Positions 1 through 64,000 of a DNA stretch of 64,000 bases are shown here, one piece after another. Position numbers and translations under genes: made by a program. The stretch comes from Pachysolen tannophilus NRRL Y-2460 (Eukaryota), in contig KV454015.1 of the NCBI GenBank assembly GCA_001661245.1, forward strand, positions 186,001 to 250,000, given 5' to 3'. Each line of letters begins with the position of its first letter. Within the stretch, counting starts at the first letter, position 1. Below the pieces are notes generated by a model. That model saw only the letters and a program-made list of their open reading frames with translations. It made no database searches and was not told where the DNA came from.

Positions 1-1447
1 TCAAAATATCTCTTTTCGAGATATTTGCATAGACTTTACAATTCAAAGTCTTTGCAATGTCTAATGCAATTCTTTCCTTACCTATAGTATATGTACCAAT
101 ACATATCAAATAATTTTTCTTATTTTTGTTAGATGATTGAAGTAAGTTTCTATTGAAAAAATCTGTTACTCTTTGTTGAATCTTTCTCCCAGAATACTCT
201 CCACTTACAAGAGCATTTGTGAATTTACTGGTGATTGAAATCACATCTTCTTGTTTAGGGAAATCATAAGTTGGATTTAAATATGTAGTATCAAGGTAAC
301 ACCTATTAATTTTCCCATAACATAATAATTTTGATATCATTTCTTTATTAATTCTAAAATCACCACAGTGTAATATTTTAAAATTTGTTTTCACATCTTT
401 AAATAAAAAAATCCCACTTCCAGGACAATGATTTGCATCAATTAAGGTAACTTGAATATCAGTATCTGGAATCTGATAAGGTACATCAAATTCAAGACTT
501 TTAATTATTTCTTCATTAACTTTAAATTTCAATATTAGTAGTTTTTTGGTAATATTTGAACAATAAATAATACCATTTGACCAATTTTTAGTGATCCCCA
601 TATAATGATCAGAATGGAAATGAGATAGAAAATAGTTTACTATATCATCATGTTTGCGGTAGTTAAATGCATCAACAGCAAATTTTGTTGTAAAATTTGT
701 TGTCAAAGATTTCAAATTATTATCATCATCTCCATTTTTAAATTCCAATATTTTCAACTGTGGTATTGGTTGTCTCTCTCTCTTTGGTTTATTCTCTTCT
801 TTAATTTTAGTTTCTTCTTTAATATAACTTTCCTTTTTGTTTTCTTCAATTTCATCTTCCACTAATGAACAAGTTGAAGGATTTCCAAAATTATTAGATT
901 TCATTGATTTATAAACATATCCAGTTTGAGTAGTGACGTTAAAGGTATTGGTCATTGTTGGATCCGTGGTAAAACAATCATTTACATGGATATTTCTATC
1001 ATCTAACGTGAGCTTTTCTATATCTATTCCACAAATCGGGCATGATATCTTTTCATCTAAAATTTTCAACTCATCATCTTGTATCTCATCATAATTTTTT
1101 TTTTCTAAAAACATCATCAGTTCTTGCCTATCATCAGTAGATAACTCTTTTACTTCTCCGGTTTCTCTCTTGACCACCAGCAGCACTGGCAGCAGTATCG
1201 GCAGCACTGGTGGCAGCACTGGTGATAGCACTGGTGATAGCACTGGTGGCAAAGGAAGCACCGCCAGATCATCATTATCATGATCTTCTTCACCATCACT
1301 GGTTAAATCTATAACATTGCTTTCATTCACTCTATTGCTATTTCTTAATCTGTTTCCTTCACTTTCAAATAAAGTTGATTGCACCAAACATTTCCTATTG
1401 CTCCTTGTCCCACTAGTTGATCTATACTTTCTCTTTTTTTGCAACAT
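1..1447 (-). CDS. PSO2: DNA cross-link repair nuclease Pso2/Snm1 (metallo-beta-lactamase/beta-CASP), 3'-partial at the window edge
   Basis: Not in the ORF track. ATG at 1447 opens a frame with a CPIC...H..C UBZ-like finger, then HFHSDHY (top of first His codon at 622), DANHCPGS and LHCGDFR motifs; the frame runs off the left edge. Confidence 0.9.
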   Translation of the reverse strand, partial: MLQKKRKYRSTSGTRSNRKCLVQSTLFESEGNRLRNSNRVNESNVIDLTSDGEEDHDNDDLAVLPLPPVLSPVLSPVLPPVLPILLPVLLVVKRETGEVKELSTDDRQELMMFLEKKNYDEIQDDELKILDEKISCPICGIDIEKLTLDDRNIHVNDCFTTDPTMTNTFNVTTQTGYVYKSMKSNNFGNPSTCSLVEDEIEENKKESYIKEETKIKEENKPKRERQPIPQLKILEFKNGDDDNNLKSLTTNFTTKFAVDAFNYRKHDDIVNYFLSHFHSDHYMGITKNWSNGIIYCSNITKKLLILKFKVNEEIIKSLEFDVPYQIPDTDIQVTLIDANHCPGSGIFLFKDVKTNFKILHCGDFRINKEMISKLLCYGKINRCYLDTTYLNPTYDFPKQEDVISITSKFTNALVSGEYSGRKIQQRVTDFFNRNLLQSSNKNKKNYLICIGTYTIGKERIALDIAKTLNCKVYANISKRDIL

Positions 1448-1654
1448 TCTCTTTGTAAATTCAACTCATTTAAATATTGAAATATATATTTATATATAAA
1501 ATATATATATTTGTATGGGTTTTTTCCTTTTTTTGCATTTTGCTCTCTTATAATTAAAATACCAATTTAATATAAATTTTGATTCATATTATATTTCAGA
1601 AAACTTGATCATTGATATGGATTAATAGCTAAACCAATAGCAAAGAACTGGAGA

Positions 1655-2221
1655 ATGGGGTTGATATCTATAATAAGGAAACAAAAGTTAAAAGATAAAG
1701 AATTAAGAGTATTAATGCTTGGTTTAGATAATAGTGGTAAGACAACAATTGTGAAATCATTATTGGGACAAGATGTTAAACAAGTTTCACCTACAATGGG
1801 GTTCAATATAGAGACAGTGGATTATCATGATTATATAATAAACATCTGGGATGTTGGTGGCCAATCTTCTTTGAGACCTTTTTGGTTTAATTATTTTGAA
1901 AAAACAGATTCTTTAATATGGGTGATTGATTCATTATCTCTTGAAAGATTACAAGAAAATTTTATTGAATTTAAAAAAATATTGATTGAAGATAGATTAA
2001 TAGGATCCAATTTCTTAATATTGTTGAATAAGATAGATCTAATAGAAGATAAAGCTAAAATCCAACAGTTAATTACAAAAATCATCAACCTCTTACAATT
2101 GGAAGAAATTAAAAATCATAATTGGAAAGTACTCCCAGTAAGTGCTTTCACAGGTGAAAATTTACACAATGGTATTGACTGGATCGTTGATGAATACAAG
2201 TCAAGAATGAACATTATATAG
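1655..2221 (+). CDS. CIN4: ARF-like GTPase Arl2/Cin4 (tubulin folding)
   Basis: MGLISIIRKQKLKDKELRVLMLGLDNSGKTT, WDVGGQ and NKID motifs typical of Arl2. Confidence 0.88.
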   Translation: MGLISIIRKQKLKDKELRVLMLGLDNSGKTTIVKSLLGQDVKQVSPTMGFNIETVDYHDYIINIWDVGGQSSLRPFWFNYFEKTDSLIWVIDSLSLERLQENFIEFKKILIEDRLIGSNFLILLNKIDLIEDKAKIQQLITKIINLLQLEEIKNHNWKVLPVSAFTGENLHNGIDWIVDEYKSRMNII

Positions 2222-2455
2222 AATAGAATTGAATTGAATTGAAACTTCTAGTATCATTTCCATTCATCCAGGTTCTAATTAACCATTTCATCAAGTAAAT
2301 CTTGCCTAATTAGGTATGACTATCTATGACTCTTTTTAATTCTGTAAATATAAATCATATTTAATCAAGAGAGCAATCTATTATTTATAATTGAAATTTT
2401 CCATCTATTTTTCTTTCTTTCTTGGAATAGTAGTAGTTAATTAAGATTGAAAGTT

Positions 2456-3548
2456 ATGGTTAAAGTGACTATTGCAGGTGCTGCTGGTGGTATTGGCCAG
2501 ACTTTGAGGTAAGTTTAATTTTTATTTTTGAAGTAGTAGTTATTGTAATTCTAACATGAATTTTTGAAAAAGTTTGTTGTGTAAGTTGAATCCAGATATA
2601 ACGGAATTATCGTTATATGATATAGCTAATGCTGAAGGTGTTGCTGTTGATCTTTCACATGTTAATTCACCAGCTAGAGCTACTGGTCATCAGCCAAGAG
2701 ATAAATCTGATCAAGATGCTTTAAAGAATTCATTGATTGGTTCTGATATTGTTATTATTCCAGCTGGAGTTCCAAGAAAACCTGGAATGACTAGACAAGA
2801 TTTATTTAAAATTAATGCTGGGATTGTAAGATCTTTAGTTGGTGCTGTTGCCAAATATTGTCCTGAAGCGTTGTTGTTAATTATAAGTAATCCTGTAAAT
2901 TCAACTGTTGTTATTGCTGCAGAAGAATTGAAAAAAAATAATTGCTTTAATCCAAGAAAGCTTTTTGGAGTTACAACTTTGGATTTAGTTAGAGCTGAAA
3001 CTTTTCTTAGTTATGAATTGAATTACCCAGTGGAAGATATTAGAGGTAAAATTACAGTTGTTGGAGGTCACTCAGGTGATACTATTGTACCATTAATCCA
3101 TATAAATACAGAAATATCTAAAATTGTTTCTAGTAAATTAAGTCCTGAAAGATTGGAAAATTTTATTCATAGAGTACAATATGGTGGTGATGAAGTTGTC
3201 CAGGCTAAATCGGGTAAAGGTTCAGCTACATTGTCCATGGCTTATGCTGGATATAGATTTACAGAAACAATTTTGAATGCAATTACTGGGAAAGAAAATA
3301 AAGCTTTGGAGCCTGCTTACATTTATCTTCCTGGAGTCCCTGGTGGTGAAGAATTATCAAGAAAATTAGGTGTTGAATATTTTGCTGTACCTATTGAATT
3401 TGATAATAAAGGTGAGGCAAAGAGAATTATTTTTAATAATAATTTTATTTCCAAAAACTATGAAGCTCAAATGATTGAAATTGCAAAGAAAAGTCTAACA
3501 AAGAGTATTGTTCAAGGACAACTTTTTGTAAATGGTTCAAAATTATAA
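2456..3548 (+). CDS. MDH3: Peroxisomal malate dehydrogenase, 2 exons (2456-2508, 2573-3548)
   Basis: Exon 1 gives MVKVTIAGAAGGIGQTL. Intron 2509-2572 (GTAAGT, TTCTAAC branch, AAG) restores GIGQTLSLLCK. IPAGVPRKPGMTR, ISNPVN and GGHSG motifs; C-terminal SKL (PTS1). Confidence 0.9.
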
Positions 3549-3682
3549 AGAAAATAAAAAAAGCATAAAGTTAAGTTATATATATATATTTATATTTATA
3601 TATATGTATAGGAAAAATATATCCTTATTTATTTAAAAAAAACTGATATTAAAAAATGATTATAAAGCGTCCTGCTTGAGTT

Positions 3683-4729
3683 TTAATCATCATCATTAAA
3701 AGGATTAACTGGCCATTTAGGACAACCAAATCTAATTTCCTTGCCCATCTTGGTAGAAATATTTTCAATGATTTGACCATCTTCATCGGATAATTCAATA
3801 GTTTTCAAATTTTCTTCAATTCTATCAGGTCTGATCGATTTAGGTAATACCACTGTACCTCTCCATATAGCCCATGAAATCATTATAGCGGCCGTAGAAA
3901 CACCATATTTTTTAGCAACTTTCAATAAAGTTTCATCTTTAAATAATGGAGAATTAGTAGAACCTAAAGGTGAATATGCTTCGATCAATATACCTTTTTC
4001 TTTACAATATTTCAATAATTTTTTTTGAGGCAAATATGGATGACACTCAATTTGATTTACAACTGGTTTAACTTTAGTTGTAGGTGCATTTAATAAGATT
4101 TCCAAATTTTTGATTGACCAATTGGAAACACCAATAGACTTCACTTTACCACTATCCAATAATTTCTGAAATAATTCATAACTCTTAACAAATGACCAGT
4201 CTTCAACCATATCTCTTGATCCATCAGGTCTTTTGGGAAATTTTGGATCATTACCATTTGGATTTAGGAAAATTGGCCAATGAATTAAATAAAGATCCAA
4301 ATAATCCAAACCAAGTAATTTCAAAGATTCATCTAAAGCCTTTTCCGGATCATTATGATGAGTACACCATAGTTTACTAGTGACAAAAATCTCTTCTCTT
4401 GGAACACCTGAAGCTTTAATTGCTTTGCCGACATCTTCTTCATTACCATAAACCCAGGCCGTATCAATATGTCTATAACCAGCCTTAAGTGCAATTAAAC
4501 ATGCAAGAAATGCCTCGTTTTCATGAGCCTGCCAAGTACCAAGACCTAATGCCGGAATCTTGTTACCATCTGAAAGTGTGAAAACTTTGGTGGAGCTGCA
4601 AAAAAAAAAAGAAAAAAATAAGCTGGTTAGTATTTTACTTTCATATATATATATATTCTATTTTACTACAAATAACCATGCTGGATGCTAAACTGATCAA
4701 TTAACTCACTTTTTTGCAGTTGAAGACAT
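3683..4729 (-). CDS. Aldo-keto reductase, Gcy1/Ypr1-like, 2 exons (4729-4710, 4595-3683)
   Basis: Intron 4709-4596 (GTGAGT, TACTAAC at 4632-4626, CAG). Spliced N-terminus MSSTAKNSTKVFTLSDGNKIPALGLGTWQ; YLDLYLIHWP, SIGVSN, NQIECHP and VLPKS motifs. Confidence 0.9.
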
Positions 4730-5392
4730 TTCCACTTTTCTCTCTCTTTTTTTTTTTTTTTTGCCCCTCAATTACTTCAGATTACCAAATCTTACAACTG
4801 ATTATAAATAACTTAGTTCAATTGAAATTACCAAAAAATTTTCGAAATGAATAATATACAACCGAAATAATCCAAACCTCTTTAGTACCCCAGATACAAT
4901 ATTTTATATACGTTCTGAAAAATGCAACATCTGATTATTACCCAAAACAAAGGTGCGGCGTGCGGCAAGGACTAAATGAATCTAAGTGAAAAATCCTCTT
5001 TTGGACATTATTGTTTGGTAAACACTACCCGTTCTGAAAAAAAAACAATATTACCGTTGTTCCAAAAAATTCCGCCTAAAATGTCCGCCTAAATTCTGCC
5101 TAAATTTGGCCAACCATCCGCCAAAAGTTTGGCGCCAAAAGGTTTTTGGGAGAGTCGGCCGCTTGAAATTTCTCTTTTGGGATATTTGTCCCTGGTGCAA
5201 AGAGCAGTAAGTACTTTACAGCAGTTTTAGTCAACCTAAAGGAAACCAAAATGATTTAGCTCTTATCAGTTGAATGGGACATAAATATATATATCTAGAA
5301 TTTATTTCTTTCAATTCTTGTTAATATTAGTTTGAATAATTCTGAAGTTTCGAATAAGTGAAAAGAAAAGAAAGGAAAGAAAAGAAAGAAAA

Positions 5393-6880
5393 ATGTCAGA
5401 TTTGTTTGTCGATATCAAGTTACCTACCGGTATAACCTACCAACAACCAATTGGTTTGTACATCGATGGAGAATGGAGAAAATCCGACTCTACAGCTGAA
5501 TCGGTAAACCCTGCTACTGAAGAACCAATAACTTCAGTTTACTTTGCAAATGAGAAAGATGTTGACGATGCTGCTCATGCTGCAAAGAAAGCATTTAAAC
5601 AGTGGAAGAAAATTCCTGGTGCTGAAAAGGCTAAATTAATTAACAAATTGGCTGATCTTACTATTGAAAATTTGGAATTGTTATCTGCTGTGGAAGCATT
5701 GGATACGGGTAAGCCTTTGGAATTGAATTGTAAGGCCGATATTGAAGGTGTTGCTGATTATTTGAAATATTGTGCTGGTTGGGCAGATAAAAATCATGGG
5801 AAATATATTCCAGTTACTTCAACAAAATTTGCTTATACTGTTCCAGAACCTTATGGTGTTGTTGGTCAGATCGTACCATGGAACTATCCGCTATCAATGA
5901 GTGGTTGGAAGATTGCGCCTGCATTGGCTGCTGGTAACTGTATTATAATCAAATCTGCTGAAAACACACCGTTGTCATTATTATTATTTGCGACTTTGGT
6001 GGAAAAAGCAGGGTTCCCTAAAGGTGTTGTTAACATTATTTCTGGTTATGGTCCAATAGCAGGATCAGCTATTGCTAAACACCCTTTGATCAGTAAAGTC
6101 GCTTTCACTGGATCAACAAAAGTTGGTTCAATTGTTCAAAAACTAGCTGCAGAGAATTTGAAGGCAGTTACCTTAGAATGTGGTGGGAAATCACCATTAA
6201 TTGTGTTTGATGATGCAGATATTGATCAGTGTATTAAATGGGCTTCATTTGGAATTTTTTATAATTCTGGTCAAAATTGTACATCAAATAGTAGAATCTA
6301 CGTACAGGAAAAAATTTATGATGAATTTGTAAGTAAATTTACTAAATTCACAAAGGAAAAATATATCTTAAAAGATCCTTTTGATAAATCATGCGAACTA
6401 GGTCCTGTCATTAGCAAAATTCAGTATGATCGTATTAAAAACTATATTGAAATAGGTGCAAAAGAAGGTGCGTTAATGGTTACCGGAAATGAACCACATA
6501 CTTTTAAAACGGGTTATTATATTCAACCAACAATATTTACTGATTGTACAGAAGATATGACAATTGTAAAAGAAGAAATTTTTGGTCCCGTCGTTGCAAT
6601 TTCTAAATTCTCAACTCAAGAAGAAGTTATTGAAAAAGCCAATAACTCCACATATGGTTTAGCATCGATGGTTTTCACAAAAGATCTTGTTAGAGGACAC
6701 GTAATGGCTGAAGAGTTAGAAGCTGGTATGTGCTACATCAACTCATCTAACGATGAAGATATTCGTGTTCCATTTGGTGGTTATAAAATGAGTGGTGTAG
6801 GAAGAGAATTGGGTGAGAATGGTATTTTAGCTTATACTCAAGTAAAAGCTGTTCACGTTAATATGGGCACTACATTGTAA
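5393..6880 (+). CDS. Aldehyde dehydrogenase, Ald2/Ald3-like (cytosolic)
   Basis: IVPWNYP, FTGSTKVG, TLECGGKSP (Ald2/3-type ECGGK), NSGQNC and EEIFGP motifs; no mitochondrial presequence. Confidence 0.9.
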   Translation: MSDLFVDIKLPTGITYQQPIGLYIDGEWRKSDSTAESVNPATEEPITSVYFANEKDVDDAAHAAKKAFKQWKKIPGAEKAKLINKLADLTIENLELLSAVEALDTGKPLELNCKADIEGVADYLKYCAGWADKNHGKYIPVTSTKFAYTVPEPYGVVGQIVPWNYPLSMSGWKIAPALAAGNCIIIKSAENTPLSLLLFATLVEKAGFPKGVVNIISGYGPIAGSAIAKHPLISKVAFTGSTKVGSIVQKLAAENLKAVTLECGGKSPLIVFDDADIDQCIKWASFGIFYNSGQNCTSNSRIYVQEKIYDEFVSKFTKFTKEKYILKDPFDKSCELGPVISKIQYDRIKNYIEIGAKEGALMVTGNEPHTFKTGYYIQPTIFTDCTEDMTIVKEEIFGPVVAISKFSTQEEVIEKANNSTYGLASMVFTKDLVRGHVMAEELEAGMCYINSSNDEDIRVPFGGYKMSGVGRELGENGILAYTQVKAVHVNMGTTL

Positions 6881-6898
6881 TAAGATACATCATTAATT

Positions 6899-6899
<1 letters not shown>

Positions 6900-6955
<56 letters not shown>

Positions 6956-6968
6956 TACTTACTTACTT
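6900..6968. repeat. (AT)n microsatellite flanking an assembly gap; continues at 7429-7487
   Basis: Long TA dinucleotide run on both sides of the N block. Confidence 0.9.
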
Positions 6969-7428
6969 NNNNNNNNNNNNNNNNNNNNNNNNNNNNNNNN
7001 NNNNNNNNNNNNNNNNNNNNNNNNNNNNNNNNNNNNNNNNNNNNNNNNNNNNNNNNNNNNNNNNNNNNNNNNNNNNNNNNNNNNNNNNNNNNNNNNNNNN
7101 NNNNNNNNNNNNNNNNNNNNNNNNNNNNNNNNNNNNNNNNNNNNNNNNNNNNNNNNNNNNNNNNNNNNNNNNNNNNNNNNNNNNNNNNNNNNNNNNNNNN
7201 NNNNNNNNNNNNNNNNNNNNNNNNNNNNNNNNNNNNNNNNNNNNNNNNNNNNNNNNNNNNNNNNNNNNNNNNNNNNNNNNNNNNNNNNNNNNNNNNNNNN
7301 NNNNNNNNNNNNNNNNNNNNNNNNNNNNNNNNNNNNNNNNNNNNNNNNNNNNNNNNNNNNNNNNNNNNNNNNNNNNNNNNNNNNNNNNNNNNNNNNNNNN
7401 NNNNNNNNNNNNNNNNNNNNNNNNNNNN
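6969..7428. other. Assembly gap (N run)
   Basis: Contiguous n characters. Confidence 0.99.
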
Positions 7429-7444
7429 TATATATATAATATAT

Positions 7445-7491
<47 letters not shown>

Positions 7492-7504
7492 AATACAATA
7501 TTAC

Positions 7505-9067
7505 TTAGGACATTGATTTACCATTCATTTCTCTAATCATTAGATATTTGTAATACCATTCTTTTGTCCAATTTCTACATCTTTTACCATAAATAATCAT
7601 AGATGCAGCTAAAATTGTAATAATTATATCAATGATTGCCAATATAATGTAAACTTTCTGATTTCCCATTTTCTCCAACATTGGAGAACAAACAAAAGTT
7701 GAAATACACCCAATAGTATTGTTTATTACGGAAACACCAACCATTCCTTCTAAAACCATCAGTGGGTATGAATCCATTAGATAGCTCATTGTAATATCAC
7801 CTAAAGAACCAAATCCAAATCCAATAAATCCTAGTCCTATGTATATACATCCCAAATTATTGTCAGTAACTCCAAATCCAAACATCACTAGACCTATAGG
7901 GGAAATGATGGCTGATAAAAAGATAAAGTATAACCTGTATTCAGCTTCTTGTATACCATTTCGTTTCTTTGCTAGAAAGATGGCAAAATAATCTGACAAA
8001 CTTCCCGCGTAAATACATCCAAGTGTAGCCCCAATGAGACAAGGTATGTTGATAAGGCTAACAGCCATATCGGAAAAATTGAATGGTTCCTTATACATGT
8101 ATATGTTCAGTGAAGTCAAATAAAAAGTTAAAAAGGCATCTTGAACACCCCATACTAAACCAGAGACTACAACAGCAGGAAACCAAAATACTCTCAACAT
8201 ATTAAACAAACGTTGAAAATATTCATTCATACCCAAATTTTGTATGTTTGAAGCCTTAGTTATTAGTTTCATTCTTTCTCTATAAGATTTCAACTGATTG
8301 TTTTCCTTTTTTCCTTCTTCATTATTGTACCTTTCAAAGTAGGTTTCGTCCATAGTGAAACAAATTAATATAAGGAGAAGAAAAGAAATTATTGTTGAAT
8401 ACCACCCAACCCATCTGAAGCTTTGATTTGAAGAAATTATATGAGCGATAAGAGGCCCTAAATAAGTACCAATAGAAGTAGCAAGGATGTATACAGTTAA
8501 CACAGACCCTAGCTGATGACAATAGAACAATTCTGAGAGAGATAATTGAACATGAGCCTCAGCACAGCTCCCCGATATACCGATAAACAATTGAGACCAA
8601 ATAATATCTGTTGATTTCTTTGATACAGAAAACCAAAGTGAACCAATTAATCCCATTGAAATGCACAAAATATAAGTGACTCTATGACCATATAAACTAG
8701 ATAAAGGTGCTAAAAACCAAGTTGAATATCCAGTGCCAAAAAACAAAGCAGCTGATCCAATATCCAATGTCTTGTAACTTATCCCAAGTTTTCCTCCCAA
8801 TGATCCATGAGTTGATTCCGCACAATTTGCAATAGCAGCTGTAAACGCTGTTATGATCGATAAGAGTACAAAATGCCATCTTTTCTTCCAGACAGAAAAA
8901 TTTAAAGGATCATTAGGAGAATCAGAAGGCTGTGGATGCAAGATAACATTTCCTTCAGTTTTCAAATTTCCTGTACAAACTGTCGTAGATCGATAAACCT
9001 GTGGATCTTGCGTCTCAAAAGAATAAATATTAATCGTTCCAGGAATATTATCAGCTATTTGTATCAT
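7505..9067 (-). CDS. HOL1: Hol1-like MFS transporter (DHA1 family; polyamine/histidinol/cation uptake in S. cerevisiae)
   Basis: IPGTINIYS, PQPSDSPNDPLN, AEAHVQLSLS..F..HQLGSVLTVYILATSIGTYLGP and EAEYRL motifs; about 12 TM segments. First ATG at 9067 (the track starts at an upstream TTG). Confidence 0.85.
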   Translation of the reverse strand: MIQIADNIPGTINIYSFETQDPQVYRSTTVCTGNLKTEGNVILHPQPSDSPNDPLNFSVWKKRWHFVLLSIITAFTAAIANCAESTHGSLGGKLGISYKTLDIGSAALFFGTGYSTWFLAPLSSLYGHRVTYILCISMGLIGSLWFSVSKKSTDIIWSQLFIGISGSCAEAHVQLSLSELFYCHQLGSVLTVYILATSIGTYLGPLIAHIISSNQSFRWVGWYSTIISFLLLILICFTMDETYFERYNNEEGKKENNQLKSYRERMKLITKASNIQNLGMNEYFQRLFNMLRVFWFPAVVVSGLVWGVQDAFLTFYLTSLNIYMYKEPFNFSDMAVSLINIPCLIGATLGCIYAGSLSDYFAIFLAKKRNGIQEAEYRLYFIFLSAIISPIGLVMFGFGVTDNNLGCIYIGLGFIGFGFGSLGDITMSYLMDSYPLMVLEGMVGVSVINNTIGCISTFVCSPMLEKMGNQKVYIILAIIDIIITILAASMIIYGKRCRNWTKEWYYKYLMIREMNGKSMS

Positions 9068-9464
9068 TTTTTTCTTATTATTCAACAACTTAACCCTATA
9101 GCTTTATCATCAAAACAAGACTAAATCATACAGTTATATCAACTATATTAACATCCATTCTCAACAGAACGTAAAATATTTCATAAAAATATTATATTAT
9201 GTATGCAGGTGAAAAATACAGCTGAAGACTAGGGTTCGCACAGCGTGCGGCTGAGCTCGGTTAAAGTGAAAGAGATCTTTTAATCTTTCATGGTCAGCTA
9301 AGGAACCGATTTGACTAAATTTGTAACGGGATATAAGTTGGAATAGTTGACTACAAAGGAAGTTATCCCCCCCTTTTTTTAAAAAAAATTGATCTTATAA
9401 ATATAATTATTGTTTTTTTATTATTATTTAGCGGCTAAATTATATAGCTATAAATCAAACCATA

Positions 9465-10520
9465 ATGAGGAATGGGCAAGTTATAGGTGCTATTATAGGC
9501 ACTCTCATAGGGTTTGTAATTTTCCTTATGTTGTTCCTTTGGTTGTTATGGGTTTATTTTGTAGAGATTGTTAGTGATGATTATAATAGAATTTCAGTAA
9601 GGTTGAGACCTGGACGCGTAAAGAGTTTGAATAAAATTAATTCTGAATCTAAAGAAGAACTGGATGTTGGAATGGGGGATGATCAATTGACCACAATTCC
9701 TAATGAGGGAACAAATCTCAGATCAGAAGGAGAATGTGAACAAGAGCGTGAGGTGGGAGAGACTCCATATGCCATGACAAATCGTGATTACTCTAGAACT
9801 TTGAATAGAGAAGATGATTTGATTGAAGAGAATTCTTATTTGCAATTACTTGATGATGAACTTTTTTTCACAAAAGATTGTTATTCAAACAGATTAATTC
9901 GTATTGGAATGATTGTTGTTTGTATCAAGCCTTATATTGCAAAGACTAAAGATGAGTTTAGTTTAACAACAGGAGATTTGATTAGGTTGTTAAAGATTTT
10001 CAAGATCAAAGAAAGTAATCGTAAAACAAACAATCAATATGATCAAAGTCCTAAACCATGGAGCTTAGAAATGGGTGGTGATGTACACAGTCAACAACCA
10101 AAGGCAACAGAAGAAGGTGAAGGAGGAGGAGGAGGAGGAGAAGAAGAAGAAGTAAATAAAGATGAACAAGAAGAAGATTGTGAAATTATCATGGGACAAG
10201 GTATATTATTAGACTCCTATTTAGAAATGAGAGGTTCAAATTTAACAATTTTCTCAAAATTACAACCAAATAACTCTGGTATTACTACTGCAACAACTGC
10301 ACCCCTGAATATGAAGAGTTATTCCTCAAGTAATAATAATTTATTAAGAGATAATCAATTTTCTAGTTCTCAAATTGCAGTTGATGATTTAAATAATACT
10401 ACTTTTATCAAAAATTTCCCGATGAAGTACGTATCATTGGAGAGTACTGTTATTCAAGCAGCTTTAGAACAAAACTCAGAAGCTTCTGTCACAAGAAATG
10501 ACACTAACTCCAGCCAATAA
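9465..10520 (+). CDS. Single-pass membrane protein with an SH3-like cytoplasmic region, function unknown
   Basis: N-terminal hydrophobic helix (VIGAIIGTLIGFVIFLMLFLWLLWVYF); SH3-like VVCIKPYIAKTKDEFSLTTGDLIRLL and FPMKYV. Confidence 0.6.
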   Translation: MRNGQVIGAIIGTLIGFVIFLMLFLWLLWVYFVEIVSDDYNRISVRLRPGRVKSLNKINSESKEELDVGMGDDQLTTIPNEGTNLRSEGECEQEREVGETPYAMTNRDYSRTLNREDDLIEENSYLQLLDDELFFTKDCYSNRLIRIGMIVVCIKPYIAKTKDEFSLTTGDLIRLLKIFKIKESNRKTNNQYDQSPKPWSLEMGGDVHSQQPKATEEGEGGGGGGEEEEVNKDEQEEDCEIIMGQGILLDSYLEMRGSNLTIFSKLQPNNSGITTATTAPLNMKSYSSSNNNLLRDNQFSSSQIAVDDLNNTTFIKNFPMKYVSLESTVIQAALEQNSEASVTRNDTNSSQ

Positions 10521-10670
10521 AAAGATGGCCAATATATATATATATATATACATATATATATAAAAGGGAAATTTCTGTTTAATATTTTTGCTATACATTT
10601 GTTTCTTTTCTCTTTTCTTTTACATCATTATTTCTTCTAATAGTTAACAAAATTAAATTATAATATACAC

Positions 10671-12185
10671 CTACACATTTGAATTAGTTTCTCCATTTGA
10701 ACTAATATTTGATTTATATAAGAATTTCCATTTTTCAACTGTAAGATTAGCTTTTTTACAATTTTCTTTCATTTGATTTAATTCTTTTAATAATTTTTCA
10801 TTTTCCAATTTGTAATGATCAATTTTGTTATTTCCATTTTGAAATTCAAGTTTATTATTTGTATTTTCCACATTAGATATCAAATTATAAAATTTTTCAA
10901 AATTTGTATAAAATAATGATTTTATAGAATCAAAATTTGAAAGGGAATTTGTAGCTTTTGTCAAATCAATATTATTGAAACTTTTAGATTTTTGTAAATT
11001 ATCGTTAAATTGTGTAATGAAATCGTTTAGTGTTGGTAAATACTCAACCAATATCTGGCTATTATTATTGGCGGTACCATTACTGGATTGATTTATTATA
11101 AAAACCGATTTTAAATAGTGATATAATTGATCAAAATATGCCAGAAGTGTAGTTAAAAACAGCGCGCTTTCTTCATTATTGTTTATTAGTTGAAATAATA
11201 AATTTGATGAATCTTCCAATAACGTTCTTGTTTCTCTGTCAATAATGTTTTTCACCAAGACGTCATCTTCTGATAATGCGTCCGATTTGGCAATTTTTGG
11301 TAGTGGCAAAGGTTGTTGCGGTTGTGGCAGCATCATCAGCAGCAGTTGCATTTGCAGAGGCAGTTGCAGTGGCAGCTGGAGATCAGGCACCACGGTGGTA
11401 TTATTTATCAATCTCGAGGGTGGTCCAAGAGCAGTTGTTACAGTTTGTTCCTGTTGTGTATTTTTTGGAAATGCAGAACTGATTGAATTTTGATTATTAT
11501 TTTGATTATTATTATTGATATAGTTGTAGTTATATTGTGAGGGTGAATTTAATTTCAATAACAATTTATCTCTCAATTCGTCAATAATGACATCTTTTTT
11601 CTTGATTTCAATTTTACTATTTTCTCTCGTATTATCATTCAAAATTTTTAAATGAGATCTTTCTTTTTTCAAATATTTGATATCATTATTTAACAGATGA
11701 ATAGATTTTTTAAGTTTCAAGATTTCCATATCTTTTTCATCTATGATTTTATCCTTTTTCGAGATCACTTCATTGATTAAAAACCCATTTTGTTTTTTCA
11801 ATTTATTTATCTCTTCTCTTTGTTGATTATGCTGTGAAATTGCAATTTCCTTGGTTTCTGCTGTTTTTTCCAATAAATTAAGCAATTCATATATTACATT
11901 AAGTACCTTCTTATCATTTAACAACATAGCTTGTGTCACTTGTGTAACTTGTGTAACTTTTGCAGTCTGAGTCTGCTTAGAGGAATTAACCGCCAGAGAA
12001 ATTTTATCAGATTCATTATTATTCAAATTCTCCTTATCACTTTCATCATTCTCTAATAATTTTTCTAAATCTAATGAGCAAAATAATAATTGATTTGGTA
12101 ACGACGATTTAAGAAACCCTCTATTCTTCAATTTTTCATTAACAACCCTCGATCCCTCTTTAATCTGAGAGACTGATACCGACAT
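10671..12185 (-). CDS. ADIP-family coiled-coil protein (Atg25/Msd1/TinA-like)
   Basis: ATG at 12185. N-terminal VNEKLKNRGFL...DKKVLNVIYELL resembles the afadin/alpha-actinin-binding family; long coiled coils follow. Confidence 0.6.
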   Translation of the reverse strand: MSVSVSQIKEGSRVVNEKLKNRGFLKSSLPNQLLFCSLDLEKLLENDESDKENLNNNESDKISLAVNSSKQTQTAKVTQVTQVTQAMLLNDKKVLNVIYELLNLLEKTAETKEIAISQHNQQREEINKLKKQNGFLINEVISKKDKIIDEKDMEILKLKKSIHLLNNDIKYLKKERSHLKILNDNTRENSKIEIKKKDVIIDELRDKLLLKLNSPSQYNYNYINNNNQNNNQNSISSAFPKNTQQEQTVTTALGPPSRLINNTTVVPDLQLPLQLPLQMQLLLMMLPQPQQPLPLPKIAKSDALSEDDVLVKNIIDRETRTLLEDSSNLLFQLINNNEESALFLTTLLAYFDQLYHYLKSVFIINQSSNGTANNNSQILVEYLPTLNDFITQFNDNLQKSKSFNNIDLTKATNSLSNFDSIKSLFYTNFEKFYNLISNVENTNNKLEFQNGNNKIDHYKLENEKLLKELNQMKENCKKANLTVEKWKFLYKSNISSNGETNSNV

Positions 12186-12856
12186 CACTAAGCAAAACCA
12201 ACACAGATACACAACCCAAACCTCTAATAAGTTCAAATTTATCAATCAATAATATACATATATATATATATATATTTATATGATAAACTCGTACAAAATA
12301 ATAATGTAAACAAAAAAAACAAACAAAAAAGAAAACATCACGTGCACTCGAACTTTGTTACGCGCTGACACGACCATTTTTGGGTCATCTTTTGACCCAA
12401 AAAAAAAAACATATGGAATTGGAATTATAACTTTCTACAACGACAAGTCTCAGAGTCTTTAAAATCTCAGAGTCTCAATTGAAAATTGTGAAAATTGAAA
12501 ATGGAGTATAACTTTAACAAGCTGAAAATTCTAAACAATATTAATAAAAATAGTAAAAAAAAAAAAAATGGAAAAAAGGCAAAATAAAAAAAAAATAAAA
12601 AAAGAGAATATGTAATATAGATGGTTGAACTTATTGAATCTTGAGTCTTTTTTTCTTTTAATCATCATCAGGGCCCCAGGTCCCAATGACCTAAGGCCAC
12701 AATTGGCTACAGCTGGCTATCAGCTTCACGAACATTGTTTGTTGATTTTTTTTTTTTTTTATTATTTTTTTTATTTCATGAGAATTTATAATCGTTAACT
12801 TTAATTGAGTGCACACCTTTTACTACTTTTTCTTTTCTTTCTTTTCTTTTATTCCT

Positions 12857-13405
12857 TTAATGGTGATGTTCTTCTTCTTCTGGGAAAACAAACCAGTCTT
12901 CTTCAGCAGCTGAAGAAACCTCACCTTCTTTTACTGATTCAGTGGTGACTTCTGCCGAGTCGTAAGCAGCCAATTCCTCAGCGCTACCTTCAACTTCTGG
13001 AACCTTTGCCAGTGCTGGGACAGCCCATGGCTTGGTACTACTAGCAGCCTCCAGTTCTGATAATGGAGCTGGCTTAAAACTTTTCAATTCCCTAACATAC
13101 AAATCCGAAATCAAATCTATTTTTTTTAAAAAAAAAAAAAAAAATAATTATAATAAGTTAGCATATATTGAGCCAATTCAATTGATATAAAAAATAAAAT
13201 TCAATTCTTTTCTAATACTTACTGTAACGAACTGGAGCAACTGAAAATGCTCTAACACTGGTCTTTGCAGTTAAAATTCTCTATTCAAAAAAAAAAAAAA
13301 AAAAATATAAAAATTAAATTCAGTTAATACATTGCCAATGTTAAAAAAAAAAAAAAAATTCATTCAATCAAAACATACCGATGATCTAATTACCTGAGCA
13401 AACAT
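12857..13405 (-). CDS. ATP14: Mitochondrial ATP synthase subunit h, 3 exons (13405-13379, 13280-13223, 13116-12857)
   Basis: Introns 13378-13281 (GTATGT, TATTAAC, TAG) and 13222-13117 (GTAAGT, TGCTAAC, TAG). Spliced protein is presequence MFAQVIRSSRILTAKTSVRAFSVAPVRY, then NLISDLYVRELKSFKP...EEDWFV. Confidence 0.92.
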
Positions 13406-13852
13406 TATTCTTTTTTAATTCTTTTACTAAACTTAAATAGATTAATTTAAATATATAAATAATTTTTATCTTAAATTATAGTATAGTATATACCTTTTTT
13501 ATTTCCTTGGAAAATGAATTTCCAATTTTTTGGTTGGCCAGCGAAATAGAATGTGAAAAAGAAGAGGTAAGAAAAAAAAAAAACCGGGCAAACCGCCAAA
13601 AATTAAAGGCCAAATCAAAGAGCTCGCAACCGGGGCGCGCGGGCGGGCTGAAAAAATGAAAAACAAAAAAAAAAGTCCAAAAAAAGATGTTTGGTTAGCG
13701 CCCACACGACCCATTTATTGTATTATTTTTTATTTAATTTTTCCCCTTTAAAAAAAAAACAAAATCTATCAGCGGTTAACAAAGAGAAAAGTAACTTCAA
13801 TTATATATAAATATATATGATTATAATAATTGAATTGAATTAAACAGCGGTT

Positions 13853-14597
13853 ATGCCAAAATACTATTGTGAATATTGTCGATGTAAGTATGAGTTTTTT
13901 TTATATTTTTTGGATTCAATTACTAACTTTTTTTTTTTTTTCTTGTTTTAGCTTATTTGACCCATGATTCAATGAGTGTGAGAAAATCTCACTTGATGGG
14001 GAAAAATCATTTAAAATACTATTGTGACTATTATGAACGTAAGTAATGTCTATTCAATGTTACTATCTTGTATGGTACGAGATGTCAAATATACCGCTTT
14101 TACTAACTTTTAGATAACCTATCTTTTTTTTTTGAAAATAATTAGGAGAGGCAAAAAAATCAAATGTTTGGGAACCTTCTGAACTTCCTTATGAAGCAAC
14201 ACTAAAAGAGTATTTTAAAGGAATACCAGGGTCTAGGAATTTGAAATTGGGAGAAGTATTGGAGCAAGAAAATTTCTTGGATGAACAAGAAGAAGATGAA
14301 GAAATAAGTAATATCAGCGGGCCCGGGCCCACTAATAGTAGTAGATCAGCTGCTGGAGTTGGAGCTGGAGCTACTACTAGTGCTACTAGTGCTACTAGTG
14401 CTGCCGCGGCAGCGGCTACTGCAATGAAAACAACCACCAATGCTTATGATGATTTAGAACATACAATAACAGAGAGGTATCTCCTGCCACCACCACCATT
14501 ACCCAATCTCCCGAACCCACCACCTTCAGTGTACCATTATGACTTGAGACAACAGCGCTTAAAAGTAGCTGAACTCATGAGAAGACACGAAACATAG
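13853..14597 (+). CDS. YHC1: U1 snRNP protein C, 3 exons (13853-13883, 13952-14038, 14146-14597)
   Basis: Spliced N-terminus [30 protein letters not shown] is the U1-C zinc finger. Introns 13884-13951 and 14039-14145, both GTAAGT/TACTAAC/TAG. Pro-rich C-terminus LPPPPLPNLPNPPPSV. Confidence 0.9.
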
Positions 14598-14663
14598 AGA
14601 ACTAAAGAAAGAACTATAGGAACTATAAGAACAAAAAGAAAGAACAAATACAGAAAGTATACC

Positions 14664-14775
14664 CCAAATTAGGAAGTCCTGTACTCTTCCATGTTTTCCT
14701 AATCCAGTAGTCTGAGAGCTAGAATTTCCCTAAGCGGAACTAGTTACCTCAAGCAGTAAGTTATTCCCGATTAGG
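14664..14775. promoter_or_regulatory. Cluster of Mcm1-like CC-N6-GG sites upstream of GSP1
   Basis: CCAAATTAGG 14664-14673, tttCCCTAAGCGGaa 14728-14737 and ttCCCGATTAGGaaa 14766-14775. Confidence 0.5.
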
Positions 14776-14968
14776 AAACTATTTTTTTTTTCTTTTGTTT
14801 TTTTTTTTTTTTTTTTTTTTTTGAAATCGTAAAATTTTTTTTTTCCTTTGAAATCCCTAATAAAATAAAATCATCATCATCTATAAATTTATTTATTTTA
14901 TTTAATTTATTTATTAACAAATTGTATATTGTTTTATTAATTGAATTTTCATTGATAAAGATAGCAAA

Positions 14969-16023
14969 ATGGCTCAACAAGAAGTTCCTACTTTTAAATT
15001 AGTTTTAGTCGGTGATGGTGGTACCGGTAAGGTATGTATATTTTAGAATTTGGTATCGGAAATTACGATATGGCGTTATGTGTTATGTATTGTGTATTGT
15101 TGTTGATTTACTTAGTGATGGCCGATCTTGTACTTTTTTTTTTTTTTGCTTTTTTTTGATTAACTTTTTTTCAAAAGTTTGCAAAACAGTGATCTATTAA
15201 TTTATTGGATGATCAAAGTGTTGGAATCAATTGATGGAAGCTCTAAAACTGAAAGGTTTTATTTGTTTTCTTTTGTCCTTTTTTTTTTGTTTGTTTGTTT
15301 GTTGGTGTTTAGATTTGAAACTTTTTATTTACAGCATAATATTTTTTAATTTCCTATCATATCGTTAATTTCATTGATCCGATTTTAATTATTATTGGAT
15401 TACATTTACTAACTTTGTTTGTTTTATTTCTTTGTTAGACCACTTTTGTTAAAAGACATTTAACTGGTGAATTTGAAAAAAAATATATTGCTACATTAGG
15501 TGTTGAAGTTCATCCATTGTCTTTCTATACCAATTATGGTGAAATCAAATTTGATGTCTGGGATACTGCCGGCCAAGAGAAATTTGGTGGTTTAAGAGAT
15601 GGTTATTATATCAATGGTCAATGTGGTATCATCATGTTTGATGTTACTTCCAGAATTACCTATAAAAACGTTCCAAACTGGCACAGAGATTTGGTTAGAG
15701 TCTGTGAAAACATTCCAATCGTCTTGTGTGGTAATAAAGTCGATGTCAAGGAAAGAAAAGTTAAGGCAAAGACCATCACTTTCCATAGAAAGAAGAATTT
15801 ACAATATTTTGATATTTCTGCAAAATCAAATTATAATTTTGAAAAACCATTTTTATGGTTAGCAAGAAAATTGGTAGGTAACTCACAATTGGAATTTGTT
15901 GCTTCTCCAGCTTTGGCTCCACCTGAAGTCCAAGTTGACGCAGAATTGATGCAAAAATACCAACAAGAAATGGAACAAGCTACAGCATTACCGTTGCCTG
16001 ATGAAGATGACGCAGACTTATAA
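14969..16023 (+). CDS. GSP1: Ran GTPase, 2 exons (14969-15031, 15439-16023)
   Basis: [37 protein letters not shown] across a 407-nt intron 15032-15438 (GTATGT, TACTAAC, TAG); ends LPDEDDADL. Confidence 0.97.
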
Positions 16024-16544
16024 GCTTGAAAAATGCTGCATATATATTTTATTTGTGCCCTATCAATCGAATGGTGAATAAAAAGACAAGAATTGTTTTG
16101 AAGAAAGAAAAGGGGAAAAAAAAACAAAAACAAAAAACAAACATGAGAAAGTAAAATTAAAATATGATTTTAGTTTTGTCATAAAAGAGTGAAAACTTTT
16201 ACTTGTTTTTTCTTATAGTGAGTTTATCTATAAAATAATACTTGTTGTCTAGGTCTTGACTCATTATCAAAGCTTAATCCGTTTTAATTTTTTTTAATTT
16301 TTAATTTTCAATTTCATTTGATTTTTTTTTTCTCTTTTTTCTTTTTTTTTTTTTATTTTTCTTTTTTTCTTCTATTCGTATGTAGTTTTTAATATAAACG
16401 TCTTTACAGCTATTTTCAAATTGAGATATTATTATTATTATTATTATTATATGTATGAGAAATAAATAAATATATATACTATATACAAAAAAGAAAGAGA
16501 AATAATAGAAATCAAAAAATAAAAAAATGGGTTGTAGAGAGTCA

Positions 16545-18764
16545 TTAAAACTTGTACTTTTTCTTATTTTTCCTTTCCTTTGGTTTCTGTTCGAACTCAT
16601 TGCTAACAATCGAACTTATTTGATTCAACTTATCTTCTAAACTTGAGATTTTATCGTGATCATTATCATAATCAACATTTGCCAATCTATTCAAAATATC
16701 TCTTTTATTTTTATGAAGTAATTTTAACTCTAAACTTCTTTCTGCTAATTTTTGTTTTTCTTTCTCTTGTAATTTTGATAAATAATTCTCTGCATTTGAG
16801 CTTGCCATTAACTTAGTTTTAGCATCTAATGCCCATAAATCACCTCCAATCAATTTTCTAGCATCATGAAATTCTTGTTTACCAAAAGATTTTGGTATGA
16901 TCCATTTTTCAATAAATCCAGATGGATTACAAACTTCTGCAACAATTTGACCTTTTTTCTTTAATGGAGTTTTCATAACTCTAGACCATTCCTCAATAGA
17001 ATCATTATTAGTAGCTGTATGACCAAAATTATGGGTTTCATTTGATAATGTTCTTTCAGCAATCTTATCTAAACTTGCTCTATCATTTAAAGATCTTTCT
17101 AAAATTAAATAACTATATGTTAACACCTCATAATCTTTACCGTTAGGCCTGCCACTCCCACCTGTAGCTGATCCTTTAACACCAGTTCCATCTAATGGGC
17201 TGTCCCATCTCGTGGCTAACCTTAAACCTTTCTTCAATTCAATAGAGAATTTTGGCCTCTTGATGGTACGTTCGAAATGACACCATGATAATTTTTTACC
17301 AATTTTCCCAAAAGAATAATATTCAGGATTTTTCAATTGAAGAGGACAGTTACCGTGATGCTGACATGGAGCTATAACTTTTAGATGATAATTTGGCCTT
17401 TGATCTACTTCGTATAAATTTTGATCGTTGTTAATATCAGATTCAAATTCAGAATCAATAAAATCTTTAACTCCAACATTACTTTGTACAATAATTTCAT
17501 TTTTTGGCTTGAAATCAGAACCTTTTATATATAATCTTGGAATCTTGGTATTTGAATTGGGATAGTTTTCAGGTCTTATTGCTACTTGTCTGGCTCTTGC
17601 AATGGTTTCAAATCCCAACGGAGTACCTCTTTCAATAACAAGTAAATGGCCACCTGGGGCCAATTTTGAAAGATAAAAATCAAGTTTATCATCAATTTCT
17701 AATGGGAAATGTTCCTTATTTGTTAATAACTGATGATTTAATAAAATCATATCGTATTTATGAGAAGTTGGTATTTCTTTTAAAAATTTTGTTCTGATCT
17801 TGATTTGCTTAGTGTCAACATTCCCAACAATATCATCTTCACCTGTTATAGATTCAAAATTTTGATGCTCAATATCTAATTCATCCTTTGTTAAAGAACT
17901 ATTATTATCATTAACATTATATTCACATAATTGCCTACTCAATATAATTTTGGCTCTTTTTTGCATTTCATAAGGTCCAACTATAAATGAGTGTTTTATA
18001 AGTGGATTAAAATCTTCACCCATAATTTCATTTAAGGCAACCATTCCAGTGGCTGGTCCATATCCAACATCCAAAATTTTTTGAGGATTAAATTTTGAAA
18101 TCCGATTTTTCAACTCAAAAATTGTTTGGTAAGCAGCACCATAATTTTGAAGGAATAACGAAGCTATATGTGCATCAACATCAAGCTCAGTATCCTTTGA
18201 AGGCTCAAGTAATTCATTTTGGTATAATTGGACATAAATCTCCGATGCCTTGGTTCTTAACATTTTTGGCTCATTTCTAATAAGCATATATTCATTAATA
18301 GTCTCTGATATTACATCAGGTAACTCGATCTGATCCCTATTAACTCGCCCTTTCAACGTATTTGGATGTAATCTTGATTCTTCACTATTACGGGACCCAT
18401 TATTTAAAAATTCTCCAGTTTCCTGATCTCTATATTCAGAGTAAGCTTCTTTTAACTCTTTGTGATCAATGATTTTAAATTTAGGGTTTTCAGGCTCATT
18501 TAAAGCATAATGATAATCTTGAACAAGCTGCCCATAAGTTTCACTTCCACGAAGATATGAATGAGAAAGAGAAAATTCAGATACCTGAGAATCTGGAATA
18601 GACAAAGTCTTTAATGAGTTGGTAATATCATAATCATTTAATGCATTCTTAACATTTCTTCTAGTATTTGATTTCTCATCAGTTGATAAATAGCAACTTT
18701 GTTCAAATCTTAAACCACACTTCGACGCTGATAAAACCCTTCGGCCCCCTATGAGCTTCAACAT
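16545..18764 (-). CDS. RSM22: Mitochondrial small ribosomal subunit assembly protein Rsm22 (methyltransferase-like)
   Basis: LDVGYGPATG, LAPGGHLLVIERGTPLGFETIARAR, APCQHHGNCPL and KSFGKQEFHDARK motifs; basic presequence. Confidence 0.9.
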   Translation of the reverse strand: MLKLIGGRRVLSASKCGLRFEQSCYLSTDEKSNTRRNVKNALNDYDITNSLKTLSIPDSQVSEFSLSHSYLRGSETYGQLVQDYHYALNEPENPKFKIIDHKELKEAYSEYRDQETGEFLNNGSRNSEESRLHPNTLKGRVNRDQIELPDVISETINEYMLIRNEPKMLRTKASEIYVQLYQNELLEPSKDTELDVDAHIASLFLQNYGAAYQTIFELKNRISKFNPQKILDVGYGPATGMVALNEIMGEDFNPLIKHSFIVGPYEMQKRAKIILSRQLCEYNVNDNNSSLTKDELDIEHQNFESITGEDDIVGNVDTKQIKIRTKFLKEIPTSHKYDMILLNHQLLTNKEHFPLEIDDKLDFYLSKLAPGGHLLVIERGTPLGFETIARARQVAIRPENYPNSNTKIPRLYIKGSDFKPKNEIIVQSNVGVKDFIDSEFESDINNDQNLYEVDQRPNYHLKVIAPCQHHGNCPLQLKNPEYYSFGKIGKKLSWCHFERTIKRPKFSIELKKGLRLATRWDSPLDGTGVKGSATGGSGRPNGKDYEVLTYSYLILERSLNDRASLDKIAERTLSNETHNFGHTATNNDSIEEWSRVMKTPLKKKGQIVAEVCNPSGFIEKWIIPKSFGKQEFHDARKLIGGDLWALDAKTKLMASSNAENYLSKLQEKEKQKLAERSLELKLLHKNKRDILNRLANVDYDNDHDKISSLEDKLNQISSIVSNEFEQKPKERKNKKKYKF

Positions 18765-18965
18765 CTTCTCCCAGCTTGATTTCTACCGATTTATACCTCT
18801 TTTCCTTTAATTTCAACTAATTATTAAATGATTATAAAAAAACTGAAAAATTTTTTTATATTTTTTTTTTATATATATTTTTTTTTATATATTTTATTTA
18901 TTTGCTATTAAATTTGTAATTTATGATGAGATAACGATTGGATAAAGTGAGGTATATGGAAGTAA

Positions 18966-19958
18966 ATGGATTATGCTAGTGGAGATTATGAGAGTGAAGA
19001 AGATGATGATTCATATATGAGCCACTTGAATGGTCTGAGGATTAAGTTCTTGAAGAAAAAGCCAATTGAGAAAGATAAGAATAGCGATGATGATGGCGAT
19101 GGCGATAATGAAGATCAAGTTTCAGAATCATCAAGAATATCAGAAACGAGGGAAAAGACCGGAGGGTTTCCTTGTAGGAACAGATCAAGAAGGTTGAAGT
19201 TTAAAACTGCAAAAGGAGCAACAAAGAAGACGTTGAACACAAAAAGTTTGATGGAGGATGAGGATGAAGTTGTTGAAGAAGAAACCAATACTATTAATGT
19301 CGAAAATGGTGAATCAAAACCTGAGCCTTTTGTAAAAATGAAAGATGATATTGATTCAGGAAAATCTTTTTATGAGTATGGGCCCAGAATTCACGGTTAT
19401 AGGTTTATTTCGTCTAAACAACAACAAACAACACCGGATTCTATACCTAATGTTAATCCATATAAGCATTCTATATTTGAAGGTGATTTTTATAAGATGT
19501 CATATGAAGGTTTTGAGAACTTCAAACAGGATGAGACATTGAACTTGGATAAATTTGGAGAGGCTAGTAAGAAAGAAAATATTTATAAATCTGTGAAACA
19601 GACTTATGATGAATATTTACAAAAATGGGAGAATGGTATTGAATCCAAAACTTTTAATATTCCTTGGCCCAATGCTGAAAATTCTATAAATTATAATTCA
19701 TTTAATGATATTGAAATTTTTTTCAAGAATAAAACAAATGGTTCTAATCAACTTTATATGGAAATTTTGAAACGTGAAAGGGTTAGATGGCATCCTGACA
19801 ATTTGAAAAGAAAATTGTTGATATTTAATGATAATAATGAAGATTTAACGAAATTAAAAGAAATAATGGGTTCTATAACAAAGACTTTTCAAGTTATTAA
19901 TGATATTTGGGAAGCTGCGGTTGAAAATAGTAATAATAATAATAATGGTACAGCTTAA
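18966..19958 (+). CDS. Uncharacterised protein with a C-terminal IPWP...RERVRWHPD (J-like/NFKBIL1-like) module
   Basis: 330-aa ORF with a charged N-terminus; C-terminal LKRERVRWHPDN...ITKTFQVIN. Confidence 0.6.
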   Translation: MDYASGDYESEEDDDSYMSHLNGLRIKFLKKKPIEKDKNSDDDGDGDNEDQVSESSRISETREKTGGFPCRNRSRRLKFKTAKGATKKTLNTKSLMEDEDEVVEEETNTINVENGESKPEPFVKMKDDIDSGKSFYEYGPRIHGYRFISSKQQQTTPDSIPNVNPYKHSIFEGDFYKMSYEGFENFKQDETLNLDKFGEASKKENIYKSVKQTYDEYLQKWENGIESKTFNIPWPNAENSINYNSFNDIEIFFKNKTNGSNQLYMEILKRERVRWHPDNLKRKLLIFNDNNEDLTKLKEIMGSITKTFQVINDIWEAAVENSNNNNNGTA

Positions 19959-20028
19959 CATATATATATATAAATATATGTACATTTGTAAACTAGATAT
20001 AATTTTTTTTATTTTATTTGTTTGTTTG

Positions 20029-20904
20029 TTAACTATCCTTTGGAGTTTTAACTTCGTCGTCTTCTTCAATATCTTCGACTTCCTCGTCTTCATCTTCGCC
20101 ATCGGCTGTACCTTCTTCCGCACCTTCCTCCGCACCTTCCTCTGCGTCGACCACAACAACGTCGTCATCTTCGTCATCTTCTTCCTCTTCTTCGTCGTCG
20201 TCCTCTTCAGCTTCCAAATCTTCCTCGATATCTTCTTCCAAATCTTCTTCAATATCCTCTTCCTTATCCTTTGCTGCAATTGTCTGTGACGACGCTCCAT
20301 TTTCTTCTTCTTCTTCTTCTTCATCTTCTTCTTCTGCTAGTTCTACTTCCTCTTCCTCATCTTCTTCTTCCTCTTCCTCGTCCTCGTCCTCTTGGAATTC
20401 AGAGGGGAACCCATTATCAGCGTCTTCACCTTCATCCTCGTTATCCCACACTATATTGAACCGTGTGACTCTTGGTTTTTCTGCAAGAATGTTTCGAACA
20501 ACGTGATCAACCTGTACTTTAGAAGGTGGATTTTCTCTTAATTCTTCAGTATCATATTCGTTATTTACATAATACCCAACCCGCACAAATTCTCGATCAT
20601 TATAAGAACACGAAAGCAAAATCACTGTAACAGAGACCAACTCCGAAGCAGGAATAAGTTCTGGAGATGGAGGATCCAGTTTAAATAAAAACTTATTGAC
20701 CCCAACAGGAATCGGTCCAACCAATATAGAATCCAATTCTTGATCATGATCCAATGATCTAGAAGAACCAACATAAGTCAATTTCCATTCCAAATCCTCT
20801 TTCAAAGGCTCAAGACACTCAAAAGTTATCTCAAACTCGTACGCATCAGTAAACCTAGCAGGATTATTCAAAACATTAATACCCAATAATGAAACAATTG
20901 ACAT
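20029..20904 (-). CDS. ASF1: Histone H3/H4 chaperone Asf1 with a long acidic tail
   Basis: Near-identical to the yeast Asf1 core, MSIVSLLGI...[14 protein letters not shown]; Asp/Glu-rich tail. Confidence 0.98.
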
Positions 20905-20932
20905 TTTTCAAATAAACTTTAATACCAAAATA

Positions 20933-20938
20933 ACGCGT
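20933..20938. promoter_or_regulatory. MCB element (ACGCGT) just upstream of ASF1
   Basis: Exact ACGCGT 29 nt upstream of the ATG; ASF1 is a G1/S-type gene in yeasts. Confidence 0.4.
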
Positions 20939-21700
20939 CTTTTCCCTTAAATAAACCTCAATTAATTTGACAAGAATTCAACAACTAACAAAGACAACTC
21001 TATAAACTAAAGAATTCAAAATTCTCTCTTTCTCTTTCTCTTATCTTTTCTTTCTTCAAGAAACAAAAAAGAAAAAAAATAAAAAAAAAAGTCAAACTCA
21101 ACTCAACTCAACTCAACTGAACAATACTTTTTTTTCAAGAAACACTTTGAAAACAACTCGTTTTTACCCACAAAAAAAAACTTCAAGTTCCCAATTCCTT
21201 CTAACCAAATCACCAACAATAACCTCTAGCTACCCAATGATCAGATTAATCACCCTCTATTGAAACTATCAAACCTTTTTTCTAAACTAAAAATTTAGCA
21301 AAATAGCTGAAAAGAGAAATTTTTTTTATATAAACCCAAAAAGTAAAGGTATTTTTTTAAAGCTGCTTTATTTATATCAAATTTTATTAAAGCAAAAAGA
21401 TCTCGAGGAAAAACGTTGTTGACTACAACGAGGATTTAAGGATTAGTGATAGGGTTGTTCTCAAGCTGATGCTTTGCTATTAGAAAGGAAAGAGAATATT
21501 AGAAAAGAAGAGAAAAAAAAACAACGTATTACGGTATTATTGTTGTGAGTTAAAAGTGAGTGAGTGTGTGTGTGTGTGTTTGTGTGTGTTTGTATTAGTG
21601 AAAGTGTGCTTTAGATTTGTATCAAGTAGAAATTTTGTCGTCACCGAATGTGTTGGCGAAACGAGCAAAGCAGGTGTTTTATTTTGTATAATAGAGAGTC

Positions 21701-23572
21701 ATGGTACATAAGCATACAAGGTCTCGTCATCTGAGGTCGTTATCCTCGAGTTCGGCGGGTGCTGGAACCAATGTTGGTGTTGATACGGGTACTGGTACGG
21801 GTACTAATGCCAGTGGTAGTAATGCTAGTGCTGATACAAGTGCTGGTTCAAACTTGCTGTCGACATTGTTGACGGATCCATCGAGCAACGTTCAAGGACA
21901 AGAGTCTGTTGCTGGCTTGGGGTTGGGCTCGGGCTCGAGTTCCTCGGCCCGACACCAACAACAACAGCAACAACAACAACAACAAAAGCAAAAACAAAAA
22001 CAGGAAACGCGATCTGGAAAATTTATTGAACAAAGTTCCAATTCTCCAAATAAAGAGTTTGAAAATTTATCCGCGTCACAACAGGAAAGTTTACAATTAC
22101 TTCTTGGTTCATCGTTGACGTCTTGGCCATTTTCAGAATCTTCATTGATTCGTGCACTTGAATTAAAAGCTGAACAGGAAAGGACTAAACAAGAATACTA
22201 TAAAGTAGAGTCCTTAAGTAGATCAATAGAGTTGTTGAAAAATTGTTTAGATGCAGATATACCTAAAAGTCTAATACCTTTGGTGTTTTCCGGTCAAAAT
22301 ATGACCAACGAGACAATTCAGTCGATAGTGCAGCAAAACGAGTATCAATTGCAATTGCAACTGCAACTGCTGCAACAACAGAGAATGTCTTCTCCTCTTA
22401 GACGGGCGCTGCAGCCAACATCATCTCAGCAGCTGCTGCAAGCTCTGCAGCAACAACAACTGCAGTTTCAACAAACGGCTCCTATTTCAATACACGAAAG
22501 AAGTCAGACTATTTCTTCTCCACGTGAATTATATCAACACCCACTGCATCAACAAATTTCCGCAGGTAGAGGCATGGGTGGTCCAAGCAGTGGTAATGCC
22601 CCAGTTACGTCTTTATCCACTGCTCCGTTCACACCTATACCAATTGGGTATAGGTTTGGAGGCGAAACACCATCTTCCTCGGTTGCTTCGCTGAAACAAA
22701 ACCCACCGCTTTCACAACCAGCTCCGGTGTCTCCAATCTCGTATCTGCGACAGCAGCAGTTACAACAGCAACAACAGCAACAACAAAGACAAGCTCTTCA
22801 GATGCGTCAACAGCAATTATCGCCTGCAAAAATGGGCGCACACGCTGTTTCCTCGTTGAGTGGTCATTACAGGTCCTATGGTGCTATTGGACGCCATGAG
22901 AGAACCACATCGTTACCACCACAGGTTTCAATACCGGAATCTTCGGCCGTGCAGTTTTATGAAAACCCTCAGTATCAGCAACCGTTTTTGCAGCAGCAGC
23001 AGCAACAACAACAACAACAACAACTGCAGCAACTGCAGTCCCAACAACATCAGCTGAGTCGGTCTCCTTCAAGGCAACAGCAGCAGACTAAACAACCTGT
23101 TATTTTGCAACATCAGATTATCCAGTTCCACCATTGGACTCCAGAGGAAAGCAATATTAATACTGCTGAAGGTACAAGCAGCTCAGGGAATGCTACTACT
23201 TCTAAAGAAGTCTCAAGTCCTTCAAAGAGACGTAGGTCGAACCCGGATGATGACTCTTTTTCAACACCGACAAAGGAAGTTACAAGGAATATAATTTTGA
23301 GGAAAAAACATGTGAGAACAAGGTCAGATACTAGCGCTGCTACTACTGCTACTGCTCCTGCTGATACTGCTACCACTACAACTAGTACAGCTCCAGAGGC
23401 AGAATCCAAATCCGAATCAGAGAAGAAACAGGAAGCAAATGAAGATGAAGAAATTTCTAGTACAAAAGCTTCTAGTGGGTCAACTGCACCAACTAAAGAA
23501 ACCGGAAAATCTTCAAGAGGCAATTCGCAACCAAGATTTCCAAATAATATCTTGAGTTCCAACAACAGTTGA
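21701..23572 (+). CDS. BOP3: Bop3-like Q-rich protein
   Basis: SWPFSESSLIRALELKAEQERTKQEYYKVESLSRSIELLK, SPAKMGAHAV and KKHVRTRS match recalled Bop3 blocks; polyQ tracts. Confidence 0.75.
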   Translation: MVHKHTRSRHLRSLSSSSAGAGTNVGVDTGTGTGTNASGSNASADTSAGSNLLSTLLTDPSSNVQGQESVAGLGLGSGSSSSARHQQQQQQQQQQKQKQKQETRSGKFIEQSSNSPNKEFENLSASQQESLQLLLGSSLTSWPFSESSLIRALELKAEQERTKQEYYKVESLSRSIELLKNCLDADIPKSLIPLVFSGQNMTNETIQSIVQQNEYQLQLQLQLLQQQRMSSPLRRALQPTSSQQLLQALQQQQLQFQQTAPISIHERSQTISSPRELYQHPLHQQISAGRGMGGPSSGNAPVTSLSTAPFTPIPIGYRFGGETPSSSVASLKQNPPLSQPAPVSPISYLRQQQLQQQQQQQQRQALQMRQQQLSPAKMGAHAVSSLSGHYRSYGAIGRHERTTSLPPQVSIPESSAVQFYENPQYQQPFLQQQQQQQQQQQLQQLQSQQHQLSRSPSRQQQQTKQPVILQHQIIQFHHWTPEESNINTAEGTSSSGNATTSKEVSSPSKRRRSNPDDDSFSTPTKEVTRNIILRKKHVRTRSDTSAATTATAPADTATTTTSTAPEAESKSESEKKQEANEDEEISSTKASSGSTAPTKETGKSSRGNSQPRFPNNILSSNNS

Positions 23573-24003
23573 AAAGAAAAAAGACAAAAGAAAAAAAAAA
23601 AAAAAAAAAAAAAATAGATGCATTTTTTATTTTTTAGAGTACATGTTTGAAAAAAATATTGCTATTTCACCAAAATTTAATTTAATGCGTTGTTTTATTT
23701 TTACTTCATTTTCTATTATAAAACATTTAAAAATTCGGTAATGATGGGTTATTATAAATACTTTGTTTTTGATTAAAATATCTGCTTATATATCTTTCTT
23801 TTATTTCATTGTTTTGTTCCTAATTTTTATTCCTACGTGTTTTAGTATTATATAGTTCAGACTAAGTGTAATTCTTTTATTTTTTCTTTTTTTTAATCGT
23901 TAATAAATATCAAAATTCTGGGACACTTTTAGAATCATAAACTGATATATAAATAATCAAATCCAACAATGACTTCCTATCTATTCTCCTTTCTTGCAAA
24001 CGA

Positions 24004-26760
24004 TTATTGACTCATATTTTCGTCTTCTTCATAATTTTCTTTTTGTTTTAAATAATCTTCTTCACAGCCTAACAACATTGCCACTTCAACATCATTCCAT
24101 TTAAAACAAGGATGGCCACTTCTGTTTTCCACAACTTGTTGTTCTTCTGGTTTTTCTTTCCGCTTACCATTTTCAGTCTTTGAAGTACCATTAGAAGTTT
24201 TCAAATATTTCAGAGTGATCAACCATAATTTGTAGTAAAAATTAACAAATCTTATTGAAGAATTCAATATTATATCATTCGCAATTGATGGAGATAATAA
24301 TTTTGATAATTTATGTTGTTGGAAATCAATAAGTGCAATTGGTAATACTTCCAGTAAATTTAAGTTAATAATTTGAAACAATTCCATATTAAATAATTTG
24401 TTTTCCACTATCGGTTCGTATATTGTTACATCGAAAAATTCATCTTCAACAGAAGAAATCATGTTAATCAAGTAGTAAATGTCGTTTAAATTTGATTCTG
24501 TTAATAATAAATTAAATTGTTGAGATTCCAAACTTGTGGTTAAATCATGGATTAAACTATTCAACTGCAGAGATTTCTCATTCAATAATCTTATAGTTAT
24601 GATTTTTGATGAGATAAAATCAAAACAATTTAATTTAAAAATAATGGAATCATTTTCATTCAAATTACTTTGAGCAATTTGTAAATTTAAAACATTCAAT
24701 ACATTATCAAATATTATCTTTAAAAATGAATCATGTTCTTCCTTTGTAACACTCATAAATGTCTCCTGTGTATAATTTAAATTGTCAAACAATGGTATAA
24801 CTATGCTATAGAATTCAACTAACCACTCTGGAATGTTAAAATCATCATCAATTTCTTCATCTATTACAACAGAACCATCATCTTTTTTATGCTGGATAGA
24901 ATTCAATTTCAATTTAACAATACTGAAAATTCTTTCTATTGATAATTTTTGTAAAGAACCAATTGTTGTGAGAATGCTATTATCAACAACAATAGTTGTA
25001 TTAATTTTTTTAGATGAAGATGGTAAAACTTTAGCATACATCATATTATATAATTCCAATAACTGGTAAATTGATTGTAATACAGTTAATTTACCCTCTG
25101 ATCGTATAATTTGTTCTATATTAGATCTCAAAGGTACCGATAACGCACTTACATCCTCTTCTATGATTTTATCAACAATTTTGTTTATATCTTTAAGATC
25201 CTCATCATTTTCAACATGATTATTGATATTAAGATCAAGAGAAAAACTAGGATTATAACTTGAAATAATACCTTCATCGACATCAAACAAACTAGAAATC
25301 AATTCTCTTTCATTTACAATAACATCATGTAAATATGCTAATAAGTCACCAAGGAATCTTTTGGAATCATATGCAGATAATAAAAATGGTCTATTATTCC
25401 CACTTCTTTGTTCAGAATATCCATTTATTTGTAACAAAAATTCATCAACCAACACTTTTGACCTTGATTGAATCAAGTCATCAATTATTTGTTGGAAAAA
25501 TTCAGGTTTTTCATTCAAAATGTATATTAAACTTTTTTTAAAAATTTTAGAATCTCTATGTATATTATCTTCAGTGAATATAGAATTTTTTGGATGTAAT
25601 TGTCTTGTAACAAAATTTAAAATTTTTTCTGTTGATAAATTTATCAAATTATTTGTTTTATTTAATATTGTTAAACCAATTTTTGGATTATTTAATGATA
25701 ATAAAATAGAACAATTATTACGAATTGTTTGAACTTTTTTCAATATATTTAAAAATTCATCATCAATATCCTCATTAATTAAACGAAATTCTTCATATTG
25801 AGAAAGTGTATAATTTTTTTTAAAATTTTTTAATAAATTTTTTTTCAAAGTTAATAAAGATTTTTCATTTTTTAAAAGATTTATATTTTCTTTTAATTTC
25901 TTTGTAGAATTTATTTCATAATTTAAATCATTAAAAATTTCATTATTAAAATGATTTAAATCATCTAATTTTTCCTTTACATTATTTAATTTTTTAACTA
26001 TTGGATAAATAGATTTTAATGTTTGAAATTGTTGCTTTAAAATATCACTTTCAATTTCACTTCTTAATTTTCTTCTTGAAATTGAACCTAATAAACCTGA
26101 ATCTGTTAATGAATTGTAATTGATATTTAATATAGATGTAGAAGAACCATTATTACCATTATTAATTTGAGAATCATCAATTCTTGATTGTAAAAAAACC
26201 AATGCATCTCTTACTGATGAATTAAAATTTGATGAATTTAATACTCTAGCTAATCTTAAAGTTAAAATTGTATTTGTATTTGTTGTTTCACCATCAAGAG
26301 GATTACTCACCATACTTATTTTTGAATCCGTATCAACTTCATTAATCAAATCCAAAGATAACTTTGCATACTTGAAAGCTAATTTAGACTTATCTTCTTC
26401 TTGGTCTACTTCATCTTGTTGTTGTTGCTGCTGCTGCTGTTGACGTTTTCTTTCTACTTCATTTCTATTTTCAATAACCGACGTAATAGCTGTACTACCA
26501 ACACCGCTCATTATTGTACCTATTGGCGCTTCTTTTCCTTCAATTTCCCTTTGCTTCATTTGCTGCAAGTTTTTCAAAATATTCAAGTTCGAAAACTTCT
26601 TAGTCAAATCATCTTTATAATTATTTAAATTTGACAAATTTAAAGGAGGCGCTGGCATCGGCGGTAAAGAATTATCATTATTAACATTATCATCACCAAT
26701 GCCGGTATTATTATTATTATTATTATTATTCAGTTCATAGGTATCAAAAATGAAATCCAT
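24004..26760 (-). CDS. COG6: Conserved oligomeric Golgi complex subunit 6
   Basis: RRKLRSEIE, FKKNYTLS and AYDSKRFLGDLLAYLH motifs. Confidence 0.88.
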   Translation of the reverse strand: MDFIFDTYELNNNNNNNNTGIGDDNVNNDNSLPPMPAPPLNLSNLNNYKDDLTKKFSNLNILKNLQQMKQREIEGKEAPIGTIMSGVGSTAITSVIENRNEVERKRQQQQQQQQQDEVDQEEDKSKLAFKYAKLSLDLINEVDTDSKISMVSNPLDGETTNTNTILTLRLARVLNSSNFNSSVRDALVFLQSRIDDSQINNGNNGSSTSILNINYNSLTDSGLLGSISRRKLRSEIESDILKQQFQTLKSIYPIVKKLNNVKEKLDDLNHFNNEIFNDLNYEINSTKKLKENINLLKNEKSLLTLKKNLLKNFKKNYTLSQYEEFRLINEDIDDEFLNILKKVQTIRNNCSILLSLNNPKIGLTILNKTNNLINLSTEKILNFVTRQLHPKNSIFTEDNIHRDSKIFKKSLIYILNEKPEFFQQIIDDLIQSRSKVLVDEFLLQINGYSEQRSGNNRPFLLSAYDSKRFLGDLLAYLHDVIVNERELISSLFDVDEGIISSYNPSFSLDLNINNHVENDEDLKDINKIVDKIIEEDVSALSVPLRSNIEQIIRSEGKLTVLQSIYQLLELYNMMYAKVLPSSSKKINTTIVVDNSILTTIGSLQKLSIERIFSIVKLKLNSIQHKKDDGSVVIDEEIDDDFNIPEWLVEFYSIVIPLFDNLNYTQETFMSVTKEEHDSFLKIIFDNVLNVLNLQIAQSNLNENDSIIFKLNCFDFISSKIITIRLLNEKSLQLNSLIHDLTTSLESQQFNLLLTESNLNDIYYLINMISSVEDEFFDVTIYEPIVENKLFNMELFQIINLNLLEVLPIALIDFQQHKLSKLLSPSIANDIILNSSIRFVNFYYKLWLITLKYLKTSNGTSKTENGKRKEKPEEQQVVENRSGHPCFKWNDVEVAMLLGCEEDYLKQKENYEEDENMSQ

Positions 26761-27024
26761 CCTTCGTTAATCTTTACTGAGCCAATTGATCTCAATATCA
26801 CTATGATTGATCTTATCCTTATGAATTACAATTAACATAAATATATATATATATATATATTTGATTCATAGACAGCGCTTACAATGTAAAATTTGAAATC
26901 TGCTTCTCAACAGCTAAAAAAAGAAGAAAACGAAAAAAAACAAAAAAATTATAAAGGTCGTGTTCTAGAATCCAATATCCTAATCAGGAAAGGGTCATTA
27001 AATGACCCAATTTTTCTTTATCTG

Positions 27025-27034
27025 ATCTCATCGC
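27025..27034 (-). promoter_or_regulatory. PAC-like element (GCGATGAGAT) upstream of COG6
   Basis: ATCTCATCGC on the + strand. Confidence 0.35.
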
Positions 27035-27300
27035 TCGCTTTAATTTATTTGGAATATAAGTAAGTTTAAATTAACTAAACCATAACCACAGTGGGCAAAA
27101 ACATAAAAAATAAAAAAAAATCAGGCACAAAATCTTAATAATAATATCATTTAACCAAACGTAACCAAAACAAAAAGCACAACAAAAACCCACCAACAAA
27201 GTAAAAGAAAACTTAACAAAACAAAAAACAAAACAAAAAAAAAACTAGAAAAAAAAAAACTCATGCTGAATGAAATAGAATATAATAAAAAATTTGAAAG

Positions 27301-29670
27301 CTAATACCCAACCTTATACCTATTATTGGTCAACCCATAATTATTGTTTTCGACATAGCCTGTACCCTTACTTACAGTCATTAAACTCTTTGCAGCCTCC
27401 ATGATACTCAAATCGATGTTCTCGTTATAATTGATTTCTTTCTTTGTAGAATTAAAATTAGAATTAATTTTCTTTGGTTTTGAGGTATCTAATTGATTTT
27501 TTGTTTCAATTTGTTCAGAACGTTTTAATTGATCTGCTGCTTTTAATACTGTATCAATACCATCGTAAAAACCTACTTTATAGTCATTCAATGTATAAAA
27601 ATGGGTTCCTTTATTATCAATTTCTGGAATTGAAGAAACAGAATTGAATCTAGTAGTTTTCCTAAAATTCCAATCTATAGCAGCTTGATCATTTTCAGAA
27701 TCATCAATTATTGCATGTTCCCATGTATATCCCGGAGAGGGTAAAATTCGAGTTTGCATCTGTCTGTTATTATTGTTATCATCAATTGTTGATAAATTAT
27801 GATGAGCATAGTTCAAATCTTGTAAAGATTTTGAAGCTTTAAGAACATTATTGAAATTACTTTCATTTTCGTCCTGTAATTTTGCTGATTTGTTTTCATT
27901 TAAAATGGATGGTGATGATAACAAATTACTTAAAGAAGGAAGTTTGTTGGAATTTCTTGAAGTCTGAGATGTGGATGGCAATGGCGATGGCAACGATAAT
28001 GACATTGATGGCACTTTAGGCGGTTTCCTAAAACAAGATGCAGAAGCAGAAGTAGATGCAGAAGAAAGAAAAGATTCATGTTTCTTATTTTTCTTTTTAT
28101 TATCTTTCTTCTCATTTGATTTTCTTTTCTTAACCTTATTATTAACACCATATTCTGAACGGAAAATATGATTATTATTACTACCTGTACTTTTCTTAAT
28201 CTCGCTATTGGTACAACCATTATTGTTATTATTATTATTGTTGTTGTTGTTTTCAATAAGGTTTAATCTTAATAAGCCAAATCCTTTTTCATCAGGTCTT
28301 AAACATTCATTTACAAAATTTTCTCCAAATAAGGGAATTAATTGGAATCTAATATCATAACAAAATCTTCTGGCTAATTGTTTTGCAATATTAAAAGGAA
28401 TCCAAGTTCCTTGAATTTTTAAAAATCCACCTCTAACTCTTTTAACAACATTTATCAAATTTGGAGAAGAATCGATTAATTTAACAATATCTGCTTTTCT
28501 ATTTCCAATTGCCTTCCATAACCCAGTTAGATGAACTAATCCAGTATGATAATCCCATATGATGTAGTTATTATTAATTTGATATTCATAAACTGTCAAG
28601 AAATTTCTTTCATCAATACTTGTTGAATATTTTCTCTTTGAAATTTGGGAAGAATTTGGAATTGATTGGAAAAGTTTATTAGTTATTGGAGATGATGATT
28701 TATTTGATGACTCACGCATATAGAGTGGTGGTTTCTGGATGGGATAATTGACTTCGTATTCATTATTATTATTATTATTATTGTTGTTGTTACCATTGCC
28801 ATTGCCATTGGTACTACTGCTGGTACTACTAATACTACTACCACTACTATTTTTCCTATGATGTTTTTCTCTTGAATTTTTCAGAAAAGATTTATTAGTG
28901 GTGTAATCATCATGATATGTCAGGCTCAGACAAGAAGAACCCAAACTAAAACTTAAACTTGGACCTTGATTTTGATTTTGAACTTGGACTTGACCTTGAC
29001 CACCAGCGTTATTGTTGGAACTATCACTTGCACTTCTGCACATCCAAGAAATCTCGTTATTACAACCAGCCATGGTTGGAACAAATGAAGCAAAATGCAT
29101 TTGCTGCAGCATATGCATACCCATTGGATTACCAATTGGGGTACCAATTGCTGTACCAACTGCTGTACCCATTGGGTTATAGCTTTCAATTGGTGTCAAC
29201 AACTGATTATTGTAATTACCATTAGCAGCCGTTGTGGTTCCACTATTACCGCCATTACCACTATTACCACCACTGGTAAAAGTCACTGGTGATGAGTATG
29301 ATGCAGTCATTGGCGGCGTTATCAAATGTGCGCTACTACTAGAGCTATTATTATTGTTATTACTATTACTCTTTCCATTACCGCCATTGCTTCTGCAACT
29401 ACCACTGCTACTGGTTTGACCATTAGAATGACCATTGGAATGGCAATTGCCTCGGCAATTGCCATTACCATTTGTACTAATACTACTACTAGTATTATTC
29501 GAACATGTAGCTGGTGCACAAAAAAAAGTATTACTAACCGGCAGCAATACTTTTAAATTTCTTATTTGATTACCGCTATTAGAATATTCACTTACTAATG
29601 ATGGTAATTTATAAATATTACCAGAATTATAAATTGGATTATTTGAATTGGAATTGGAATTGCTCGACAT
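27301..29670 (-). CDS. APSES/KilA-N transcription factor, Xbp1-like clade
   Basis: IIWDYHTGLVHLTGLWKAIG...VRGGFLKIQGTWIPFNIAKQLARRFCYDIRFQLIPLFG; N/S-rich low-complexity flanks; first ATG at 29670. Confidence 0.8.
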   Translation of the reverse strand: MSSNSNSNSNNPIYNSGNIYKLPSLVSEYSNSGNQIRNLKVLLPVSNTFFCAPATCSNNTSSSISTNGNGNCRGNCHSNGHSNGQTSSSGSCRSNGGNGKSNSNNNNNSSSSSAHLITPPMTASYSSPVTFTSGGNSGNGGNSGTTTAANGNYNNQLLTPIESYNPMGTAVGTAIGTPIGNPMGMHMLQQMHFASFVPTMAGCNNEISWMCRSASDSSNNNAGGQGQVQVQNQNQGPSLSFSLGSSCLSLTYHDDYTTNKSFLKNSREKHHRKNSSGSSISSTSSSTNGNGNGNNNNNNNNNNEYEVNYPIQKPPLYMRESSNKSSSPITNKLFQSIPNSSQISKRKYSTSIDERNFLTVYEYQINNNYIIWDYHTGLVHLTGLWKAIGNRKADIVKLIDSSPNLINVVKRVRGGFLKIQGTWIPFNIAKQLARRFCYDIRFQLIPLFGENFVNECLRPDEKGFGLLRLNLIENNNNNNNNNNNGCTNSEIKKSTGSNNNHIFRSEYGVNNKVKKRKSNEKKDNKKKNKKHESFLSSASTSASASCFRKPPKVPSMSLSLPSPLPSTSQTSRNSNKLPSLSNLLSSPSILNENKSAKLQDENESNFNNVLKASKSLQDLNYAHHNLSTIDDNNNNRQMQTRILPSPGYTWEHAIIDDSENDQAAIDWNFRKTTRFNSVSSIPEIDNKGTHFYTLNDYKVGFYDGIDTVLKAADQLKRSEQIETKNQLDTSKPKKINSNFNSTKKEINYNENIDLSIMEAAKSLMTVSKGTGYVENNNYGLTNNRYKVGY

Positions 29671-29819
29671 ATTATAAAGCAACAAAAGAGCAAATTTTTT
29701 TTTTTTTGTTTGTTTTGGTAATAGCGTTATTACCTACCGTTTGTTTTCAAATAGGGATACAAAAGAGACAAAAAGAATAAGAAACAAAACAAAACAATTA
29801 ATTAATAAAAAAAAAAAAA

Positions 29820-30636
29820 NNNNNNNNNNNNNNNNNNNNNNNNNNNNNNNNNNNNNNNNNNNNNNNNNNNNNNNNNNNNNNNNNNNNNNNNNNNNNNNNN
29901 NNNNNNNNNNNNNNNNNNNNNNNNNNNNNNNNNNNNNNNNNNNNNNNNNNNNNNNNNNNNNNNNNNNNNNNNNNNNNNNNNNNNNNNNNNNNNNNNNNNN
30001 NNNNNNNNNNNNNNNNNNNNNNNNNNNNNNNNNNNNNNNNNNNNNNNNNNNNNNNNNNNNNNNNNNNNNNNNNNNNNNNNNNNNNNNNNNNNNNNNNNNN
30101 NNNNNNNNNNNNNNNNNNNNNNNNNNNNNNNNNNNNNNNNNNNNNNNNNNNNNNNNNNNNNNNNNNNNNNNNNNNNNNNNNNNNNNNNNNNNNNNNNNNN
30201 NNNNNNNNNNNNNNNNNNNNNNNNNNNNNNNNNNNNNNNNNNNNNNNNNNNNNNNNNNNNNNNNNNNNNNNNNNNNNNNNNNNNNNNNNNNNNNNNNNNN
30301 NNNNNNNNNNNNNNNNNNNNNNNNNNNNNNNNNNNNNNNNNNNNNNNNNNNNNNNNNNNNNNNNNNNNNNNNNNNNNNNNNNNNNNNNNNNNNNNNNNNN
30401 NNNNNNNNNNNNNNNNNNNNNNNNNNNNNNNNNNNNNNNNNNNNNNNNNNNNNNNNNNNNNNNNNNNNNNNNNNNNNNNNNNNNNNNNNNNNNNNNNNNN
30501 NNNNNNNNNNNNNNNNNNNNNNNNNNNNNNNNNNNNNNNNNNNNNNNNNNNNNNNNNNNNNNNNNNNNNNNNNNNNNNNNNNNNNNNNNNNNNNNNNNNN
30601 NNNNNNNNNNNNNNNNNNNNNNNNNNNNNNNNNNNN
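29820..30636. other. Assembly gap (N run)
   Basis: Contiguous n characters between poly-A and poly-T. Confidence 0.99.
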
Positions 30637-30825
30637 TTTTTTTTTTTTTTTTTTTATTAATTAAATTGGTTGTTTTGGATTGATTTAATTTTTTTTAAAA
30701 AAAAATATTAGCGCGCTTATATTCAAATTTTTAATTGTTGGTCATAAATATCAATTTATCAAATCATTTATTGATCGGTTTAAAGTTTTTTTTTTTTTTT
30801 TTTTTTTTTAAAATAAATCAATCCA

Positions 30826-32358
30826 ATGTCTGGAAGTGAGGATATATCATATTCTGAGATTTCATTTTTAACTTTTCAAGCAGTTGTAGAAGTTATAATA
30901 ATATGTTTTGCAGGTTTTTGGTCTGCAAAGACTGGATTATTAAATTCATCAATTCAAAAAAATGTTTCATTATTAAATGTTGATTTATTTACACCATGTT
31001 TAATTTTTAGTAAATTGGCTCCATCACTTTCTTTTAAAAAATTAATTGATATTTTTGTAATTCCAATTTTTTATGCTGTAAGTACAGGAATATCATATAT
31101 TTGTTCAAGATTTATGTCAAATTTTTTAGGTTTAAATTCTGCAGAATCTGATTATGTTACTGCAATGGCTGTATTTGGTAATTCAAATTCTTTACCAGTT
31201 TCATTAACTTTACTGTTGGCTTATACATTACCCGATTTGGATTGGGATGATTTAAATGGTGAAGATTCTCCTGATAAAATTGCTTCAAGAGGTATATTAT
31301 ATTTATTAGTTTTCCAACAATTGGGTCAAGTATTAAGATGGTCTTGGGGTTATAATACTTTATTAAGAAAAAGGGATCCTATTGAATTAAGACTGTATGG
31401 TGATGATCCAGTTGTTGGATCTCTTACTCAAAATCAAACCCAAAATCGTGGTGATATCATTGATGAAGCTGGAATTCATGGTGCTGGAATTCATGGAGCT
31501 GGAATCCATGGAACTGGGATCCGTGGAACTAGAGATCTTGATCATGATATTGGACATAATGGTTCACCGTTTGATGAAGAGGCTTCAAGTTTATTAGATG
31601 CGAGATCTTTAAGAAATAATGGCGTAAATATAGTGCCCTACGAAAATACAAGTGTTAACACGAATACGAACTCTGATTCTAACTTGAACTTAAATAAAAT
31701 GAATGATAGAACAACATCAGAAATGATAAATGATGGATTTAATGGAAATGATATTTCATCAATCGATATGCAGTCACGTGAACATAAAAATTATTCAACA
31801 ATTGAAATCTTTAGTACCATAATTTTTAAATTTAAAAATGCAATGAATCCTCCATTATATGCAATGCTATTTTCAGTCATTGTAGCTTCAATAACACCTC
31901 TTCAAAAAGCATTCTTTGAAGATAATGGATTTATTCAAAATACATTGTCATTAGCAATTCAACAATTGGGATCAGTATCAATTCCTTTAATCTTAATTGT
32001 ATTGGGATCAAATTTAGCACCAGCTACTGATATTCCACCTTCATCCCCACGTTATAAAAGTATTGTTTTTGGATCATTAGTTTCAAGAATGATTTTACCT
32101 TCATTATTCTTATTACCTTTAATAGCATTATGTGTCAAATATTTACCAATTTCTGTCTTGGATGATCCAATATTCTTGATAGTAGCTTTTATATTGACTA
32201 TTTCACCTCCAGCAATTCAACTTTCTCAAATATGTCAATTAAATGAAATTTATCAAATGGAAATGGCTGGAGTCTTATTTTGGGGTTATGTCATTTTAAC
32301 TTTACCAACAACTATAATTATTGTAGTGGCAAGTTTAGAAGTTTTAAAATACGTTTGA
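30826..32358 (+). CDS. Auxin-efflux-carrier (PIN/PILS) family membrane transporter, YBR287W-like
   Basis: LFTPCLIFSKLA, FGNSNSLPVSL, RGILYLLVFQQLGQVLRWSWG, MNPPLYAML and SPPAIQLSQI motifs. Confidence 0.88.
   Translation: MSGSEDISYSEISFLTFQAVVEVIIICFAGFWSAKTGLLNSSIQKNVSLLNVDLFTPCLIFSKLAPSLSFKKLIDIFVIPIFYAVSTGISYICSRFMSNFLGLNSAESDYVTAMAVFGNSNSLPVSLTLLLAYTLPDLDWDDLNGEDSPDKIASRGILYLLVFQQLGQVLRWSWGYNTLLRKRDPIELRLYGDDPVVGSLTQNQTQNRGDIIDEAGIHGAGIHGAGIHGTGIRGTRDLDHDIGHNGSPFDEEASSLLDARSLRNNGVNIVPYENTSVNTNTNSDSNLNLNKMNDRTTSEMINDGFNGNDISSIDMQSREHKNYSTIEIFSTIIFKFKNAMNPPLYAMLFSVIVASITPLQKAFFEDNGFIQNTLSLAIQQLGSVSIPLILIVLGSNLAPATDIPPSSPRYKSIVFGSLVSRMILPSLFLLPLIALCVKYLPISVLDDPIFLIVAFILTISPPAIQLSQICQLNEIYQMEMAGVLFWGYVILTLPTTIIIVVASLEVLKYV
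31468..31527 (+). repeat. Coding 15-bp tandem repeat (AGIHG/TGIRG x4) in the transporter's central loop
   Basis: gctggaattcatggt gctggaattcatgga gctggaatccatgga actgggatccgtgga. Confidence 0.85.
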
Positions 32359-32441
32359 TTCAATTTTTTTCATGTATATTCATTTCAATTAATCTGGAAA
32401 AAAAAAATAATATTAATATTAATCAAAAAAAAAAAAAAAAA

Positions 32442-32977
32442 NNNNNNNNNNNNNNNNNNNNNNNNNNNNNNNNNNNNNNNNNNNNNNNNNNNNNNNNNNN
32501 NNNNNNNNNNNNNNNNNNNNNNNNNNNNNNNNNNNNNNNNNNNNNNNNNNNNNNNNNNNNNNNNNNNNNNNNNNNNNNNNNNNNNNNNNNNNNNNNNNNN
32601 NNNNNNNNNNNNNNNNNNNNNNNNNNNNNNNNNNNNNNNNNNNNNNNNNNNNNNNNNNNNNNNNNNNNNNNNNNNNNNNNNNNNNNNNNNNNNNNNNNNN
32701 NNNNNNNNNNNNNNNNNNNNNNNNNNNNNNNNNNNNNNNNNNNNNNNNNNNNNNNNNNNNNNNNNNNNNNNNNNNNNNNNNNNNNNNNNNNNNNNNNNNN
32801 NNNNNNNNNNNNNNNNNNNNNNNNNNNNNNNNNNNNNNNNNNNNNNNNNNNNNNNNNNNNNNNNNNNNNNNNNNNNNNNNNNNNNNNNNNNNNNNNNNNN
32901 NNNNNNNNNNNNNNNNNNNNNNNNNNNNNNNNNNNNNNNNNNNNNNNNNNNNNNNNNNNNNNNNNNNNNNNNNNNNN
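32442..32977. other. Assembly gap (N run)
   Basis: Contiguous n characters. Confidence 0.99.
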
Positions 32978-33070
32978 AATACGATATCGTCCCCTTTTTT
33001 TTTTTTTTTATTTTTTTTTTTTATTATTTCTCGTTTTACTGATGAGATGGAGTTTATTATAGAATGATAT

Positions 33071-33104
<34 letters not shown>

Positions 33105-33173
33105 TGATGATAGTTTTTTAAAATAGGTAAAGGAAAAAAAACATACAATTGCATGGCCTTACTCTATATAATA

Positions 33174-34169
33174 CTAAAAATTTTTTTTCTCTTCTTCTTC
33201 TTTGCTTTTTATTAAACTATAATTTCTTTTCATGGCATCTTCAATAAAATTTTTTCCAGTTGTTTTCGGATATTTTTTCAAAGGACCTTGTATTAAAACA
33301 TCTGTATTTGCTTGATTAAACCAAGCAATTGAATACCTATCTTGTTGTATTTCATTTGAATTTGGAATTCGTACTCTATGAAAATTTGATTTAAATTGAT
33401 CATCTGACCAAGACATTAGCATGTCACCAATATTAATCACTATATCTCCTAACTTTGCTGGAACTTTTGTCCATTTATCACCAATCCCAAATGTTGTGAA
33501 TGTTTCTCTCCCGGGACAAACTTCGAGACCATTATACCCAGGTTCTACATCAGAAATTGAAGTTGATTCTTGGAATAATAAAGTTAGCACATCAAAATCA
33601 GTATGAGCACCAGCTCTCCATAGATTAGACTTATCATTATCATCACCATCGTCATGTTTAAAATAATGAAGAAGCCTTAATGTTGATTGAGCAGTATCTT
33701 TTGTAATGTCATGTCTTTCAGTAAAAAAATTTGAAGGAAATTTTAATTCTTCCAGGAAAATTCTTAAAAGTTTCATACTCAATTCTTGACATTGTTCAAT
33801 AAACAGTGCAACTTTTATACTCCAATCAGGCTGAAGATTATCATTTAAAGGCCAATTTTCATTTTGTCTATGTAATTGTAATTGAATACTTTCCTTTTGA
33901 TCAACAGTTAAAGTACTTGGTCTAAGTTGAGAAAAATATTCATAACCTGTATTTTTTAATTTAATAAAAGGAATATCTTGCTTATTTTTTAAAGGTAAAT
34001 CAAAAAATTTTTTACTATATTCAAACATATCAGAAATTGTTTCCAATGAAGGTGAATCCTGGTTGTAAATCATGAAAAACCCTGCATTCTTAGCTGCATC
34101 TATAATTTCGATTTTTATTTTTTCATAATTTTCATCAAAATTCGACAAGTCAATTCTTGGAATAGACAT
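33174..34169 (-). CDS. 2-oxoglutarate/Fe(II)-dependent dioxygenase (IPNS/DIOX_N-like), substrate unknown
   Basis: IPRIDLS...GFF, LRLLHY, AGAHTDFD (HxD), FHRV (distal His) and RYS (2OG-binding RxS); ATG at 34169. Confidence 0.88.
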   Translation of the reverse strand: MSIPRIDLSNFDENYEKIKIEIIDAAKNAGFFMIYNQDSPSLETISDMFEYSKKFFDLPLKNKQDIPFIKLKNTGYEYFSQLRPSTLTVDQKESIQLQLHRQNENWPLNDNLQPDWSIKVALFIEQCQELSMKLLRIFLEELKFPSNFFTERHDITKDTAQSTLRLLHYFKHDDGDDNDKSNLWRAGAHTDFDVLTLLFQESTSISDVEPGYNGLEVCPGRETFTTFGIGDKWTKVPAKLGDIVINIGDMLMSWSDDQFKSNFHRVRIPNSNEIQQDRYSIAWFNQANTDVLIQGPLKKYPKTTGKNFIEDAMKRNYSLIKSKEEEEKKNF

Positions 34170-34404
34170 AATATCTACCGAATTAAATATTTGCAATCAA
34201 GGGATGCTTGTCAAAAAAAAAAAAAAAAAAAAAAAAAAATGTCAATCATTAGATTTCTATCTTCATCAATGTCAAAGATGTCTTATAAATATGTATTTTC
34301 AGGTTTGTCCTATCTCGCATAATCGAGGTGCGGCGCCGTCTCTGTCAACTTCGGACTTCACCATAAAACCATAAAACTATGAAACCATATATATATAGTA
34401 ACAG

Positions 34405-35361
34405 TTAATTGCTATTACTCGGAACCGTAGATATATTGTTTTTCTTGACTTTGAACACATTTCCCTTTCTTGGTTTCAATTTTGGATTTTTAAGATTTTT
34501 AGCACCAAGGTTAAAGTGAGTATTAGCTTCTTTACTTTCCTTGGTTTCTTTACAACCCTGATCTCCATCAGCATCAATAGGTTTAACAGGGTTAACCATC
34601 ACTCCACATTTATTTATTTTCTTAGAATATACATTATAATTTATTTCATGTTCTTGCAGGGGCACTTTATTTTTACCAATGGAAATTTTTATTGGTTGAA
34701 ATGGTTCAGTAGACAGTTTTAATGATTTTATTGATTCTGAAACAGAACCATCATCTTGATTAATTTCTCTATTTTTCTTAATTTGGTCATTTATGTATTT
34801 AAGCGATATTTCTTCATCATTTTTAACTTTCTTTTCCTGACTCAATAAAGCATCTTTAAATGTATCAATATATCTAATATATAAGCCTTGTGGAACTTCA
34901 GGCTGAAGAGCTTTCAGTTCATCCAGTTCATCCAGTTCTTCCATATCTTCACCATTATTTATAACATTGTCATCATTGATGATTTGTATAATATTTTGTT
35001 GAGCACAATACAATATAAAACTCGTTAAAGATTTCCACTTTGTTGCATTAAGATGTACATGTTCTCTATCCATTATAAATTCTTGATAAAACCTATTTGC
35101 CTCGATTTTCTTAGAACCATGATTCAACTTCAACAACTTGATGAAGCACCTTAAAAACTCTGCTGAAAACTCGTCTACAGTATTCTTGGATAACGATTGA
35201 ATCTTATTATGATGAGATTCAGACATTATGTGACACTTAAATCCGTTTTCATCTCTACACTGTTTTTGACAAGTTTGACAATAAAATTTTAATTTCTGTA
35301 AGCCCTTGGCCTTTAATTTATTTGAAAGATATTTGGCTGATCCTATCTCTGCTTTCCCCAT
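34405..35361 (-). CDS. RTS2: Kin17-like zinc-finger protein Rts2
   Basis: MGKAE...KAKGLQKLKFYCQTCQKQCRDENGFKCHIMSESH; HVHLNATKWKSLTSF. Confidence 0.93.
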   Translation of the reverse strand: MGKAEIGSAKYLSNKLKAKGLQKLKFYCQTCQKQCRDENGFKCHIMSESHHNKIQSLSKNTVDEFSAEFLRCFIKLLKLNHGSKKIEANRFYQEFIMDREHVHLNATKWKSLTSFILYCAQQNIIQIINDDNVINNGEDMEELDELDELKALQPEVPQGLYIRYIDTFKDALLSQEKKVKNDEEISLKYINDQIKKNREINQDDGSVSESIKSLKLSTEPFQPIKISIGKNKVPLQEHEINYNVYSKKINKCGVMVNPVKPIDADGDQGCKETKESKEANTHFNLGAKNLKNPKLKPRKGNVFKVKKNNISTVPSNSN

Positions 35362-35559
35362 ACCACACCAGTTACTTTAGCGATATCTTTATATCAATAT
35401 TTAAAATAAAATATAATTTAAAATTAAATTCGGTTTTTCTTCTTTTTGCCTTTTAAAATTTTTTTTCTTTTTTTTATACATTTTTACAATTTTTTTTATT
35501 TTTGCTTTTTTGTGTTTGCAATTGAAATTAAATATCAAAAACCAAAACGATTGTTGGAG

Positions 35560-36669
35560 ATGTTTCGAGGGGTATTTGATAAGAGTGTGAGGAGTGGTTT
35601 CCGGTTGAGTGGTTCCAGGTATTCCGGAGGGTATTTTGGAAGGTATTCTGGAGGATATGCCAGAGGGTATACCAAAGGGTATGCTACATACAAGAGGTTT
35701 AATAACCATGTAACAAGAGATTATCTGTTTTTGAGCAATCCAAATACCGCTAAATATATTGGTATTGTTGTTATATTTTCAGGTGGGTTTTATTTAACAC
35801 ATTTAGATGAAGCTCCGGTGAGTGGTAGGAAAAGGTTTATTTGTGTATCCGAATCAATTGAGAAGAGAATTGGACAATATACGTATAATCAAATAATGTC
35901 ACAATATCGTCGTCAACTTTTACCTTCCAATCACCCTACAACGTTAAAAGTCAAGAGAATCATGGAAAGAATCATTAGTGCCAGTGGAACTGAGGAAGAT
36001 CCATTAGTTAACTGGGAAATCCATGTAATTAATTCTAATGATTCACCAAATGCATTTGTTATACCTGGAGGTAAAGTGTTTGTATTTTCTTCTTTATTAC
36101 CAATTGCCAAGAATGACGATGGACTTGCCACTATCCTTGCACATGAATTTTCACATCAATTGGCTCGGCATTCAGCAGAAAATTTATCCAAACTGCCAAT
36201 TTATTCATTATTGAGTTTAGTTTTATATACCATAACGGGTTCTGATACTTTGAATAATTTGTTAATTCGAAGTGTTATTGCAATGCCTGCATCGAGAGAA
36301 ATGGAAACAGAGGCAGATTATATTGGATTAATGATTATGTCCCAACTGTGTTTTGATCCTCATGAAGCTCCAAAAGTTTGGCAAAGGTTTAGTGATTATG
36401 AATCCAAGACGGGAAACAGAGTTCCTGAATTCTTAAGTACTCACCCAGCAACAAAGAGAAGATTGGAAAATATGAATAAATGGTTGCCAGAAGCAAACAT
36501 GAAGAGAGAGGCAAGCAATTGTGGTGCTTATGGTGCTTATGGTGCTTCGTTTAATCTGTTTTTCAATGATTTAAGCCTCCAGGGCAGTAGTAGGGGCGGC
36601 GGCGGCTTCGGTGCCCCTGCCGCCACCACCACCCACCGCCCCGACAATTCTGATTCAGATTTTTGGTGA
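35560..36669 (+). CDS. OMA1: Mitochondrial M48 metalloprotease Oma1
   Basis: PNAFVIPGGKVFV, HEFSH, METEADYIG and EFLSTHP motifs; ATG at 35560 with an R/G/Y-rich presequence. Confidence 0.95.
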   Translation: MFRGVFDKSVRSGFRLSGSRYSGGYFGRYSGGYARGYTKGYATYKRFNNHVTRDYLFLSNPNTAKYIGIVVIFSGGFYLTHLDEAPVSGRKRFICVSESIEKRIGQYTYNQIMSQYRRQLLPSNHPTTLKVKRIMERIISASGTEEDPLVNWEIHVINSNDSPNAFVIPGGKVFVFSSLLPIAKNDDGLATILAHEFSHQLARHSAENLSKLPIYSLLSLVLYTITGSDTLNNLLIRSVIAMPASREMETEADYIGLMIMSQLCFDPHEAPKVWQRFSDYESKTGNRVPEFLSTHPATKRRLENMNKWLPEANMKREASNCGAYGAYGASFNLFFNDLSLQGSSRGGGGFGAPAATTTHRPDNSDSDFW

Positions 36670-37054
36670 GAAAACACAATGAAAAAAAATTAAAAAAAAA
36701 AAAAAAAAAAACGAGCCACATTCTACTCCTACTTTCTACTTTTGTATCTGCCCGCTTCTGTATCTGCCCACGGCCGCTGGCCGCCCTTGCCGCCGCCCAC
36801 TTCTCACTTCCACTACTACTACTACTACTGCCGCTGCTTTTTCTTTTTCTTTCTGCCCGCCTGCCGCCTTTGAAACATAGCCACTACCTGTAAAAAATAC
36901 ACGCAACCGCCCCTGAAACGTCACTAATTTTTTATTTTTTTTAATTTTGTTTGTTTGTTTGTCATTCCCAGATTTTGGGGCTGGCGCTAATTCTGACGCT
37001 GTTGAAGCTAAAAAAAGAAGTTAAGATCTCATAGTAATATTACTACTATTATTA

Positions 37055-37089
<35 letters not shown>

Positions 37090-37693
37090 TATTTATTTTA
37101 TAATTCTTTAATACTTTAATCATTATATTTTTTTTTTTAAATCGGATCCATTCAAAATCATCCTAGATCTTATATTATCAAATATAGATTTAAATATATC
37201 TATATATATATTTATATATATATATATATTGATTGATTTTTTATTTGTTCTTTGTTTTGGTTGTATTACTTGATCTTTTCTTTTTTTTCTTGATTTTTGA
37301 TTTTTTTTCATTTTTTCTCTTTTTTTTTTAGGTCGTTGAATGGCCCATAAAGTAAAGAACAATTTTAAAAATAACCCAAATTAGAAGTAAAATCATACGG
37401 AAAACTATAATCAATAAATAAGTCAATAATAATTAGCCATAGATCATAGATAATTATTAAAATAAGTTATCATTAGTGTTTTTTTTTAGATGATTGAGAT
37501 CGTATATGTATAAAGATATAGAAGGAAAGAAATAACGAAAAAAAAATTTTTTCTTTTTTTTTTTTTTTTTTTAGATCTCATACTTGCACTCGTTGAATAT
37601 TAGTACCATCATAACTATTTGACTTTATTATTTCGTTCGTCTTAGATATATATATATATATATATATATATCTTCAATATTTATTAATTCATT

Positions 37694-39424
37694 ATGGGGT
37701 TCAATAGTACTGGATTGGCCGTTGGTTTGGCTATCGGGATACCCTCGGTAGTTATCATAACTATTTCATTGATTTTCCTGTATAGGTCCGGGAGAAAATT
37801 TAAGCGTGAAGGTAGGGAAGAAGGTATAGAAAATAGTAAAGATTTCGAGTTGGATGAGATTTCATTTAATAATGGTGAAGATTATCCTGGATATTCAAAA
37901 AAGATGAATGAATTTGTTAGATCGAGTACTACTGGAAGTACAAGCAGCAGTCCTGTTGGATCAGGTTCTGGATCTGGTACAAAATCCGACTCTGGTTCGG
38001 TTTCAGCACCTGCATCTTCGGTTCGGCCTCCAGTGGCGCCCTTAAATGGTTCTTCAGATCAGTTGGGACGTGTTAACAATTATACGGTTGCTAAAAAGAG
38101 AATGAATTCCGATATATCGTTAGTAAAGACTATTGATCATCATAGCAATAGATCTTCCGATGATGCTCAAAATAAGAGATCGATGAGTAGTAATCTGACT
38201 GATACAAACTCTCGTCCAAATTCTAATACACATACCAATCATCAGCACCAACATCTGAATCAACATCAGCAGTTCCCTCCACATTCTCAATCACATTCAC
38301 ATTCACAATCTTATCAAAATTTGAAAAATCCAATTAATAGATCAAATTCACAATCTTTACTGGATTATTACGATTCAGTTATACCTGTGCTACCACCAAG
38401 TGCCCTGTCTCATTCTCATTCAGCAAGTCACAATAGTAATTTGAATAATAATAATCAACTGAATGGAAGTAACAGTGGTATAAATAGCTCAGGACAAATT
38501 GGGTCTGGAAATCTGTCTTTATCATCTCCAGTGATTGCTAATCTGGGTTCCATAACAGATGAATCGAATTCTAGTTCTTATAATTTTTTGTCAAGATTCA
38601 GACCAAAACATGATAAATTACACAAGACACATCGTATTGTTAAACCTCAAATCATATCTGAACCAGAAATACCGGATAATGAAAGTGTTAGCTCGTCGCA
38701 AAACGAATATATTAAACTGTTGAATAAAAATGATTCATCTTCATTCCCACTCACAACACATACAAGAGCTAATGCATCAGCTCATGCACTTAACCTGTTT
38801 AATAATATCCCAAGTTATACATCAAGATCAAATAGTAATTCACCATTGAATGGATCAAACGGATCAAATGGATCAAATCCAGCTCTTATAAATGGCAGCA
38901 ATAATAATCTTCAAAATAAAATTTATAATAAAAATGGTTCTCATAGATCTTCTGATCAAGGTATAGAAACTAGAAATTCAATACCTGTAAGTAGTACAAA
39001 TGGTTCCATTTCAACAAGTAATGATAGTAGCAAATTGAGAAGATCAGGGACTAGTCGCAATATGTTAAATGATATACTTCAAAAAGAAGATGATATTTCT
39101 TCGCAAAAAAATAATACAATAACATCAGAAAATGTACCAGTTGCCAAAACAAAATTTGAAGAACCTATAGCTGTTCCTTCTCTGCCATTAACTCCACAAG
39201 AATCTCCATTTAAAGATTCAATGAAAATGCCACCTAGAGTTTCTCAATATATCAATAACGATTCATTTTCATCTTTACCATCAAGCGTTGGAAATAGAGG
39301 AACTCCAGAATTGGAGAACGTTATTAGTAATAGTGGAAGTAAAGGTATAATTGTTGATGAAGGATATACAAATTATGATAATAACAAAAAAAAATTTTTG
39401 AAGAGCGTAAGACCTCAATTTTAA
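37694..39424 (+). CDS. Skg1/Aim20-like single-pass plasma-membrane protein with an S/N-rich tail
   Basis: N-terminal LAVGLAIGIP-hydrophobic helix followed by RKFKRE; disordered remainder. Confidence 0.6.
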   Translation: MGFNSTGLAVGLAIGIPSVVIITISLIFLYRSGRKFKREGREEGIENSKDFELDEISFNNGEDYPGYSKKMNEFVRSSTTGSTSSSPVGSGSGSGTKSDSGSVSAPASSVRPPVAPLNGSSDQLGRVNNYTVAKKRMNSDISLVKTIDHHSNRSSDDAQNKRSMSSNLTDTNSRPNSNTHTNHQHQHLNQHQQFPPHSQSHSHSQSYQNLKNPINRSNSQSLLDYYDSVIPVLPPSALSHSHSASHNSNLNNNNQLNGSNSGINSSGQIGSGNLSLSSPVIANLGSITDESNSSSYNFLSRFRPKHDKLHKTHRIVKPQIISEPEIPDNESVSSSQNEYIKLLNKNDSSSFPLTTHTRANASAHALNLFNNIPSYTSRSNSNSPLNGSNGSNGSNPALINGSNNNLQNKIYNKNGSHRSSDQGIETRNSIPVSSTNGSISTSNDSSKLRRSGTSRNMLNDILQKEDDISSQKNNTITSENVPVAKTKFEEPIAVPSLPLTPQESPFKDSMKMPPRVSQYINNDSFSSLPSSVGNRGTPELENVISNSGSKGIIVDEGYTNYDNNKKKFLKSVRPQF

Positions 39425-39969
39425 GGGAATAATTTGGATGGATCTTGAAGGTATTTTTACAAGGTAAAAAAGTTTTACTGTATCATTATGAATGGAATAT
39501 ATCCATAAATTTTTTTGTGGGCCCAATCTTTTTTTCTTTTTTTTTTATTATTATTATTATCATTTTTCATTTTTCATTTTCATTTTTCTTTCAAGAAGTA
39601 TAAACAAACTACACTTTTTCTTTCTCTTATTACATTTTCTTGTCTTTAGAATTACTTAGAATTTCATTTCATTGATTCATTTTTTATTTTCTTTCCCTTG
39701 ATATTGAACATTTTCTCCTTGCCCTTTTTTTATTTTTTATTTTTTTATATTTTATCTTTATTTTGATTTTATTTATTTCATACTTTTTTTTTATTTTAAA
39801 TTGTCTTCCAAGTGAACGGAGTTGCCTCTTTTAAATTTTATATTTTAAATAATTATAGTATTAACTTCATGTAGGTAGGTATATACAAGTGAGAATGAAT
39901 AGAAGAACTCTTCAATTAGAAACAAAACACACACCTCTAAGAAAGAAAGAAAGAAAAAGAATAATAATA

Positions 39970-40572
39970 TTATAAAGCAAACTCAACACTATTGTCTTCC
40001 AATAAATTAATTATTTTATCTTCGCCATCAACCAATAATGACCATTGTACAATTTGAAATAAATGACTTCTACTACTTCTATTTGCTTTTAAAATCATTA
40101 ATCCAGAATTTTTATTACCTTTAACACGAACTGAAATATCAACAACACCACTTACAGTATTTAACTCACCTTTAACCCATGGAATCAAATCAGCATAACT
40201 AATTTCTTTTCCCAAAAGTTCTCTAGCAACTTGAGATCTACGTAAAAAATACATTGTAGCATTCATCACTGGTGAAGACATTTTTTCATAATTAAATATT
40301 CCAAAAAGTGAAATGGCCATCAGCACCACAAATCCTAAAAAATATATTCTTTGTTGACCCTTTTGACGAAGTGGATCCGGAAGCTCATGATTAGTGGTCA
40401 TTGGCCTTTTCCCAGAAACTGTCTCAATAAGCTCATCAGGTTGATGTTCACTATGTAAAAATCTCCTAGTCAAAATTAACCTTGATGACGGCCTCGTAAT
40501 TAAAACCGAAAATGGAAAACCGAAATTTTTTTTAACACAGCTATTAACACCTAATCTTGCAGACAAAAACAT
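39970..40572 (-). CDS. COA1: Cytochrome c oxidase assembly factor Coa1
   Basis: ELPDP, IFNYEK.SSP....MYFLRRS and IPWVKGELN motifs. Confidence 0.9.
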   Translation of the reverse strand: MFLSARLGVNSCVKKNFGFPFSVLITRPSSRLILTRRFLHSEHQPDELIETVSGKRPMTTNHELPDPLRQKGQQRIYFLGFVVLMAISLFGIFNYEKMSSPVMNATMYFLRRSQVARELLGKEISYADLIPWVKGELNTVSGVVDISVRVKGNKNSGLMILKANRSSRSHLFQIVQWSLLVDGEDKIINLLEDNSVEFAL

Positions 40573-40877
40573 CTTATCTCAACAATAACGAAAACTAGAA
40601 ATATCCCTATTGATATCTTTAAGGAAAAAAAGTATTCTCTTTTATTAATATCCTCCTCGTCGTCGTCGTTAAACTCTTCGTCCAATTTAAAAAATTCAAA
40701 ATGAACCAAAAAAAAACCAAACGGTCGTGTGTTAACAGCCATAAGCTGAAAATGGGTCATAAGATGAGCCAAAAAATTTCTTGAGGTCAAATTGATAAAA
40801 GTTATCTTAAAGTAAGTAATTGGTATTGAGTTTTGTTTAATTGAGAAATTATATAATCTTCAATCAGTCTCTTGATC

Positions 40878-42932
40878 ATGGCGACTGTTTTTGGGGCTGC
40901 TTTGGTGAAGGATAAGTCTGGGATGTTAACTATTCATGAGGAATATTCACCTCCAAAATTGGTATGGAAGTCGATTGATAGTTCTATAAATGTACCTATT
41001 ATTGAGATACCATTGGATCGTATAACTAATTTACAAGCGACTAAACCTTCATCAGCCAAGATGATGTTAAATGTGATAACTAAGGAGAATGAGACTGCTG
41101 CTCCAAAGAAAAATGTGTTTGCGTTTACGCATAGACCGACAATGGATAATATTAAAGGAGCGTTACAACAGATTGTTGCTAGAAAGAAAACTTCGATCCA
41201 GGCGGCTCAACAGAGTATAAGTGAGGGAGGAAGTAATACACTGACGCCCTCTGGGCTGCCAGGTACACCTCAGCTGCAGTTGCAGCAGCAGCAACTGCAA
41301 CAACAACAGCAACAGCAGATTGTTGTTGATGATGAGTTTTTATCGAATTTATTGGATTCAAAAAGGTTGTTGAAAAATCATCTGTTACAACAAAAAGTTT
41401 TAATTGAAAATAAACAATTGATGTCAACTTTCCAAGAAGCTGTGATGAATAATGGGTTGGACCCTACAGAGTTTTGGAATACAAGAATTCATTTATTGAG
41501 ATCGTATGCCATACAACATAATCAAAGGAAAGGACCTTATAATGTTTTAAGTACAATTAAACCTGTTGCATCTTCGGATAATCAAGTTGATGTTTCAGTA
41601 ACAAGAGAAAAAATACATGCAATATTTGAACAATATCCCATAGTGAGGAAAGCTTATGATGATAATGTTCCTAAATTGAGTGAAGGTGATTTTTGGTCGA
41701 GATTTTTTAGTTCAAAACTATTTAGAAAATTAAGAGGTGAAAAAAATTATAATAAAGTTAGAGGTGATATTATATTGGATAAATATTTGTATTATGATCC
41801 AGATTTTACAGATGATATACAAGGAGATGAGGATGAGATTGGGAAAAATAAAAAACAGAAAACAAATGAACATATTGATAAGTTTATCGATGTATTTGCG
41901 AATGAAGAAGATGTTTCTGCAAAATATGGTAATGCACCAGATATGACTATGAGGTACGATAAAGATCAAGATATGGTTTCCATATTAAGAGATATGAATA
42001 GATTATCTAAAAATATGCTTTCTAATGCAACTAAAGATAAGGATGAAACACTTGAAGAAGAAGAACATGAAAAAGAAGATCAATTGGCATTTTCAGATTT
42101 AGAGGAAAAAGAAACAACTGAATATAATGAACTAAAAGTTAATTCAAATTTAAATATAGCAGCTAATTTACTCGAAAAAAATGGACTGAAAATTGATAAA
42201 TTACAATATTCAAAATTCATATCAAATATGAAATCATATTTTGATGAAGAATTAGATTTACTGGAAACATATGAATCAGAAGAAAGTAAAAAACAAATTC
42301 TTGAAGCATCAAAGGAAATCTCAGCAGCTGTTAAACTAAATTCTAAACAATCGAGACAAAGTTGGCAAATTTCAAAGTTACAAGGATTGGACAGTATGCA
42401 AATGTTATCTTCTTCCGCTTCTTCTGCTTCTTCATCAACAAATATAACAGCAGCTAATAATAGCGGTAACAATGGCGCTTTTCCAACACCAAATAGCCCT
42501 CCGATTCCAAACCTGTCTTCTGGATCACAACAGGATGAGATCATTCCTGATTTTCCAGTTCCATTATTGGAAAATTTAAGACTAACCCATTCCACATCGA
42601 TTGAATTCTTGCGTCATTTTTGGTTACACTTTAGCAGTGGCTCGAAGCATCAAGTGGGTACGTTACAAAAACTATATAATTCATTGCAAAAATCACATCA
42701 GAGGGTAGATGCAATATTGAAACAGATTGAAGATAATCCGAAGCTTTGTATGAAGGCAAAAGAAGTTATGGGGCCATTAATCAACAGTTTGGATAAGGCT
42801 ATTCAAAAATATGAAGCTGAACTATATAAGCAAGCTAATAACGACAATACTCCTAATAATGGCTTGACACATAAATCGGAGAATAATAATAGTAGTAGTT
42901 TGAATACTTCTTTTGTTAAAACTACAACTTGA
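40878..42932 (+). CDS. TFB1: TFIIH subunit Tfb1 (p62)
   Basis: PH-like N-terminus (ITNLQAT..S.KMML); BSD domains (EFWNTR, KGPYNVLSTIKP, DFWSRFFSSKLFRKLRGE); EFLRHFW. Confidence 0.93.
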   Translation: MATVFGAALVKDKSGMLTIHEEYSPPKLVWKSIDSSINVPIIEIPLDRITNLQATKPSSAKMMLNVITKENETAAPKKNVFAFTHRPTMDNIKGALQQIVARKKTSIQAAQQSISEGGSNTLTPSGLPGTPQLQLQQQQLQQQQQQQIVVDDEFLSNLLDSKRLLKNHLLQQKVLIENKQLMSTFQEAVMNNGLDPTEFWNTRIHLLRSYAIQHNQRKGPYNVLSTIKPVASSDNQVDVSVTREKIHAIFEQYPIVRKAYDDNVPKLSEGDFWSRFFSSKLFRKLRGEKNYNKVRGDIILDKYLYYDPDFTDDIQGDEDEIGKNKKQKTNEHIDKFIDVFANEEDVSAKYGNAPDMTMRYDKDQDMVSILRDMNRLSKNMLSNATKDKDETLEEEEHEKEDQLAFSDLEEKETTEYNELKVNSNLNIAANLLEKNGLKIDKLQYSKFISNMKSYFDEELDLLETYESEESKKQILEASKEISAAVKLNSKQSRQSWQISKLQGLDSMQMLSSSASSASSSTNITAANNSGNNGAFPTPNSPPIPNLSSGSQQDEIIPDFPVPLLENLRLTHSTSIEFLRHFWLHFSSGSKHQVGTLQKLYNSLQKSHQRVDAILKQIEDNPKLCMKAKEVMGPLINSLDKAIQKYEAELYKQANNDNTPNNGLTHKSENNNSSSLNTSFVKTTT

Positions 42933-43070
42933 AATCCCATCCTTCCTCTTTTCTTTTTTTTTCAAATGCTTATTTGCTTCTTGCTTTTTTTTTTTTATTT
43001 TTGTATAAACTATTTTAAAAAACATAATGAAAAACACTATATAAAATCATCAAAGTAATACATCTATATA

Positions 43071-45569
43071 TCACTGCATATTATTTGCAGTTTTAAATTT
43101 ATCCCAAGCTTGATTCAATACCACGAATACAGCTTGTGCAATCATCTTTTGTTCGACGGTGGCATCACTACTAATCTTGTCTGGATGTGTTTTTGAAACC
43201 GCTTTTAGATAAATAATCTTTACTTTTTTGTTTAAAACTAAATCTGCAATGCTAACTGGTTTCCAATTTAATTCTTTCCAAAGAATTTTGTCTAATGACG
43301 CTAGCAAGGCTCTCAAATTATCTTCTTTACCTAATTTCCAATTATTTAACTGTTCTTCAATCTTATCATGCAACAGGAACCTCTCATTTTCTTCGATTTC
43401 TGTTTTATTTGATTGTTGTTTAAATTTTTGCAAGTTTTCATTGTTGTTTTCATTAAACGTGGAAGTTTTAGGTTTAGGCTCAGATTTTGGCATTGATTGT
43501 GATTTTTGTGTTGGTTTTGTTTTTGGTTTTGAGCTTTTCGGTTGCAAAATATCGAGACATCTTTTCTTACCATCCATTACGGCTTTGCTCATACCACCAT
43601 TTTCAATCAATAAGTTATAAGATTCTAATGCATCTTTGAATTTTTCCATATGCTCTAAACCTTCTGCCTTCCTAGTTAATAGTTTTATCCATATTGGCTT
43701 TAAAGGTTTATTTTCATCTATATTTAATTCGTTAAATTTTGAGATGGGGATATTGTACGAATTAATCAAATTCATAGCATTTTCAACATTTGCTAAAGTT
43801 TCTTTAGAATTACCTAATTTTGCATAAACATTTGAAAGGTTGGATAACGCAATAATTGTTAATCTATGATTTAATGGTAATGTATTCAAAGAAAGTTGAT
43901 ATTGCTCTAAAGCCGATGAAAAATCACCTTTTTTGTAGAAATCGTTTCCTAATTCTTTTAAAGAATTGAATTTTCCTATTGCTTCTTGAGATATTGCAAT
44001 TTCCGGAATATCAACTGAGTTCTTTTGCTTCGAAGGTGATTGTCTTGAAGTTGAAGGAGATGAACCAGAGCTAACTGGAGGATTTGGTACATTGAAAATT
44101 GCGAATGGATCATCTGATTCGAGTATATTTTGTTGTTGAGTATTCAAGTTGTTATTTGAAACCGAGGCCTGTGTCAGTGGTATCGGTTGAGAGTTGGAAC
44201 TTTTAATAGAAGCTTTATCTGACTGAGATTCTGATTCCTGATTATTATTAAACCTTCTACGGTTTCTTGATGGTAATGGATCATCAAATTTGCTACTGCT
44301 CAGCGATGATTTTGTAATATTATTATCACTATTCCTACCAAGGCTACTGTGCCTACTGATATTAGTTCCATCAGAACCATTTTTCGCTCTTGCTCTCCTT
44401 CTACGTTCTGCTTCTTCTCTTTCCTTTTCCAGTCTCAATTTCTTATCTTTTAATCTTTGCAATTCCACAATTTTTCTCATTTGTTGTTGATCGAAATCAT
44501 CGCCTCCTTCATAATCTTCATTTTGTTCTTTCATTGATCGTGATTTATAAATGGCCTGATTCTTCATCCATATTGGTTGGTTATCGTTTTGTTGAAATTG
44601 TTGTTCTCTATACATTTCAATACCTTTTGCTAAAGTTTCTCTACCTTTTGAAAAAAGAGAAAATGCTTTAGTTTTCAATTCCGATGTTAATTCATTGACT
44701 GCTTGTCCAATATCGATATCAAGATCAAGTTCATCTTGTGCTGAAGAAGGTCTATTATTATTATGTTCATTTCTATTATTATGTGAAGCAGCTATTTTAT
44801 TAGAATGTGATTTTGATTTTAAATTTGAGTTTCTATGAGCTTCATTCAAAATATATGAGATTGCTTCTTGTACATTTATTCCATCTGAAGTATTATTCAA
44901 TGCTTCATTTGCTCTTTCAACATCAAATCCCATTTCAACCAATTCCAGTAACGATTCATCTCTTTTTGCAGAACCATTTTCCAGGTTCGCACTTGAATGA
45001 GGTCTCTGAGGTCTTTCTGGTCTTGGAGGTGAATGTTGTTGTCTAAAAGAATGCTGTGAACTTTGAACTGAATCACTTACTTGAGAATACTTGTTCATTT
45101 CCTCATTAGGGAAAGCATCGGTAAAATCTTCATCACCAAACAAATTATTCATAGAACTTGCTTCAGTCGAGTAAACTCCATCTTTCCCATTACCATTGAA
45201 TATCAGGAAATCATCTTGACCAACATCTATCTTTGACAGCTCCGTTGGTACCAGTTGCTCGGATTTGACAGTACTAGATAAAAATTCAAATTCATTCAAA
45301 TTTGAAACTGAAGTAGAAGCAGAACCACCGATCAAACCACTATCCCTACTAATATTCTTATTGTTTTTTTTATTCGATTCCAATAAATCTAACCCAGACC
45401 AACTACCATTATCATTATTCTTCTTCAAATTATTACCATTCTGATGTGAAATTTGTGATTTCTGCCTTTCTGATAATGAAAGTTTCTCAAGTTTCTCTTG
45501 ATTCACCTTCTTATTGGTATTAAAAGAACTCAAAAGATCAGCAAACTTATCCTGCTTCTGCTGCGACAT
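43071..45569 (-). CDS. SWA2: Auxilin-like clathrin-uncoating factor Swa2 (UBA-TPR-J)
   Basis: UBA (LVEMGF), TPR (KELGNDFYKKGDF) and C-terminal J domain (NLRALLASL, KTHPDK, LNQAWDKF). Confidence 0.92.
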   Translation of the reverse strand: MSQQKQDKFADLLSSFNTNKKVNQEKLEKLSLSERQKSQISHQNGNNLKKNNDNGSWSGLDLLESNKKNNKNISRDSGLIGGSASTSVSNLNEFEFLSSTVKSEQLVPTELSKIDVGQDDFLIFNGNGKDGVYSTEASSMNNLFGDEDFTDAFPNEEMNKYSQVSDSVQSSQHSFRQQHSPPRPERPQRPHSSANLENGSAKRDESLLELVEMGFDVERANEALNNTSDGINVQEAISYILNEAHRNSNLKSKSHSNKIAASHNNRNEHNNNRPSSAQDELDLDIDIGQAVNELTSELKTKAFSLFSKGRETLAKGIEMYREQQFQQNDNQPIWMKNQAIYKSRSMKEQNEDYEGGDDFDQQQMRKIVELQRLKDKKLRLEKEREEAERRRRARAKNGSDGTNISRHSSLGRNSDNNITKSSLSSSKFDDPLPSRNRRRFNNNQESESQSDKASIKSSNSQPIPLTQASVSNNNLNTQQQNILESDDPFAIFNVPNPPVSSGSSPSTSRQSPSKQKNSVDIPEIAISQEAIGKFNSLKELGNDFYKKGDFSSALEQYQLSLNTLPLNHRLTIIALSNLSNVYAKLGNSKETLANVENAMNLINSYNIPISKFNELNIDENKPLKPIWIKLLTRKAEGLEHMEKFKDALESYNLLIENGGMSKAVMDGKKRCLDILQPKSSKPKTKPTQKSQSMPKSEPKPKTSTFNENNNENLQKFKQQSNKTEIEENERFLLHDKIEEQLNNWKLGKEDNLRALLASLDKILWKELNWKPVSIADLVLNKKVKIIYLKAVSKTHPDKISSDATVEQKMIAQAVFVVLNQAWDKFKTANNMQ

Positions 45570-45883
45570 CTGATCTTAATAGCTACCTCGTTGATTCCTT
45601 CCTTCCTTCTACCGTATTCTCCTTTCTAAATCTCTTTTGCTATTTGAACTTTTCATTTAGAAATCCATAATTCACTACTTTTGGCCGTATTATTTGAATT
45701 TTTCAAATTGGAAAAAAAATTGTAAAAATTCAAAGAAACTAAAAGAAAAGAAGAAGTTTATAAATAAATTATAATTATAAATATTGTTATCGATATAGTT
45801 TGTGGCTATCCTTGTGATTGAAGTTTTGCTAGGTTTGATTGTTGTTGTAGTAGTTGTTGTTGTTGTCGTTGCTGTTGTTGGAT

Positions 45884-47386
45884 ATGTCATCTTTTGTTAG
45901 GAAACCATTTGATCCTATTACTGTTAGTTCTACTGACAAGAGGCGTGTTGCTTATTTTTACGATTCGGATGTTGGTAATTATTCATATGGTACTGGGCAT
46001 CCTATGAAGCCTCATCGTATAAGAATGGCCCATTCGTTGATTATGAATTATGGGTTGTATAAGAAGATGGAAATCTATAGGGCTAAACCGGCCACTAAGC
46101 AAGAAATGTGTCAATTTCATTCAGATGAATATATTGATTTTCTTTCAAGAGTTACTCCAGATAATTTAGATTTATTTCAAAAAGAGCAAGTTAAATTTAA
46201 TGCTGGTGAAGATTGTCCTATTTTTGATGGGTTATATGAATTTTGTGGTATTTCAGGAGGTGGTTCAATGGAAGGTGCTGCAAGGTTAAATAGAGGTAAA
46301 TGTGATATTGCAATAAATTATGCTGGTGGTTTACATCATGCTAAAAAATCAGAAGCTTCTGGTTTTTGTTATTTAAATGATATTGTATTAGGTATTATAG
46401 AGTTGTTGAGGTATCATCCAAGAGTATTATATATCGATATTGATGTTCATCATGGTGATGGTGTTGAAGAAGCTTTTTATACTACTGATAGAGTTATGAC
46501 TTGTTCTTTCCATAAATATGGTGAATTTTTCCCCGGTACTGGTGAACTTCGTGATATTGGTGTTGGTAAGGGTAAACATCATGCTGTAAATGTTCCATTA
46601 AGAGATGGAATTGATGATGCAACTTATAGATCGATTTTTGAACCTCTTATCAAAAGAATTATGGATTGGTATCAACCTTCAGCTGTAGTTTTACAATGTG
46701 GTGGTGATTCTTTAAGTGGTGATAAATTAGGTTGTTTTAATTTATCAATGAGAGGTCATGCAAATTGTGTTAATTATGTTAAATCGTTTAATATTCCAAT
46801 GATGGTTGTTGGAGGTGGTGGTTATACTATGAGAAATGTTGCTAGAACATGGACTTATGAAACTGGACTATTAAATAATGTCTTGTTAGATTCAGAATTA
46901 CCTTATAACGATTATTATGAATATTATGGACCAGATTATAAATTAGATGTTAGACCATCTAATATGCATAATGCAAATTCTCCAGAATATTTAGATAAAA
47001 TTTTAACTCAAATTTATGCAAATTTAGAAAATACTAAACATGCACCTTCAGTTCAAATGAATTATGTTCCACCGGATATGGAAGATTTTGGAGATGTTGA
47101 GGAAGATACCGCTTTGGCAAAAGATACTCAAGGAGGGTCTCAATACGCTAGAGATAATATGGTCATGGGTGATAATGAGTTTTACGATGATGATGCTCAA
47201 GCTGAAGGAATCAATTCTAAAAATATTGAAGATAATAGCAAAGAAACAGAAAATCGTACCAGTAGAGTATCTATAATGCAACCTTTATTTGAAGATTCAA
47301 ATAAGGAAAAAAAGGAAAATGACGTTACTAGTACTAACGTCCCATTTTCTACTCTTAAAAATGGAGAAGGTGAACATAAAAAATAA
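45884..47386 (+). CDS. RPD3: Class I histone deacetylase Rpd3
   Basis: [42 protein letters not shown] and GGGGY motifs; ATG at 45884. Confidence 0.97.
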
Positions 47387-47419
47387 TTAATTAACTTATT
47401 GTAACAGTTACTATATAAT

Positions 47420-47455
<36 letters not shown>

Positions 47456-47651
47456 AAGAAAAAAAAAAATGATTAGATTTTGTAATAAAATTTTAACAAA
47501 CCATTGGATCAATAGTAGTTTAATCATTAGCTGATTTATAATGTCGTTATCACAGCTGGAACACTATCAATGCCACTATCAATGCTCGCTGTGAATGCTC
47601 ACCGTCAACGCACACTGCTTCTGCCTATATTCCAGCTGTCCTACATACAAT

Positions 47652-48061
47652 NNNNNNNNNNNNNNNNNNNNNNNNNNNNNNNNNNNNNNNNNNNNNNNNN
47701 NNNNNNNNNNNNNNNNNNNNNNNNNNNNNNNNNNNNNNNNNNNNNNNNNNNNNNNNNNNNNNNNNNNNNNNNNNNNNNNNNNNNNNNNNNNNNNNNNNNN
47801 NNNNNNNNNNNNNNNNNNNNNNNNNNNNNNNNNNNNNNNNNNNNNNNNNNNNNNNNNNNNNNNNNNNNNNNNNNNNNNNNNNNNNNNNNNNNNNNNNNNN
47901 NNNNNNNNNNNNNNNNNNNNNNNNNNNNNNNNNNNNNNNNNNNNNNNNNNNNNNNNNNNNNNNNNNNNNNNNNNNNNNNNNNNNNNNNNNNNNNNNNNNN
48001 NNNNNNNNNNNNNNNNNNNNNNNNNNNNNNNNNNNNNNNNNNNNNNNNNNNNNNNNNNNNN
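47652..48061. other. Assembly gap (N run)
   Basis: Contiguous n characters. Confidence 0.99.
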
Positions 48062-48097
48062 TTTTTTATTTTTTTTTTCATTTTTTTTGGCTGAGAA

Positions 48098-48108
48098 AAA
48101 ATTTTTCA
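48098..48108 (-). promoter_or_regulatory. RRPE element (TGAAAAATTTT) upstream of NOP10
   Basis: AAAATTTTTCA on the + strand, about 130 bp upstream of a ribosome-biogenesis gene. Confidence 0.55.
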
Positions 48109-48238
48109 CTCACTATAGAAATAAGAGATAAAATACAAAATTATACAGTGTAATTATAATTATATAGTAACTAATCATTATAAATTCTTTATCAAAATTT
48201 AATCTTAGTTTTATTAGTTATTGGGATTGATATTGAGG

Positions 48239-48433
48239 ATGCATTTAATGTACACTTTGGGGCCTGATGGCAAGAGAATATATACTTTAAAGAAAATTAC
48301 TGATTCTGGGGAAATAACGAAAAGTGCTCATCCAGCTAGATTTTCACCAGATGATAAGTATTCAAGACAGAGAGTATTATTGAAGAAAAGATTCAATATG
48401 TTACCAACACAGCAAGAGGACTTGAAATATTAG
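48239..48433 (+). CDS. NOP10: H/ACA snoRNP subunit Nop10
   Basis: [19 protein letters not shown]...[18 protein letters not shown]. Confidence 0.97.
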
Positions 48434-48804
48434 AAATAGATATTAATGATATGGCCAGAATGAGGTGATGTGGTGTAGTTTAGTTTAGTGTGGTTTTAAG
48501 AAAATTTAAATAAGTTTTATACAAAAAAGGTTTCATGTATTGATGGGGAAACTTGTACAATTTTTGAATGAATTCGTTAGGATTTTTATTCCATACGATA
48601 AATATTACTAGAGGAATTGGTAGATGATAATTTAAAAGCGCCATCTAGGCTTGTTTTCCTCTAGTTTAATTTTACTTTTTTTTCTTTTTTCGCTTTTTTT
48701 TATTAATCTATCAAAGGACATTTTTAAATTATATTTACTGTAGATAGCCAGCTATACTTTTAGTCTTTCCCCTTCCATGAGCACCTGTAACCTATAAACT
48801 GAAT

Positions 48805-49125
48805 TTATAAAGGATCTTTTAAATTACCTGTAGCTTCTAAATGGAAGTTTGCATTTCTAATATAGTGTTCCCACATGATAAGTAACATTTCAATGTTCAC
48901 ATTTTCGTAGTTAACTTCAGCTAAAGCATTATTCATTATAACAACAGAATCATTTAAACTTTGCTATTCCAAGAAACAAAAAAAGAAAAAAAAAAAAAGA
49001 AAATAGTTAGTATAATCAAATCAAATTTGTTGTAATATACGCGTTTTTATCTATACGAAACATACCATATTATTAATGATTCTTTCCAAGAGAGCATTCT
49101 GAACTTGCTCATGTGGATTTTCCAT
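48805..49125 (-). CDS. DAD4: DASH/Dam1 complex subunit Dad4, 2 exons (49125-49066, 48963-48805), 72 aa
   Basis: Not in the ORF track. MENPHEQVQNALLERIINNM|QSLNDSV...FHLEATGNLKDPL*; intron 49065-48964 (GTATGT, TACTAAC at 49012-49006, TAG). Confidence 0.93.
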
Positions 49126-49366
49126 TCTTATCTTGTTCCCAGGATTGCTTAAATTAAATTAAAATTTACAATATAATGAATCAACTTATACTATACTAAT
49201 AAATTGTTGTTTACTATATTATAATATTGTTTACTAGACCCAAAAAAAAAGGGAAACAAATGTGTGCAACAAATATCAAAAATCAAAAAAAATAGAGCAT
49301 CGCTCTAACCGGACATCAAAAACTCTCTATGATTATGTAATCCATTACCTCAAGAAATAGGAACAT

Positions 49367-49401
<35 letters not shown>

Positions 49402-50339
49402 TATACGAAATAAAAAGAGGGCGGTTTGGAAGGCTTTTAGGGTGTATGGTGTAGGGTGTGTGATCATGAAGCCCTCGTTTTACTTTATTTAATTTTTAAA
49501 CTTTATAGCATAGTTCCGATAAGATTATGAAAACTCTGTAATTTCAAGTTTTAATTAATATTACTCTCTTAATTAATTGAGCATTAATTTTAAATTTAAT
49601 TAAAAATTTGAAGATCAAACAATAATTGAATTGAAAAAGTCATTCATTATACTTTTTTTTTTTTATTTTTGACTTTTTAATTTTGTCCTCGGTATTATTC
49701 ATATATTTAATCCGAGATTTCGTTGAGTTTATGCACACGACCTCAGATTTTTTCCCCTTATCTCATCACAATGAGGCGGCTCAAAAATATTAATTCTTTG
49801 ACTATGCATAAATCAGCTGAGTACATTATAAAGTAAATTGAATTTCTAGAAGTTGAGAATAGTTTTAGTTGAAAATGAATCAGATAGATTTTGTCATAGC
49901 CTTGATAATAATGAAAAAAAAAAAAAATAACTAGACATATCAAGGATATATAAATTTTTTAACTTTAACTTATCTAACAATTGTGAAAGAGAATAACAGA
50001 TTTCCATAGTCCAATGTCAAATTTCTGGCAATTGATTTAATTACAAAATTCTCCCTTTTAAAAAAGTCTATAGAAGTAACTATTTTTATTTTTATTCTGT
50101 GAAAAAAAAAAAAAATGAAAGTACTACTGGAAATGATATATATGACTCAAATATCTAAAAACTAACATAAAATTATTATTAATAATAATAATATAAAAAA
50201 ATAAAAAATAATAAAAAATTCATCAAAAATGCAGGAAACATCATATAAGTCAACTCAAACTAAAACACGATTTTTATATAAAAAAATTGATTAGAAAATG
50301 GTTTTAATAAAAAAGAAAAAGGAAAAAAAAAGAGTAAGA

Positions 50340-51395
50340 TTACCTTGAAGTATCAACAACGTATCTACCCAAAATCTCACCCTTTTCCATTAAATCGTAA
50401 ACCATTGGTAATTCAGATAAACCAATAACCTTGATTGGTGATTTAACTAAACCTCTGACGTAAAAATCAATGGCTTCAGCAGTATCACATCTGTTACCAA
50501 CATATGAACCTTTAATCTTAACTGATCTAACAACTTGTGAGAAAACTTCAGATTTGCATACTGCACCAGCTGGTAAACCAACCAAGACAACTGTACCTGT
50601 AGGTCTAACATAGTTGACAGAAGCATCAATGGCTCTTTCAGAGACAGAAACATTGATGACAGCATGTGGACCACCATCAGTTGCAGCAATAACATCCTTG
50701 ACGATATCTTTTGTCTTTGTGAAATCAATATATTTTTCAGCACCTAAATCTAAACATAATTTTTCCTTACCGGCACCACCATCAATACCAATAACTCTCA
50801 AGCCCATTGCTTTAGCAAATTGAATAGCTAAAGTACCTAATCCACCACCTGAACCAGAAATACAACACCAATCACCAGGTTTTAATTCAGCAGTTTTAAT
50901 AGCTTTATAAGCTGTAACACCTGCACATAAGATTGGAGCAATTTCACTTAAATTAGTACCTGCTGGGATTCTACCAGCTTGAACAGCATCAGCAGTAGCA
51001 TATTGTTGGAATGAACCATCATGAGTATAACCGGATAAATCTGCATGAGCACAATTTGGTTCATCACCATGCATACAAAATTCACAATTCATACATGAAC
51101 CATTTAACCATTTAATACCAGCTAAATCACCAAGTTTCCAATTTTTAACAGCTGAACCCATACCAACAACAACACCTGCACCTTCATGACCACCAACTAA
51201 TGGAGATTTTGTTGCTAATGGCCAATCACCTTTCCATGCATGTAAATCAGTATGACAAACACCAGAATATAAAACATGAATTAAAAGTTCATTTGGAGCT
51301 GGAGTTGGAACTGGAATATCTTTATAAACTAAAGGATCTCCATTTTTTTCAAAAATAATTGCCTTTTGAATTTTTGGAATTGTTTGTTGCGTCAT
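50340..51395 (-). CDS. ADH: Zn-dependent alcohol dehydrogenase (Adh1/2-type, cytosolic)
   Basis: [23 protein letters not shown], structural-Zn cysteines, [18 protein letters not shown]. Confidence 0.95.
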
Positions 51396-52742
51396 ATTTA
51401 TATAAATTTTTTTTTTTAATATTAAAATTAACCACTATAGTATATATATAATAATTAATTTATACTAATTAATGGAATTTATAGGTTATAATTAAAAACT
51501 ATTTAAAAAAAATATAATTATTTTAATAAAAAACCTTTGCTTTATATATTACAACAATTCTCCATTAATTTCTTTAATATTTTTTAAAATATTAAAGAAA
51601 TCAGAACATAAATAATAATACCATCCGTATGCACTTAACTGTTTGACAACCGGTGATAAAACTTTAATACCAATTAAATCACTATATGTTAACAAACAAA
51701 AACAGAAATGGTAACATAGATAGATATAGTACCGAAATACATAAGGAGAGGCGAAGATTTTTTTTAAAACCCTATTTTATTTTTTTAACATTTTACTATA
51801 CAAACGATAAAAGCGAATGATGTGTTGCCTTTTTTTTTTTTTTTTTAGTTTTTGTCTTTCGTTTCTTATTAAGATATGGTTCGGTATTCGGTTCTCATTA
51901 ACATAATTAACCGCTTAGTTTAACATAGTAAATGACTTCTTCTTTCCATAAAGAATTAAAAAAATAAAAAAAAAACACCCGATTTTTTTTTTCTATTTTT
52001 TTTTTAGAAAATTTAGAAATTTTACTTTTCTAGAACCCATGTGGAGGTACGTACCATGCTACTACTACATGTTTGATGACATGCTAAATATGAATTCCTC
52101 AGCTGTTGCAATCAATGATTTCTTGAGCAACTTTTTTCGTTCATACATATAGTCATAATCATTTTTTTTTGCTTTTTACTCTTTCCCCGCCCGCCTCTTC
52201 TACAAAGTAATTCTCTTCTTCTTCTTCTTCTTCTGCTTCTTCTTCTTGTATACTAATATTAAATTATTGACTAGTATCTATTGTAGGTAAAAAAATCGGG
52301 TTTAAACATTTATTATTCTCTTTGTAGCTTTACAACTTTACAGTTTCTTTTTTTATTATTATTATTATTGTTGTTGTTGTTGTTGCATATAGACGGAGAA
52401 ATGGATTACGAATTACATCAAATTTAGCGGACCCCGATACAAATAATTGTTGCTTTTTAATTATTTTAATTAAATAAATAAGGTCGGAAGTATGTATGGG
52501 AAATCATGTGACTCGGATATCTGATCTCCAGGGTATAAGGTGGTGTAAAGACGAGTGGTGTAAAGACGATTATGATGATTATGATGATGATAGTTTTCTT
52601 CTTTTCTTTTTTTTTTTTTTTTTTTTCTTACAATTCGAAATAGATATGAACATTTCATCTATTAATAATAAAAATCATGATTCCCAGAAAATAATAATAA
52701 AAAAAAAAAACAAAACCCGTAAGTAACTAATTAATTAACTAT

Positions 52743-53231
52743 TTAAATAAATTTATTTTTATCCCAAACATCATCTTGAATAAAATTTATTAAAGATTTA
52801 CTACCTGTTTGTAATAAAGGATGACCAGCAACAACAATTAAAAATTTTTCTAAACCTTTTCTTCTTTCTTCTATAAATTCATCATCAAAATTATTACTAT
52901 GAAATGATAAAAAATTTATTGATTTTTCTGGTAATCTTGGTATAACAACTCTTGAACTTTCTAATTCTAATATTTTTCTAAATGAATCAAAATCAGAATA
53001 TCTTCTTCTTACTCTTGAATATTTTTTTTTAAAAGCTGGAATATTAGTTCTACATACAATTTCATAATCTGTATACATATTATTCCCAGTACCATGAGTT
53101 CTTGGATTTTTCACTTCAATTTCTAAAAAATTTTCTGGTTCTCCATATAATTCATCAAATGTTTGTTTATGATTACTATGTTTTGATTTAGAAGAATCCT
53201 CAAATGAAGTGAATGGATTGACTGTTGGCAT
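52743..53231 (-). CDS. SNX3: Sorting nexin Snx3/Grd19 (PX domain)
   Basis: [36 protein letters not shown] and AGHPLLQ motifs; ATG at 53231. Confidence 0.94.
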
Positions 53232-54042
53232 CTCTTTAAAAAAAAAAACCAAAAAGAAAGAATAAAAACCAATTATCTTATCTACAATATCACAATAATT
53301 TTTTTTTTATAAAAATCTTTAAAAATTGGTAGTATTCTCTTTACCTTATCTTTTTCTAAAAGAGATAAATTATGTCCATTCACTCATTTTTACTAAATAC
53401 AATTTTTTATTACAACATTAAATTACATTATCATTTCCCAAAATGGAAATATTAAAACACCAGCGCACGACTATTTAAACGTATTCTTAAAACGGTAATT
53501 TTGTTTATATTGCAATACACTACTTTATTTTGTTTTTCCCCAAATGGAATTATTAGTACTACAACGCACGACTAATATGGGTTTCCCAAAACGGCAACAA
53601 CTGTACTTAGCGACACGACTATGTTTTCAAAATATTTTTTTTTAATTTTTCTTAGTGATCATAAGTACGCCGAATAAATTGGGGAGCTATCGGTTGAGCT
53701 TCGAGGCTTTTTTTCTTAATTCCGGCGTACAATTCAGCATTTTCGCAAAGAAACACAAAGAAACACAAAAAACAAAGGAAAAAAAAGCATTTCCGAATTC
53801 GGATATTTGTGTTTGGTAAACACGACCTGTGATTTTTCATTGAAAAAGCTAACGACAACGACAGAACTATACCGACCGACGGTTACATCACATAAATATA
53901 TATATGATATATGATATATGATACATATATATATATCTATATAATTATTTCTTTGATTGAATTCAAAATTAGCTAGATAGATAGAGCTTGTGCTTTTATA
54001 AGGATCTATAAGCTTTGTTTAAAGTTGTATTGCTAATAAATT

Positions 54043-55251
54043 ATGAACGAAGCGAATCTCCAGTATGAGCCAGATTATGGTCAGCAGTCGTACTTAAACG
54101 AGAACCCAGATTTGTATCAGCAGCAGCAGCAACATCATCAACAACAGCAACATCAACAGCATCAGCAGCATCAGCAGCTGCAGCAGGTACAGTTGACCGA
54201 GGAGCAGTTTCGGCAATATCAGAAGCATCATCATGAGCAACATGATCAGATGCATCAAGTCTCGGGGAGTGAAGTTTCTGTACCCGAACATCAGCATTTT
54301 AATCAAGATCAGCAGCAACACCAGCAACACCAACAACACCAAAATCAAATAGTTGGAGGAGGACAGATGGATGAAGAAGAGATTGAAGAAGATGATGAAG
54401 AAGAAGGAGAAGAAGGAGTGGAAGGAGTGGAAGATGTTGGTGATGGTGTTGATGTTGATGATGATGATGACGATGAGTTTGGTGCAGGGGGAGCTTTTGC
54501 CAATGTAGGTCAAGGCTTAAGTGGGAAGTACAAAAATATGATGATGCAATATTGGCAAGAAACAATTAATTCTATTGAACATGATGAGCACGATTTTAAA
54601 AACCATCAATTACCATTAGCAAGAATTAAAAAAGTTATGAAAACTGATGAAGAAGTAAGGATGATCAGTGCTGAAGCTCCTATTTTATTTGCAAAAGGTT
54701 GTGATATCTTTATTACGGAATTAACAATGAGAGCTTGGATTCATGCTGAAGAAAATAAAAGGAGAACTTTACAAAGATCAGATATAGCTGCAGCATTACA
54801 AAAATCGGATATGTTTGATTTCTTGATTGATATAGTACCAAGAGAAGAGGAAAAACCGAAAAAAAATAATAATCATCATCATAATACCAGCAGAAATTCA
54901 TCAACTGTCCCAAATGTCCCTCTACCACAACATCAACAAGAACCTAACTACCAAGCTATGCACCAACTGTATCAACAACAACAACAACAACAGAACCAAC
55001 AACACCAGCAATCAATACCCCAAGTACATCACCAACAGGTGCACGAATCTGAATCGGCCACCGATCGGAATTTGTTACAGCAACACTTGTTACAACAACA
55101 GTTATTGCAGCAGCAACAGCTGCACCAGCATCTGCACCATCAGCAACAGAGACTGCAAAATTACGCTATTCCAGGTGGTAACCCAGGAATTCCCGACAAT
55201 ACAGACTCATATGCCACACATGAAAATAATAATAATGATAATGGTTATTAA
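54043..55251 (+). CDS. HAP5: CCAAT-binding factor subunit Hap5 (NF-YC)
   Basis: [45 protein letters not shown]...[13 protein letters not shown]-rich flanks. Confidence 0.96.
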
Positions 55252-55660
55252 GGTAACTAACATCTTAAAAAAACAACTTTTTTTTTTTCTTTTTCTGTAT
55301 AGCTTTCTTTACAGGATTTACTTCTCTTTAATTTTTGTTCTTTTTGTTATGTTGGTGAATGGTTGCTTTTTTTTATTTTCTTTTCTTTTCTTTTCTGTAT
55401 TCTTTTTTTGATTTATGGATGATGATAACTGTTGTGTCTTTTTTTTTCATTTTGTTTTTCCTTTTATTCTAACGTTGTATTATAAAACTTTAGAGACAAA
55501 ACAATTAAAATTTATATAATAAAAATTATATTCTGTACTAATTTACAATACGATGTTATTTTGTAGTTGAAGTGGTTGCATTCAACTTGTATTACGTTAA
55601 TTTCAAACTCTATAAATAACCTATAACAAATATGCATATATATATTTTTCATTTACAATA

Positions 55661-58420
55661 TTAAACAACAGTATACCTTCCTGGAGCATGTTGTTTAGAT
55701 CTTCTAACCTCCTCCTCTTCATTTTCTTTGATTCCACTGATAATAGACTCTTTAATCAAAGATACAGCATGAATAACGTCCATTTTATTGTCACTTTCCA
55801 CAATAATATGCAATTTCTCTTCACCATCAGGTGGACTAGTATCTGGAGCAACAAAAGTTCCCTTTGTCGTTATGGATACACTTGTCAGTTCAATAATTGA
55901 AGGATACTCTTGAGATAATAAAACTCTTACTTTCTGAGGTAAATCGTTGATTGGAATCTTGCAATGAAATTGTGAAGAATCCAACTTATTTGGAATTGGT
56001 CCATCTATAACCTCAAAATCAAGATCAGAAGGTAATGAAGAATCGTGTTCTCCATTATCATTATTATCAACATGAGAACCCTCATTAGTCACTTTAGGCG
56101 TTGAAACCAGAGTTGACTTTTCCTGCTGACTATTATCTGGTAAGTCTTCTTCCCCATGTAACTTTCTTTCTAATTTTTTGGTATTTTGTCTAATCTCATC
56201 TAATTTTTCTAAACCTTTACCTCCAAAACCAAAACTATATTTAACTTTCCCCTCTTTCAGTTTTTCTTTAAAAGCTTTTGCTAAATCATCTATTTCCTTA
56301 GGAACTACGTTTTTACTCATGATTAATGCTTTTGAAATATCATTAGCAGATCTATCTTCTTCCGGCGTTACAAAAGTATATGCAATACCTAATTGACCTG
56401 CTCTTCCAGTTCTCCCAACTCTGTGGACGTAATCTTCCAAATGATTTGGTGCATCATAGTTAATCACAATTGATAAATCTTTAACATCAAGACCTCTTGC
56501 TGCAACACTTGTAGCAATTAAAATAGAAACATTCCCATTTTTAAAATCTTGAATAGCACCATCTCTATCAACTTGCTCTTTCCCACCATGAATAGACAAA
56601 CATGAATACCCCTTTTCTAAAACTTGTTTTAATAATTGATCACATCTCTCTTGAGTAGAACAAAAAATAAGTATTTTTTTAGTATTATTTAATTCTGAAT
56701 TCATAAAATCACCTAAAATTTTTAATAATTTCCAAAATTTTTCCTCTTGTTTTACTAATAAAACTCTTTGAGTTATGGTATCTGAAACAATACTTCTTCC
56801 TCCACCAACAACAATTTCAACTGGATGATGTAAAATTTTTCTAGCTAATATCTCTATTTTCTTGGCAAATGTTGCACTGAATAAACAAGTTTGTTTATCT
56901 TCTCTAGTACTTTTGATGATTTTCATTATTTGAGGTTCAAATCCCATATCAAACATTCTATCTGCTTCATCTAATACCAAGAAGCTTACCTCCGATAAAT
57001 TAGTTACTCTTCCTCCATTTGAGGTTAATAAATCGATTAATCTACCTGGGGTAGATACAATTAACTCTGCTCCCCTTTTCAACTCTGCAATTTGAGAACT
57101 AATATTTGAACCACCATAACAACAAACTCCACGTAGATTTAAATTTTTTAAAAAAAGTTTACAATCTTTAAAAATTTGTAATGCCAATTCTCTTGTTGGT
57201 GTTAAAATTAAAGCTATTGGTGTTTGATTTGTTTTTTTAATATTTTTTTGTGGTAAATTCGCAACAATATGTCTCATTGCAGGTAAGATGAAAGCCAAAG
57301 TTTTCCCTGAACCGGTCTTTGCAACACCAATAATATCTTGTCCTGACATTATAGCGGGTGTAGCGATTTTTTGGATTGGTGTTGGATTTATAAAATTTAA
57401 TTCATTTAAAATTTCCATAATAGTTGATGTCAATCCCAATTGATCAAATCTATTTATAGGTCTAACATTTCCCATCGATTTAATTGTGATTTGATTTGTT
57501 AATGCAAATTCTTTTATTTCATCTTCAGTTAATGGATTTTTCAAAGAATCATAAAATTTTTTAAAAATTGGTCTTTTAGAAGGTTGTAAATCTGGAATTA
57601 TTTTAGCCTTGTTTAAATTCTTTGAAGTCTTCGATAATAAATCGAAAATCGATTCATTCTTTTCTTCTTCATCTAAATCTTCATCTTCAAATAACTGTTC
57701 TTTTTCTTGGACTCCATTTCCAGAGGCTAAAGATTTAGTTTCACTTTTAGCTAAACTTGTCATGAATTTGTCTAAAGGGTCATCTTCAATCTGATTTTCC
57801 TGAACCAAAGATTGTTTATCTTCGCTTTTGATACCATTAAAGTTTGAACTTTTTTTCTGAATCTTTGTTACTGCCTTTCCAACACCTTCATCATCATCAT
57901 CATCTTCATCATCATCATCTAAAAAAGCTCTTTTCAAAACAGGTTTCTTAATAGCGGATATTTTATTATTAGTTCCAATTCTTCCAATTCTTTTCAAAGC
58001 GGGTTTGATTACAGTCTTACTAAAAGCGTCTGGTTTCAACAGTGACACAGGAGAAACCGCTTTGTTCACTGGACTCTTCGAATTCAGTGGATTCACCAGT
58101 ACCAGTACCAGTACCAGTACACCGGGTTCTGGAGTGGAAGCTGCAGATTTTTGTTTTTCCTTCCATTTAGCAAGCCTAGCTTGACGTTTTTTTATCTTAT
58201 CCTCTGCAGATTCAGTTCCATTACTATTCTCTAAACTTATTTTTTTAATATCACCAGTCCCAATATTTTTTTTTAAATGGTCAGTCTTGTTATAGCTATT
58301 GTTAGCATTGTATCTACCGCGGTTAGATTCATAATCACTAGAGCGGCCATTATTGCCATTATTATTATACCTACTGTCACCACTATCACCATAGCATTCA
58401 CCAGACTTGCTATTGGACAT
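55661..58420 (-). CDS. PRP5: Pre-mRNA splicing DEAD-box helicase Prp5
   Basis: DPLDKFM motif, AKTGSGKT, DEADRMFDMGFEPQI, SAT, HRVGRTGRAG, GFGGKGLEKL and a KH-like C-terminus; first ATG at 58420. Confidence 0.92.
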   Translation of the reverse strand: MSNSKSGECYGDSGDSRYNNNGNNGRSSDYESNRGRYNANNSYNKTDHLKKNIGTGDIKKISLENSNGTESAEDKIKKRQARLAKWKEKQKSAASTPEPGVLVLVLVLVNPLNSKSPVNKAVSPVSLLKPDAFSKTVIKPALKRIGRIGTNNKISAIKKPVLKRAFLDDDDEDDDDDEGVGKAVTKIQKKSSNFNGIKSEDKQSLVQENQIEDDPLDKFMTSLAKSETKSLASGNGVQEKEQLFEDEDLDEEEKNESIFDLLSKTSKNLNKAKIIPDLQPSKRPIFKKFYDSLKNPLTEDEIKEFALTNQITIKSMGNVRPINRFDQLGLTSTIMEILNELNFINPTPIQKIATPAIMSGQDIIGVAKTGSGKTLAFILPAMRHIVANLPQKNIKKTNQTPIALILTPTRELALQIFKDCKLFLKNLNLRGVCCYGGSNISSQIAELKRGAELIVSTPGRLIDLLTSNGGRVTNLSEVSFLVLDEADRMFDMGFEPQIMKIIKSTREDKQTCLFSATFAKKIEILARKILHHPVEIVVGGGRSIVSDTITQRVLLVKQEEKFWKLLKILGDFMNSELNNTKKILIFCSTQERCDQLLKQVLEKGYSCLSIHGGKEQVDRDGAIQDFKNGNVSILIATSVAARGLDVKDLSIVINYDAPNHLEDYVHRVGRTGRAGQLGIAYTFVTPEEDRSANDISKALIMSKNVVPKEIDDLAKAFKEKLKEGKVKYSFGFGGKGLEKLDEIRQNTKKLERKLHGEEDLPDNSQQEKSTLVSTPKVTNEGSHVDNNDNGEHDSSLPSDLDFEVIDGPIPNKLDSSQFHCKIPINDLPQKVRVLLSQEYPSIIELTSVSITTKGTFVAPDTSPPDGEEKLHIIVESDNKMDVIHAVSLIKESIISGIKENEEEEVRRSKQHAPGRYTVV

Positions 58421-58566
58421 TTCCACCACTTTAATAGCTAATTATAATTATCTTAGGATTGATATAAATATAATGCTTTTATGATAAAGAGTTTTTTTTT
58501 GTTTTGTTTTTTGTTTGACTTGGTGATGGGTTTTAACCGCCAATGGCTTTTTGCGCTTTTGGCCAG

Positions 58567-58647
58567 AGGCGGAAAGTAAGGCGGGAAAGTAAGGCGGGAA
58601 AGTAAGGCGGGAAAGTAAGGCGGAAAAAAGGCGGAAAGGCGGGCGGG
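58567..58647. repeat. 13-bp tandem repeat (AGGCGGGAAAGTA) in the PRP5/TFS1 divergent promoter
   Basis: Three perfect copies at 58579-58617 plus degenerate flanking copies. Confidence 0.9.
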
Positions 58648-59218
58648 CCGGCAGGCTGGTGCTCCTAGAGGAGAACACACAGGTGGAAAGCTCTTGAGGT
58701 GGACTGGCCTTCCCATCCACCCTCCCCCAAATGGGCGGACCCATTGGAGAATTCCCTCCCCCCTACCCCCCCAAAAAAAAGGCGGTAGAAAAAAAAAATC
58801 AAAATCTGCCAAATCCTACACACACAGTCGAAAAAAAAAGGAAATAAAAAAAATTTGTTACTTGCCGCAACGGGTCACTAATATTTTAGCACAGATGCAC
58901 GACTTGTTTTTGCTGCATCATTAGTTGCGCTCGGAGCACATTTTATGTATAAAGTGTGTATATGAATAATAAAGAAGTATATTTATTATGTGAGGTGATA
59001 AAAGTATTTCTATCGAATTCTATTTGTAATTAATAAAAATAAAAATAAAAATAAATTTATTAATAAAAAAAATTGTTGCTTTCTCTTCTTTCTTAATTTT
59101 TTTATTTTTTGTCTATTGAGTAATTGATTGGTATATCAATTGGTGTGGAGGTTTTCAATTTTTTTATTATTTTTTATTTTTTATTTTTTTTTTTCACGGG
59201 TTGGGTTGGTTAATATAT

Positions 59219-60007
59219 ATGAATTTCAGAATTGCCACATCGGTATTAAAGACAAATAGTTCAATTGGATCTAGTCGTATATTATCATCAATTAGTGGTG
59301 CAAATAGTTTAACACCTTTGGTTTCTACTTCTTTTGCGAAAAATAAGTTAAGTTTTAATTATCAATCTAGAATGAATTTGTTAACGATTTCAAATTCCAT
59401 TAAGGAAAGTTATATTAAACATGGGATTATTCCAGATGTTATTGCTGATAAAAATTTCGATCCAAAAGGTTTATTAATTATTTCTTATGGTAAGGATAAA
59501 GAAGTCACTTTAGGTAATACTTTAGCTGTTGATGAAACTCAAAGTTTACCCAAGATTGCCTTTACATTAAATGTTAGTGATAAAAATGGGTTTGAAGTTG
59601 ATACTAATGATGCATTCACCTTGGTTCTTACTGATCCAGATGCTCCTTCAAGAACTGAAAAAAAATGGTCAGATTTTTGTCATTACGTTGTCTCAGATTT
59701 AAAATTAAATCCAATTTCAACAAGTGAAGTTGGTGACAATGTTAAAAATTTGACCACAGATTTGGAATTTGATAAAGGTACAACTTTAATCCCATATAAA
59801 GGTCCAGGTCCTCCACCAGGCACAGGTAAGCACCGCTACGTCTTCTTATTCTATAAGCAAAAGAAAGGAGTCTCGCCAAAACCACCTTCAGATAGACCAA
59901 ATTGGGGTACAGGTATCCCTGCATTTCCAGCTGAAAAATGGGCACTGAAGTATGATTTGGAATTACTAAGTGCAAATTTCTTCTTGGCCCAAAACAAAGA
60001 GCAATAA
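59219..60007 (+). CDS. TFS1: PEBP-family protein Tfs1 (carboxypeptidase Y inhibitor-like)
   Basis: FTLVLTDPDAPSRTEKKWSDFCHY and YKGPGPPPGTGKHRYVFL motifs; ATGs at 59219 and 59372. Confidence 0.9.
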   Translation: MNFRIATSVLKTNSSIGSSRILSSISGANSLTPLVSTSFAKNKLSFNYQSRMNLLTISNSIKESYIKHGIIPDVIADKNFDPKGLLIISYGKDKEVTLGNTLAVDETQSLPKIAFTLNVSDKNGFEVDTNDAFTLVLTDPDAPSRTEKKWSDFCHYVVSDLKLNPISTSEVGDNVKNLTTDLEFDKGTTLIPYKGPGPPPGTGKHRYVFLFYKQKKGVSPKPPSDRPNWGTGIPAFPAEKWALKYDLELLSANFFLAQNKEQ

Positions 60008-60659
60008 TAAGGAAAAAAGAAAAAAAGTTTCATAATCATCATGAAACAAACAAACCTATGGGCTAGCATTACAAATTTTTTTGCAATCTTGTCAAATGTG
60101 TATAGGATAGCTTAAAACTAAATAATAGTAATGGAAAATAACAGTAGTGCGCTTGAAACACAGGTTTCCGAATTAGGAAACTGTTTTTTTTTTTGTTGTT
60201 TTTTTTTTGTTCGAATTTATTTGACTTGTCGTAATAAGCGCCGTTGGAAATCATCATCATTAAATATAAATATATATATGATATTAATTATTTAAATTAT
60301 TAAATATTATTTAAAAATATAATATAAAAAAAAAAAAATTTTTTTTTTTTTCTTTTGCTTTTTTAATATCAAAAGAGCCATCAGAGGTTGATTGGCCTTT
60401 CTGAACTAATAATTAATTGGTATTCCTCTATCTATTAATCATTAATTGATTACTTTTTTTTTTTTTTTTTTTCAAGGTAAAAAAAAAAACACAAAAAAAA
60501 AAAAATTAGCTTTTATCCTTAATAATAATAATAATAATAATAATCTGTCTTGCGAGTAATATATACACTTTAGTTATTCCTTTTCGAAAGCGCTTAGAAA
60601 AAAAAATCAGTTTAGACAGGAGAGAGCAAAAAAAAAAAANAAAAAAAAAAAAAAGAAAG

Positions 60660-63149
60660 ATGGCTAGCAACTTGGATAACTTGGATAAAGCCAAGCAGAT
60701 GGCTTTTGAAAATAATCAGATTTATCCTGAAGTCTTTAAAACTATCTTACCCATTGTTTATGATAATGACTTGTTATTACAGAAATGGTGGTTGAATTTT
60801 TTAATTGAATCATATAGAAATGAGCATAAAAAGTTACCATTAGAATTATTAAAAAATTTATCAATTCAAATAATTGATCCATTATTACATTTAATTAAAA
60901 TTAAAGATGTTATGATAGTACAAAAGACAATTAATTTATTAACTTTAGCTTTTGAATCAATTTTCACATTTGTTCTTGAAAATCCTTCTTCAATGGAAAG
61001 CGTTATAGGTTGGAATAAATTATCTCAATTAAAACAAGAAATCTTGAAAAATTTTAATAATTCATACCCATTATTACCATTAAATAAACAAACAGATTAC
61101 TCAAGATCAATTGGTTGTAAATTACAAACCATTCAATTTATCGCTGTGGTAGTTAAGGTTCAATTACCTTCACCTCCTAGAGATCCTAGAATGAGAAGAA
61201 ATATCAATAATAATGATGAAAAAGATATTTCAATTAGTTCTGTACCTACTACTCATCCAATTTTAAATAAAAATTTGGAAGCTGAAGGTCAAGGTTTATT
61301 AGATTTATTATTTAATCATTTAAATGATGAATTGATTGTAACAACTCCATTATTTACTGCAATTGAAACAATTTTAATCAAAATTTTTAAAAAAAGACCT
61401 AATCATGTTTATAATAAATTGGCTAATTTAATTTTAACTTATGAATCTAATTTGAAAAAAAAATCAAAATTTGAATATGATGATTTAAAAATTAGACTTA
61501 TTAAAAGATTTAATGATAGATTTAATAAAATTTTAATTAGTTTTATGCTAAATAAAAATTTTATTAAAGATACTACTTTAAAGGCAAGATTATCCAAGAA
61601 ATTTAGTTATGTTATGATGAAAAATGATGAACAAAAGAAAAGAGGAATTTTAAATGAAAGTTCTGATTTTGATTTAAATGAAAATAATAAAAGAAGAAGA
61701 AAAAATGATTCAGATATATCACAAAGTGATGATATTTTTTATAATTCTTCAACAATTGCAAAAGATTATTCATATGCATCTTTATATTCTTTAATTAATC
61801 CAAATGATAAAGTAAATCAAATAGATTTATCAAATATACCTCCAGGAATTTTAACTAATATGGTATTAATTGCATTGAAAAAAATTGATCGTCAAACTCT
61901 TGCTGAAGGATTAAATATAATAAGTGAAAGGTACAAGGAAATAATTTCAAGACCAAGAAATTTTAATAATTCAAATAATAATAATAATAATATTAATAAT
62001 CAATTTAGACGTAATAATGGGATGTTAAATGATTTTAATAATTCTAATAATAGAAATGTTTCCTTTAGTGAAGATGATCTTACTAAAATTAAACAAGATG
62101 AGATAAAAAGAGAAGAAGCTAAGATAGCTGCAGAAGATGATGATTATGATGATGATGGAGATCAACCAATAGATAGAGCAGAATTGGAAGATTCATATAA
62201 TCCAGAAAGTTCGTTCCAGTTACCTCCCCCGAAAATCTTGACTTATGAAGAGAAAAAACAATATTTAAAAGGTATTATTAATCACTATTTAAAATTAGCA
62301 AATGAAAGTGAAAATATGGCAAAAGTTGCATCTGAAAAATTTAAAAATGATAATTCAGAGCTTTCAAAAGTTGCTATACAAAATTGGAATAAAGATTCTT
62401 GGTTAGTTTTATTAACAAGATTAGCTACTAGGGGTTTATTAGAAGAAGAGAAAAAAGAAATTAATGGTGATAGAGAAGATGAAAATTTGAGCGATTTGAT
62501 TAGAAATGCAATTTTCCATTATTTTGCAGATGATATTAGAGGAAGAGTTGATATTGTTATAGAATGGTTGAATGAAGAATGGTTTAGTGAATATATTAAG
62601 AATGAAAAAAAACTGATTGATTTAAAAGAAAATACTGATGGTTCTCAACCAGAGACAATTAAACAAGAAAATGAAGATACTTCTTCACTGGAAAGGGCTT
62701 TGTTATCTCTTCATGCAAAAGGTTCAATAGTAACAACACCAAATTATATTTTATGGACATCAAAAGTTTTGGATAGTATGCTTTTATTTTTGGAATCTAA
62801 TGATAGAAAAATATTTATTAGGTTGTTATCTGATTTACCATATTTGAATAAAGATTTAGTCTGGAAAATTAAATCGTTGTGCTTGGATCCTATTAGATTC
62901 AAAATTGGATTTCAATCTATACAATTTTTAATTATGTACAGACCTCCAGTTAAGGAAACTTGTATCGATTTGTTAAAAGAATTATACGAGGAGACTTCTG
63001 AACAAACTGAATTAGAAGACTTGAAAAATGAAATTATCCTGTTGTTAAAGAAATTTTGTCCAGAGGAACTTGGAATTAAAATCTCATTTATAATTTTTAA
63101 TAAATTTTTATTAGATAACCCTGCTCTCATTGGTAAATTCACATCATAA
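60660..63149 (+). CDS. PTA1: Cleavage/polyadenylation factor Pta1 (symplekin-like); last ~26 codons read antisense HOS1 sequence
   Basis: LEAEGQGLLDLL, SYASLYSLI, LLTRLATRG, IEWLNEEWF, FIRLLSDLP and LIMYRPP motifs. Confidence 0.88.
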   Translation: MASNLDNLDKAKQMAFENNQIYPEVFKTILPIVYDNDLLLQKWWLNFLIESYRNEHKKLPLELLKNLSIQIIDPLLHLIKIKDVMIVQKTINLLTLAFESIFTFVLENPSSMESVIGWNKLSQLKQEILKNFNNSYPLLPLNKQTDYSRSIGCKLQTIQFIAVVVKVQLPSPPRDPRMRRNINNNDEKDISISSVPTTHPILNKNLEAEGQGLLDLLFNHLNDELIVTTPLFTAIETILIKIFKKRPNHVYNKLANLILTYESNLKKKSKFEYDDLKIRLIKRFNDRFNKILISFMLNKNFIKDTTLKARLSKKFSYVMMKNDEQKKRGILNESSDFDLNENNKRRRKNDSDISQSDDIFYNSSTIAKDYSYASLYSLINPNDKVNQIDLSNIPPGILTNMVLIALKKIDRQTLAEGLNIISERYKEIISRPRNFNNSNNNNNNINNQFRRNNGMLNDFNNSNNRNVSFSEDDLTKIKQDEIKREEAKIAAEDDDYDDDGDQPIDRAELEDSYNPESSFQLPPPKILTYEEKKQYLKGIINHYLKLANESENMAKVASEKFKNDNSELSKVAIQNWNKDSWLVLLTRLATRGLLEEEKKEINGDREDENLSDLIRNAIFHYFADDIRGRVDIVIEWLNEEWFSEYIKNEKKLIDLKENTDGSQPETIKQENEDTSSLERALLSLHAKGSIVTTPNYILWTSKVLDSMLLFLESNDRKIFIRLLSDLPYLNKDLVWKIKSLCLDPIRFKIGFQSIQFLIMYRPPVKETCIDLLKELYEETSEQTELEDLKNEIILLLKKFCPEELGIKISFIIFNKFLLDNPALIGKFTS

Positions 63150-64000
63150 TTGAAACCTTTCCCAATACCTCTATCTTTTTCTAAATCACCTGTTCCTGGG
63201 AAAAACCCAACATCAAACCGATGAATAGAAAAAGTTAGCACCTTATTTGACATTTTAAAAGCATTGGATACACCATCTCCATGATGTAAATCAAAATCAA
63301 TATACATTATTTTGTCAAAAACTGATCTTAATCTTAAAATACCAAGAACTATATCATTAATATAGCAAAACCCTGAAGCTTTTGTTTTTTGAGCATGATG
63401 CCTGCCTCCAAACCAGTTTATTGAAATTATCCTCGATTTAATTCTCTCTAACTTGTATTTCCTTATTAACCAGTCACAAGCAGATAAGGTACTACCACCA
63501 ATTATTTCAACGTATTTATTCATATACGGGAAAATCGAGCAGTCATAGATCAACCCTAATTCTTTTAGTTTATCCAAATTTTCCAGTGCTGATTCATTCT
63601 GATCTTCATCAAAACTATAATCTGAATTTTCTTCTTCTTCCTCCTCATTGTCTTCTTCTTCTTTTTCTTCTTCTTCTCCATCCACTGCTGACGTCTTTGA
63701 GTTAGTTAATTTTTTAGAAAACTTTGCAAGTTCCATTAACGATTTAAACTTCTCATGATCCAACTCATCATCAATATACTTTCTTTCCTTCATCAAGAAA
63801 TCCACAAACGATTTATCATGAAATTTAACCAAATCTTGCTTGTTACATTTCCTATAGTTGATCAATTGAACATTGGGTAACTTGTGTAAATTGTAAGCAT
63901 TTATTAGTGATGTTATCAATGACGATCTATTTTCATTCGAAGGAACTAAGTCACAGTAGAAACAATCTAAAGGTGACAACAACAATAATCCCACTTGAAC
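62912..64000 (-). CDS. HOS1: Hos1-like class I deacetylase; 5'-partial at the window edge and apparently 3'-truncated near 63070
   Basis: DLVPSNENRSSLI, INWFGGRHHA, SGFCYINDIVL, IDFDLHHGDGV and GFFPGTG are present; homology stops after NLPMRAGL...EILIP. Confidence 0.8.
   Translation of the reverse strand, partial: VQVGLLLLSPLDCFYCDLVPSNENRSSLITSLINAYNLHKLPNVQLINYRKCNKQDLVKFHDKSFVDFLMKERKYIDDELDHEKFKSLMELAKFSKKLTNSKTSAVDGEEEEKEEEDNEEEEEENSDYSFDEDQNESALENLDKLKELGLIYDCSIFPYMNKYVEIIGGSTLSACDWLIRKYKLERIKSRIISINWFGGRHHAQKTKASGFCYINDIVLGILRLRSVFDKIMYIDFDLHHGDGVSNAFKMSNKVLTFSIHRFDVGFFPGTGDLEKDRGIGKGFNYDVNLPMRAGLSNKNLLKIINEILIPSSSGQNFFNNRIISFFKSSNSVCSEVSSYNSFNKSIQVSLTGGLYIIKNCID

Follow-up and report, generated by a model that had tools for sequence, protein, structure and literature searches.

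Introduction

The reading of the codon CUG as alanine is known from Pachysolen tannophilus (Muhlhausen et al. 2016, PMC4937558), the yeast after which NCBI translation table 26 is named. As reported in the text of that paper, peptides identified by mass spectrometry from this same species place alanine at 97.2% of the 907 CUG positions that have full support, and Supplementary Table 1 of a later study (Krassowski et al. 2018, PMC5951914) gives alanine at 243 of 256 CUG sites, leucine at three and serine at none. Pachysolen, Nakazawaea and Peterozyma make up the Alaninales (Krassowski et al. 2018; Groenewald et al. 2023, PMC11182611), an order that the text of the latter paper diagnoses by CUG = Ala, with P. 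tannophilus as its type species. Two views of how the code arose are put forward in the texts of these studies: loss of a tRNA followed by capture of the codon (PMC4937558), or selection against tRNA-Leu(CAG) that passed through an ambiguous stage (PMC5951914). The CUG-Ser1 (Serinales) and CUG-Ser2 (Ascoideales) codes likewise involve capture of the codon by an anticodon-mutated tRNA whose synthetase is blind to the anticodon, but as set out in the text of PMC5951914 they differ in that the residue is serine, the tRNA carries a long variable arm and the origins are independent.

The DNA examined here, which we call the window, is the whole of a 64,000-nucleotide stretch (C5:186001-250000) of AT-rich, intron-poor yeast DNA from an assembly of 12.6 Mb in 197 contigs. 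An initial annotation had proposed that CUG is decoded as alanine throughout it. We conclude, with a confidence close to certainty, that the window is nuclear DNA of P. tannophilus in which CUG is decoded as alanine under NCBI table 26. Species, codon, residue and tRNA elements are those given in the text of PMC4937558, from which we found no difference, and the window does not represent a new member of the Alaninales as these are described in the texts of PMC5951914 and PMC11182611.

Results

CTG codons of the window

The 29 open reading frames of the window that were taken as genes contain 13,579 codons, 103 of which are CTG. Pfam families agree with the initial annotation in identifying a peptidase M48, ASF1, a 2OG-Fe(II) oxygenase, a PEBP protein and Coa1; names such as OMA1, TFS1, SWA2, PRP5 and ECM3 come partly from Pfam, PDB and homolog names, and the remainder are names that we presume to apply. 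The five CTG codons for which the initial annotation had given positions all proved to be in frame. These codons and the genes discussed with them are as follows, with the residues found in the aligned homolog column where one is available.

35560..36669, plus strand: OMA1 open reading frame (peptidase M48), 369 codons, four CTG; 119 homologs
36193..36195, plus strand: CTG, OMA1 codon 212; column A75, T28, S9, M3, L1 and three further residues once each, of 119
36346..36348, plus strand: CTG, OMA1 codon 263; column A116 of 119, the strongest site of the window
20677..20679, minus strand: CTG, ASF1 codon 76; the yeast Asf1 structures shown have A here
33753..33755, minus strand: CTG, 2OG-Fe(II) oxygenase codon 139; column A88 of 120
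40321..40323, minus strand: CTG, COA1 codon 84; column G14, L4, V2 and no A, hence no support for Ala
59219..60007, plus strand: TFS1 (PEBP) open reading frame, one CTG, in a variable column (K/K/A/K)
43071..45569, minus strand: SWA2/auxilin-like open reading frame, nine CTG; its table-26 translation is an exact public record and its standard translation is not

The window is interrupted by four runs of N (6969-7428, 29820-30636, 32442-32977 and 47652-48061), the last of which accounts for apparent open reading frames near 47570-48131 that are artefacts of the gap. The reading frames of GSP1 (~15030-15440) and malate dehydrogenase (~2510-2590) begin in mid-protein, and donor-like GTATGT and GTAAGT sites upstream of them point to introns.

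CTG was masked as X in every alignment, and homologs were likewise searched for with X at CTG, except for the 2OG oxygenase, where the query was the table-26 protein and match selection therefore carries a slight bias towards Ala. With the self match taken out of the OMA1 set, the residues other than A at OMA1 codon 263 are one S, one G and one L, and at codon 139 of the 2OG oxygenase L occurs in two of the 120 homologs aligned (150 retrieved). The initial annotation had read these two positions and OMA1 codon 212 as alanine sites, and in all three the columns bear it out. The remaining OMA1 CTG codons (35725 and 36556) and codon 122 of the 2OG oxygenase fall in variable columns. The match claimed for ASF1 codon 76 also holds, in that the codon lies opposite A in the five alignments shown among 32 PDB sequences, but because all five carry the same FVFSADPP stretch this evidence amounts to roughly one species.

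Two of the five genes that had been offered in favour of alanine do not serve that purpose. None of the 20 COA1 homologs, whose named matches do not include S. cerevisiae, has A opposite codon 84, and since the six nearest have L or V, the site at 40321-40323 may be a former leucine position that was converted to alanine by the code change. Opposite the TFS1 codon, yeast Tfs1 (1wpx), Tm16 and one PEBP1 (6ens) have K and CG7054 has A, which makes the site uninformative. Comparison of TFB1 and of the C-termini of SWA2 and PRP5 with PDB proteins placed their CTG codons at variable positions that carry no information: in these matches an example from Tfb1 faces K, and examples from Prp5/DDX46 face Q, M, Y and E. 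Within the OMA1 set itself, two homologs (P0101 and P0023) have L at six and three Ala-dominated columns, respectively, and a third (P0124) has L at four Ser-dominated columns; from this pattern they are probably other CUG-Ala and CUG-Ser yeasts whose database translations were made with the standard code.

Codon-wide comparison with homologs

All codons were scored against the column profiles of four homolog sets, to which MDN1 had been added from contig C7 (28 CTG, 119 homologs); columns with less than 50% occupancy were discarded, at a cost of one of 35 CTG columns in the full set and one of 32 in the set restricted to named homologs. Across the four sets, 60 of the 61 sense codons give back their standard residue, the sole exception being CTG, for which the log-likelihoods over 34 columns are -3.6 for A, -8.1 for S, -9.3 for Q and -39.8 for L. 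A majority residue exists in ten CTG columns and is Ala in five. The alignment of CTG columns that the initial annotation had proposed yields neither Leu nor Ser as the dominant residue in any of the ten. In the restricted test, which used only named, annotated homologs (46 for OMA1, 47 for MDN1; 31 columns), A scored -2.2 and S -3.9, and over 2000 bootstraps A exceeded L in 99.75% and S in 57%, with A the top residue in 1015.

These figures bear most heavily on the standard code, under which CUG would be leucine and the matches to alanine chance substitutions. Leu falls 36 log units below Ala. In the named homologs, where 259 columns have Leu and 87 have Ala at 85% or more, CTG occurs at none of the former and at two of the latter. 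For the other leucine codons, by contrast with CTG, the majority residue in the four homolog sets is Leu in most columns that have one (CTT in 46 of 57, CTC in 12 of 13, CTA in 28 of 31, TTA in 181 of 197 and TTG in 116 of 125). What can be said for leucine is that the COA1 codon faces L in four of its 20 homologs, Kuraishia among them, and that ARAGORN labels the tRNA described below Leu(cag) on the basis of its anticodon. Against this, the only CAG tRNA that was found has the body of an alanine tRNA, and the published peptides, with leucine at three of 256 sites in Supplementary Table 1 of PMC5951914, contradict the assignment. We regard the standard code as next to impossible here.

Serine, the table-12 reading of the Serinales or Ascoideales, is harder to set aside by alignment, as it comes second in the likelihood test and with the named homologs is not statistically separated from alanine. 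In that set, nevertheless, no CTG falls in any of the 76 columns with Ser at 85% or more. On the alignments, then, Leu is firmly excluded, Ala is mildly favoured, and Ala and Ser are barely separated. The preference for Ala is only mild because CTG sits mostly at variable positions: on average, Ala accounts for a fraction of 0.16 at CTG columns, compared with 0.48-0.56 for the GCN codons. According to the legend to Supplementary Fig. 14 of PMC5951914, CUG is scarce in conserved regions in all reassigned clades.

The decoding tRNA

No tRNA genes were found within the window. The initial annotation had suggested searching the genome for a tRNA-Ala with a CAG anticodon, and a pattern search that allowed no mismatch gave seven matches, one of them a real tRNA.

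C6:217831-217902 (L061 c[1489,1560]), minus strand: tRNA-Ala(CAG) gene, 72 nt, outside the window

This gene, present in the genome as a single copy, has G1GGC4, the pair G3:U70, A73, G37 and a short variable arm. Among the distinct tRNAs compared, its four nearest relatives are all tRNA-Ala (68-75% identity); it is 72-75% identical to tRNA-Ala(AGC), 68% to tRNA-Ala(UGC) and 44-56% to the Ser-type tRNAs. Judged by its alanine body, the Leu(cag) label from ARAGORN, which reflects the anticodon alone, is a mislabel. The anticodon plays no part in recognition by alanyl-tRNA synthetase, which reads G3:U70 and for that reason would be expected to charge this tRNA with alanine. Leucyl-tRNA synthetase, in turn, should be kept from charging it because the long variable arm is missing. 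An anticodon-mutated tRNA-Ala would in this way bring alanine to CUG. The same identity elements are described for the Pachysolen tRNA in the text of PMC4937558, and our gene agrees with that description, the published sequence being given in figures.

The tRNA also bears on a serine decoding. It has no long variable arm of the Ser type, the species belongs to the alanine clade, and serine was recorded at none of the 256 peptide sites in Supplementary Table 1 of PMC5951914; to CUG = Ser, too, we give practically no credence.

A third possibility is that CUG is ambiguous, mostly alanine with a real minority of leucine supplied through wobble by tRNA-Leu(UAG) or by a tRNA-Leu(CAG) that was missed. 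The avoidance of conserved columns by CTG would suit such a state, and so would the non-exhaustive nature of the tRNA searches, as 63 of the 1003 candidates in the Rfam scan were scored and the CAG tRNA was not picked up, and the patterns were exact; a BLAST search with tRNA-Ala(UGC) found six Ala tRNAs and missed it as well. Within that coverage (exact patterns and the 63 of 1003 Rfam candidates), no competing tRNA-Leu(CAG) or tRNA-Ser(CAG) was found, in contrast to CUG-Ser2 species, which may keep tRNA-Leu(CAG). Of the 10 genes (11 matches) that a pattern for Leu- and Ser-type tRNAs gave, four are Ser-type, four are Leu(UAA), and the remaining two are a Leu(AAG) and an intron-bearing Leu(UAG); none of them has a CAG anticodon. 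The text of PMC4937558, moreover, describes CUG as being as unambiguous as AUG, and the three leucine sites among the 256 of PMC5951914 (Supplementary Table 1) leave little room for a leucine minority. We consider ambiguous decoding very unlikely.

Deposited proteins and species identity

The decision for alanine comes from the alanine body of this tRNA taken together with the match of MDN1 to a deposited P. tannophilus protein. The genomic MDN1 and its top match (P0142, P. tannophilus according to both NCBI and UniRef; the second-best match is 61% identical) align without a gap and are identical at 4930 of 4930 non-CTG residues; they differ only where the gene has CTG, and A stands at 28 of 28 of these codons. 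This letter-for-letter identity at non-CTG residues places the organism within the Pachysolen/Nakazawaea/Peterozyma group, the lineage that the initial annotation had taken CUG-Ala to mark, and it refutes the suggestion, left standing there, that the source might lie outside that clade. The central claim, CUG = Ala, is upheld by the tRNA, by MDN1 and by the standing of CTG as the one non-standard codon of 61.

Exact look-ups show that public records already use this code. Translated with table 26, the 2OG oxygenase, TFS1, COA1 and SWA2 each have an exact counterpart in those records, and no exact record was found for the standard-code (0 of 4) or table-12 (0 of 3) translations. The first look-up returned five of ten sequences. 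Three were table-26 forms (2OG oxygenase, TFS1 and COA1), and the other two, RPD3 and an aldehyde dehydrogenase, contain no CTG. Both OMA1 forms, both ASF1 forms and ADH were absent, probably owing to differing gene models; OMA1 is represented in public records by a 289-aa piece that has A at three of three CTG codons. The second look-up returned one of ten (SWA2, table 26); for PRP5 and COG6 the table-26 form gave no match. Since the annotation was itself made with table 26, deposited proteins with alanine at CTG reflect a code already known and do not prove it independently.

Possible origin of the CTG codons

A single mutation separates CTG from CAG (Gln), CCG (Pro), GTG (Val) and the Leu codons, compared with two for GCN. 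It is tempting to speculate, though we rate it as the less probable account, that CTG is no ordinary fifth alanine codon, that most of its sites are recent one-step changes from Gln, Pro, Val or Leu, and that the code change opened a direct route from Gln to Ala which seeded Gln-Ala repeats in polyQ. A one-step origin is favoured by the five CTG columns with a non-Ala majority residue, three of which have Q, P and V. Within the window, CTG clusters in Gln-rich tracts to give Gln-Ala repeats (10671-12185, 21701-23572, 40878-42932 and 54043-55251), and in Gln-rich context 15 of 170 codons are CTG compared with two GCN; these counts are not independent, as they are drawn from a few repeat-rich genes. 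The enrichment did not recur in a further 20 stretches of 10 kb each (200 kb), where one CTG and two GCN were counted among 113 codons, a sample of low power.

Mitochondrial contig

The mitochondrial contig (C10, 28,450 bases) carries a 73-nt tRNA (L010 1791-1863) that has an AAG anticodon and lacks a long arm. In cox1 exon 1 (L111 6584-7522), six of six CTT codons face Leu in the closest structure, and ATA is frequent, so that mitochondrial table 4 fits. The text of PMC9154068 places P. tannophilus under table 3 (CUN = Thr), a listing that on these codons looks wrong for CUN. One frame change each occurs in cox2 (L110 ~9490), at a run of five A, and in nad5 (L112 ~9055), and both are probably assembly errors.

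Discussion

The decoding of CUG as alanine in Pachysolen has been known since 2016 and is not new. The reassignment, its tRNA and its proof by peptides were published between 2016 and 2018, and a taxonomic order is named after CUG-Ala; only a new, independent CUG-Ala lineage would have mattered, and that is excluded here. What the result means for this genome is that all of its genes need table 26: the 103 CTG codons of the window stand for alanine and not leucine, and because table 26 applies, other findings from the genome are to be read with alanine at CTG.
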